Virus record (IMG/VR): IMGVR_UViG_2529292883_000006
DNA length: 40,402 bases
Reading direction: 5' to 3' (one strand)
Source: a virus
Lineage: Duplodnaviria > Heunggongvirae > Uroviricota > Caudoviricetes
The position numbers and the translations under genes are program-made. Each line of letters begins with the position of its first letter. The stretch's first letter is position 1. A model generated the notes under the pieces. That model was given only the letters and a program-made list of their open reading frames with translations, had not been told where the DNA came from and did not search any database. This document shows positions 1-40,402 of the stretch, piece by piece.

Positions 1-669
1 TCATGCGTCAGCGGATTCACCCCCCCCCGCCGCCAGCGTCGCGCCAAGCGTTGCTAGTTCAACAGTATTGATGAGCGTGGAGCACTGACGGGTGTACACG
101 TCACAGGCTTCCATTGCATCACAATAGAGATATCCGGCGGAGTACAGCAGCCAGGCAATGGCCCGGTTATGGAAGTTGGTTGTTTGTTCCGACTGGTTGA
201 CTTCGTCAGAGAGCGCTACCAGCTCACCAGCCAGTTGCTGTTGGATATGTAAAATTCGCTGCCAGCGTTGTTCGGCATTTTCAGCGTTAATCAGGCTGGT
301 GGTGGCAATAGCGCCAGCATTTACCAGTGGCGACAGCGGTTTGCCGCCATGCAACTCTAAGGCGATAACTGAGTTAAAGGGCAATCCGGTCGGGTCAGCG
401 CCAATTTTGTCCTGTACCGCCTGCGGGCCGACATCTTCTAACGCAAGGGCTAACGTACAGACTTTCGAGATGGATTCCAGCGCAAAGCGGTAATCACTGT
501 CACCCGCACTATAGACGTTGCCATCGCAGGTCACGATAGCCACTGCCGCCAGTTGACCTGGTACATTCGCCAGAAAGGGAATGTAATCGGCATTTTGTCC
601 GCCGTTAAGTGAGTGAAATTGGGTGTAAGCCTGATCCACTGCCTGCTGTAATTTGTTTGCATCTAACAT
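1..669 (-). CDS. glsA: Glutaminase (GlsA/YbaS family); 222 codons, reading frame closes at a stop on the window edge immediately after a 9-nt C homopolymer (pos 20-28)
   Basis: Translation MLDANKLQQAVDQAYTQFHSLNGGQNADYIPFLANVPGQ... matches enterobacterial glutaminase 1 as I recall it. The recalled family length is ~310 aa; an alternative frame past the poly-C tract reads VNPLTH, suggesting frameshift or sequencing error. Confidence 0.85.
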   Translation of the reverse strand: MLDANKLQQAVDQAYTQFHSLNGGQNADYIPFLANVPGQLAAVAIVTCDGNVYSAGDSDYRFALESISKVCTLALALEDVGPQAVQDKIGADPTGLPFNSVIALELHGGKPLSPLVNAGAIATTSLINAENAEQRWQRILHIQQQLAGELVALSDEVNQSEQTTNFHNRAIAWLLYSAGYLYCDAMEACDVYTRQCSTLINTVELATLGATLAAGGGESADA

Positions 670-851
670 CTTTTGTTAACTCCTTTTTATAGATGCGGGA
701 GGTAATTCCTCACCCCGGTGCCGATTTTCAGGCATCCTGATTTAACTTAGCACCCGCAACTTAACTACAGGAAAACAAAGAGATAAATGTCTAATCCTGA
801 TGCAAATCGAGCCGATTTTTTAATCTTTACGGACTTTTACTCGCCTGGGTT

Positions 852-879
852 ATTAATTTCTTGACCTTCCCCTTGCTGG
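852..879. repeat. attL core (left copy of 28-bp direct repeat)
   Basis: Exact match to 37819-37846. The flanking sequence diverges immediately (ctgg|gaggatctc here versus ctgg|aaggtttaacc at attR). Confidence 0.7.
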
Positions 880-937
880 GAGGATCTCAATAGGCGCAGT
901 ACCGTAACATACTGCGCCAATTCAACATTTTACAGAC

Positions 938-1975
938 TTAACTACCCTCTAAAATCCCCACTTTGCCTCCAAAGTGTGGACACAATGTGGACATTCCCAC
1001 AAGAGGATTATAATTCACTGCATCCAATAAATAATCAGGTGCAAAATGAGCATATGTCATTGTTTGTGAAATATCTGCGTGACCAAGAATTCTTTGTAAC
1101 GCAATTATATTCCCGCCCTTCATCATAAAATGAGTAGCAAACGTATGACGCAATGCATGAGCTGCCTGACCATCAGGTAAATTAGGTTTTGCCTCTTTCA
1201 TTTTTAAACGAAAAGTTTTGTAACTCACACGAAAAAGTCGACCAGATTCGCGATGCCTTACAATATTTACAACCTCATCTGAAACGGGAACAACTCGCCG
1301 ATCACCATTTTTTGTAAGCGTAAATATAACCCTATTGCCCACAATGTTTTCGGCTTTGAGCTGATAAGCCTCACCCCACCTTGCACCAGTTGCAAGCAAG
1401 AGAACTGCAATCCGGAAATAATCACCAGAGCATAAGGATAATAACCGCTTAACCTCAGACTCAGTAAAGTAAGACATCTCAGTTTTTGGCTCTTTTAAAG
1501 CAGATATTGCCGCCACAGGATTTTCACCATGAAACTCATCGATCTCAGCCATCGCCTTAAACATACCGCTCAGGGCAAAAAGGTCATGGTTAATCGTTGA
1601 AGCCTTTATACCTTGCCCCAATCTATACGCCCGGTATTCGATAAGGCATCGACCATCAATCTGGTAAATCATGGGATCCCCCATATCCTGGCAAATACAG
1701 CTTAACGCACTAAGCCTACGATTAGCGTAGTTCTTATTACGTCCAATGAGCTGCCACCACAAAGCGATAAACTCACTCAGTCGCCGCTTGTCTGCTGGAC
1801 GACTCAGGTAGTCATGGTTTTGATACTTTGCAATGATGCTTCGTTCAAAAGCATGCGCCTCCGCTTTTCTCTCAAACTTCCGCCGGATACGCTTTCCGTC
1901 GCGCCCGCGCGGCCTTACATCCACTTCATAGCGACCATCTTCGAGCTTCTTAACAGACACAAGAAGTCCCTCCAA
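938..1975 (-). CDS. int: Tyrosine site-specific integrase (P2 Int-like)
   Basis: 345 aa. The N-terminus KKLEDGRYEVDVRPRGRDGKRIRRKF and the C-terminal HALRHTFATHF...LQRILGHADISQTMTYAHF (catalytic R, H-x-x-R, Y) follow the phage-integrase pattern. It sits adjacent to attL. Confidence 0.9.
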   Translation of the reverse strand: MEGLLVSVKKLEDGRYEVDVRPRGRDGKRIRRKFERKAEAHAFERSIIAKYQNHDYLSRPADKRRLSEFIALWWQLIGRNKNYANRRLSALSCICQDMGDPMIYQIDGRCLIEYRAYRLGQGIKASTINHDLFALSGMFKAMAEIDEFHGENPVAAISALKEPKTEMSYFTESEVKRLLSLCSGDYFRIAVLLLATGARWGEAYQLKAENIVGNRVIFTLTKNGDRRVVPVSDEVVNIVRHRESGRLFRVSYKTFRLKMKEAKPNLPDGQAAHALRHTFATHFMMKGGNIIALQRILGHADISQTMTYAHFAPDYLLDAVNYNPLVGMSTLCPHFGGKVGILEGS

Positions 1976-2029
1976 CAGTCAGTTCACCATCCTGAAAACA
2001 AATGGTGAAAATGTAATGTTTATAAAGCG

Positions 2030-2329
2030 TTAACCAATCTGTTTCCCGGAGGGGCCAGATTGTGTTGTCTCTGGCCCAGTGTGTGCAAGAGCCGGGGCGA
2101 TCTGACCTCGGCTAGGGTCTATACGGTCATACATGAACCAATCTTGATATTTATGGAAACGGGGATGACCAAAGAGTTTGATCGCAGCCTCCAATGACAT
2201 TTTCGCCTTGCCTAGCTCATAACCGTTGTACGTACCATAATTTACACCAATCAAATCAGCAACTTGCTTAGATTTAAGGCGTTCTGAATCTCGGATTAAC
2301 TGTAGTTTTTCATGTTGTGGTATTGACAT
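2030..2329 (-). CDS. Immunity repressor, P2 C-like (HTH)
   Basis: 99 aa with the motif ...GQIAPALAH... and an HTH segment (QVADLIGVNYGTYNGYELG). It lies immediately upstream of int on the same strand, as in P2. Confidence 0.8.
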   Translation of the reverse strand: MSIPQHEKLQLIRDSERLKSKQVADLIGVNYGTYNGYELGKAKMSLEAAIKLFGHPRFHKYQDWFMYDRIDPSRGQIAPALAHTGPETTQSGPSGKQIG

Positions 2330-2453
2330 AATATATCAGATCTCTCATTGTATACATTAATTGACACTCGCAAGCGGCGTTGACCGCTCATAACACCAAG
2401 GGCTTGCTGAGCTAAACATGCCTCAACAAGCCTCAAGCAGTGGAGTTTATCAA
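2330..2453. promoter_or_regulatory. Divergent lysogenic/early promoter-operator region (putative)
   Basis: Intergenic region between the divergent repressor gene and the early operon. It contains direct repeats ttgacactcg / ttgaccgctc. No promoter was mapped. Confidence 0.3.
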
Positions 2454-2915
2454 ATGAAAGAAATGCGAGAAAACGAATTAAATATGGAAACTCATTTTTT
2501 ACGTCAGTTCCCGATAGACAACGGACGAGCTCTGCGTACCTGCAAAATGACAGAGACACAAGCTGCGCGTATCAGGGACATCAGCCTGGAAGAGCTACAA
2601 AAACAAATCTTCGCTACTCCGGAAGAGTTTGCTTATCTAACTGGTCGCACCCTCAAATCGGTGCGCAACCTGATGGATCGTGCGCAGGTGCCAGTTCATA
2701 GAGAAGGCATGCCCGGGTCAAAGCGCCCTAAACGCTTCATCATGTTGCAAGAATACTGGAAAGCTGTTGCTCATTGCCGCGCTCTCATCACTCCGGAAGA
2801 AAAGCACTACATTGATCGTCTGATGCGTGACAAGAAGACTTATCGCCGCACAACCAGTAGAGGGCATCGGGTTCTAAAACGCAATAGCATCAGCGCACTG
2901 CAGGCAGGCTTATAA
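2454..2915 (+). CDS. First early-operon protein (Cox/Apl position); putative DNA-binding regulator, start uncertain
   Basis: ORF 2418-2915. The ATG at 2454 has a GGAG 10 nt upstream. The protein is basic; no family was recognised with certainty. Confidence 0.4.
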   Translation: MKEMRENELNMETHFLRQFPIDNGRALRTCKMTETQAARIRDISLEELQKQIFATPEEFAYLTGRTLKSVRNLMDRAQVPVHREGMPGSKRPKRFIMLQEYWKAVAHCRALITPEEKHYIDRLMRDKKTYRRTTSRGHRVLKRNSISALQAGL

Positions 2916-2917
2916 AC

Positions 2918-3331
2918 ATGAATACTGATAGCACAGATAAAGCGTTACTGAAGCACTTGGAAACCCTTAAAAACGAAAAGCCACACCAGAAGGTTTTACT
3001 CGTTTTTCCAGGTAAGCCGCAGGTCGAAATCAGCGTTGACTACCACGAATTACACAGAACGTTCGCTGGCCTGATGGCATTAAAATCAAAGCTTCAGAAT
3101 GGCAAAGATTTGAAAGATATCACTCTGCATCCTGACGATGAATACGGCCATTTTTGTCGAGATGGCATCAAAGAAACTATTGGAATGATTTTAGAACCAA
3201 TATACGGAGTTGCGCTCCGTTTCCCCGCCAAAGAAGTCTTTAAGCTTTATCGACAAATTTTAAGCAGTGACAACATGGTTATTGAGGTCGGAAATGTGCC
3301 AGAGAAAATCTCCGGCACTGGAGTTAAATAA
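2918..3331 (+). CDS. Hypothetical early protein
   Basis: 137-aa ORF, tightly packed after the preceding gene. Confidence 0.5.
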   Translation: MNTDSTDKALLKHLETLKNEKPHQKVLLVFPGKPQVEISVDYHELHRTFAGLMALKSKLQNGKDLKDITLHPDDEYGHFCRDGIKETIGMILEPIYGVALRFPAKEVFKLYRQILSSDNMVIEVGNVPEKISGTGVK

Positions 3332-3514
3332 TCACTCAGGAAGAATCCATGCACTTGCCTGAGGATATTTTCTTAACGCAAGAGTACGCAAGTCATTCGC
3401 GAGCTGACGAATGGTTTTTGATGGCTCTCCTTTATTCGGAGGATTGACCGGCGCTTCCCCTAACACAGAAATTGCCGCATTTAGCGCATCAATAACCTTT
3501 TTATCATAGGACAT
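3332..3514 (-). CDS. Hypothetical small protein (60 aa), convergent and abutting the previous gene
   Basis: ORF with AAGGA-type RBS (rc of 3521-3527) upstream of the ATG. It meets the 2918-3331 gene end-to-end with zero spacing. Confidence 0.4.
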   Translation of the reverse strand: MSYDKKVIDALNAAISVLGEAPVNPPNKGEPSKTIRQLANDLRTLALRKYPQASAWILPE

Positions 3515-3607
3515 ATTTTATTCCTTGTGGTTGGTTGAACACGCGCCCTTTACAGCCCCTTCAAGACTGCGGGCGCTGGAAAAATACCACAAAACCATGC
3601 GCCGGGC

Positions 3608-4006
3608 ATGGCTAAAACCCGGCACAAATTCGCAACAGCAGCAGGATATTTTTGTATGAAGCAACGACGTAATTCTTCACAGCAACGCTTCCGCAACGGG
3701 GCGGAACTCCACGCTAACCGTTTCGCTACCAGCGCATCACGCAGCAGCTCTCGCTACAGCCTGAGCGAAACACACGCCACACCTGATGGCCATCCCGTAA
3801 AACAAATTGGCGAACACACCTGGCTGATTGAAAAAGCTGGAATCGTGGTCCACAAATGCCCACGCAATCCGTTTACCGGAAGCCGCATTTTTGCACTAAG
3901 CAGCGGCGACAATCAGTTCGGGCAGGATTTCACATTATACGAAGCACTTCGCACGGTTGATCGTCTGCTTCGCGGACAAAGTTTTATTAAACAGGTTGAT
4001 TTATAA
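3608..4006 (+). CDS. Hypothetical early protein (start may be the internal ATG at 3656)
   Basis: ORF in the early operon. No SD is visible before 3608; a weak one precedes 3656. Confidence 0.45.
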   Translation: MAKTRHKFATAAGYFCMKQRRNSSQQRFRNGAELHANRFATSASRSSSRYSLSETHATPDGHPVKQIGEHTWLIEKAGIVVHKCPRNPFTGSRIFALSSGDNQFGQDFTLYEALRTVDRLLRGQSFIKQVDL

Positions 4007-4016
4007 CAGGTGATTT

Positions 4017-4268
4017 ATGACCAAAGAGTATGCACAAGGTGTATTTATCCGTTTTATTGATTCTCGCGGTGAACTGTTATTGCGTGCATCAGCTATCAAT
4101 GGTGTGGCCAAGACAAAAGACGCAACCACTCATATTTATTTGGACAGCACCGCACAACTGATCGTGGAGCTTCCGTACCAGACTGTACGTGAAGTCATTA
4201 GCGAAGCTGAAAAGGCACGTCAGATTAATAGCGATGAACCATACATCGAAATTATCTGCATGGATTAA
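4017..4268 (+). CDS. Hypothetical early protein (83 aa)
   Basis: ORF with short spacing to its neighbours. Confidence 0.5.
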   Translation: MTKEYAQGVFIRFIDSRGELLLRASAINGVAKTKDATTHIYLDSTAQLIVELPYQTVREVISEAEKARQINSDEPYIEIICMD

Positions 4269-4303
4269 GAAGCTGAAACCCAGAAGACAGATTAAAGGGT
4301 GTT

Positions 4304-4549
4304 GTGATGGGCAAAGAATATAAAACTCTCATTAACAAAGCACTTGAGCGTTTTTATTTTCGCTTAAGTGCATCAGGCGCTCATGCTGAACGTGCAGCCC
4401 GTGACTCATTGACCAGGGCAATCCGGAGTCTGTATGACGTGGCTTTTTACGCTGATGATCTGGATGCACTTAACGAACTTTCCGAGCTTATCTGTGCAGC
4501 AGAATGTGGGGAACATATTGAACCGTATAAGCTGGGGAATATTGCATGA
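4304..4549 (+). CDS. Hypothetical early protein (81 aa)
   Basis: ORF with GGGTG-type RBS region upstream. Confidence 0.5.
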   Translation: MMGKEYKTLINKALERFYFRLSASGAHAERAARDSLTRAIRSLYDVAFYADDLDALNELSELICAAECGEHIEPYKLGNIA

Positions 4550-4659
4550 GTATATTTATCTCATGGCTTGTTCTGATTATTTCGGTGGCCTGCGCCATTG
4601 GGATTATGCGAATTATTCATTCAGTAAAAAAGATTGAACGCTTTTTCACTGACGAATAA
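4546..4659 (+). CDS. Putative small single-TM membrane protein (37 aa)
   Basis: ATGA start/stop overlap with the upstream gene. Translation MSIFISWLVLIISVACAIGIMRIIHSVKKIERFFTDE has a hydrophobic core. It is below the ORF-track size cutoff. Confidence 0.3.
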   Translation: MSIFISWLVLIISVACAIGIMRIIHSVKKIERFFTDE

Positions 4660-4751
4660 CAGCTTAAACAAAACACCAGATTAAACCCGAAAATCTGAAA
4701 ACTATCCGCATTCGCGGAGGTATTCGCACACGTAAATAACGGAGATATAAA

Positions 4752-5168
4752 ATGAACGCAAAAGAAGAAGGCATTATCGACACATTAAAAAAAATATCAG
4801 AAGCGGAAGATGAAATGGCTAAAGATGCCGTGAAGCGTAGCCAACATATGGCAGCACTTCACGCACTGACCATTGCAAAAATCACCGCTGACGCAGCCAA
4901 AATTATTGAGGAACAGAGCAAAGAAATCGACACTCTTAAAACACAGTCAACAGTTGCAGCCATGAATCCGTCCAGCATTGGACGCTGCATTTATATTCTT
5001 GGTTCAGCAATGATGCTGCAATACACCATTATTGCCGAACTGCACGGCAAATACCTGATAACGCCTTACCACACAAAAGAGTCAGAGCTTCTGACAAATA
5101 TCCGCCTGATAGAACGCTCTCAAGCTGTATTCATTGATGACGCGCAACGTGCCGTATTTAACGCATAG
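4752..5168 (+). CDS. Hypothetical early protein (138 aa)
   Basis: ORF with GGAG RBS (cggagatataaaATG). Confidence 0.5.
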   Translation: MNAKEEGIIDTLKKISEAEDEMAKDAVKRSQHMAALHALTIAKITADAAKIIEEQSKEIDTLKTQSTVAAMNPSSIGRCIYILGSAMMLQYTIIAELHGKYLITPYHTKESELLTNIRLIERSQAVFIDDAQRAVFNA

Positions 5169-5191
5169 GGTTACTGGACAAAGGGGGCGCA

Positions 5192-5395
5192 ATGGCAATT
5201 AAGCATTTTTCCGTCGTTCGCTTTACCTCCAGAGGGCGCGAATACGAGGTCGACGAACGCCTGATTACCACTATCGACAAACATCGTTCGGAAAAGGATG
5301 CACACCACATCTACCTCACTGACGGCACTTACTTCTGCGCCACCAACGTGGCGCGAGTAAATCTTATCCGACAGGTACAGGAGCCACGCAGATGA
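5192..5395 (+). CDS. Hypothetical early protein (67 aa)
   Basis: ORF with GGGGG RBS; its stop overlaps the next start. Confidence 0.45.
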   Translation: MAIKHFSVVRFTSRGREYEVDERLITTIDKHRSEKDAHHIYLTDGTYFCATNVARVNLIRQVQEPRR

Positions 5396-5658
5396 CCATT
5401 CTGGACTACATCGCTACTCATCCGGGGTGTAGCGGCGGAGAGATCGCCGCAGCACTGAATACCCCAACCACAGCCATTAATGCTGAGTTACGCCAACTTT
5501 GGCGCGGCGGCTTAGTCATCAGAACAAACCGCAGCACAGGTGGTCGCGCTCGCAAAACTGGAGGCCAGGCTTCTTACCACGTAAACCCGATGCCGTTCGG
5601 GTGTAGCAATCCACTTATTCACATGTTTAACCAGCTACTGAAGGAAGCCAGAACATGA
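5392..5658 (+). CDS. Putative winged-helix DNA-binding protein (88 aa)
   Basis: Translationally coupled ORF. The segment GGEIAAALNTPTTAINAELRQLWRGGLV resembles an HTH/wHTH recognition region. Confidence 0.5.
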   Translation: MTILDYIATHPGCSGGEIAAALNTPTTAINAELRQLWRGGLVIRTNRSTGGRARKTGGQASYHVNPMPFGCSNPLIHMFNQLLKEART

Positions 5659-5954
5659 GCACCATCAACCACCAGAAGCTACGCGAACTGGCATTTGCCC
5701 TGCAACGAATGGCAACTCCTCAAAAATTACTGGCATTTCGCGCAATGCTCTCGCCGTCTGCTGTGCTGGCACTGCTGGATGAGCTGGAGCACGCCAGAAC
5801 CACGGCTCCTGCCATTCGCCTGACACTCCATCATGAAATCAAGGATTTCTGCGCGACGCTGGAGTCACCAGGTGAATCAGAAACACCGGAGGCAATGCAG
5901 CAAGAGCTGCTGCAACGCATTGACAAGGTTTTCGATTTTTTCCTTAACCAGTAA
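5655..5954 (+). CDS. Hypothetical early protein (99 aa)
   Basis: Coupled ORF (ATGA overlap). Confidence 0.5.
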   Translation: MSTINHQKLRELAFALQRMATPQKLLAFRAMLSPSAVLALLDELEHARTTAPAIRLTLHHEIKDFCATLESPGESETPEAMQQELLQRIDKVFDFFLNQ

Positions 5955-5964
5955 GGGCCGCAAC

Positions 5965-6168
5965 ATGAACAACAAGACATGGTTTCGTGCATATGCATGG
6001 GCGCTGGTATGCGTCCTCGTCTCTCTCATTCTGTATGTAGGGGTACTCCCCCGAATGATTTCATCAGACAGCTCCTTCCTGGTATTGCTGGGCATTTTCA
6101 TTGCCATGCTGTACCCGGCAGGCGTTGTTCGCCTTTTCAGTAAGTACATCAAGGAAATTAAACAATGA
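5965..6168 (+). CDS. Small two-TM membrane protein (67 aa), coupled to the downstream SPFH gene
   Basis: Translation has two hydrophobic helices (WALVCVLVSLILYVGVL; FLVLLGIFIAMLY). AAGGG RBS. Its stop overlaps the ATG of the next gene. Confidence 0.5.
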   Translation: MNNKTWFRAYAWALVCVLVSLILYVGVLPRMISSDSSFLVLLGIFIAMLYPAGVVRLFSKYIKEIKQ

Positions 6169-6995
6169 AGAAATTCAGACTCTTTCAGATTCTCCCGCTT
6201 TTTGCCGCCATCCTGCTGGTTGGCTGCGATCGCGTTGAGCCAGGTAATGTGGGCATCAAAGTCAACAAGCTGGGCGACGACAAAGGCGTTGGCGAAGTGG
6301 TTGGCGTTGGTCGCTACTGGACTGGCTGGAATACCGAGGTTTACATCTTCCCGACCTTCAAACAAATGAAGACCTACGATGAGCCGTTCAGCTTTCAGAT
6401 GAGTGACGGCACAACCATCGGCTATCACATCGGTGTGGCCTACAAGGTTGATCCATCCAAAGTTACTACAGTGTTTCAGACCTACCGCAAAGGCGTGGAT
6501 GACATTACCGACACTGACCTGCGCCAGAAGATCGCCGACGCACTCAACCGACTGGCCAGCAAAATGACCACCGATAAATTTATCGACGGTGGCAAGTCTG
6601 AACTGCTGGATTCAGCACTTAAAGACATTCAGGCAGAAATGACACCTATCGGCATTCAGGTAATGAGCCTCTCTTATGTCGGTAAACCGGAATACCCACC
6701 AACCGTTATCGACAGCATTAATGCCAAAGTCACGGCAAACCAGAAAACTCTGCAACGCGAGCAGGAAGTCAAGCAACGCGAAGCAGAAGCCAACATGCTG
6801 CGCGCAGAAGCTGCCGGACAAGCTGATGCCATTCGCACAAAAGCCCAGGCTGAAGCCGACGCCATTCGTTTGCGCGGTGAAGCTCTGCGTCAGAATCCCG
6901 GCGTTATGGAGCTGGAAGCGATTAACAAATGGAACGGCACGCTGCCGCAATACATGACCAGTAATACCGCTGTTCCGTTTGTTCCGGTGAAGTAA
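6165..6995 (+). CDS. SPFH/Band-7 (prohibitin/stomatin-like) domain lipoprotein
   Basis: Signal peptide with lipobox (LLVGC). The C-terminal Ala/Glu-rich coiled-coil stretch (EQEVKQREAEANMLRAEAAGQADAIRTKAQAEADAIR) is typical of SPFH proteins. Confidence 0.75.
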   Translation: MKKFRLFQILPLFAAILLVGCDRVEPGNVGIKVNKLGDDKGVGEVVGVGRYWTGWNTEVYIFPTFKQMKTYDEPFSFQMSDGTTIGYHIGVAYKVDPSKVTTVFQTYRKGVDDITDTDLRQKIADALNRLASKMTTDKFIDGGKSELLDSALKDIQAEMTPIGIQVMSLSYVGKPEYPPTVIDSINAKVTANQKTLQREQEVKQREAEANMLRAEAAGQADAIRTKAQAEADAIRLRGEALRQNPGVMELEAINKWNGTLPQYMTSNTAVPFVPVK

Positions 6996-7000
6996 TTAAA

Positions 7001-7046
7001 CCCGGCCAGTGAAAATCGCTGGCCGGAGCAGTATCAGGATTTTTTA
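7001..7046 (+). terminator. Putative intrinsic terminator after the early operon
   Basis: Hairpin ccggccag...ctggccgg followed at a distance by a T-run (ttttt at 7041-7045). Confidence 0.4.
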
Positions 7047-7362
7047 GTATGCCGTTCTCACAAAAAAACCGCTTGCCATGCCGCAATCAGTCAGGTTACA
7101 TTTCCGCTGCACCTCATAAAACGGGTGCCGGGATTTCCACCCCGCTGACAACTACAGCGCACAACCGCGCCAGCGGTTTTTTTGTGCGTACTGTATCGCC
7201 ACGTCTTTTTCGCACACGAATTATGGTGGGGCGTATGGGGCCGACTTCGGTCGGGCCGGGTTCTGTAGTTGCCGGTTGTGGAAACCCTGTACGTCTCACC
7301 ACCCCGAGTTTTCCACCTCTGGATGGTGAGTTTTCAAAACTTGCAACTACAGAGGCCACACC

Positions 7363-7593
7363 ATGGCAAACCGCAAACATCACCGCGCTATCGCGGAGCG
7401 TCGTCACATCCAGACTGAAATCGATCGCAGACTCACCCGCGCTGCACACATCGCCTTTATCATGCAATCCAACACATTGCACAGACTCAACAGCACTATT
7501 TCAGCCGACTACTGCGCCGCTGTATTCAGCTATCTGGCGGAAGACCTCCTGTCTCTTCAGGATCTCATCCAGCAGCAAAACAAACTCCATTAA
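7363..7593 (+). CDS. Hypothetical small protein (76 aa), weakly supported
   Basis: ORF preceded by ~300 bp of structured non-coding sequence and followed by a stem-loop at 7603-7636. Weak RBS. Confidence 0.3.
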   Translation: MANRKHHRAIAERRHIQTEIDRRLTRAAHIAFIMQSNTLHRLNSTISADYCAAVFSYLAEDLLSLQDLIQQQNKLH

Positions 7594-7687
7594 TTCCTGT
7601 TCCAGGCCTCTCCTGCGCTTTGCAGCGGGAGGCCTGCGCACACCTATAACAAGGAGATTAGCTATGGCTAATGTTTTTGTTTACTCA

Positions 7688-8101
7688 TTATTTAAAGGGG
7701 GATTCGTCACCCCCTTCAAAATCATCATCGTCAAAATAATCATCGAAATCATCATCATCTTCTTCGGGCGCAGGAGGGTTTACAGGAATATCAACAAGTT
7801 TCATTTTTCCACTTGCTATATCAGCCTTTACTTTTGGCAAGGCAAAAACCGCGTCATATCCGCGAAAAACCTCCCCATCACCAAGAATATTGGTGAGCCC
7901 GAGTCTTTTCAAAAACTCACAAATAGAAACGTAATCTCCAAGCCCAGAACCGGTAATAGCTCGGTAAATAAATCCATTATGAAAAAGAGCAACTGGATAG
8001 GGAGCTGCTCCCCACGGATCTCGAGGACGCCCCTCAAGCCACAGACTTATTTTTTCATCGTAATCAGGTCGTTCGCACTCTCTTGTATATCGATGTTTCA
8101 T
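7688..8101 (-). CDS. Hypothetical protein with strongly acidic C-terminal tail (EEDDDDFDDYFDDDDFEGGDE), opposite orientation to the early operon
   Basis: 137-aa ORF on the minus strand with its own upstream region (8102-8199). Composition is unlike the overlapping frames. Confidence 0.6.
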   Translation of the reverse strand: MKHRYTRECERPDYDEKISLWLEGRPRDPWGAAPYPVALFHNGFIYRAITGSGLGDYVSICEFLKRLGLTNILGDGEVFRGYDAVFALPKVKADIASGKMKLVDIPVNPPAPEEDDDDFDDYFDDDDFEGGDESPFK

Positions 8102-8199
8102 TGGTTTTTTCTCTCTTTTTACATGGAAATAAATAATTTACGAAACACAACCACTAACCGCCAAGCCCCTAATGAAAATTTATACAAGAGGGGAGTTGT

Positions 8200-8589
8200 A
8201 TGATTGACCATCATGACTTCGTAAAATGGGTGCGCCCACAGGACACCCGTCTGGCTCCCGTTCTCCAGGGATTATTTGATCTCTACATCCGTGGTCGTGA
8301 CAACAGAGCGCGCACTACAAAACCGGAGAATGCGGACACCCTTTATTTCACAGTAGACGACTGCTACCGCGTGGACTTCACACCACACGGACTGGCGTTG
8401 CACTGCCTGACACCGCACGGCGAATCACTGCTGGCGTATTACGACTCCCCGGCCTCCGTATTTGCGGCAATGCTGGCGCATCGCACTGCTGGCGGGTGTG
8501 CCTCGCTGAGTGAATACACCGCTGAGTTTAACCGCCTTTCCGCCCTCTTCTCACAGGAGTGGCAGCGCGTGACGGGATACCAGCCATGA
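8200..8589 (+). CDS. Hypothetical protein upstream of and coupled to gene A
   Basis: RBS agaggggag before the ATG. Its stop overlaps the gene A ATG (ATGA at 8586-8589). Confidence 0.55.
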   Translation: MIDHHDFVKWVRPQDTRLAPVLQGLFDLYIRGRDNRARTTKPENADTLYFTVDDCYRVDFTPHGLALHCLTPHGESLLAYYDSPASVFAAMLAHRTAGGCASLSEYTAEFNRLSALFSQEWQRVTGYQP

Positions 8590-11426
8590 GTGAGTTTGCA
8601 TGGAGCTGGAATGAACCACGGCCAGCCATTGATCCGGCCAGATTTACGGAGCGCAGGCAGGAAACTGAAACCGACCTGCAACGCGCCATCCGTTACTACC
8701 TTGAGGCAGACAAAAAGGCCCAGGAAGAACAGGAAGCGAAAGAGGAAGCCTTTTTCGCACAATCCGCCATGGGTAAAAAACTCATGGCATCCCTTGAGGA
8801 AGCCGGACAGCGTGAAGAGCTGGCACAAAGCATCATCAGCAAGCGTCAGGCAACAGAACAAGACCCGGTGGCCCGTGCTTTTGCCACACTGAAGGTGCTT
8901 CCCGTTTATCTGCGTGAACCACTGAGCCGCCGCCTCTCTTTTTTACGTAAGAAGCAGGAATCTGACCGCCAGAAAGGCAAAAAGAGTCGACCAGCAGAGG
9001 GCTACGCACGCGGAACCCTGCGCAAAATATTCGAACGTCTGGATCGCACTGACGGGCGCTGGCTGACACCGGGTTATCGCTCCCTTGCCGGACGCGAACG
9101 CCTGGACGATTTGCTTTACCTGCCGCAGCTCAACAAACACCAGATACAGACGCTGGCCACCATGACGGCGGCGATGTTCAGCAGCACCTTCGAAAAACTC
9201 TGCGATGGCTTTGGCGCGACCGATGGCGAACTGACCATGGATGTAACGCTGAAGGCGTATCAGATGCTGGCCCGCATGGCGTTACACCTGCACGCCATGC
9301 CTCCACATTATGACGCACTGACAACAGACAAAGACCAGAGGAACGAACCGGACACGGAGCTGCTGCCGGGCGCAATCCTTCGCCTGACCTGTGCAGAATG
9401 GTGGAAACGCAAACTGTGGCTGTTACGTTGCGAGTGGAGAGAAGAACAACTCCGCGCCGCCTGTCTGGTTTCCAGAAAAACATCGCCCTATCTGAGCCAG
9501 GACGCGTTAAGCGAGTTTCGCGCACAGCGCGAGAAAACACGCGATTTCCTGAAAAGTTTCATGCTGGAAAATGAAGACGGGTTCACGATTGATCTCGAGA
9601 CGGTGTATTACGCGGGAGTAAGTAACCCGGTTCACCGTAAGGCAGAAATGATGGCCACCATGAAGGGGCTGGAACTTCTGGCCGAAGCCCGTGGCGACAA
9701 AGCGGTGTTTCTGACTGTCACCTGCCCGTCAAAATACCACGCCACAACAGAGAACGGTCATCCGAATCCCAAATGGAACGGGGCCACCATGCGCGACTCC
9801 AGCGATTACCTGGTTAACACGTTTTTTGCGGCGGTCCGCAAAAAACTGAACCGCGACGGTCTTCGCTGGTATGGCATCCGCACGGTGGAGCCTCACCATG
9901 ACGGCACCGTGCACTGGCATATGATGGTCTTTGCTCATCCGGAAGAAATCGACAGCATCGTGGCCATCACCCGCGATATTGCCATTCAGGAAGACCGCCA
10001 CGAGCTGGGCAATGATATTACTCCGCGCTTTAAGGCAGAGTACGTCGACGGTTCGAAAGGTACGCCGACCAGCTACATCGCCACCTACATCGGAAAGAAC
10101 CTGGACAGCCGCGCCGTGGATGGCATTGACCCGAAAACAGGCAAACCGCGCATCGACGACGAATCAGGAAAGACGATGGCAGAAAGCGTGGAACGCGCCA
10201 TCGGCTGGGCGCGCCTTCACCGGGTCCGCCAGTTCCAGTTCTTTGGCATCCCTTCCCGTCAGGTGTGGCGTGAACTGCGCCGCCTTGCCTGTCAGATGGC
10301 ACGTAACCCACAGGGACCGCAACGTCTGGAAAATGACGCAATGGATGCGGTTCTTGCTGCCGCTGATGCCGGATGTTTTGCCACCTACATAGAGAAACAG
10401 GGCGGCGTGCTTGTTCCACGCAAAGACTACCTGATTCGCACCGCCTACGACCTCGCAGATGAACTGAACGATTACGGCGAGCAGAGTGTACAGATTTACG
10501 GGATCTGGTCGCCGCTCATCGGGGAGTCTTCCCGCGTGTGCACGCACCCGGATAACTGGAAGCTGGTAAGACGTAAACCGGAAGCGGAAGACAGCGCCCG
10601 CGAAAATGGTTTTGACCTTCAGGGCGGCCCTGCCGCCCCTTGGACTCGTGGCAATAACTGTCCCCGTGTACAGGAAACGGACAACAACGGGACAGAACAG
10701 CCGGAAGAACGGCCAGCACCGTGGCCGCAGCTCCCTGACGGCGTTGAAGTGAACGAATGGATGCGCTCACTGAAACGGCACGAACGCCGGGCGCTGATGC
10801 GTTCGCTGCGTGACAAACAGGCAAAAAACAGCAGTGATGAAATGCAGAGCTGGACACAGAGCCACAAACAGCCGCGACCTTTGCCTGATAACCACGAGTT
10901 ACTCGCTAAAGAATGGCGGGAGTCTGCCGAATCTCTCGGCCTGCATATCGGTGAACAGCAGATGCAGCACCTGTTACGGGGCGGCAGCCTGTACGTTGAC
11001 GGCAGCATCATTGCACCGCAGGGATTTGAAATTGTACGCAAACCGGATACCCGCCCGGACAGCCGAATCACGCAGCTCTGGCAACGCCTGAGCCGTAATC
11101 ACGGCGTAAGCAGCACGGAGATCCGCCATAACCCGGTCGCCGGCTATCTGGAGCAGCTGGGGGCATCAGACCCCGAAGCCGCCGCACGCCTGGCATCCAC
11201 ACTTCAGCAGGACCAGAACACCATGAAAACCCCCGTTACCGTGCTTTCTGACATGTTGCGCGCCATCCGTGACGCAGAGCACGCACAGAGAATCAGTGAA
11301 ACCACTGAACGCGCCCACCGCAAAGCAGACCTGCTGCGGGGTAGCCTGACCAGTGGAAACAAAAAACAGACAGAAACGGGATTCACAAATCCCGTAAATG
11401 AGCAAAAAACGTGCCGCGATATATGA
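8586..11426 (+). CDS. Rolling-circle replication initiator (P2 gpA-like HUH endonuclease), 946 aa
   Basis: HUH motif (GTVHWHMMVF) and paired catalytic tyrosines (SYIATYIGK). Position corresponds to P2 gene A. The start at 8586 is chosen from translational coupling. Confidence 0.85.
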   Translation: MSEFAWSWNEPRPAIDPARFTERRQETETDLQRAIRYYLEADKKAQEEQEAKEEAFFAQSAMGKKLMASLEEAGQREELAQSIISKRQATEQDPVARAFATLKVLPVYLREPLSRRLSFLRKKQESDRQKGKKSRPAEGYARGTLRKIFERLDRTDGRWLTPGYRSLAGRERLDDLLYLPQLNKHQIQTLATMTAAMFSSTFEKLCDGFGATDGELTMDVTLKAYQMLARMALHLHAMPPHYDALTTDKDQRNEPDTELLPGAILRLTCAEWWKRKLWLLRCEWREEQLRAACLVSRKTSPYLSQDALSEFRAQREKTRDFLKSFMLENEDGFTIDLETVYYAGVSNPVHRKAEMMATMKGLELLAEARGDKAVFLTVTCPSKYHATTENGHPNPKWNGATMRDSSDYLVNTFFAAVRKKLNRDGLRWYGIRTVEPHHDGTVHWHMMVFAHPEEIDSIVAITRDIAIQEDRHELGNDITPRFKAEYVDGSKGTPTSYIATYIGKNLDSRAVDGIDPKTGKPRIDDESGKTMAESVERAIGWARLHRVRQFQFFGIPSRQVWRELRRLACQMARNPQGPQRLENDAMDAVLAAADAGCFATYIEKQGGVLVPRKDYLIRTAYDLADELNDYGEQSVQIYGIWSPLIGESSRVCTHPDNWKLVRRKPEAEDSARENGFDLQGGPAAPWTRGNNCPRVQETDNNGTEQPEERPAPWPQLPDGVEVNEWMRSLKRHERRALMRSLRDKQAKNSSDEMQSWTQSHKQPRPLPDNHELLAKEWRESAESLGLHIGEQQMQHLLRGGSLYVDGSIIAPQGFEIVRKPDTRPDSRITQLWQRLSRNHGVSSTEIRHNPVAGYLEQLGASDPEAAARLASTLQQDQNTMKTPVTVLSDMLRAIRDAEHAQRISETTERAHRKADLLRGSLTSGNKKQTETGFTNPVNEQKTCRDI

Positions 11427-11471
11427 AGCGCGCACAAAACAGGCAAAAGCGGGATTTAAAAATCCTGTAAA
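11374..11471. repeat. Two ~25-bp imperfect palindromic repeats (aaacgggattcacaaatcccgtaaa / aagcgggatttaaaaatcctgtaaa); candidate centromere (parC-like) or origin-associated site
   Basis: Two copies ~70 bp apart. The first lies in the last codons of gene A, the second in the A-parM intergenic region. Each has internal dyad symmetry. Confidence 0.4.
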
Positions 11472-11502
11472 CGATTAATTAATCAACATAAGGAAAAGCG
11501 AC

Positions 11503-12462
11503 ATGAAAATTTGTATCGACGACGGCTCCACCAACATCAAGCTGGCATGGACTGAGAACGGCGAACGCCGCAACGCCATCAGCCCGAACAGCTTCAAGTC
11601 GGAATGGTCTGCGCCGTTCGGTGGCACGCAGCCCGCGAACTACATGCTTGATGGCGTGCGCTATGGTTTTGATCCGGTCAGCGATCGCTTTGTCCAGACG
11701 ACCGACACGCAATACCAGTACAGCGATGTGAATGTCATCGCCGTTCATCACGCGCTGGTCAAATCAGGCATCACGCCACAGGAGGTGGATGTGGTTGTCA
11801 CCCTGCCACTGAGCGAGTATTTCGACACAAACGCACAACCGGACATGGCCAACATCAACCGCAAAAAAGCGAACGTTATGCGCCCGGTGGAGTACCAGAA
11901 CGGCGAGGCATTCACTATCCGTAACGTGCGGGTTATGCCTGAATCCATTCCGGCTGGCTTTAAAGCACTGGCTGACATGAGTCCGTTTGAATCCCTGCTG
12001 ATTGTGGATTTGGGCGGAACCACGCTGGATGTGGCAAAGGTTCAGGGGCAACTGGCAGGTATCAGCCAGGTGTTTTGCGATCCACACGTAGGCGTTTCTC
12101 TGATGGCCGATGCCGTGCTGTCGGTGATGGCCACCAACGGTATGCGCACCAGTCACCACATCGCCAATACCATTATCGAACATCGCCACGATGAAGCCTG
12201 GCTGCGCCAGCACATCCACAATGACGCGCATTACGCCAGTCTGATGGCAGTTATTCGTGAAAAGGAGGAAACACTGAAACAACGCGTGATCCGCGCGCTG
12301 GCGGGTTTTTCGGGTTACGGGCGGGTGATGGTTGTCGGTGGAGGAGCGGAGATTGTGGCACCCGCTATCCGCGAAGCCTGCGGAGTTAATGCGACTTTCA
12401 TCGCGGACGGGGTGCCACAGTTTGCTCTGGTTAATGGGCTGTACGCAATGGACAAGGAGTAA
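11503..12462 (+). CDS. parM: Actin-like segregation ATPase, ParM/StbA family
   Basis: 319 aa. Translation begins MKICIDDGSTNIKLAW and carries ISPNSFK, YSDVNVIAVHHAL, VMPESIPAG, DLGGTTLD, GGGAE and LVNGLY motifs, which align along the whole length with plasmid R1 ParM as I recall it. Confidence 0.85.
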   Translation: MKICIDDGSTNIKLAWTENGERRNAISPNSFKSEWSAPFGGTQPANYMLDGVRYGFDPVSDRFVQTTDTQYQYSDVNVIAVHHALVKSGITPQEVDVVVTLPLSEYFDTNAQPDMANINRKKANVMRPVEYQNGEAFTIRNVRVMPESIPAGFKALADMSPFESLLIVDLGGTTLDVAKVQGQLAGISQVFCDPHVGVSLMADAVLSVMATNGMRTSHHIANTIIEHRHDEAWLRQHIHNDAHYASLMAVIREKEETLKQRVIRALAGFSGYGRVMVVGGGAEIVAPAIREACGVNATFIADGVPQFALVNGLYAMDKE

Positions 12463-12466
12463 ATCA

Positions 12467-12781
12467 ATGACGACACCAACCAGACGGATAAGTTTCTATC
12501 TGAAGCCCGCCGTCGTCAAGAGCGAACGGGAGGCGTGCAGCTACCTCGACAGCCTGCCAGCCTCCGAACGCAGCCGCGCACAACGCGCGGCTTTTCTGGC
12601 CGGACTGGCTCTTATAAAACGCACCCCCGCGTTGGCGTATTCGCTGGCAGAATGGTCAGAAGACGAAATACGGATGCCACCGCTACCAGTACAGCCTGAA
12701 AAACCGGCGCAACCAGCAGCAGACAGCGCCCCCCATATGCAGCAGGTGAAAAAGAATATTCAGGCGTTTTTCCCGAAGTGA
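12467..12781 (+). CDS. parR: ParR/StbB-like centromere-binding adaptor
   Basis: 104 aa immediately downstream of parM with an AGGAG RBS. The N-terminus RISFYLKP...SERSRAQRAAFLAGLAL resembles the R1 ParR ribbon-helix-helix region. Confidence 0.7.
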   Translation: MTTPTRRISFYLKPAVVKSEREACSYLDSLPASERSRAQRAAFLAGLALIKRTPALAYSLAEWSEDEIRMPPLPVQPEKPAQPAADSAPHMQQVKKNIQAFFPK

Positions 12782-12795
12782 AAACAGGAGTAACT

Positions 12796-13083
12796 ATGTC
12801 CACCATTACCAAAGAATGGTTACAACGTAAAATCACAGAGTTTAAATCGTGGCGCGAAGACATCCCGTTCGGTCTTGATGAAGACGATCACAATATGTTA
12901 ATCGCACTGGAAATCGCACTTGCATCACTGGAAGCAGAGCCAGTGGCATGGATGCACGCAAATAATCCTATTGGAATACCGGCGATAACAAGAAGTAAAG
13001 ATGTTGCAGACAGCTGGCGCTCTAAGGGATGGAATGTATTGCCTCTTTATTCACTGACCCGCTCCATCAATTTATGCCATTAA
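12796..13083 (+). CDS. Hypothetical small protein (95 aa), lower GC than surrounding genes
   Basis: ORF with AGGAG RBS 5 nt before the ATG. Coupled to the downstream Rrf2 gene. Confidence 0.5.
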   Translation: MSTITKEWLQRKITEFKSWREDIPFGLDEDDHNMLIALEIALASLEAEPVAWMHANNPIGIPAITRSKDVADSWRSKGWNVLPLYSLTRSINLCH

Positions 13084-13094
13084 TGGAAGTAATC

Positions 13095-13454
13095 ATGATG
13101 AAAGATAATTCCGGAAGCCAGCGTGCATCAGTTGCAGTTATGGTAATGATTAAATTTGTGAAACAGTACACCGGAAAGCCAATCTCGCTCCGGCAATTAA
13201 GCAAAGAAACCGTTTCACTGTCATATCTGGAGCAAATATTCAGATATTTACGGGAAAGTAGCCTGGTAAAAGCCACACGCGGCCCGGGTGGTGGATATAT
13301 CCCAACAAAAGAAAATTACAGTGTTGGTGATATTGTCCGGGCAATGAAATGTTCCGGATTATATACACAGCACGTTATTCTGGCTGCACTGGATAATATT
13401 TCTTTAACCAGCCTGCAGGAAGACACAAATTATCAGTTGTCTGCCATTAAATAA
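13095..13454 (+). CDS. Rrf2-family (IscR/NsrR-like) winged-helix transcriptional regulator
   Basis: Segment SLSYLEQIFRYLRESSLVKATRGPGGGYIPTKENYSVGDIVRAM matches the Rrf2 HTH signature (compare IscR [33 protein letters not shown]). AT-rich codon usage. Confidence 0.8.
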   Translation: MMKDNSGSQRASVAVMVMIKFVKQYTGKPISLRQLSKETVSLSYLEQIFRYLRESSLVKATRGPGGGYIPTKENYSVGDIVRAMKCSGLYTQHVILAALDNISLTSLQEDTNYQLSAIK

Positions 13455-13457
13455 GAA

Positions 13458-13502
13458 AACCCGGAACGGGTGCGCAAATTCTTTGTGCGCCCGTTCCGGG
13501 TT
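13458..13502. terminator. Bidirectional stem-loop terminator between convergent genes
   Basis: 16-bp stem cccggaacgggtgcgca / tgcgcccgttccggg. T-run on the minus-strand side. Confidence 0.55.
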
Positions 13503-13522
13503 GGACAAGCGAAGCGCGTCAG

Positions 13523-13780
13523 CTATCCGGCCTGCAACAACTCCAGAGCCATTTGTTTTTCTTCCGGACGCATCCGCTCAATCAACAGCTTTAACACACC
13601 ATTCTCCAGCCCGCTGGGCACCAGTGTGTGCGAGTAGGTCAGATTCATCACCCAGGTATGTCCGCACTCGAGACGGGTGCAACGGTAATAAACATCTGCA
13701 AAGCGATCATCTTTCCAGAAGGTCTTCTCAATCACTGCGCGTTCACCACAGCAAAAACATCGCGCTTTTTGTCTGCGCAT
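13523..13780 (-). CDS. Ogr/Delta-family zinc-finger late-gene activator (start uncertain, ORF extends to 13849)
   Basis: C-x2-C ... C-x4-C arrangement (CFCCGERA...YYRCTRLECGH) typical of Ogr/B/Delta. It lies directly downstream of the portal gene on the minus strand. Confidence 0.65.
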   Translation of the reverse strand: MRRQKARCFCCGERAVIEKTFWKDDRFADVYYRCTRLECGHTWVMNLTYSHTLVPSGLENGVLKLLIERMRPEEKQMALELLQAG

Positions 13781-13845
13781 TTTCCACCTCCCAGAGCAGC
13801 GTTTTCCTGCAGCTGATTTTACCTGCTCTTTTCGCATGTCGCACA

Positions 13846-14880
13846 TCACTCCGGGGGCTCATCAAATTCAAGAATAAATTTCACCTCCCCCAGTCGCCTG
13901 ATATCCGGGTCACTGTTGATTCCCTCCATAATCAGGCGGCGCATCGGAATAACCTCATCCCTGTAATATGCCTCGCGGGATTTCAGTGGGTCACCAAGCC
14001 CGGCCGTATTTGCGGGAATGATGCCGGCAAGTCCGGGTGGGAAACGGTGCGCAACGAGCTGATCCTGGGCACTGATGGTTTTTATATTCAGGAACTCATC
14101 TTTTGTACCTGAATCCCCGATAGGGATCACCTTAACGCCTTCTTTGTCTCCGCCCGGTATATTGATAAACATGGATTTAAAATTGCCCGCCCCTTTTGAC
14201 GCCTCTATCTTTTTACGGAATTCCGCCTCGAGCTCGGGATCCATGTCCGGGTCAGTGGAATACAGGATATAACCAAGATGTGCGCCGTTCTTGTAATACT
14301 TGCGGCGAAAGCGGGTGGCATCCACATTCAGCATGGCGGATTCCATCCCGTGAATATAATCCGGGACACCGTAAACCTGCTGTTGCGGGTCATAAATGGC
14401 CACGAACACCACTTCGCCTGGCGGGTAAACGAGATCTTCCAGTGCCGCCTGCACAATCACCGTGCCACCCTCGTTGTTACGCCGCAGGTACAGAGAAGGT
14501 AACGTATGCAGGCGCACCACTCGACCGAAGCCATTGCGCACTTTAAGCAACCCCATATCCCCGAATATCAGCAGATTGGTTACTGCTGCCGCCATGGCGG
14601 CGAGTGTCATACCACCACCACCCCGAAAACCCTGCATGATCATATTGACGCGCGCACGCAATACCGCGCCGTGATACGGTGCGATATTGGACAACATGGC
14701 GAGATCCATGCGCTCAATGGGCGGCGTGTACCAGCCGTTATAGCCATCCCAGAGCGAGCCGTAATAACAGCCCCATGCAGCGACCGGTTCCGGGTCACCA
14801 AATTCAATAAAAGTCATTTTGCTGGCTGTTTTTTTTGCCACGCCATCGTGTAACACGGGGTATTTTTTCTTTTTACTCAT
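13846..14880 (-). CDS. Portal protein (P2 gpQ-like)
   Basis: 344 aa, same length and position as P2 Q. Transcribed divergently from the scaffold/capsid genes. Confidence 0.9.
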   Translation of the reverse strand: MSKKKKYPVLHDGVAKKTASKMTFIEFGDPEPVAAWGCYYGSLWDGYNGWYTPPIERMDLAMLSNIAPYHGAVLRARVNMIMQGFRGGGGMTLAAMAAAVTNLLIFGDMGLLKVRNGFGRVVRLHTLPSLYLRRNNEGGTVIVQAALEDLVYPPGEVVFVAIYDPQQQVYGVPDYIHGMESAMLNVDATRFRRKYYKNGAHLGYILYSTDPDMDPELEAEFRKKIEASKGAGNFKSMFINIPGGDKEGVKVIPIGDSGTKDEFLNIKTISAQDQLVAHRFPPGLAGIIPANTAGLGDPLKSREAYYRDEVIPMRRLIMEGINSDPDIRRLGEVKFILEFDEPPE

Positions 14881-16660
14881 CTGACAGGATCCATGTTGAT
14901 TTGCGCTTGTGCTTATAGTTCAGGGGTTCATTACTTGCGGCATGAGCTATGGCAAAGAAGATGTCAGCGTGCCCGGTTTCTTCGCTACGTTCGGCGGTGA
15001 AAGTGACTTTATTGCCGCTGTTGGTGGATTCCTGACGAATGGCCAGGAACGATGCCGGAATATCCGTGGCTTCTTCATCCCACTCAATACGGTTGGCGTA
15101 AATCAGATCCAGCATCTTCATCACCAGGCGGTTTTTGGATTCCACGCTGTAATGAATGGCCACTGTTTCACGGCGGGCAAATCCCTGAACCAGCTCAAAG
15201 ACACCGTAGCCAAGACCGGTGACGTCAATGCCGATAAACGTCATGTTATAGCGTGCTTTAATGCTGCGTATACGCTCTGCCATAAACTGGAATGACATGC
15301 TGCGCCAGTGGTGTTTTTCCAGCACGCGGAATCGTTCTGCCGCAACCAGCGGCGGTGCCAGCACTACAAATGTGGCGTTATCGCCGGAGCGCGCAGGGTC
15401 AAAGCCGCCCCAAACCTCACGGTTACCAAATGGCATGGACTCTTCCGGGTGAAAATCCTCCCACGTACTGACATCAACACCACAACGCACAAGATCATCA
15501 AATTTAAAGACGCTCTCTTTGTCATCCACAAACACACACATAAACAGCATATTGAACGCTGTTTCGTTGTATCGCTCGCGCAGCTCGTTGATGTCAGCAA
15601 GGTTAAAGCCGCCGGCAATGGCATCTTCCAGCGTAACCACATAGCGCCACTGACCATCCGGACATTCACGCCCACCATCGCGCAGCTCATCAAAGGACGG
15701 AAACTCAACCCCTTTTCGTTTCGGATCGCCTTTGCGCCATTCATCGCCAGACCAGAACGGGTAACCCTGGTGTGTTTTGGATGACGGCGTGGAGAAATAG
15801 GTAATGCGCCAGTGTTTATGGGTGGCCATCCCTGACGCCACTTCATTGAGACGGCGAAAACCGGGGATCCACAGGTATTCATCAATATACAGGTGGCCGC
15901 TGTTTGACTGCGCTGTGTTACTGTTGGTCGCCAGAAAATACAGTTCAGCCAGATTACTTAACTTAACCGGATTGCCTTTAATGGGAATGCCAAACTCTGT
16001 TTGTGCAATTTTTACAATATAAGTACGGAACACTTCGGCCTGACGTTTTGATGCCGATAAAAATATCTGTGTGTCGCCGGTTAATACTGCATCTTCAAAT
16101 GCCTCAAACGCGAAGTAATACGTCGCCCCAATCTGGCGGGATTTAAGCAGGTTGCGTACACGGCGGAATTTGTTTTCACGCAGGAGCAACTGGTAAGTAA
16201 ACAACTTTTTCGTAAACGGCTCAAAACTTTCAGCAGTCAGTCCGGAAACGTCATTAGCTTTGCGGGGGCGCTCTTTCTTACCTGCACCTTTTTCTCCGCG
16301 TTCTTCTTTTCCATAACGACCAGACTGGGGAATATCCGCTCCCATTCGTTCAATCTCGGCCATTCGTTCCGTGTGCTTGTTCCTGACCGACATCAGTTTG
16401 ACGTGATGGCCAATCAGGCGATCGAGTTCATCGTGTTCTTCCGGCGTTTTATGATCACGCTCCGCCAGTACAGCGAGACGACGGGCGATAACATCCTCCA
16501 CGCCTTCAGTATTAAGCTGTGTGTACCACTCAAACTTTGTCGCCCAGTAATAAACAATTCGCGGGCTGTTCAGTCCGAGTTTCTTTTGTATTTCTTTTGG
16601 TGTGTGCCTTTTCAGATAGAGCGATTTTGCAGCAGCAATCACCTCATCAGAATACGCCAT
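14873..16660 (-). CDS. Terminase large (ATPase) subunit (P2 gpP-like)
   Basis: 595 aa, upstream of the portal on the same strand. P2-type head-gene arrangement. Confidence 0.9.
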   Translation of the reverse strand: MAYSDEVIAAAKSLYLKRHTPKEIQKKLGLNSPRIVYYWATKFEWYTQLNTEGVEDVIARRLAVLAERDHKTPEEHDELDRLIGHHVKLMSVRNKHTERMAEIERMGADIPQSGRYGKEERGEKGAGKKERPRKANDVSGLTAESFEPFTKKLFTYQLLLRENKFRRVRNLLKSRQIGATYYFAFEAFEDAVLTGDTQIFLSASKRQAEVFRTYIVKIAQTEFGIPIKGNPVKLSNLAELYFLATNSNTAQSNSGHLYIDEYLWIPGFRRLNEVASGMATHKHWRITYFSTPSSKTHQGYPFWSGDEWRKGDPKRKGVEFPSFDELRDGGRECPDGQWRYVVTLEDAIAGGFNLADINELRERYNETAFNMLFMCVFVDDKESVFKFDDLVRCGVDVSTWEDFHPEESMPFGNREVWGGFDPARSGDNATFVVLAPPLVAAERFRVLEKHHWRSMSFQFMAERIRSIKARYNMTFIGIDVTGLGYGVFELVQGFARRETVAIHYSVESKNRLVMKMLDLIYANRIEWDEEATDIPASFLAIRQESTNSGNKVTFTAERSEETGHADIFFAIAHAASNEPLNYKHKRKSTWILSDE

Positions 16661-16746
16661 AAATAAACCTCACCTGCTGATGCAATTTTAATTTATGCAT
16701 TTTCAGCAAAGGCTTTTTTAAAAACGAATATCGCTTTTCGGTATTT

Positions 16747-16770
16747 TTCGGATATATACGCATATCCGAA
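16747..16770. promoter_or_regulatory. Palindrome ttcggatat-N6-atatccgaa in the divergent P-O late promoter region; candidate activator site
   Basis: 9-bp inverted arms with a 6-bp spacer, located in the 194-bp intergenic region between divergent late operons. Confidence 0.35.
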
Positions 16771-16854
16771 AGTACCGGAAATTAATCAGATGACGACATT
16801 TTCATTTCTCCGTTAAATAACGCCAGTTTAATTTTTATCAGCGGGTTAATTCAG

Positions 16855-17745
16855 ATGTCGAAACTGAAAACAGACTGGGTGGTCGTAGCCACTTCAGGCC
16901 CCACCATCGACGGTCGGGAAATTGATCCAAAGTGGCTGACGGATGCTGCCGAGGTTTATAACCCGGACGAACACACCGCCATGCTCTGGCCGTTTCATGC
17001 CAGCGCCGGCTGGCGTGCTTTCACCAATAACTATGGTCTTGTTGATGCACTGAAGGCGGAAAAAGTCGGCGATAAAGTGCAGCTGAAAGCCCGCCTGATA
17101 CCCAACCGCTTTCTGACCGAAGCCAACGAGGCCGGGCAAAAACTTTTCACCTCCATAGAGGTAAAGGAAAACTACCTGGGAACAGGCAAATTCTTTGTAT
17201 CCGGTATCGCCGTGACTGACACACCGGCCAGCATCAACACCACACGCCTGCAATTTTCGCAGGGAGACTCCATTCACATGGGAAATGCAGAAGAACTGAA
17301 TTTCACGCTGCAGTCTGACGACGAGCAGGCCAAACGCAGTTTCTTTTCCGGCCTTTTCTCCGTGGGACGCAACAAACAGGAAAACGACATGAACGAAAAA
17401 CAGTTCGGTCAGTTGATGGACGCCATCAACAAAACCGGCGAACGCCTGAACAAACTGGAAGAAAACGTCGCGCAGTTCAGCGCGAAGGATGCCCCGAAAG
17501 ATACCGGTGATAACAAGCCGGAAGGCAGCACCGGCGATCAGGGGCAGGACAACGCAGAACAGAACAACAAGGACGACAAAACCTTCACGCTGACCACCGA
17601 GCAGGGCGAAAAGCTGTTCTCCACAGTGAACGCCATCGCGGAGAAGGTTACCAGTATGGAAACCGCATTTGCTGAACTCAGCAAGGATGCCACCAAACTG
17701 CCGGGCAACAATCCGGCCGGTGGCGAAACTTTTAACCTGGTGTAA
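16855..17745 (+). CDS. Capsid scaffolding protein (P2 gpO-like)
   Basis: 296 aa. Motifs ALKAEK and GIAVTDTPAS resemble P2 O. It sits directly upstream of the major capsid gene. Confidence 0.85.
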   Translation: MSKLKTDWVVVATSGPTIDGREIDPKWLTDAAEVYNPDEHTAMLWPFHASAGWRAFTNNYGLVDALKAEKVGDKVQLKARLIPNRFLTEANEAGQKLFTSIEVKENYLGTGKFFVSGIAVTDTPASINTTRLQFSQGDSIHMGNAEELNFTLQSDDEQAKRSFFSGLFSVGRNKQENDMNEKQFGQLMDAINKTGERLNKLEENVAQFSAKDAPKDTGDNKPEGSTGDQGQDNAEQNNKDDKTFTLTTEQGEKLFSTVNAIAEKVTSMETAFAELSKDATKLPGNNPAGGETFNLV

Positions 17746-17759
17746 CCGGAGAGAACGCA

Positions 17760-18773
17760 ATGAACATGACACCAGAAGCACAAAAGCTGGTTAATCAGTA
17801 CATCAGCGAACTGCAAAAAACATTCAGTGACTGCGGGAAATCAGGCGATCGTTTCTTTTCGCTGACCGAGCCACGCAGTATTGCCCTGCGCAAAGCCCTG
17901 CTGGAAAGCACGGAATTTCTGAGTTTCATCACCTGCATGGACGTTCCGCACCCGCAAGGGCAGGTCGTCACCGTGGGCGAATCCACGCTGCGCACCGGTC
18001 GCGTGAAAAGCGGTCGTTTCGCTAAAGGTTCGGGCATCAAAGGCAACGAATTTAAACTCGTTGAAACTGATTCCTGCTGCGTGATCACCTGGGAACAACT
18101 CGCCATCTGGGCGAATGCCGGCAGCCCGCAGGAATTTTTCAACCTGATGAACTCCGCCGCCGTCACCAACTTTGCGCTGGACATGCTGCGCATTGGCTTT
18201 AACGGTAAAGAGGCTGCTGAAAACTCTGACCCGGAAAGTCACCCGAACGGCGAAGACGTTAACGTCGGCTGGCATGAAATCGCCAAAAAGTGGGGAGAAC
18301 AGCCCGGCAATACCTCCCGTATTCTGACGGACGCCGTTACCCTGGGCGAAGGCGGTGATTATGTCAGCCTTGATGCCATGGCCTCAGACCTGATCCGCAC
18401 TTATATCCCGGCGCAATATCACAACGATCCTCGCCTTACTGTACTGGTTGGCGCAGACCTTGTGGCTGCTGAAGAACTACGCCTCTACAACAAAGAGGAC
18501 AAGCCCACCGAAAAAGTGGCCGCACAGTTGCTGACGAAGAACATTGCGGGCCGCAAGGCCATCATTCCGCCGTTTATGCCGGGCAAACGTATGGTGGTGA
18601 CCATGCTGCCAAACCTGCAGATCCTGACGCTGAAAGGCTCCCGCCGCCGCAAGGCAGAAGATGTGGGCGATCGCAAACAGTTCGAAAACTCATACTGGCG
18701 TTACGAGGGGTACGCCCTGGGCGATCCGGATTTATATGCTGCCGTAGATGAGTCTGCGGTCACCATCGCCTGA
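17760..18773 (+). CDS. Major capsid protein (P2 gpN-like)
   Basis: 337 aa. Motifs GFNGKEAAENSD, GGDYVSLDAM and NDPRLTVLVG resemble P2 N. Confidence 0.9.
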   Translation: MNMTPEAQKLVNQYISELQKTFSDCGKSGDRFFSLTEPRSIALRKALLESTEFLSFITCMDVPHPQGQVVTVGESTLRTGRVKSGRFAKGSGIKGNEFKLVETDSCCVITWEQLAIWANAGSPQEFFNLMNSAAVTNFALDMLRIGFNGKEAAENSDPESHPNGEDVNVGWHEIAKKWGEQPGNTSRILTDAVTLGEGGDYVSLDAMASDLIRTYIPAQYHNDPRLTVLVGADLVAAEELRLYNKEDKPTEKVAAQLLTKNIAGRKAIIPPFMPGKRMVVTMLPNLQILTLKGSRRRKAEDVGDRKQFENSYWRYEGYALGDPDLYAAVDESAVTIA

Positions 18774-18790
18774 TAAACGGAACGCACGGT

Positions 18791-19501
18791 ATGCCAACGC
18801 CAATGCAGCGACAACGTGCCCGACAGATGGATGAGCGCCGTGCGGCGCTCATGACCAGAACGGACGGGAGCGCCATCAGCACAGAGAGTCAGCACATTAA
18901 GCTGCTGGCACTGGATAACGACATCAGACAACTGCACAACATGGAGCTGCTGTCTGACAAGCTGGAATTCAAACGGAACACGCTGCTGCCCCGCTGGCTG
19001 CCACACGCACAGGCTTATCTGGAGGGGGAACGCGTCTATCAGAATCCCATTCTGGTGTACTGCATCATCTGGCTGTTCGATACCGGGCAGTTTGAGATGG
19101 CGCTGCGGTGGGCTGACATTGCCATTGAGCAGGGGCAAAAGACGCCGGAGAACTTCAAAAGCGAGCTGCCAACGTTTGTGGCCCATTTCATTCTTGAATG
19201 GGCAGAAACCGAAGCTGAACGCGGGAACAGTATCGCGCCATATTTTCAGCAGGTGTTTGAAAAAATCCGTGACAAATGGCGCGTGAATGAACGCCTTGCT
19301 GCCCGCTACTGGCGCTTTGCAGGCGTCCTGCTGCTGCGCGGCGATGACGGTAAACCGCTGGCCAGTGCAATTAACGATCCGGAGAGACTGCAACAGGCCG
19401 ACCAGTGTCTGGAACAGGCTGCCTGGCTGCATCCAAAAATTCAGGTGAAAACCCTGCGCCAGCGCATTGCCGCAAGACTGCGCGCGTTGCAGGGCACGTA
19501 A
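18791..19501 (+). CDS. Terminase small (endonuclease) subunit (P2 gpM-like)
   Basis: 236 aa at the P2 M position in the O-N-M-L operon. Confidence 0.8.
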   Translation: MPTPMQRQRARQMDERRAALMTRTDGSAISTESQHIKLLALDNDIRQLHNMELLSDKLEFKRNTLLPRWLPHAQAYLEGERVYQNPILVYCIIWLFDTGQFEMALRWADIAIEQGQKTPENFKSELPTFVAHFILEWAETEAERGNSIAPYFQQVFEKIRDKWRVNERLAARYWRFAGVLLLRGDDGKPLASAINDPERLQQADQCLEQAAWLHPKIQVKTLRQRIAARLRALQGT

Positions 19502-19599
19502 ACGACTCCCAACAACCGGGCGGGCGCGGTGGAGGTGTGCCGGCAAAAGCCATCAGCACACTGCGGAAACCGGTCAGCCCGCCTTTCCCCGGAGTGAGC

Positions 19600-20094
19600 A
19601 TGTTTGACGGGAAAAGCATTCACTATCAGCAGGCCATTATTCAGAACGATGGATTCTGGCCGGATATTGATGCCGGCGATTTTGAAAAGAGCCGCAGCAT
19701 CCCCGCCGTCACGTCGCACGAAACGGTGCTGACGGCGCTGCTTTGCGCGGTAACAGAGATTAACACTGAACTGGCTGCACGCCGTGAATACTGGCAGGAA
19801 CAGGGCCACACCCGGGCCGCTGATATTCCGGGTTACACCGTGTTGCAACCAGAGCCGCGCAATACGGATGCACAACCTGAACGGATGCAGAACCACATTA
19901 CAGCACTGTACACCAAGGCTGTGTATGCCCGCGCAAAGGCCGATCTTTTGCCGGAATCAGCCAGCGTGGGGCGACGCGAGGCGCAGCCCTCATCAGAAGC
20001 CAGCGAGAGCCGCCGGACGTTGCTGGCTGAAGCGGCAATGGCGGTGCGGGCGCTGCTGGGCCGACCGCGTGCATCCATCGCGCTGATTGATTAA
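19600..20094 (+). CDS. Head completion/stabilisation protein (P2 gpL-like)
   Basis: In-frame ATG at 19600 within the 19405-20094 ORF. Translation MFDGKSIHYQQAIIQNDGFWPDIDAGDFEKSRSIP... resembles P2 L. Confidence 0.75.
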   Translation: MFDGKSIHYQQAIIQNDGFWPDIDAGDFEKSRSIPAVTSHETVLTALLCAVTEINTELAARREYWQEQGHTRAADIPGYTVLQPEPRNTDAQPERMQNHITALYTKAVYARAKADLLPESASVGRREAQPSSEASESRRTLLAEAAMAVRALLGRPRASIALID

Positions 20095-20103
20095 GGAAAT
20101 GGT

Positions 20104-20577
20104 ATGACGCAACTCGCCAGCCTGACGGCATTCATTGAAAACAATCTGCCGGCACGCGCACGCATTCCGTTCACCAGTGACATGGATGACATAACGCTCC
20201 TTCCGTTTACGAAGTCGCTGGGGCACGGGCAGTTATGTACGCAGGTCCGAAAATATACAGCTTTTCTGCGATGGGACGCATGGCCCTATCGTCAGCTCAA
20301 TCCGGATTTGGTGTTTTCTCTGGTTGAAGCCTGGCTGGCAGACAACGCCGGCGACCTGCGCCAGCGCCTGGCACCGGATGCGCCAGCCGTTGACGTCGAA
20401 GTGGATGATGAAAATGAAGTGGCATGGCTGGAAATCAGTCTGCCGCTGGTTGATCCCATCACCCTGGTTGAGGATGAAAACGGCCCCATCCCCAGAGGCG
20501 GGAAACGTTACCAGCTGGAAAAGCCTGAAATCTGGGTGGCTCAGGCGCATCAGCTTCACTGTCAGGTGATGCCATGA
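20104..20577 (+). CDS. Putative head-tail joining / tail completion protein
   Basis: 157-aa ORF immediately after L. Function assigned by position only. Confidence 0.4.
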   Translation: MTQLASLTAFIENNLPARARIPFTSDMDDITLLPFTKSLGHGQLCTQVRKYTAFLRWDAWPYRQLNPDLVFSLVEAWLADNAGDLRQRLAPDAPAVDVEVDDENEVAWLEISLPLVDPITLVEDENGPIPRGGKRYQLEKPEIWVAQAHQLHCQVMP

Positions 20578-21287
20578 CGCGCCCCGTGATTAACGAGTCA
20601 CAACTCCGGCAGGTTCGTCGCGCCATCAGAGAGGCAGAACTGCCGCCGGCAAAGGCCAGAAAGCTGCTGGTTCGCATTGCGAAACACGGCCTGATACCGG
20701 CTGCACGACGCAATGTGAAAGCACAGCGAACACCTGAGGGGGCAGCCTGGGCACCACGAAAAAGACCGGATAAAGCCAGCGGCAGGTATAAAAACAAAAT
20801 GCTGCTGGGACTGCCAAAACTGCTGGCCATCAGGGTTGACGGCAACGGGAAAAGTGTCCGCCTTTTCTTCAAAAAAGGGGATTACAACACCGGCTCTCAT
20901 GGTGGGGCGGTCGCGTGGGTGCAACAGCACGGCGCAACCATCAAAGGCCGCGCCACAAAACGCCGGGACAACGAAACCATGCGCACCCACCCCGCCACAC
21001 GACGGCAGGCAGAGCGCCTTCTCTCTCTGGGCTTTCGCGCACCCGTCGGCGCAGTCAGCAAAAAGACCGGACGCAGGGGGCGCAGAAAGCCCTCCATGAA
21101 ATGGATTATGGAAAACATGAGTATGGCGCAGGCCGGGCTGGTGATCAGCATTCTGAAAGGCGAGCAGAAAAAACGTGTATGGGAAATCAAAATTCCCTCC
21201 CGCGCATTTCTGGGAGTCAGCAACGCTGAATTTGCCCGCATTCTGGAGGCGCAATTGCGCAGCCTGCATTACGGCGGCACGAGATAA
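20574..21287 (+). CDS. Putative virion morphogenesis protein (gpS-like, basic)
   Basis: 237 aa, Arg/Lys-rich N-terminus. Coupled to the upstream gene. Confidence 0.45.
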   Translation: MTRPVINESQLRQVRRAIREAELPPAKARKLLVRIAKHGLIPAARRNVKAQRTPEGAAWAPRKRPDKASGRYKNKMLLGLPKLLAIRVDGNGKSVRLFFKKGDYNTGSHGGAVAWVQQHGATIKGRATKRRDNETMRTHPATRRQAERLLSLGFRAPVGAVSKKTGRRGRRKPSMKWIMENMSMAQAGLVISILKGEQKKRVWEIKIPSRAFLGVSNAEFARILEAQLRSLHYGGTR

Positions 21288-21306
21288 CAAAATCAGGAGA
21301 TAAATC

Positions 21307-22455
21307 ATGACCTGGCCATCTGTCACAATTGAACAGTACAACACATTCAGCAGTTCACCGGACGGCGTGGAAAATACACTGCTGTTTGTGGGCAATGCAC
21401 AAAACAACAAAGGTAAGGTTCTGCCGGTTAATGCCAACAGCGATCTGGATGAACTGCTGGGAACAAACGCCAGCCCGTTGAAGAATTTCCTACAGTCTGC
21501 GCTGACCAATGCCGGACAGAATGCCTTTTTCTATGTTGCCGTTCTGCCGGAAGCCGGCAAAGGCAAAGAAGCAACGCCAGCCTGTCAGGCATGGCAGAAC
21601 GCCATTCTGGCAGCTCAGGAAACTGTTTCAGTTGAAGGCGTGGTGATCACCGAGCCGGTCAGCACGAAGGATGACATCAACGCCATACAGGCGTTACGTC
21701 AGACCATCATCAATAAATATCAGCGCCGCATCTGGTTCATTCTGACCATTGCCGCCAATAACTGCAGCAAAACCTGGGCAGATTACGTTGCTGAACTGAC
21801 CACGCTACAGGAAGGCATCGCCGCCCCACAAATCATGCTGGTTCCGGAAATTTTTGGATTTGAACCGGGCGTTCTTGCCGGCCGTTTGTGTAACAGCGCC
21901 GTCACCATTGCTGACAGTCCAGCGCGTGTGGCAACCGGGGCGCTGTCCGCATTGAAAACCACAGAGCGCCCGAAGGACTGCGCAGGGCAGGTAATTGATC
22001 TCGCCACCCTGCAGGCACTGGCAACCGCCCGCTACAGCGTGCCCATGTGGTATGCCGACTATGACGGCCTTTACTGGGCTGATGGTGTGACACTTGAGGT
22101 GGAAGGCGGGGACTACAACGTCATTGAGCATGTCCGCATTGCTGATAAGGTGGCACGCCGCGTGCGACTGATGGCCATCCCCAAAATTGCCGATCGCTCA
22201 CTGAACAGCACGCCGGGCAGCATTGCCGCACATGAAACGCTGTTTGCCCGCCCACTGCGTGCCATGGCGAAATCCACGCAACTTAACGGCATCACGTTTC
22301 CGGGCGAAGTGAAATCGCCCCGGAAAGGCGACGTGGTTATCACCTGGCAGGACGAAAAGACGGTCAGTATCAGCATTGTCGTCCGCCCTTACGCCTGCCC
22401 TAAAACCATCAAAGTGGGCATTCAGCTGGATAAATCTCTGGAGGAAAACGCATGA
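21307..22455 (+). CDS. Putative tail sheath protein
   Basis: 382 aa, first gene of the tail operon, directly followed by a tube-sized gene. Assignment from order and size. Confidence 0.5.
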   Translation: MTWPSVTIEQYNTFSSSPDGVENTLLFVGNAQNNKGKVLPVNANSDLDELLGTNASPLKNFLQSALTNAGQNAFFYVAVLPEAGKGKEATPACQAWQNAILAAQETVSVEGVVITEPVSTKDDINAIQALRQTIINKYQRRIWFILTIAANNCSKTWADYVAELTTLQEGIAAPQIMLVPEIFGFEPGVLAGRLCNSAVTIADSPARVATGALSALKTTERPKDCAGQVIDLATLQALATARYSVPMWYADYDGLYWADGVTLEVEGGDYNVIEHVRIADKVARRVRLMAIPKIADRSLNSTPGSIAAHETLFARPLRAMAKSTQLNGITFPGEVKSPRKGDVVITWQDEKTVSISIVVRPYACPKTIKVGIQLDKSLEENA

Positions 22456-22907
22456 CGACCCGCATTAACGGCATGGCGTTTGACACCTTTATCGGTGGAA
22501 CGGATATCCATGTGAAAAGCATCTCACTGGACATCAGCGATGAAAGCGCCGTTGCCAAAACCCGTGGCATCCCTGACGGCAAACTGCGCGGCCCTGTCAG
22601 TGCCGAAGGTGAAATCGAAATGAGTACCCGCAGCTTTAACCAGCTCGGGGAAGTGGCTGCTCAGGCGGGATCGTGGCGTGACCTGCCGCCAATGGATTTT
22701 GTGTTTTACGCCAATACGGGAACCGAAGAAATCCGCGTTGAAGCCTTCGGTTGTGAGCTGATGCTTTCCGGCCTGTTAAGCATTGACACCGAGAGCGCAG
22801 ATCTGACCACGCACAAAATCAAGTACGTGGTGGCAAGCCCTGACTTTGTGCGTATCAACGGCGTGCCCGTTCTCTCAGAGAACGACGTGCGCGGACTGAT
22901 GGGGTGA
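22452..22907 (+). CDS. Putative tail tube protein
   Basis: 151 aa, coupled to the sheath gene. Confidence 0.5.
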   Translation: MTTRINGMAFDTFIGGTDIHVKSISLDISDESAVAKTRGIPDGKLRGPVSAEGEIEMSTRSFNQLGEVAAQAGSWRDLPPMDFVFYANTGTEEIRVEAFGCELMLSGLLSIDTESADLTTHKIKYVVASPDFVRINGVPVLSENDVRGLMG

Positions 22908-22910
22908 ACC

Positions 22911-23207
22911 ATGCAGGAGCATGAGCGCACCATTATCACTCTGGGCATTCTGGGCGGAATCGCTGCCGCAAGTCGGGTGCTGGCTGGCGCAGAGCCGATT
23001 ACGTTGCGGTTGTTTGTGGGCCGAACCCTGCTGGGGAGCGCGCTGGGTGTTTCTGCCGCTGCCCTGCTGGTTCGCTACCCGAACCTTGACCCACTGGCCA
23101 TTGCCGGCGCAGGCACCGCAATGGGCGTTGCCGGTTACCAGATTGTTGAAATCTTCCTGCGTCATATGCGCCGGAAGCTGGGCGAGAAAGAGAACAAAGA
23201 GGAGTAA
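22911..23207 (+). CDS. Putative holin (membrane protein with charged C-terminus)
   Basis: 98 aa with 2-3 hydrophobic segments and a KEKENKEE tail. Lies upstream of the endolysin. Confidence 0.45.
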   Translation: MQEHERTIITLGILGGIAAASRVLAGAEPITLRLFVGRTLLGSALGVSAAALLVRYPNLDPLAIAGAGTAMGVAGYQIVEIFLRHMRRKLGEKENKEE

Positions 23208-23316
23208 CAGCAATGCTGTCCCGCAGGGAACAAAAAGCTGCCGCCATTGCCTGGAAAATTATCCGGGCACTGTGGTACTGGCTGCGCAAACCTCAGCAAC
23301 CTCATAAGGAGCAAAA

Positions 23317-23658
23317 ATGAAACTCTCCGATAAGCAACAACAATTTACCGTCATGATCGGAAAACTCATCCAGTTTGCCCATCAGCGCGGTTATGGCCTG
23401 ACGTTCGGTGAGGCGTACCGCACGCCAGAACAGGCAAAACTCAACGCACAAAAGGGATCCGGCATTGCCAACAGCCTGCACTGCCAGCGGCTGGCCGTGG
23501 ATTTTAATCTGTTTATTAACGGTGAATATCAGACCCGCACAGAGGCCTACCGAGAGCTGGGCGAGTACTGGGAATCCCTTGGTGGCGCATGGGGCGGTCG
23601 TTTTAAAAACCGCCCGGATGGCAATCATTTCAGCCTTGAGCACGACGGCGTGCGCTGA
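23317..23658 (+). CDS. Endolysin, peptidase M15 (VanY / L-Ala-D-Glu peptidase-like) family
   Basis: 113 aa with zinc-ligand motifs SLHCQRLAVD and DGNHFSLEH typical of M15 peptidases. Confidence 0.7.
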   Translation: MKLSDKQQQFTVMIGKLIQFAHQRGYGLTFGEAYRTPEQAKLNAQKGSGIANSLHCQRLAVDFNLFINGEYQTRTEAYRELGEYWESLGGAWGGRFKNRPDGNHFSLEHDGVR

Positions 23659-23722
23659 TTTTACGCTTAATAAGCCTTCCTGCAGGCTTATTAAGCCCTC
23701 TTATTCTTGACTTTAAAAGGAA

Positions 23723-24016
23723 ATGATGATGAACGATAAAAACACCCAGACTACCGCAGAGAACACCATCACTTTACAGGTCGGCGAGCATGAACTGACG
23801 TTTATCCCGACCGTAAAAGCCTACAACGACCTGCAGAACGACTTCATGCCGGATAACAAAATCGCGCCGCTGAAAAACTACCTGCGCCGTATCGTGATTA
23901 AAGAGCACCGCGATCTGCTGAACCAGTTGCTGGAAAAACCAGGAATGCCGGCCAGCCTGGCAACAGCCGTGAATAACGAGTTTGTGCCGGAAGTGGAAAT
24001 CACCGTAAAAAAATAA
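23723..24016 (+). CDS. Tail assembly chaperone (P2 gpE / lambda G analogue)
   Basis: 97-aa ORF immediately upstream of the tape measure gene. Ends in the slippery run gtAAAAAAAtaa. Confidence 0.55.
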   Translation: MMMNDKNTQTTAENTITLQVGEHELTFIPTVKAYNDLQNDFMPDNKIAPLKNYLRRIVIKEHRDLLNQLLEKPGMPASLATAVNNEFVPEVEITVKK

Positions 24017-24204
24017 AAAGCCATCTGGGGGCCATTGATCGCAATGACCTTACCCGGATGCTGATCCTGCGCCGCCACTGGCTGCCCGGCGAGGATGACT
24101 CGCCGCAGTCACTGGCTGCCGCCGTCTGGCTGGATAACCACTACTGGGAAAATATGAGCATCGCCGTCAATAACGGCATTATCCGTGCTTTTAAGGGATC
24201 GTAA
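23723..24204 (+). CDS. Predicted -1 frameshift product of the tail assembly chaperone (E+E'-like)
   Basis: The heptamer A_AAA_AAA at 24007-24013 precedes the stop. The -1 frame stays open from 24013 to a stop at 24202-24204, overlapping the tape-measure ATG. Confidence 0.4.
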
Positions 24205-26300
24205 TGTCACAACAGCGCCTTGAATTACTTCTTGAACTGACAGACCGCCTGACAAGGCCGTTGCGTGCAGCCGGGCGACAGGTTCAGGGATTTGCTGCAA
24301 CAAGTCGGGGAGCCTTTCGGGACATTGCTACCGGAGGCGCTGCGCTCTGGGGAGTGGGAGCAGCCATTCAGGGGGCACTGATGCCAGCCATTGAAATGGA
24401 CAGGGCGCTCGGTGAGGTGAAATCACTGGGCGTCGCAGAGTCCGGATTGCGTAAACTCAGCCGCGCCGCCGTTGATTTCACTATGGAATACGGCGGGGCT
24501 GCGCAGGATTTTGTGCGTGCTTCTTACGACATCCAGTCAGCCATTGCCGGGTTAACTGACGATGAGCTGTCCAGCTTCACCACCGCATCAGCAACGGTGG
24601 CAGCAGCAACCAAATCCAGCAGCCAGACCATTACCGCCTACATGGGCACCATGTACGGCATCTTTAAAGACCAGGCTGATGCCATGGGAAAAAGCAAATG
24701 GGTGGAGCAGGTCGCCGGGCAAACCGCCACCGCCGTGCAAATGTTTAAAACAACCGGCGATAACATGTCAGCGGCGTTCACCACGCTGGGTGCCAGTGCA
24801 AAAGCGGCCGGTATTGATGCGGCTGAACAGTTCGCCGTGCTGGGACAACTGCAGGCCACCATGAGTGGCAGCGAGGCCGGGACAAAATACAAGGCATTTC
24901 TTGCCGCAGTAGGTAGCGCCCAGAAAAAGCTGGGGCTTAATTTCGTGAATAAAGACGGCACCATGAAAAGTGTTGTCGAGATCATGAAACTTATCAGGGG
25001 TAAATTTGGTGATCTGTCAAAAGTGGCCGATTCCGATTTGCTGAAAAGCGCCTTTGGCTCCGATGAAGCTGTGGCCATGATTAAATTACTCAATGCGGAC
25101 ATTGGCGGACTTGAAAAGAATATCGCCACGCTGGGCAATATCAAAGGTATGGATAAGGCTGTCGAAATGGCGCAGGCCATGGCTGACCCATGGGAACAGG
25201 CCGCTGCAATTATTAACGGCATTCGCATCGAAATTGGCACGCAGCTGTTGCCTGTTCTGTACCCGTTTATCCAGAAAAGCAACGAAGGCGGTAAATCCTT
25301 TGTTGCCTGGTTACGTCTGTATCCCAATATCACACGGGCCATTGGTTTACTGTCTGCCGCCCTGCTGGGCATTGCCGCAGTGGGTGCTGTTGTCAACATT
25401 ATGGTGGGTGTGGCGAAGTTTGTCTGGACAGGACTGCGGCTGGTCTGGCTGGCAGCCGTTGCGCCGCTGAAGATCCTCATTCTGCTGAAACGCACACTGA
25501 CGGCTACCATGTGGGCATTCACTGTAGTTGCCCGAACAGTCAGGGCACTGTATCTGGCCATGTCCATTGCCATGGGTACATACAATGTCAAAGCAAAAAT
25601 TCAGCTGGCGCTGCTGAAATTACAGCGCGCCGGACTCTGGCTTTATTCTGTTGCGCTGGGTGCCGCCGGCATAGCAATGAAAATCTACACCGCAGTCACC
25701 AGCGGAGCCGCAATTGCAACACAGTTACTTTTCAGCCCCATCACATTAATCATCCTGGCACTGGCTGCGCTGGGCGTGGGCATTTATTTCCTGATCACCC
25801 GCTGGGATGAGATTAAAGCCGCGCTGATGGATACCGCCGCCTTTCAGTGGGTGGCTGAAATGGTCGGCAGTATGGGGGCATGGTTCGGCAATGCATGGAA
25901 CACAATCCAGGGCGGCTGGATTGCACTGGTTAACTATTTTTCCACGCATTCACCTCTGGACGCCCTGAAGGATATCGCGGGCGGCATCCTGAACATTTTC
26001 AGTAACCTCTGGGAACTGGTGAAACAGTCCTTCAGTGATTCATGGGGCTGGATTGTGGACAAACTCAACATGATCCCCGGCGTTAACATCGGCACATCAG
26101 AAAGCACAGGAAGTGGCGAAGGCTCCGTATTAACCGGCGGTAAAGCCATCAGTGCGGGGCCGGGTGGCATTGCGGCAGAAATGCAGAATAACAGCGAAAA
26201 CCAGACCACAATCGACAACTCCCGTCGCGTGGTCAACGTCAATGTGCAGGATCCATCCCCTGCCCGCCTCAACGAGTGGATGGAGCTACATGCATACTGA
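24204..26300 (+). CDS. Tail tape measure protein
   Basis: 698 aa, Ala/Gly-rich with a central hydrophobic block. Position after the chaperone/frameshift. Confidence 0.8.
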   Translation: MSQQRLELLLELTDRLTRPLRAAGRQVQGFAATSRGAFRDIATGGAALWGVGAAIQGALMPAIEMDRALGEVKSLGVAESGLRKLSRAAVDFTMEYGGAAQDFVRASYDIQSAIAGLTDDELSSFTTASATVAAATKSSSQTITAYMGTMYGIFKDQADAMGKSKWVEQVAGQTATAVQMFKTTGDNMSAAFTTLGASAKAAGIDAAEQFAVLGQLQATMSGSEAGTKYKAFLAAVGSAQKKLGLNFVNKDGTMKSVVEIMKLIRGKFGDLSKVADSDLLKSAFGSDEAVAMIKLLNADIGGLEKNIATLGNIKGMDKAVEMAQAMADPWEQAAAIINGIRIEIGTQLLPVLYPFIQKSNEGGKSFVAWLRLYPNITRAIGLLSAALLGIAAVGAVVNIMVGVAKFVWTGLRLVWLAAVAPLKILILLKRTLTATMWAFTVVARTVRALYLAMSIAMGTYNVKAKIQLALLKLQRAGLWLYSVALGAAGIAMKIYTAVTSGAAIATQLLFSPITLIILALAALGVGIYFLITRWDEIKAALMDTAAFQWVAEMVGSMGAWFGNAWNTIQGGWIALVNYFSTHSPLDALKDIAGGILNIFSNLWELVKQSFSDSWGWIVDKLNMIPGVNIGTSESTGSGEGSVLTGGKAISAGPGGIAAEMQNNSENQTTIDNSRRVVNVNVQDPSPARLNEWMELHAY

Positions 26301-26640
26301 TAAACCGCTTTACATTGATTTGCTCATCACCGGTCGCAATCTCACGCTGAACAGCGCCAGTGAGCCGGTGTTATGCAACAACAGGGAAAGTATTGCCCAG
26401 GACTGCCAGCACGCCATCATTGAGAGCGGACTGGCAACGCGCCTGCTGGCTGAAAAAAGCCCGACACTTCGTGCCGACATCATGATGCAGATGACACTGC
26501 TGATTGAAGATGATGAGCGCATCACACCCGGCACGGTCAGTGTGACAGAAGAAACCCCGCTTTCTGGTCGCCTGCTGATTAGCGCCCACACCGAAGATTT
26601 TTTTGAACCCCTGACTTTTACGGTATCTCTTGATGATTAA
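26290..26640 (+). CDS. Putative baseplate wedge protein (gpW/gp25-like)
   Basis: ~116 aa immediately upstream of the baseplate J-like gene (P2 order V-W-J-I-H-G). Start chosen at the in-frame ATG at 26290. Confidence 0.4.
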   Translation: MHTDKPLYIDLLITGRNLTLNSASEPVLCNNRESIAQDCQHAIIESGLATRLLAEKSPTLRADIMMQMTLLIEDDERITPGTVSVTEETPLSGRLLISAHTEDFFEPLTFTVSLDD

Positions 26641-27817
26641 CGGCAAACCCACCGCAGATTACGAGCGCATTCTGGCTGATAACGGCATGCCGGTAACCGA
26701 AGAACAGGCACGCGCTGAATTTGAAGCCATTGTCAAAGACGAAGGGCTTATCACCAACACATCCCGCATGTCGCCGTTCTGGCGACTGATTACAGCCATC
26801 ACCACAAAACCCGTGATGTGGCTGAAAGATGCGCTGGTTAATGTGGTGATGAAAAACCTGTTTCTGGCCGATGCCAGCGGTGTATTCGTTGATGTTTTTG
26901 CCTGGGCGGTAAACCTGCAACGCAAGGCCGCCACGCACGCAGCCGGCGTGATTCGTTTCACCAAAAACGACATTGATCGCGCAGTTACCGTGCCGGCCGG
27001 TACGCAGATTCAGACAGAACGCATTAACGGCGTGATTTATACGCTGAGCGTTGTCAGGGATACCGTTATTCCGGCAGGAACACTCAGCATGAACATCGAT
27101 GTTTCTGCGGAACAGGCCGGAGCCGGCTTTAACCTTGCGCCGGGATATTACCGCATCCTTCCGGTGGCGATTGATGGTATTGCCGGTGTTGAGAACGATG
27201 AAAACTGGCTGACCACACCGGGTGCCAACGAAGAAAGCGATGACGAGTTGCGTGATCGTGTCCGCAATCAGTTTAATCTTGCCGGCGCTTATCACACCGA
27301 TGCTGTTTACCGGGGATTAATTGCCGGCGTTGCCGGCATCAGTGCCGACCGCATCTATTTTCTGCATGACGCACCACGCGGCCCCGGCACAGCAAATGCT
27401 TACATTCTGCTGGATACCGGCATCGCATCCGAACCGTTCGTTGATGCAGTAAACGCATTCATTAACGATGAAGGCCATCACGGACACGGTGATGATCTGC
27501 GCTGTTTTTCCATGCCCGAAACACGCCACACCCTGACCGTGACACTCTGGTTATATGCAACACTGAACCTCAGCGATGAGGAAATTCAGATGTTATTGCG
27601 CAATGTGGAAAATCTGGTTCGCTGTGCATTTCGCGAAAACAGCGATTATGACGTTCAGAAAACATGGCCGTACAGCCGTTTCAGCATGTCCAGACTGGGC
27701 GAAGAGATCCACCAGGTATTTCCACAGGTGGAGTCGGTTAAATTTTCTCTTCCGGATATTCTCAGTGATCTGGCTGTTCCTCGTCTGGAATCCCTTACTG
27801 TGGAGGTGAGCGCGTGA
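26630..27817 (+). CDS. Baseplate J-like protein
   Basis: 395 aa. Size and position between the wedge-like gene and the gpI-like gene. Confidence 0.55.
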   Translation: MMINGKPTADYERILADNGMPVTEEQARAEFEAIVKDEGLITNTSRMSPFWRLITAITTKPVMWLKDALVNVVMKNLFLADASGVFVDVFAWAVNLQRKAATHAAGVIRFTKNDIDRAVTVPAGTQIQTERINGVIYTLSVVRDTVIPAGTLSMNIDVSAEQAGAGFNLAPGYYRILPVAIDGIAGVENDENWLTTPGANEESDDELRDRVRNQFNLAGAYHTDAVYRGLIAGVAGISADRIYFLHDAPRGPGTANAYILLDTGIASEPFVDAVNAFINDEGHHGHGDDLRCFSMPETRHTLTVTLWLYATLNLSDEEIQMLLRNVENLVRCAFRENSDYDVQKTWPYSRFSMSRLGEEIHQVFPQVESVKFSLPDILSDLAVPRLESLTVEVSA

Positions 27818-28449
27818 AACTTCCGGAGATCCCTGAACTCCCGCTCCCCACCTGGATGAATAAAGGCGAGCCGTTAACGCTGGCACATTCATCGCATCGC
27901 TACTGGGAAAAGGTATACAGCTGGCTGACGTGGCCACTACAGCAGATTGATGTCGACACCTGCGCAGAGCCTTTACTTAACCTGCTGGCTTATCAGCGCA
28001 ATATCACCCGATTTAAAGGTGAGCCGGTTTCGTTATTTCGCTTAAGAGTGAAACACGCGTTTATTAACGCTCAGGACTCTGGCGAACGCGCCGGCTTCGA
28101 ACGCATCTTTAAGCGTCTTGGCGTGGGAGACGTTAAAACACTGGAACGGCAACTGCAGCATGACTGGGACGTTATTTTACTGCGCATTAATGACACCCAG
28201 TTAAGTGAAAACAACGCGCTGATGATGCAGCTCGTGCGCCAGTATGGTCGTACCTGCAGGCGCTATTTCTTTCAGGTAATCAATACAACCACTGCCCGGC
28301 TGACAGCCGGCACATTCGATGGCCATTACAGGTATCACACAGCAGAAGCAACGGTGAGAAAGGACACCATCTGGTTAACCGCTTCGCTACAGGCAGGACA
28401 TTACGGCCTGTCCGTGGAACATTACACATTACAGGCAGATGAAGCATGA
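27814..28449 (+). CDS. Putative baseplate/tail protein (gpI-like)
   Basis: 211 aa, coupled between the J-like gene and the tail fibre gene. Confidence 0.45.
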   Translation: MKLPEIPELPLPTWMNKGEPLTLAHSSHRYWEKVYSWLTWPLQQIDVDTCAEPLLNLLAYQRNITRFKGEPVSLFRLRVKHAFINAQDSGERAGFERIFKRLGVGDVKTLERQLQHDWDVILLRINDTQLSENNALMMQLVRQYGRTCRRYFFQVINTTTARLTAGTFDGHYRYHTAEATVRKDTIWLTASLQAGHYGLSVEHYTLQADEA

Positions 28450-30146
28450 GCACGATTATTACTGAACAGTACGAACACTGGTGCGCAAATCAAATCATCA
28501 GTGGAAAACCTGCGCGCCCGGATACATTTGTTTTTGCATATATTCCGGGACAGGATGAATCCGCAGAGATCCCCCGCGATGAGATACTCCCTGATGAATC
28601 CATGATTCAGTATCGTGCGCCGGTCACCCAGTACGGCCTCCTGTCGCCGAACGCGACCGCGTTTTCCATCATTCTGGACACGACAGTCGGCGACTTCGAA
28701 TACAACTGGATCGGTCTGCTGAACGAAGAAAGCGGCGTGCTCTGCATGATTGCACACACACCTCGTCAGCAAAAAATTAAAACAGCGAACGGCGTGCAGG
28801 GAAACAACCTGATCCGCACATTTTCCATGGAGTTTGACGGCGCAGCCGCAGCAATGCATATCGATGTCAGTGCTGATGTCTGGCAGATTGATTTCACTGC
28901 ACGCCTTGCAGGAATGGATGAGGCCCGCCGGCTGCTGGCGTTTGATCACTACGGTGAAGCCGCTTTTCTGGGGGATGGTTTTCAGGTCAGCTATCAGGAT
29001 GGTACCGCTACTGTTGCCGCCGGCGTGGGTTATGTGGGAGGTCTGCGCATCAGTCTGCGCGAACCTTACAGCCTGCCGGCTGCGGTCGGGGATACCCTCT
29101 GGATTGATGCAAGCTGGCAGGGATTTGTTACCGGCGAATGGAATACCGTTTTTACGTTCTGCGCCCGCCAGGAACATGCGTCCTATACAGACGGTAACGG
29201 CTTCCGACACTTTGTCGCGCCACTTGCGAAACTGACATCAGAAGGCTTACAGGATTTACGTCCACAGACGCCCGATGAAGAACAAAGCAATGCACTGGCA
29301 GAGCACGAAAAATCCCGCCGTCATCCGGACGCAACACTGAAGGAGAAAGGCTTTGCGCAGTACAGCAACTCCACCGACAGCGACGCAGAAGACCGCGCCG
29401 CCACATCAAAGGCAGTAAAAGCCGCAATGGATAAGGCAAAAGGCGCTGTTGAGCGTGACGGCGACACCATGACCGGGGAACTGAAAATCCGTAGTGTTAA
29501 TGCACTGAGGATTTTCAACGAAGCTTTTGGCCTGATTTTTCGTCGTTCTGAAGAGTGCCTGCATCTTATTCCCACCCGGGAAAATCAGGGCGAAAACGGC
29601 GATATTGGCCCCCTGCGTCCGTTCACTATTAATTTGCGGACGGGTGAAATATCCATGTCGCATAAAGTGTCTGTTGGTGGCGGTTCTCAGGTGAATGGTG
29701 CGCTGGGTATCGGCGTTCAGAATGCGCTGGGCGGAAACTCAATTGCTTTCGGGGATAACGATACCGGCCTGAAACAGAATGGTGACGGCCTGCTGGATGT
29801 TTATGCCAATGGTCAGCACGTATTCCGTTTTCAGAATGGCGCGTTACAAAGTAACCGGGCAGTGAATGTTTCAGGGCGGGTAACACCGTCAGACTACGGA
29901 AACTTTGATGCCCGTTACCAGACCAAAACAGGCGGCGTGCAGGATGTGCGTTATGGTTCCGAAATGTATTACAACCCGGGAGGTAACCAGATATCCTGGA
30001 CATTTCGCTCACCTTCAGGCCATGGATTATCTGGTATTAATGTGCAGGAAACCGGAAGTAATTCGGCAGATAACATCGGCGGCGTGTATTACCGACCGCT
30101 TCAGAAACTGATTAACGGCACCTGGTATAACGTGGCGAGTGTTTAA
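28446..30146 (+). CDS. Tail fibre protein 1
   Basis: 566 aa with a Gly-rich C-terminal region, followed by a tail-fibre assembly chaperone. Its N-terminal ~150 aa is shared with the 30707-31903 protein. Confidence 0.7.
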   Translation: MSTIITEQYEHWCANQIISGKPARPDTFVFAYIPGQDESAEIPRDEILPDESMIQYRAPVTQYGLLSPNATAFSIILDTTVGDFEYNWIGLLNEESGVLCMIAHTPRQQKIKTANGVQGNNLIRTFSMEFDGAAAAMHIDVSADVWQIDFTARLAGMDEARRLLAFDHYGEAAFLGDGFQVSYQDGTATVAAGVGYVGGLRISLREPYSLPAAVGDTLWIDASWQGFVTGEWNTVFTFCARQEHASYTDGNGFRHFVAPLAKLTSEGLQDLRPQTPDEEQSNALAEHEKSRRHPDATLKEKGFAQYSNSTDSDAEDRAATSKAVKAAMDKAKGAVERDGDTMTGELKIRSVNALRIFNEAFGLIFRRSEECLHLIPTRENQGENGDIGPLRPFTINLRTGEISMSHKVSVGGGSQVNGALGIGVQNALGGNSIAFGDNDTGLKQNGDGLLDVYANGQHVFRFQNGALQSNRAVNVSGRVTPSDYGNFDARYQTKTGGVQDVRYGSEMYYNPGGNQISWTFRSPSGHGLSGINVQETGSNSADNIGGVYYRPLQKLINGTWYNVASV

Positions 30147-30148
30147 CA

Positions 30149-30700
30149 ATGTTGCATTTAAAAAATATTACTGCGGGCAATCCGAAAACAGCAGAACAAT
30201 ATCAGATGACAAAACAATATGATGTCACCTGGCTTTTTTCGGAAGACGACAAAAACTGGTATGAAGAACAGAAGAACTTTGCCAGCGACACAATAAAAAT
30301 GGTTTACACCGGGGACGGGCGCGTGGTGTGGGTCGGTAAGGATGTGACAGGCATTGAACCCCGTAACGCCAGTGTTATTGAAGTTCCGGATATTACCGCT
30401 AATCGCCGTATTACCGCGCCTGGTTACTGGTTTTACCGCGATGGCAATTTTATCTTCGACTACAAACTTAAAGCGGAAGATGAGCGTGATGCACTGTTAA
30501 AACAGGCCAGCATCATGACCAGCGAATGGGAAAAAGACCTGCTGCTGGGATTAATCAGCGACGAAGACAGGGAGAAATTGAAAGCCTGCCGTATTTATAC
30601 AAAAACGTTACGGGAGATGACATTCAGCCAGGTTACAGATAAAGCATCGTATGCCGCGATTGTATGGCCAGAATTACCGCAGAACATTAGCGAGAATTAA
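30149..30700 (+). CDS. Tail fibre assembly chaperone (Tfa/gpG-like)
   Basis: 183 aa. The C-terminal region DERDALLKQASIMTSEWEKDLLLGLISDEDREKLKACRIYTKTLREM...WPELP is characteristic of Tfa chaperones. Confidence 0.7.
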   Translation: MLHLKNITAGNPKTAEQYQMTKQYDVTWLFSEDDKNWYEEQKNFASDTIKMVYTGDGRVVWVGKDVTGIEPRNASVIEVPDITANRRITAPGYWFYRDGNFIFDYKLKAEDERDALLKQASIMTSEWEKDLLLGLISDEDREKLKACRIYTKTLREMTFSQVTDKASYAAIVWPELPQNISEN

Positions 30701-30706
30701 GAAGTA

Positions 30707-31903
30707 ATGAGCGCACTGTTGACGAAAGCATTTGAAAAGTGGGTTGCTGAATGCACAGCCAGTAATTTACCTGCACGCCCTGACACTATTATTTTTGCCC
30801 TGATGGAGCGGGAACCAACGCGCGAAGATAATACCGTTCCGGAAGAAAAAATCACATATGCTGTGAATGAACTGACCTACGGCCAGTTAAGCCAGAACAA
30901 TATTGTGTGTAGCGCGGTCGTTCCTGATGACTGCGCATTCAGCTATGACTGGATTTGCCTCATCCATCAGCCCAGCGGAACACTATGCGGCGTAATAAAA
31001 ACGCCTGTTCGTCAGAAACATGTTGGCGAGTCACTGGTCAGGAATTTCACGATTACTTATCAGGGCGTGGCTCAGGCTGCGCAGATTACCGTTCCTCCAC
31101 AAAGCTGGCAGGTAGATATTTCTCCTGAACTGAAATCAATGCTGAAAATCCCTAACCGCTTGTCAGAAATTGCGGCAGAAGGCGAAGAGGCGCAACAGGA
31201 GTCCCGCGATAATCTGGGACTGAAAAGCGCCGCCACAATGGAGCCACAGAGTGATATTTATGACCGGACGGAAGGCCGACTGGCGATACCGGGGACACTG
31301 GGTTTTGGTGAAATTTTTCATATTAATGACAGGATTAGCTTTGACACCAGAGCCGAATTTGATACCTGGATAAGAGGCGCAAAACCGGGGCGTTATCTGG
31401 TTTATGCAAACCCCGACATAGTGATACCCAAAGTGCTATTCAGTGGAATTCTTGAAATTATCTGGGCTTCAGCTTTAACTACTACAACTAACGGCGTAAA
31501 CAAGATTTATTTTTTTTACAGTGTTAATGGTGCGGTTTATTACGCCCGTGGCACTTCTACTGTCCCGGCATGGGAACTCTGGAGACGAACAGATAAGGAA
31601 TTAATTGATTTTTTGTCCGGTACAGTTTATTCCGACGGGCTGAATGCATCACCGGAGGCTGGCGGTATTGTTCAGGCAGCATTTCGTTATCAGGATAAGC
31701 CCGGAGGATACACCCTGAAGCGAGGTGATGCTTTAAGTGGTTCACTTCTGAAGCCATATATAATTACAGTCGATGAAAGTGGCGAACAGACTCTTCATAT
31801 TAAAGAGGAACATACGTTTCCCGGATATTACTGGAGTCTGACCTCCTATCCGTGGCTGAAAACGAGTGATTATATTCTGGGAATATTTATAAGGTATCGT
31901 TAA
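30707..31903 (+). CDS. Tail fibre protein 2 (paralogous N-terminal domain)
   Basis: 398 aa. The N-terminus (...WVAECTASNLPARPDTIIFAL...) parallels fibre 1 (...WCANQIISGKPARPDTFVFAY...). Confidence 0.6.
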   Translation: MSALLTKAFEKWVAECTASNLPARPDTIIFALMEREPTREDNTVPEEKITYAVNELTYGQLSQNNIVCSAVVPDDCAFSYDWICLIHQPSGTLCGVIKTPVRQKHVGESLVRNFTITYQGVAQAAQITVPPQSWQVDISPELKSMLKIPNRLSEIAAEGEEAQQESRDNLGLKSAATMEPQSDIYDRTEGRLAIPGTLGFGEIFHINDRISFDTRAEFDTWIRGAKPGRYLVYANPDIVIPKVLFSGILEIIWASALTTTTNGVNKIYFFYSVNGAVYYARGTSTVPAWELWRRTDKELIDFLSGTVYSDGLNASPEAGGIVQAAFRYQDKPGGYTLKRGDALSGSLLKPYIITVDESGEQTLHIKEEHTFPGYYWSLTSYPWLKTSDYILGIFIRYR

Positions 31904-32475
31904 TGAACATTACAGATATAAAAAATCCTGTCAGCCTTGAACACGGGGCGATAAATTGCGAAATATTATTTGACGATATGGAGGAATATGTTCCCTATAC
32001 CGCGACACCGACAGACAGCGATAAAACGGGGAAGCAGGTATGGCAGGAGCTACAAAGCGGTAAATGGGGTGAAATCGCCCCGTTCATCGTCACGCCGGAA
32101 CTTATTTCGGCAGCGAAGAATGCCAAAAAGCGGGAAATTGAGGCGTGGCGTACAGAACAGGAAGCGCAGCCGTTCACGTTCGAATGGAACGGTCGCACCT
32201 GGAATGCTGGCCCCGACTCAATGGCTCGCCTTTATCCGGTGGTAATGGCTGCGAAATCCGATACGGCGCGTGACGTGATGACGTGGGGTGACGCCGATAA
32301 TCAGCAGGTGAAGCTGTCGATGTTAAAGCTTGAAGAGCTGGCTACAGCAATGGCACAGGCGCAACTGAACCGCAACGATGAAATTTATCGACGTCAGCGA
32401 CAGATGAAGGACGTGCTGGATGGCCTGAATAATCTTGCCGACATCCGCGCTTTTCAGGCTGGAGAGTCAGAATGA
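31903..32475 (+). CDS. Putative tail fibre chaperone / fibre-associated protein for the second cassette
   Basis: 190 aa, translationally coupled to fibre 2. Assignment by position. Confidence 0.35.
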   Translation: MNITDIKNPVSLEHGAINCEILFDDMEEYVPYTATPTDSDKTGKQVWQELQSGKWGEIAPFIVTPELISAAKNAKKREIEAWRTEQEAQPFTFEWNGRTWNAGPDSMARLYPVVMAAKSDTARDVMTWGDADNQQVKLSMLKLEELATAMAQAQLNRNDEIYRRQRQMKDVLDGLNNLADIRAFQAGESE

Positions 32476-33185
32476 AATGGGAAAAGGCAATTCTGCGCCC
32501 GTCAGCCATGAACATTAAATGTTCAGTGGTTTGCCTTCATCCATGGTCAGAGAATACCGGAAACATCACACCATCGGGGCGTTATCTCAGCCCCGAAAAT
32601 GCTGTATCTGCACTTTTACCCTATCTGAAAGAAAGCACAGAAAAGGACATTGTGGCGCTGTTATTTTGCGCCCCTTCTGCTGGCGAGTTTTTATCACTCG
32701 CCAGGCAATTTTCAGGCGCTTTTCCGTTGCCAGAGGTGGGGCGAATGTCCCGCATGATTTCCAGTCAACTTTCACTGGCCATCAGCAGAATGCAAATCCC
32801 CGCCAGACCGGCAACATCACTTCCGGAACCGATAATGCTGTCGACACAGACCACTCGCAGCATGTCGCTGGCAGCAACCATTGCACAGGCAGCCACTCCT
32901 GCCGCCACATCACCGGAAACATTGTCATCATTACTGCGTCAGTTCATGAATGCGAGAGATAAAGCCTTACAGGAAATCGCTGATCAGCAGGCTGCACTCC
33001 GGCAAAAATTTTGCCCGGTGTGGCGCTTTTGCTACAAGGGAGCCCTTAGCCAGGCCGAAGTGCTGATACAAAAAAACATCCCACACCCCGAGTGGGTTTT
33101 TACAGCTGTGATGCTGTTCGTCGGCGATAATCTCTCATCACTAAGGGAAGCACTACATGACCCAGATGATTGTCCTTGCGCTTGA
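32472..33185 (+). CDS. Hypothetical protein in tail operon
   Basis: 237-aa coupled ORF. No recognisable family. Confidence 0.4.
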   Translation: MKWEKAILRPSAMNIKCSVVCLHPWSENTGNITPSGRYLSPENAVSALLPYLKESTEKDIVALLFCAPSAGEFLSLARQFSGAFPLPEVGRMSRMISSQLSLAISRMQIPARPATSLPEPIMLSTQTTRSMSLAATIAQAATPAATSPETLSSLLRQFMNARDKALQEIADQQAALRQKFCPVWRFCYKGALSQAEVLIQKNIPHPEWVFTAVMLFVGDNLSSLREALHDPDDCPCA

Positions 33186-33732
33186 CGGGGAAGCCATTCT
33201 GCTGCGCAACATCACCGTCAGCGCCACCATGCAACTACCGGACAAAGATATGTCCGGACAGTCAACCAGCACCACGAGCGCCCAGCAGGGAAACAAGGCT
33301 AAAGAGCTGCGCGTGTCGGGGGTTATTGATTTTAACGATGAAGCTATTCTGACCCGTATTTTTCAGCTTGCGGAGGCAACAGAAAGCAACGGTGCTAAAA
33401 AAACATATCGCATTGCTAACGCTACCGCGAAGGCAATCAATATGCGACAGGGGGTATTTTCTGGTGGCATTGATGCCACGGAACAACAGGGAAAAATGCA
33501 CTGGCAGATCACCTTTACTCTCAGGGAAAAATTAAGCGTGCCAGAGAAAGCATCCGCACGCAGCGGTTCGCAGAAAACCATCGCCAGACAGCAGACCCAG
33601 AATGGCAGCGAACAGGCACCAGACAAAGGCATGAATACGCAAAGTTCGTTCTGGAAAAAAATCAATGATGCCGTTGGCTCTGGTCTGGATGCTGTTGGCA
33701 TCGGGAGCGTGAAAGAGGAAGGGAAAACATGA
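33157..33732 (+). CDS. Hypothetical tail-associated protein
   Basis: 191-aa ORF coupled to the downstream hub-like gene. Confidence 0.4.
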   Translation: MTQMIVLALDGEAILLRNITVSATMQLPDKDMSGQSTSTTSAQQGNKAKELRVSGVIDFNDEAILTRIFQLAEATESNGAKKTYRIANATAKAINMRQGVFSGGIDATEQQGKMHWQITFTLREKLSVPEKASARSGSQKTIARQQTQNGSEQAPDKGMNTQSSFWKKINDAVGSGLDAVGIGSVKEEGKT

Positions 33733-35426
33733 AATTAATACAACGCTGCATGATTAATGGCGAACGGGTGGAAATTGCCGATATAAACCTTGTTCTTACC
33801 CTGAATGCTGCCGGTCGTGGCTTCATTTCTGTTAACAATCTGTCACCAGAAAAAAGCTTTGCCGGCGCAATGGTACAAATTGACCTCGGCCGTGACGGTG
33901 AAGCATGGCGCTATTTCTCCGGCTACATTGAGCGCGATCAACCTGCTGAAAATGGCTCACGTCGTCTTTTTATCCGCGAAGCAGCTGCGGTGCTGGATTT
34001 TGATTTCCCTTGCTCCATGCAACACCCGACATTGCGGGGGGTGCTCGATAATCTGGGGCGACAAAGCGGTATCGTTTTTATCACTCCGGATGCAGATTAT
34101 TCCAGCATACCAACTCCCTATATCACCCACAGCGGCAGCGGGACGCAGTTACTTAGCCAGCTGGGGCGTGCATTCAGAATCAGCGATTACGTCTGGCACC
34201 CTATGCCGGACGGTTCTGTATTTGTGGGAAGCGCAGCTGATTCACGATTTGCCAGTATTACGATGCCGGATATTCCGCAACAGTACACACTCGGGCAAAG
34301 CGGCGGAAACAGCATCGACATCATGTTTATGGAAACTGTGCGACCGGGCGTGAACCTACCGGCAGGGCGCATTACCCGTGTAGCCCTCAACAACGAGAAA
34401 ATGACCCTGACATGGGAGCGCCTTACCGCCACGGGTAACCCTGTTTCCAAATCACCATTACGCAGACAAATGGAAACACAGTTCCCGGAACTGGCCAGCG
34501 GTACGCTACATACCCGGCTGGCGCGCGTCATTGCGCCAACGGAGCCCACCACCCTGGGCGATGTGGCCGACAGTTTCCGCCCACGCTACGCCGTCGATGT
34601 GCAGTTGCTTGATGAGAACGGCAACGATAAAAGCGACACGCCCGTTTACCCGGCAGTACCGCTCCCCGTCCCCATGGCTGGCAGTGAGGCGGGATGTTAT
34701 GCCTACCCGCCAGCAGGCACCATCGTGGAAATATCCAACATTGAAGGACGTCCGGACAAACCTGTTATCAGGCAAATCTTACCCGCTGGCCATAACCTGC
34801 CTGATGTAAAGCCCGGCGAACAGCTGCAGCAACAGCGCGCAGAAGTGTTTCAGCGCGTCACGACTGACGGAAGCTGGCACAGAGAAACCGATCAGCAAAT
34901 CAGGGAGCATTCAGCCAGACGAACCATTAACAGCGATCAGGAAGAACGCACAACAACAACCAGAACAACAACAGTACAGGCAAACGACATAACCAGCGTT
35001 CTGGGAACCAGCAAAGTAATGGCAGGGCAAATAGAGCACCTTACTACCGGCCATTACGCGATCGCAGCCAGTGAGCATATCCAGATGGTAGCGCAGGATT
35101 TGCTGACCAAACTTAAAGGAGCAACGTCAACGATTGAACGTGACCTTACTGAAAACGTGGGAGGCCGCAGAACATGCAGGGCGGACGGCGGTCTGGAGTT
35201 TACCGCCCCGACAGTATTTATTGGTCGCGGTGGCTCACGGGAAAAATCCGGACTTAATCTGCTTACGTTACTGATTGATATTCTGGATCTGATTCAATTA
35301 CTGGCCACACACACCGCAAACCATACCCATAGCAATACCGGCTCACCAACAAACAGCAGCGAACTTGCCGCAGATGCCCTGCAAGCCACGAGGCTGCGCG
35401 AAAAATACGGCGATATTATCGCCTGA
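33729..35426 (+). CDS. Putative baseplate hub / late control gpD-like tail protein
   Basis: 565 aa, last gene of the tail operon, followed by a strong intrinsic terminator. Function inferred from position and size. Confidence 0.4.
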   Translation: MKLIQRCMINGERVEIADINLVLTLNAAGRGFISVNNLSPEKSFAGAMVQIDLGRDGEAWRYFSGYIERDQPAENGSRRLFIREAAAVLDFDFPCSMQHPTLRGVLDNLGRQSGIVFITPDADYSSIPTPYITHSGSGTQLLSQLGRAFRISDYVWHPMPDGSVFVGSAADSRFASITMPDIPQQYTLGQSGGNSIDIMFMETVRPGVNLPAGRITRVALNNEKMTLTWERLTATGNPVSKSPLRRQMETQFPELASGTLHTRLARVIAPTEPTTLGDVADSFRPRYAVDVQLLDENGNDKSDTPVYPAVPLPVPMAGSEAGCYAYPPAGTIVEISNIEGRPDKPVIRQILPAGHNLPDVKPGEQLQQQRAEVFQRVTTDGSWHRETDQQIREHSARRTINSDQEERTTTTRTTTVQANDITSVLGTSKVMAGQIEHLTTGHYAIAASEHIQMVAQDLLTKLKGATSTIERDLTENVGGRRTCRADGGLEFTAPTVFIGRGGSREKSGLNLLTLLIDILDLIQLLATHTANHTHSNTGSPTNSSELAADALQATRLREKYGDIIA

Positions 35427-35463
35427 TCACCAGACATAAAAGCCACATAAGCGCCCATCACAC

Positions 35464-35490
35464 AACGCACGGCACCGGCCGTGCGTTTTT
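35464..35490 (+). terminator. Rho-independent terminator of the tail operon
   Basis: 10-bp stem aacgcacggc / gccgtgcgtt with an accg loop, followed by tttt. Confidence 0.6.
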
Positions 35491-36099
35491 CGTATCTGCC
35501 ACCTGATTAATGCGTTCTGCGTGCCATTCTGGCGCTGTATGCACACACTGCGTAAACGGTGTAACGTAAAGCGTGAGGTGACGTAAACCGCGCTACCCCC
35601 TCCAACCCGCGGGTTTTGTCTCGAAACACTTTTTCAGTTTTCTGCCGTGCAAAAATGACCGCCAGCCCGCGCAGCAACTGAGGGAAAAGCGAAGATCTGA
35701 AATTTCACGTTTTGAAATTTTTTGCAGTTTTCAGAGGGATTTTTACGATCTCATGAATGGCAGGAGAAAGAAAACAGGCTGATATTAAAAGAGTTTTTAT
35801 ACTTTACGTGGGACAAGACACGATCGCGAAAGGATCGCGTTAAACAACCCTCAAACAAAGAAGCCCGACGTAGCGCGGCCTGCGCAAAATCAAGAGTCAG
35901 AATTAAACTGAAAAAAGGATCAATACCGCGCCTCGATAGCACATGACGATCTACGCAGCAACAGGACGAAAAAAACCGGCGCGAACGCCGGCGGAAGCAT
36001 GTATCAAATGCGTGACTGAATAATGTCTGCGGTCGGGAATTTTACATCAGAAGGCTGATAAGTCTCAACGGATTGAAACAAGGGAAAAAACCAGGCTAG

Positions 36100-36460
36100 A
36101 ATTCGCGCGGGTGCCTTTCGGCTGATGGCTGGAGGGAATACCTGAAGGCCGGATGTGGAAAGGCCCCGGAAAACATTTTTGTTTAACCGAGGCCCTAACC
36201 ATCTACCCTAGACAAGTGATAGGTTAGCGCCTCCCCGAAAAAGGAGCAAGCGCTATGTCGCAAAAATCGCTTACGGCCATTACGTTCTGCGTGACGGCAA
36301 TCCTCATCATCTGGATGCTACACGGTTCGCTGTGTGAGATACGGATGAGCTTCTGGGGAGCGGAGTTTGCGGCGTTCTTACAGTGTAAACAGTAAGGAAA
36401 CCGCGACGGGGGAGCAATCCCCCGTCAATCGGTTGCTAAGGTAAGGTCGTAAAGGCACCC
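36100..36460. ncRNA. hok/sok-like type I toxin-antitoxin locus (mRNA with 5'/3' fold-back elements; antisense RNA expected on the minus strand)
   Basis: The 5' element gggtgccttt (36108-36117) is exactly complementary to the 3' element aaaggcaccc (36451-36460), as in hok mRNA fold-back inhibition. A GC hairpin lies at 36405-36426. Confidence 0.45.
36255..36395 (+). CDS. hok: Hok/Gef-family membrane toxin (46 aa)
   Basis: Translation MSQKSLTAITFCVTAILIIWMLHGSLCEIRMSFWGAEFAAFLQCKQ has the N-terminal TM helix and SLCEIR...AAF motif of Hok/Gef. AGGAG RBS. Confidence 0.65.
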   Translation: MSQKSLTAITFCVTAILIIWMLHGSLCEIRMSFWGAEFAAFLQCKQ

Positions 36461-36593
36461 TATCTTCTAACATATGAGTGGAAAATCCTACGGGGAAAAA
36501 TGTAAACCTCGTCCTTGCCCACTCATAAGAAGAAATTATCATTTCACTATTCGATTTTCAAAGAATCAATGTAGGTAAAAAGAAGATAGCTAT

Positions 36594-37166
36594 ATGACTA
36601 AATATATTTTTGCTCTTTATTTTATATTATTTGGTAATACGAAACATCTATTCGAATGCTGGAAAGTTGAAGTCATCCGTCGCGATCGATTTTTAATTCA
36701 TCGCCTACTAAGAGAGAAGAGATCACGCTCAAGAAAATACATCTTCTGGTGGAGACTTGCAAATGAAATGTTTATCCATGGCGGGAAATATACAAAAAAA
36801 GCAGCGAAGAAAATCAACCGCAAATTACTCAGTGAATACAGCTGTGATCTTGGTCTAGGGCTGACCGTTGGCAAGGGTCTGACAATTATCCATCACACGG
36901 GCATCGTTGTTACCAGTACGGCAATCATTGGAGAAAATCTGACCATCAGACAAAATACAACCATTGGTCGTAGTCAATCGGATAATGAACACGATAGAAT
37001 AACAATTGGCAATAACGTTGATATTGGCGCCCACTCATTCATTCTGGGCTCTGGTTTTAAAATTGGAGATAATGTCAAGATCGGGGCAATGTCATTTATC
37101 ATGGATGAAATTCCTTCAAACTGTACTTATGTCACCCGGAAAGAATCAAGGATAATATCTAAGTAA
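36594..37166 (+). CDS. Hexapeptide-repeat acetyltransferase (serine O-acetyltransferase / CysE-like left-handed beta-helix)
   Basis: Repeated [LIV]-G-x4 hexapeptides (GLTVGKGLTIIHHTGIVVTSTAIIGENLTI...IGNNVDIGAHSFILGSGFKIGDNVKIGAMSFI). AT-rich relative to the prophage core. Confidence 0.7.
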   Translation: MTKYIFALYFILFGNTKHLFECWKVEVIRRDRFLIHRLLREKRSRSRKYIFWWRLANEMFIHGGKYTKKAAKKINRKLLSEYSCDLGLGLTVGKGLTIIHHTGIVVTSTAIIGENLTIRQNTTIGRSQSDNEHDRITIGNNVDIGAHSFILGSGFKIGDNVKIGAMSFIMDEIPSNCTYVTRKESRIISK

Positions 37167-37287
37167 AATTAAAACTCAACCAATTACCACAAAAAACGCA
37201 GCGTAAAATCATGTGTTTACTTTTTGCCCCCTTGAGGGGGCATTTAAATATCAACAACATTCACAAAAACGAACTAATAAAACGAAA

Positions 37288-37604
37288 TCACTCCCCATTC
37301 TCCCGCTTCCATTGCTGGATCATTTCATCGGTGACATCACTCCCATAACATATCACGTTATATCCTCCACTACGACTATATGCACTGCGCCACCACATCT
37401 ACTACCATTCCTTGCATAATTATAAGGACACGCACAATTACCTGGATACGATTCAATAGATTCTTTAATTATTTCTTTCTTGATCTGAGCGTCAGACTTT
37501 TCAGTTGCCGCATATCCACCAAAAGACACCAAACAAAGGCAGATTACTATTAATAAACCACATCGCATACAGATACTCTCTATCAATAACCAATCACAAA
37601 TCAC
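37288..37604 (-). pseudogene. Small Cys-rich secreted protein with apparent frameshift
   Basis: The 37353-37604 ORF has a signal-peptide-like N-terminus and Cys-rich motif (GNCACPYNYARNGSRCGG). A second frame starting at the GG stays open to 37288 (RSAYSRSGGYNVICYGSDVTDEMIQQWKRENGE). Confidence 0.35.
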
Positions 37605-37818
37605 CTCATAAATTGATATGAGGAGTGCAACGCCTTAAGCAGGAAGACGCAACCTCGATAATATGCAGTGCAATTCAACAAAAAAAGAACTATATCAAAG
37701 AGATAGCACCCTTATCAGTGCTGCAAACACTAGCGTTTGCAGCAACAAAAAACAACAAATCAGTCGAAATGTGGACACTATGTGGACGCTGATTAAATAA
37801 TCCTTTCCTAATCAACAA

Positions 37819-37846
37819 ATTAATTTCTTGACCTTCCCCTTGCTGG
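37819..37846. repeat. attR core (right copy of 28-bp direct repeat)
   Basis: Exact repeat of 852-879. It is followed by the intact copA promoter sequence. Confidence 0.7.
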
Positions 37847-37860
37847 AAGGTTTAACCTTT
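37828..37860 (+). promoter_or_regulatory. copA promoter with CueR (MerR-type) operator dyad
   Basis: -35 ttgacc followed by the dyad ccttcc-N7-ggaagg (accttccccttgctggaaggt) and tttaacc, ~40 bp upstream of the copA ATG. The long spacer is typical of MerR-family promoters. Confidence 0.7.
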
Positions 37861-37897
37861 ATCACAGCCAGTCAAAACTGTCTTAAAGGAGTGTTTT

Positions 37898-40402
37898 ATG
37901 TCACAAACTATCGACCTGACCCTGTACGGCCTGTCCTGCGGTCACTGCGTTAAACGCGTGAAAGAAAGTCTCGAACAGCGCCCGGATGTGGAACAAGCGG
38001 ATGTGTCTATCACTGAAGCGCACGTTACCGGGACTGCCAGTGCAGAACAGCTGATCGAAACTATCAAACAAGCGGGTTATGACGCATCTGTAAGCCACCC
38101 AAAGGCTAAACCGCTGGCGGAGTCATCAATCCCGTCGGAAGCACTGACAGCGGTTTCTGAGGCGCTTCCGGCAGCGACCGCCGATGACGATGACAGCCAG
38201 CAGTTGCTGCTGAGCGGCATGAGCTGCGCCAGCTGTGTCACCCGCGTACAAAATGCGTTGCAAAGCGTACCGGGCGTCACTCAGGCACGGGTAAACCTGG
38301 CGGAGCGTACTGCGCTGGTGATGGGCAGTGCCTCCCCACAAGATTTAGTGCAGGCGGTGGAAAAAGCGGGCTACGGCGCGGAAGCGATTGAAGATGACGC
38401 GAAACGCCGCGAGCGCCAGCAAGAAACCGCCGTCGCTACGATGAAGCGCTTCCGCTGGCAGGCAATTGTTGCACTGGCGGTGGGTATCCCGGTAATGGTC
38501 TGGGGGATGATCGGCGATAACATGATGGTCACCGCTGACAACCGCAGCCTGTGGTTGGTTATCGGCCTGATAACCCTGGCGGTAATGGTTTTCGCCGGCG
38601 GCCATTTTTACCGCAGTGCATGGAAAAGCCTGCTGAACGGTGCGGCGACGATGGATACGCTGGTGGCGCTGGGTACGGGTGTGGCGTGGCTCTATTCGAT
38701 GAGCGTCAACCTGTGGCCGCAGTGGTTCCCGATGGAAGCGCGGCATCTTTACTATGAAGCCAGTGCGATGATTATCGGTCTGATTAATCTCGGTCATATG
38801 CTGGAAGCGCGCGCACGTCAGCGTTCTTCTAAGGCGCTGGAGAAATTACTCGATTTAACCCCACCGACGGCGCGCCTGGTTACTGACGAAGGTGAAAAAA
38901 GCGTGCCTCTGGCAGAAGTGCAGCCAGGTATGTTGCTGCGCCTGACGACCGGCGACCGCGTGCCAGTAGATGGCGAGATTACCCAGGGCGAAGCATGGCT
39001 GGATGAAGCGATGCTGACGGGCGAACCTATCCCGCAGCAAAAAGGCGAAGGCGATAGCGTCCATGCCGGGACAGTGGTACAGGACGGTAGCGTTCTGTTT
39101 CGCGCCAGTGCGGTTGGCAGCCATACCACGCTATCAAGGATTATTCGTATGGTGCGCCAGGCCCAGAGCAGCAAGCCAGAAATCGGTCAGCTGGCGGATA
39201 AAATCTCAGCCGTATTTGTGCCGGTAGTAGTGGTGATTGCGCTTTTCAGTGCGGCAATCTGGTATTTCTTTGGTCCGGCACCGCAGATTGTCTATACCCT
39301 GGTGATTGCCACCACGGTGCTGATTATTGCCTGTCCGTGTGCGCTGGGGCTGGCGACGCCGATGTCGATTATTTCCGGCGTCGGGCGGGCGGCTGAGTTT
39401 GGCGTGCTGGTGCGGGACGCCGACGCGCTACAACGCGCCAGTACACTCGATACCGTCGTGTTCGATAAAACCGGGACGCTGACCGAAGGGAAGCCGCAGG
39501 TTGTCGCAGTGAAAACATTTGCTGATTTTGACGAAGCGCAGGCGCTGCGTCTGGCGGCGGCACTGGAACAAGGTTCCAGCCATCCGCTGGCGCGGGCGAT
39601 CCTCGATAAAGCAAGCGATATGCAGCTGCCGCAGGTCAACGGTTTCCGCACATTGCGCGGGCTGGGCGTGAGCGGTGAAGCTGAAGGTCATGCGTTATTG
39701 CTGGGCAATCAGGCGCTGTTAAATGACCAGCAAGTTGATACTAAAGCGATTGAAGCAGATATTTCAGCTCAGGCATCGCAAGGGGCAACGCCTGTGCTGC
39801 TGGCGGTTGACGGGAAAGCGGTAGCCCTGCTGGCTGTACGCGATCCGTTGCGTAGTGATAGCGTGGCGGCGCTGCAACGTCTGCATAAAGCGGGATATCG
39901 TCTGGTGATGTTGACCGGGGATAACCCAACCACCGCCAATGCGATCGCCAAAGAAGCCGGGATTGATGAGGTGATAGCCGGGGTGCTGCCAGACGGTAAA
40001 GCCGAAGCGATCAAACGTCTGCAAAGTGAAGGACGTCAGGTGGCAATGGTGGGCGACGGCATTAACGACGCGCCAGCGCTGGCCCAGGCGGATGTCGGCA
40101 TTGCAATGGGCGGCGGCAGTGATGTTGCCATTGAAACCGCGGCGATTACCCTGATGCGCCATAGCCTGATGGGCGTTGCGGATGCGCTCGCTATTTCCCG
40201 CGCAACGCTGCGCAACATGAAGCAGAACCTGCTCGGCGCGTTTATCTACAACAGTATCGGTATTCCGGTCGCCGCCGGTATTTTGTGGCCGTTTACTGGA
40301 ACACTGCTTAACCCGGTAGTTGCCGGAGCGGCAATGGCGCTCTCGTCGATTACCGTAGTGAGTAACGCCAACCGGTTGCTGCGGTTTAAACCGAAGGAAT
40401 AA
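37898..40402 (+). CDS. copA: Copper-exporting P1B-type ATPase CopA
   Basis: 834 aa. Two N-terminal GMxCxxC metal-binding motifs (GLSCGHC, GMSCASC), CPC in the TM domain, DKTGT phosphorylation motif, GDGINDAP. Stop at the window end. Confidence 0.95.

What the first reader, a model, noticed from the sequence alone, without database searches (positions are those of the whole stretch)
36100..36460. hok/sok-like type I toxin-antitoxin locus as prophage cargo
A 46-aa Hok/Gef-like toxin ORF is embedded in a transcript-sized unit whose 5' and 3' ends are exactly complementary over 10 nt, the fold-back arrangement of hok mRNAs. It lies in otherwise non-coding DNA between the tail terminator and attR, consistent with a moron that stabilises the prophage or contributes to abortive infection.
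Basis: partly seen in the sequence, partly recalled or inferred. Interest (0 to 1): 0.5.

Follow-up and report, generated by a model that had tools for sequence, protein, structure and literature searches.

The report
Known hok/sok toxin-antitoxin in prophage

Summary
A 46-aa ORF (36255-36395, +) scores above the Pfam Hok/Gef threshold. GGGTGCCTTT (36109-36118) is the exact reverse complement of AAAGGCACCC (36451-36460).

The rest of the hok/sok anatomy is present:
- a sigma-70-like hok promoter that puts +1 at 36109;
- a predicted full-length mRNA closed by a 15-bp 5'/3' helix;
- a 3' stem-loop (36404-36427), after which the shortened RNA is predicted to refold and expose a hairpin loop;
- a minus-strand promoter-like site, TTGCTC-17-TAACCT, identical in 32 of 34 relatives, placed to make a ~63-nt Sok RNA whose 5' tail is complementary to that loop.

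The predicted fold is kept in 34 homologues: 92.9% of cells pair, against about 40% for shifted controls.

The 381-bp cassette recurs in P88-like phages, Stx phages and plasmids. The identical peptide is RefSeq WP_000078916.1 and homologue '72_1621' of a 2025-26 Hok survey, which cloned it; 42 of the 45 tested homologues were toxic, and 72_1621 is not among the three non-toxic ones.

The prophage spans 880-37846, so the cassette is prophage cargo. An acetyltransferase gene lies between it and attR.

One loose end remains: no intact mok frame, although hok is under purifying selection.

The parts
36073..36102 (+). hok promoter-like site: -35 TTGAAA (36073-78), 18-nt spacer, -10 TAGAAT (36097-102); predicts +1 at about 36109
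   Evidence: Consensus scan, 10 of 12 matches. P88-type relatives have a different -35 (TTGCCG) with -10 TAGATT at the same place (alignment).
36109..36460 (+). Predicted full-length hok mRNA (about 352 nt)
   Evidence: Rfam RF01794 matches 36109-36268 over the full model (46.3 bits, E = 3.9e-9). MFE -154 kcal/mol, z = -6.4. The fold is kept in 34 homologues: 92.9% paired, 26 pairs with compensatory change.
36109..36123 (+). 5' element (tac, the 5' partner of fbi): GGGTGCCTTT plus CGGCT
   Evidence: Pairs with 36440-36460 in the full-length fold. Pairs with 36158-36167 in the shortened RNA. The first 7 bp are invariant or G-U in 34 sequences.
36158..36167 (+). ucb-like box GAAAGGCCCC, the alternative partner of the 5' end after 3' trimming
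   Evidence: Fold of 36109-36430. The columns are invariant in alignment A2.
36153..36227 (+). 24-codon upstream ORF in the hok frame, ending 27 nt before the hok ATG. Not a conserved mok equivalent.
   Evidence: ORF list. Its frame and end point differ among relatives.
36189..36233 (+). Sok-target hairpin: GAGGC ... GCCUC base, CUAACCAUC/GAUAGGUUAG stem, 14-nt loop 36204-36217
   Evidence: Forms only in the shortened RNA. Loop P(unpaired) is 0.26 in the full-length RNA and 0.75 in the shortened RNA; the same trend holds in 7 other homologues. The loop sequence is hypervariable among relatives.
36209..36211 (+). TAG in the R1-mok reading frame, where 33 of 63 distinct relatives have TTG; no intact mok here
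   Evidence: Frame analysis.
36243..36246 (+). hok Shine-Dalgarno GGAG, 8 nt before the ATG
   Evidence: Read from the sequence. The same SD (GGAGC) is predicted for the identical peptide in Table S2 of bioRxiv 10.1101/2025.08.07.668861.
36255..36395 (+). hok toxin gene, 46 aa plus stop
   Evidence: Pfam PF01848, 29.9 bits against a threshold of 22. Identical to RefSeq WP_000078916.1 and to tested homologue 72_1621. dN/dS 0-0.35 against relatives.
36404..36427 (+). 3' stem-loop CGACGGGGGAG-CAA-UCCCCCGUCA, the likely protected 3' end of the processed, active mRNA
   Evidence: Folds. Helix 16 is 99% paired, with 4 of its 9 pairs changed on both sides.
36451..36460 (+). fbi element AAAGGCACCC, exact complement of 36109-36118
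   Evidence: Core GGCACCC is conserved; the helix is 91.7% paired in 34 sequences.
36221..36249 (-). Candidate Sok promoter: -35 TTGCTC (36249-44), 17-nt spacer, -10 TAACCT (36226-21)
   Evidence: Read on the minus strand. Identical hexamers and spacing in 32 of 34 relatives. Same layout as my recollection of the R1 sok promoter. Not flagged by the generic consensus scan.
36152..36214 (-). Predicted Sok antisense RNA (about 63 nt): 5' tail UGUCUAGGGUA, then hairpin GGGCCUCGG...CCGGGGCCU, then UUCC
   Evidence: Fold -30.5 kcal/mol, z = -4.0. The 5' tail is complementary to the loop of the target hairpin. The ends are inferred, not measured.
37819..37846 (.). attR core (context): a 28-bp direct repeat of 852-879. 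The prophage spans 880-37846.
   Evidence: Repeat search. The joined flanks match the empty glsA-copA site at 99.7%. The integrase is at 938-1975, minus strand.

Best explanation
It is a hok/sok-family type I toxin-antitoxin cassette (Hok cluster 72) carried as cargo near the right end of a P88-like (Xuanwuvirus, P2-family) prophage in E. coli.

Most likely mechanism, by analogy with plasmid R1:
1. A promoter at 36073-36102 makes a stable mRNA of about 352 nt.
2. This mRNA is locked shut by pairing of its 5' end (36109-36123) with its 3' end (36440-36460). In that form the Sok target is buried and the hok ribosome-binding site is paired.
3. Slow 3' trimming back to the stem-loop at 36404-36427 removes the 3' arm.
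4. The 5' end then pairs with GAAAGGCCCC (36158-36167), and the target hairpin (36189-36233) forms with its loop exposed.
5. While the prophage is present, a short-lived antisense Sok RNA of about 63 nt (36214 to about 36152, minus strand) binds that loop, and the duplex is destroyed or silenced.
6. If Sok synthesis stops, the trimmed mRNA is translated and the 46-aa Hok peptide damages the inner membrane. Sok synthesis could stop through loss of the prophage, host transcription shut-off by an infecting phage, or prophage induction.

Shown here: family membership, the sequence elements, their conservation and the predicted refolding.
Taken from the literature: toxicity of the identical peptide.
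Inferred: transcript ends, Sok activity, processing, and the biological role. How hok is translated without a mok frame is not known.
For: - Pfam HOK_GEF above threshold.
- All residues that the Hok survey reports as conserved are present: C12, T14, L26, C27, E28, E37.
- Rfam sok/hok-leader model: E = 3.9e-9, full length, starting exactly at the predicted +1.
- hok promoter.
- Full-length fold with a 15-bp terminal helix, z = -6.4. The shortened RNA refolds into a tac/ucb-type stem and exposes the target hairpin. The same behaviour is seen in 8 of 8 homologues tested.
- The structure is kept in 34 homologues: 92.9% paired against 38-44% for slid controls, and 26 pairs with compensatory changes against 5-16.
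- The variation in the terminal helix is G-C to G-U, which preserves pairing only in + strand RNA.
- The Sok promoter hexamers and spacing are invariant in 32 of 34 relatives, while the adjacent recognition tail is hypervariable.
- The Sok fold has z = -4.0.
- Purifying selection on hok: 7 synonymous and 0 nonsynonymous differences against L001, 5 and 1 against P88, 5 and 0 against an ETEC plasmid copy.
- The cassette recurs at 80-97% identity in phages, plasmids and 1750 of 5426 E. coli genomes, annotated Hok/Gef.
- The identical peptide was cloned and belongs to the 42 of 45 toxic homologues.
- Prophage boundaries are mapped.
Against: - No intact mok frame: stops in all three frames between the target loop and the hok SD. 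In R1, mok translation up to the hok SD is required for Hok synthesis (PMC9841398).
- The Rfam score is below the gathering threshold (46.3 against 59).
- The Sok promoter matches the sigma-70 consensus at only 3 of 6 positions in each hexamer and was not called by the generic scan.
- Its conservation could also be explained by overlap with the hok SD and the hairpin stem.
- The terminal helix shows no double compensatory change.
- Predicted accessibility of the hok SD stays low in all three modelled states.
- There are no transcript or expression data for this locus.
Confidence: 0.88

Rival explanations
1. The cassette is a silenced relic. Without a mok frame the hok mRNA cannot be translated, so the locus is an inert passenger, like the inactivated hok loci of E. 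coli K-12.
For: - TAG at 36209-11 in the mok frame, and no canonical-start ORF reaching the hok SD.
- In R1, mok start-codon and premature-stop mutations abolish toxicity.
- The hok SD is predicted to be mostly paired.
- The protein database holds many frameshifted, read-through or partial copies of this Hok.
Against: - The hok ORF and every RNA element are intact here.
- mok-less copies found by DNA search differ from the window almost only at synonymous sites: 7/0, 5/1 and 5/0. The chance of 0 in 7 under neutrality is about 6e-5.
- The mok-less state is shared by functional phages P88 and 933W/Sp5.
- The Hok survey itself says Mok cannot be reliably identified across homologues.
Confidence: 0.1
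2. Same molecular system but a different role. Instead of post-segregational killing or abortive infection, it helps the prophage lyse the host on induction, as reported for hokW-sokW of Stx2 phage Sp5.
For: - Takada et al. 2021 (PMC8621323) found that mitomycin C depletes sokW, that HokW appears in a RecA-dependent way, and that phage release halves without the locus.
- The present cassette sits in inducible temperate phages (P88, Stx phages).
- Like hokW, it lies close to the right attachment end.
Against: - hokW belongs to a different Hok cluster, with 28% identity, and has an in-frame mokW.
- No data exist for cluster 72.
- The same cassette also sits on IncI1 and IncF plasmids, where a lysis role makes no sense.
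- No PADLOC defence model matches, so the defence reading gets no support or contradiction from that test.
Confidence: 0.25
3. Chance ORF plus a chance inverted repeat, or terminal inverted repeats of a small mobile DNA element rather than an RNA fold.
For: - A 10-nt long-range inverted repeat occurs in 4.7% of shuffles.
- The conserved block (36085-36465) ends close to both repeat arms.
Against: - The Pfam and Rfam matches.
- Conservation of a whole-transcript fold with compensatory changes.
- G-U wobble substitutions in the terminal helix, which would be mismatches in DNA.
- The block boundaries lie 24 nt outside the left arm and about 5 nt outside the right arm, and I saw no duplicated sequence flanking the block.
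Confidence: 0.01

Closest known systems
Hok cluster 72, homologue 72_1621 (Escalera-Maurer et al., bioRxiv 10.1101/2025.08.07.668861); RefSeq WP_000078916.1 'Hok/Gef family protein'
   Same: The 46-aa peptide is identical. The predicted SD is the same. It belongs to a high-abundance cluster, was cloned under an arabinose promoter, and is among the 42 of 45 toxic homologues. The same prophage and copA context occurs in E. coli 33-6, 58-3 and CP131_Sichuan at 97% DNA identity.
   Different: Nothing at the peptide level. That study analysed only the coding sequence and did not define Sok, mok or mRNA structure for this cluster.
hok/sok (parB) of plasmid R1
   Same: - A Hok/Gef peptide.
- 5'/3' fold-back (fbi/tac) pairing.
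- A ucb-like alternative partner.
- An SD/dcb-type target hairpin.
- A protective 3' stem-loop.
- A cis-antisense RNA of about 64 nt, whose promoter overlaps the hok SD region and whose single-stranded 5' tail meets a target loop.

The R1 sok promoter layout is from my own recollection.
   Different: - 46 aa rather than 52 aa, 30% identity.
- A shorter leader: hok AUG at +147 here, against about +174 in R1 (numbering).
- A 10-nt exact terminal complement here. From my recollection of the R1 sequence, its core is about 7 nt (GGCGCUU/AAGCGCC); this was not checked here.
- No intact mok, whereas R1 needs mok translation.
- Prophage-borne rather than plasmid-borne.
Cassette of phage P88 (gp52, YP_009113095.1) and other Xuanwuvirus phages (P884B11, Chuche, 500465-2, PhiR44_2), annotated 'MokW-like host killing / hok/gef family protein'
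   Same: The same 381-bp cassette at 91.6-94.5% identity. It occupies the same position at the end of the tail module, near the genome end. The mok-less state is the same in P88.
   Different: - The flanks differ: in P88 a gpD-like tail gene precedes the cassette, while here a baseplate gene plus 660 bp does.
- The -35 box differs.
- The Sok recognition tail differs.
- The 3' arm gives 7-9 exact pairs rather than 10.
hokW-mokW-sokW of Stx2 phage Sp5/933W (Takada et al. 2021, PMC8621323)
   Same: A prophage-borne hok/sok near the right attachment end, shown experimentally to be a type I TA.
   Different: - A different locus and cluster: 51 aa, HokD-like, 28% identity.
- It has an annotated in-frame mokW.
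- Sp5 additionally carries an unannotated cluster-72 copy just after lom, about 80% identical to the window's cassette. That copy, not hokW, is the true relative.
HokA of E. coli K-12
   Same: The best NCBIfam match and the closest named homologue: 43% identity, sharing the M-QK N-terminus, W-M, SLCE and AAFL-CK motifs.
   Different: It scores 34 bits against an equivalog cut-off of 89, so this is not HokA.

Membership tests
Hok/Gef toxin family (Pfam PF01848) | Peptide matches the family profile above the curated threshold | tested here: met
   29.9 bits against a gathering score of 22, residues 7-44 on profile positions 5-42.
Hok/Gef toxin family (Pfam PF01848) | Conserved residues of the Hok logo (C16, T18, L30, C31, E32, E41, and C/Y48) and an N-terminal hydrophobic helix in a peptide of about 50 aa | tested here: met
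   C12-x-T14, L26-C27-E28, E37 and C44 are at the corresponding spacings. The hydrophobic stretch is L6-L22. Invariant in alignment A1. The logo is described.
Hok/Gef toxin family (Pfam PF01848) | Peptide is toxic when expressed | not testable with these tools
   From the literature: the identical peptide 72_1621 was cloned (LRP137). Only 19_179, 60_1482 and 69_1540 were non-toxic among the 45 tested.
hok/sok type I TA system (R1 paradigm) | 5' and 3' ends of the toxin mRNA are complementary (tac/fbi fold-back) | tested here: met
   10-nt exact complement. A 15-bp helix in the MFE and centroid folds. 91.7% paired in 34 homologues, with variation of G-C/G-U type only.
hok/sok type I TA system (R1 paradigm) | 3'-shortened mRNA refolds (tac pairs with ucb) and exposes the antisense target | tested here: met
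   By prediction only. The 5' end pairs with 36158-36167, and the target hairpin 36189-36233 forms. Loop accessibility rises in 8 of 8 homologues.
hok/sok type I TA system (R1 paradigm) | Stable 3' stem-loop that ends the processed mRNA | tested here: met
   36404-36427: 99% paired, with 4 of 9 pairs showing changes on both sides.
hok/sok type I TA system (R1 paradigm) | Cis-encoded antisense Sok RNA with its own promoter and terminator, overlapping the toxin leader | tested here: inconclusive
   TTGCTC-17-TAACCT is invariant in 32 of 34 relatives and a terminator-like hairpin is present. However, the promoter is only 3+3 of 12 to consensus, was not called by the scan, and no transcript data exist. 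Rfam RF01794 scores 46.3 bits against a gathering score of 59, E = 3.9e-9.
hok/sok type I TA system (R1 paradigm) | Overlapping mok reading frame, whose translation is coupled to hok | tested here: not met
   Stops at 36209-11, 36217-19 and 36225-27 close all three frames. No ATG, GTG or TTG ORF within the mRNA reaches the hok SD. The same is true of 23 of 63 distinct relatives. I treat mok as a feature of the R1-type architecture, not of the Hok family, which the 2025-26 survey defines by the Hok coding sequence alone.
hok/sok type I TA system (R1 paradigm) | Sok neutralises Hok; post-segregational killing or phage exclusion | not testable with these tools
   Needs genetics; see next steps.
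HokA (NCBIfam NF007290 equivalog) | Score at or above the equivalog cut-off | tested here: not met
   34 bits against 89; 43% identity.
hokW-sokW of Sp5/933W | Orthology to the 51-aa HokW locus with in-frame mokW | tested here: not met
   28% identity. hokW lies at 59815-60089 of AP000422, while the relative of the window's cassette is a separate unannotated locus at about 46866-47220.

The most novel reading that the evidence does not exclude
Cluster-72 hok/sok cassettes, including this one and the copies in phages P88 and 933W/Sp5, work without a mok leader frame. In that case Sok would control hok directly, through refolding of the GAGGC/GCCUC/GGAG region and/or RNase III cleavage, rather than through translational coupling. 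This would make them a natural mok-independent variant of the textbook system. It would also mean that Stx phages carry a second, unstudied hok/sok module.
Probability: 0.3. Interest if true: 0.35.

Novelty: already known. Interest (0 to 1): 0.14.

Why it matters
It matters little beyond correct annotation. Hok genes are already known to be enriched in prophages, and this exact peptide is in RefSeq and in a tested catalogue.

The analysis does add practical value:
- It gives a full map of the non-coding parts that annotation pipelines leave out: promoters, fold-back arms, Sok and the 3' stem-loop.
- It shows that gene-based prophage boundary calls often cut off the 3' arm.
- It shows that the cassette moves as a discrete 381-bp unit between P2-like phages, Stx phages and plasmids.

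The one point that might interest specialists is that a well-conserved, selected Hok cluster lacks a conserved mok frame. That questions how general the R1 coupling model is.

Tried and rejected
- Rfam at gathering thresholds found nothing at the locus. Only the permissive search showed the sok/hok-leader match.
- The generic promoter scan did not call a Sok promoter inside the locus. I located it by eye and by conservation.
With an alignment, the genome scan returned only 7 loci, three under implausible organism names.
- I first assumed this was the published hokW-sokW. I rejected that after reading the primers and the peptide length and locating hokW elsewhere in Sp5.
- I considered the uORF 36153-36227 as a mok substitute. 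I rejected it as a conserved feature because its frame and stop differ among relatives and its start lies inside the tac/ucb stem.
- I tested whether masking the Sok site closes the hok SD. The SD is predicted closed in all states, so this was uninformative.
- A possible divergent small RNA upstream (36032 to 35968, minus strand) has promoter- and terminator-like sites, but its fold is unremarkable (z = -1.5).
- PADLOC defence models match none of the neighbouring genes or Hok itself.

Full report
**Observation**

The region holds a 46-aa ORF at 36255-36395 on the + strand, preceded by GGAG eight bases upstream. GGGTGCCTTT at 36109-36118 is the exact reverse complement of AAAGGCACCC at 36451-36460.

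It is the only exact long-range inverted repeat of 10 nt or more in 36000-36560. A repeat of that kind arises in 4.7% of dinucleotide shuffles, so alone it is weak evidence. Its position is what counts:
- The 5' arm begins 7 nt after a TAGAAT -10 box, which has TTGAAA 18 nt upstream.
- The 3' arm ends at the right edge of the block conserved in relatives.

**Identity of the peptide**

The ORF scores 29.9 bits on Pfam HOK_GEF, whose gathering score is 22. It carries the residues that a recent survey reports as conserved in Hok peptides: C-x-T in the helix, L-C-E, a downstream E, and a C near the end.

The closest named homologue is HokA at 43% identity. Identity to R1 Hok is 30% and to HokW of Sp5 28%. 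The peptide is well below the NCBIfam HokA cut-off.

The same peptide is annotated 'Hok/Gef family protein' (WP_000078916.1) in E. coli genomes that carry the same prophage next to copA.

It is also homologue 72_1621 in Table S2 of Escalera-Maurer et al. (bioRxiv 10.1101/2025.08.07.668861). It was cloned there, and the text states that only three other homologues of the 45 tested were non-toxic.

**The RNA parts**

A permissive Rfam search matches the whole 'sok' model (RF01794) to the + strand from 36109 to 36268. The E-value is 3.9e-9, but the score of 46.3 bits is below the gathering score of 59. The model therefore describes the sense-strand leader here, and it starts exactly at the predicted +1.

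Folding 36109-36462 gives -154 kcal/mol (z = -6.4). A 15-bp helix joins the two ends, and the region around 36204-36217 is paired to the 3' untranslated region.

Removing the last 30 or so bases (36109-36430) changes the fold:
- The 5' end now pairs with GAAAGGCCCC at 36158-36167.
- A hairpin forms at 36189-36233, based on GAGGC/GCCUC, with a 14-nt open loop.

This is the tac/fbi, tac/ucb and SD/dcb logic described for R1. A G+C-rich stem-loop at 36404-36427 is placed to stop 3' trimming, as in R1.

On the minus strand, TTGCTC (36249-44) and TAACCT (36226-21) lie 17 nt apart. They would start an RNA near 36214. The first 11 bases of that RNA are complementary to the open loop. It ends in a strong hairpin followed by UUUCC, for a length of about 63 nt (z = -4.0).

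**Comparative test**

The cassette 36085-36465 recurs widely:
- 91-95% identity in P88-like Xuanwuvirus phages;
- about 80% in Stx phages, just after lom;
- 76-91% on IncI1, IncF and other plasmids;
- 1750 of 5426 complete E. coli genomes.

I aligned 34 distinct full-length copies and counted pairs of the window's predicted fold:
- 92.9% of cells pair, against 38-44% when partners are slid by 1-3 columns.
- 26 pairs show changes on both sides, against 5-16 for the slid controls.
- The 3' stem-loop has 4 of 9 pairs with compensatory change.
- The terminal helix is 91.7% paired. Its first 7 pairs are invariant or G-C to G-U, which keeps pairing only at the RNA level on the + strand.

The fold came from one of the aligned sequences, which favours it somewhat. 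The compensatory counts do not depend on that.

The candidate Sok promoter is identical in 32 of 34 copies, while the bases just downstream (the recognition tail and target loop) are the most variable part of the cassette. That pattern would be expected if co-resident copies must not cross-react, but I did not test this.

In eight homologues, the full-length fold always closes the ends and hides the loop, and the shortened RNA exposes it.

**Selection**

Copies found by DNA search differ from the window mostly at synonymous sites:
- 7 synonymous and 0 nonsynonymous against E. coli 33-6;
- 5 and 1 against phage P88;
- 5 and 0 against an ETEC plasmid;
- ratios of 0.2-0.35 for more distant copies.

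The viral-contig set was chosen by protein identity, so I do not use it for this test.

**Context**

A 28-bp direct repeat (852-879 and 37819-37846) flanks the element. Joining the outer flanks rebuilds the glsA-copA intergenic region at 99.7% identity; at least 80% of the query is matched in 5402 of 5426 E. coli genomes.

A tyrosine integrase sits at 938-1975, glsA at the left edge, and copA at 37898 onward. The early region matches phage P88 at 93%. It carries C4 antisense RNA and isrK.

Genes 26630-35426 are baseplate and tail-fibre genes. So the cassette is prophage cargo, 1.36 kb inside attR.

It is preceded by about 660 bp without a convincing gene. It is followed by a low-GC block (37.8% GC) that holds a polysaccharide-type O-acetyltransferase and a small ORF.

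**The loose end: mok**

In R1, an overlapping frame, mok, must be translated up to the hok ribosome-binding site for Hok to be made. Start-codon and premature-stop mutants lose toxicity (PMC9841398).

Here all three frames are closed between the target loop and the hok SD. TAG at 36209-11 sits where 33 of 63 distinct relatives have TTG in the R1-type frame. Twenty-three distinct relatives share the mok-less state, including P88 and the Stx-phage copies.

The upstream ORF 36153-36227 is not conserved in frame or length, and its start lies inside the tac/ucb stem. Folding does not show the hok SD opening in any state.

Because mok-less copies are under clear purifying selection, I think hok is still expressed in them. 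How is not shown. The 2025-26 survey states that Mok cannot be identified reliably across homologues and did not analyse it.

**Comparison with what is known**

This is not the published hokW-sokW. That locus encodes a 51-aa HokD-like peptide with an in-frame mokW and lies at 59815-60089 of the Sp5 record. Sp5 has a second, unannotated copy related to the window's cassette at about 46866-47220.

Hok genes are already reported as enriched in prophages: 9.3% of Escherichia phages in IMG/VR encode one.

**Verdict**

The locus is an already known, catalogued hok/sok cassette.

Its role in the prophage is inferred only. The candidates are stabilisation, exclusion of other phages, or help with lysis as shown for hokW-sokW.

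Interest is low. The most novel reading not excluded is mok-independent control in this Hok cluster.

Noticed in passing
L096 (AP000422.1, VT2-Sakai/Sp5) 46866-47220; L097 9815-10089: Stx2 phage Sp5 (and 933W) carries two hok loci. One is the annotated and studied hokW/mokW/sokW near attR. The other is an unannotated cluster-72 cassette just after lom, about 80% identical to the window's cassette and partly overlapped by a 'hypothetical protein' call (H0145/L0129).
   Followed up: partly
window 35968-36068, minus strand: A promoter-like site (TTGAGA-18-TAAAAT, 36068 to 36039), divergent from the hok promoter, plus a minus-strand intrinsic terminator (35992 to 35975, followed by T7). Together they could give a small RNA of about 60 nt. 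The fold is unremarkable (z = -1.5) and there is no Rfam match.
   Followed up: partly
window 852-879 and 37819-37846: The 28-bp att core (ATTAATTTCTTGACCTTCCCCTTGCTGG) is the copA promoter region, and the native sequence continues intact at attR. From my own knowledge this stretch is the CueR operator and copA -35 box; that identification was not tested here. The prophage therefore replaces everything upstream of the copA -35 box. Whether this changes copper-responsive copA expression was not examined.
   Followed up: partly
window 36466-37818: A low-GC block (37.8% GC, against about 52% for the prophage) lies between the hok cassette and attR. It holds a 190-aa hexapeptide O-acetyltransferase (36594-37166; EpsC/CysE/WcaB-like, below all equivalog cut-offs; phrog_2154) and an 83-aa minus-strand ORF (37353-37604) that looks secreted or lipoprotein-like. 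It may be a surface-polysaccharide-modifying moron.
   Followed up: partly
window 7109-7306: isrK (63.6 bits) and C4 antisense RNA (79.3 bits) lie side by side on the + strand. From my own knowledge this looks like a P1/P7-type antisense immunity module, here in a P88-like P2-family prophage.
   Followed up: no
window 36109-36268: The Rfam family called 'sok antitoxin' (RF01794) matches the hok sense strand from the mRNA +1 to the hok start codon. At this locus it models the toxin leader, not the antisense RNA strand.
   Followed up: partly
L015, L017, L021 and about 45 other IMG/VR loci: Many predicted prophage contigs end exactly 3 nt after the hok stop codon. Gene-based boundary trimming removes the hok 3' UTR, including the fold-back arm.
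   Followed up: no
L004, L005, L008: Contigs labelled Planococcaceae MAG, Vagococcus sp. and Xanthomonas pisi encode this enterobacterial Hok at 72-98% identity. Contamination of those assemblies by enterobacterial DNA is the likely cause.
   Followed up: no
window 36196-36220 and homologous columns of alignment A2: The Sok 5' tail and target loop is the most variable stretch of an otherwise 86%-identical cassette, with at least eight distinct versions among 34 copies. Single genomes carry up to 9 matching places.
   Followed up: partly
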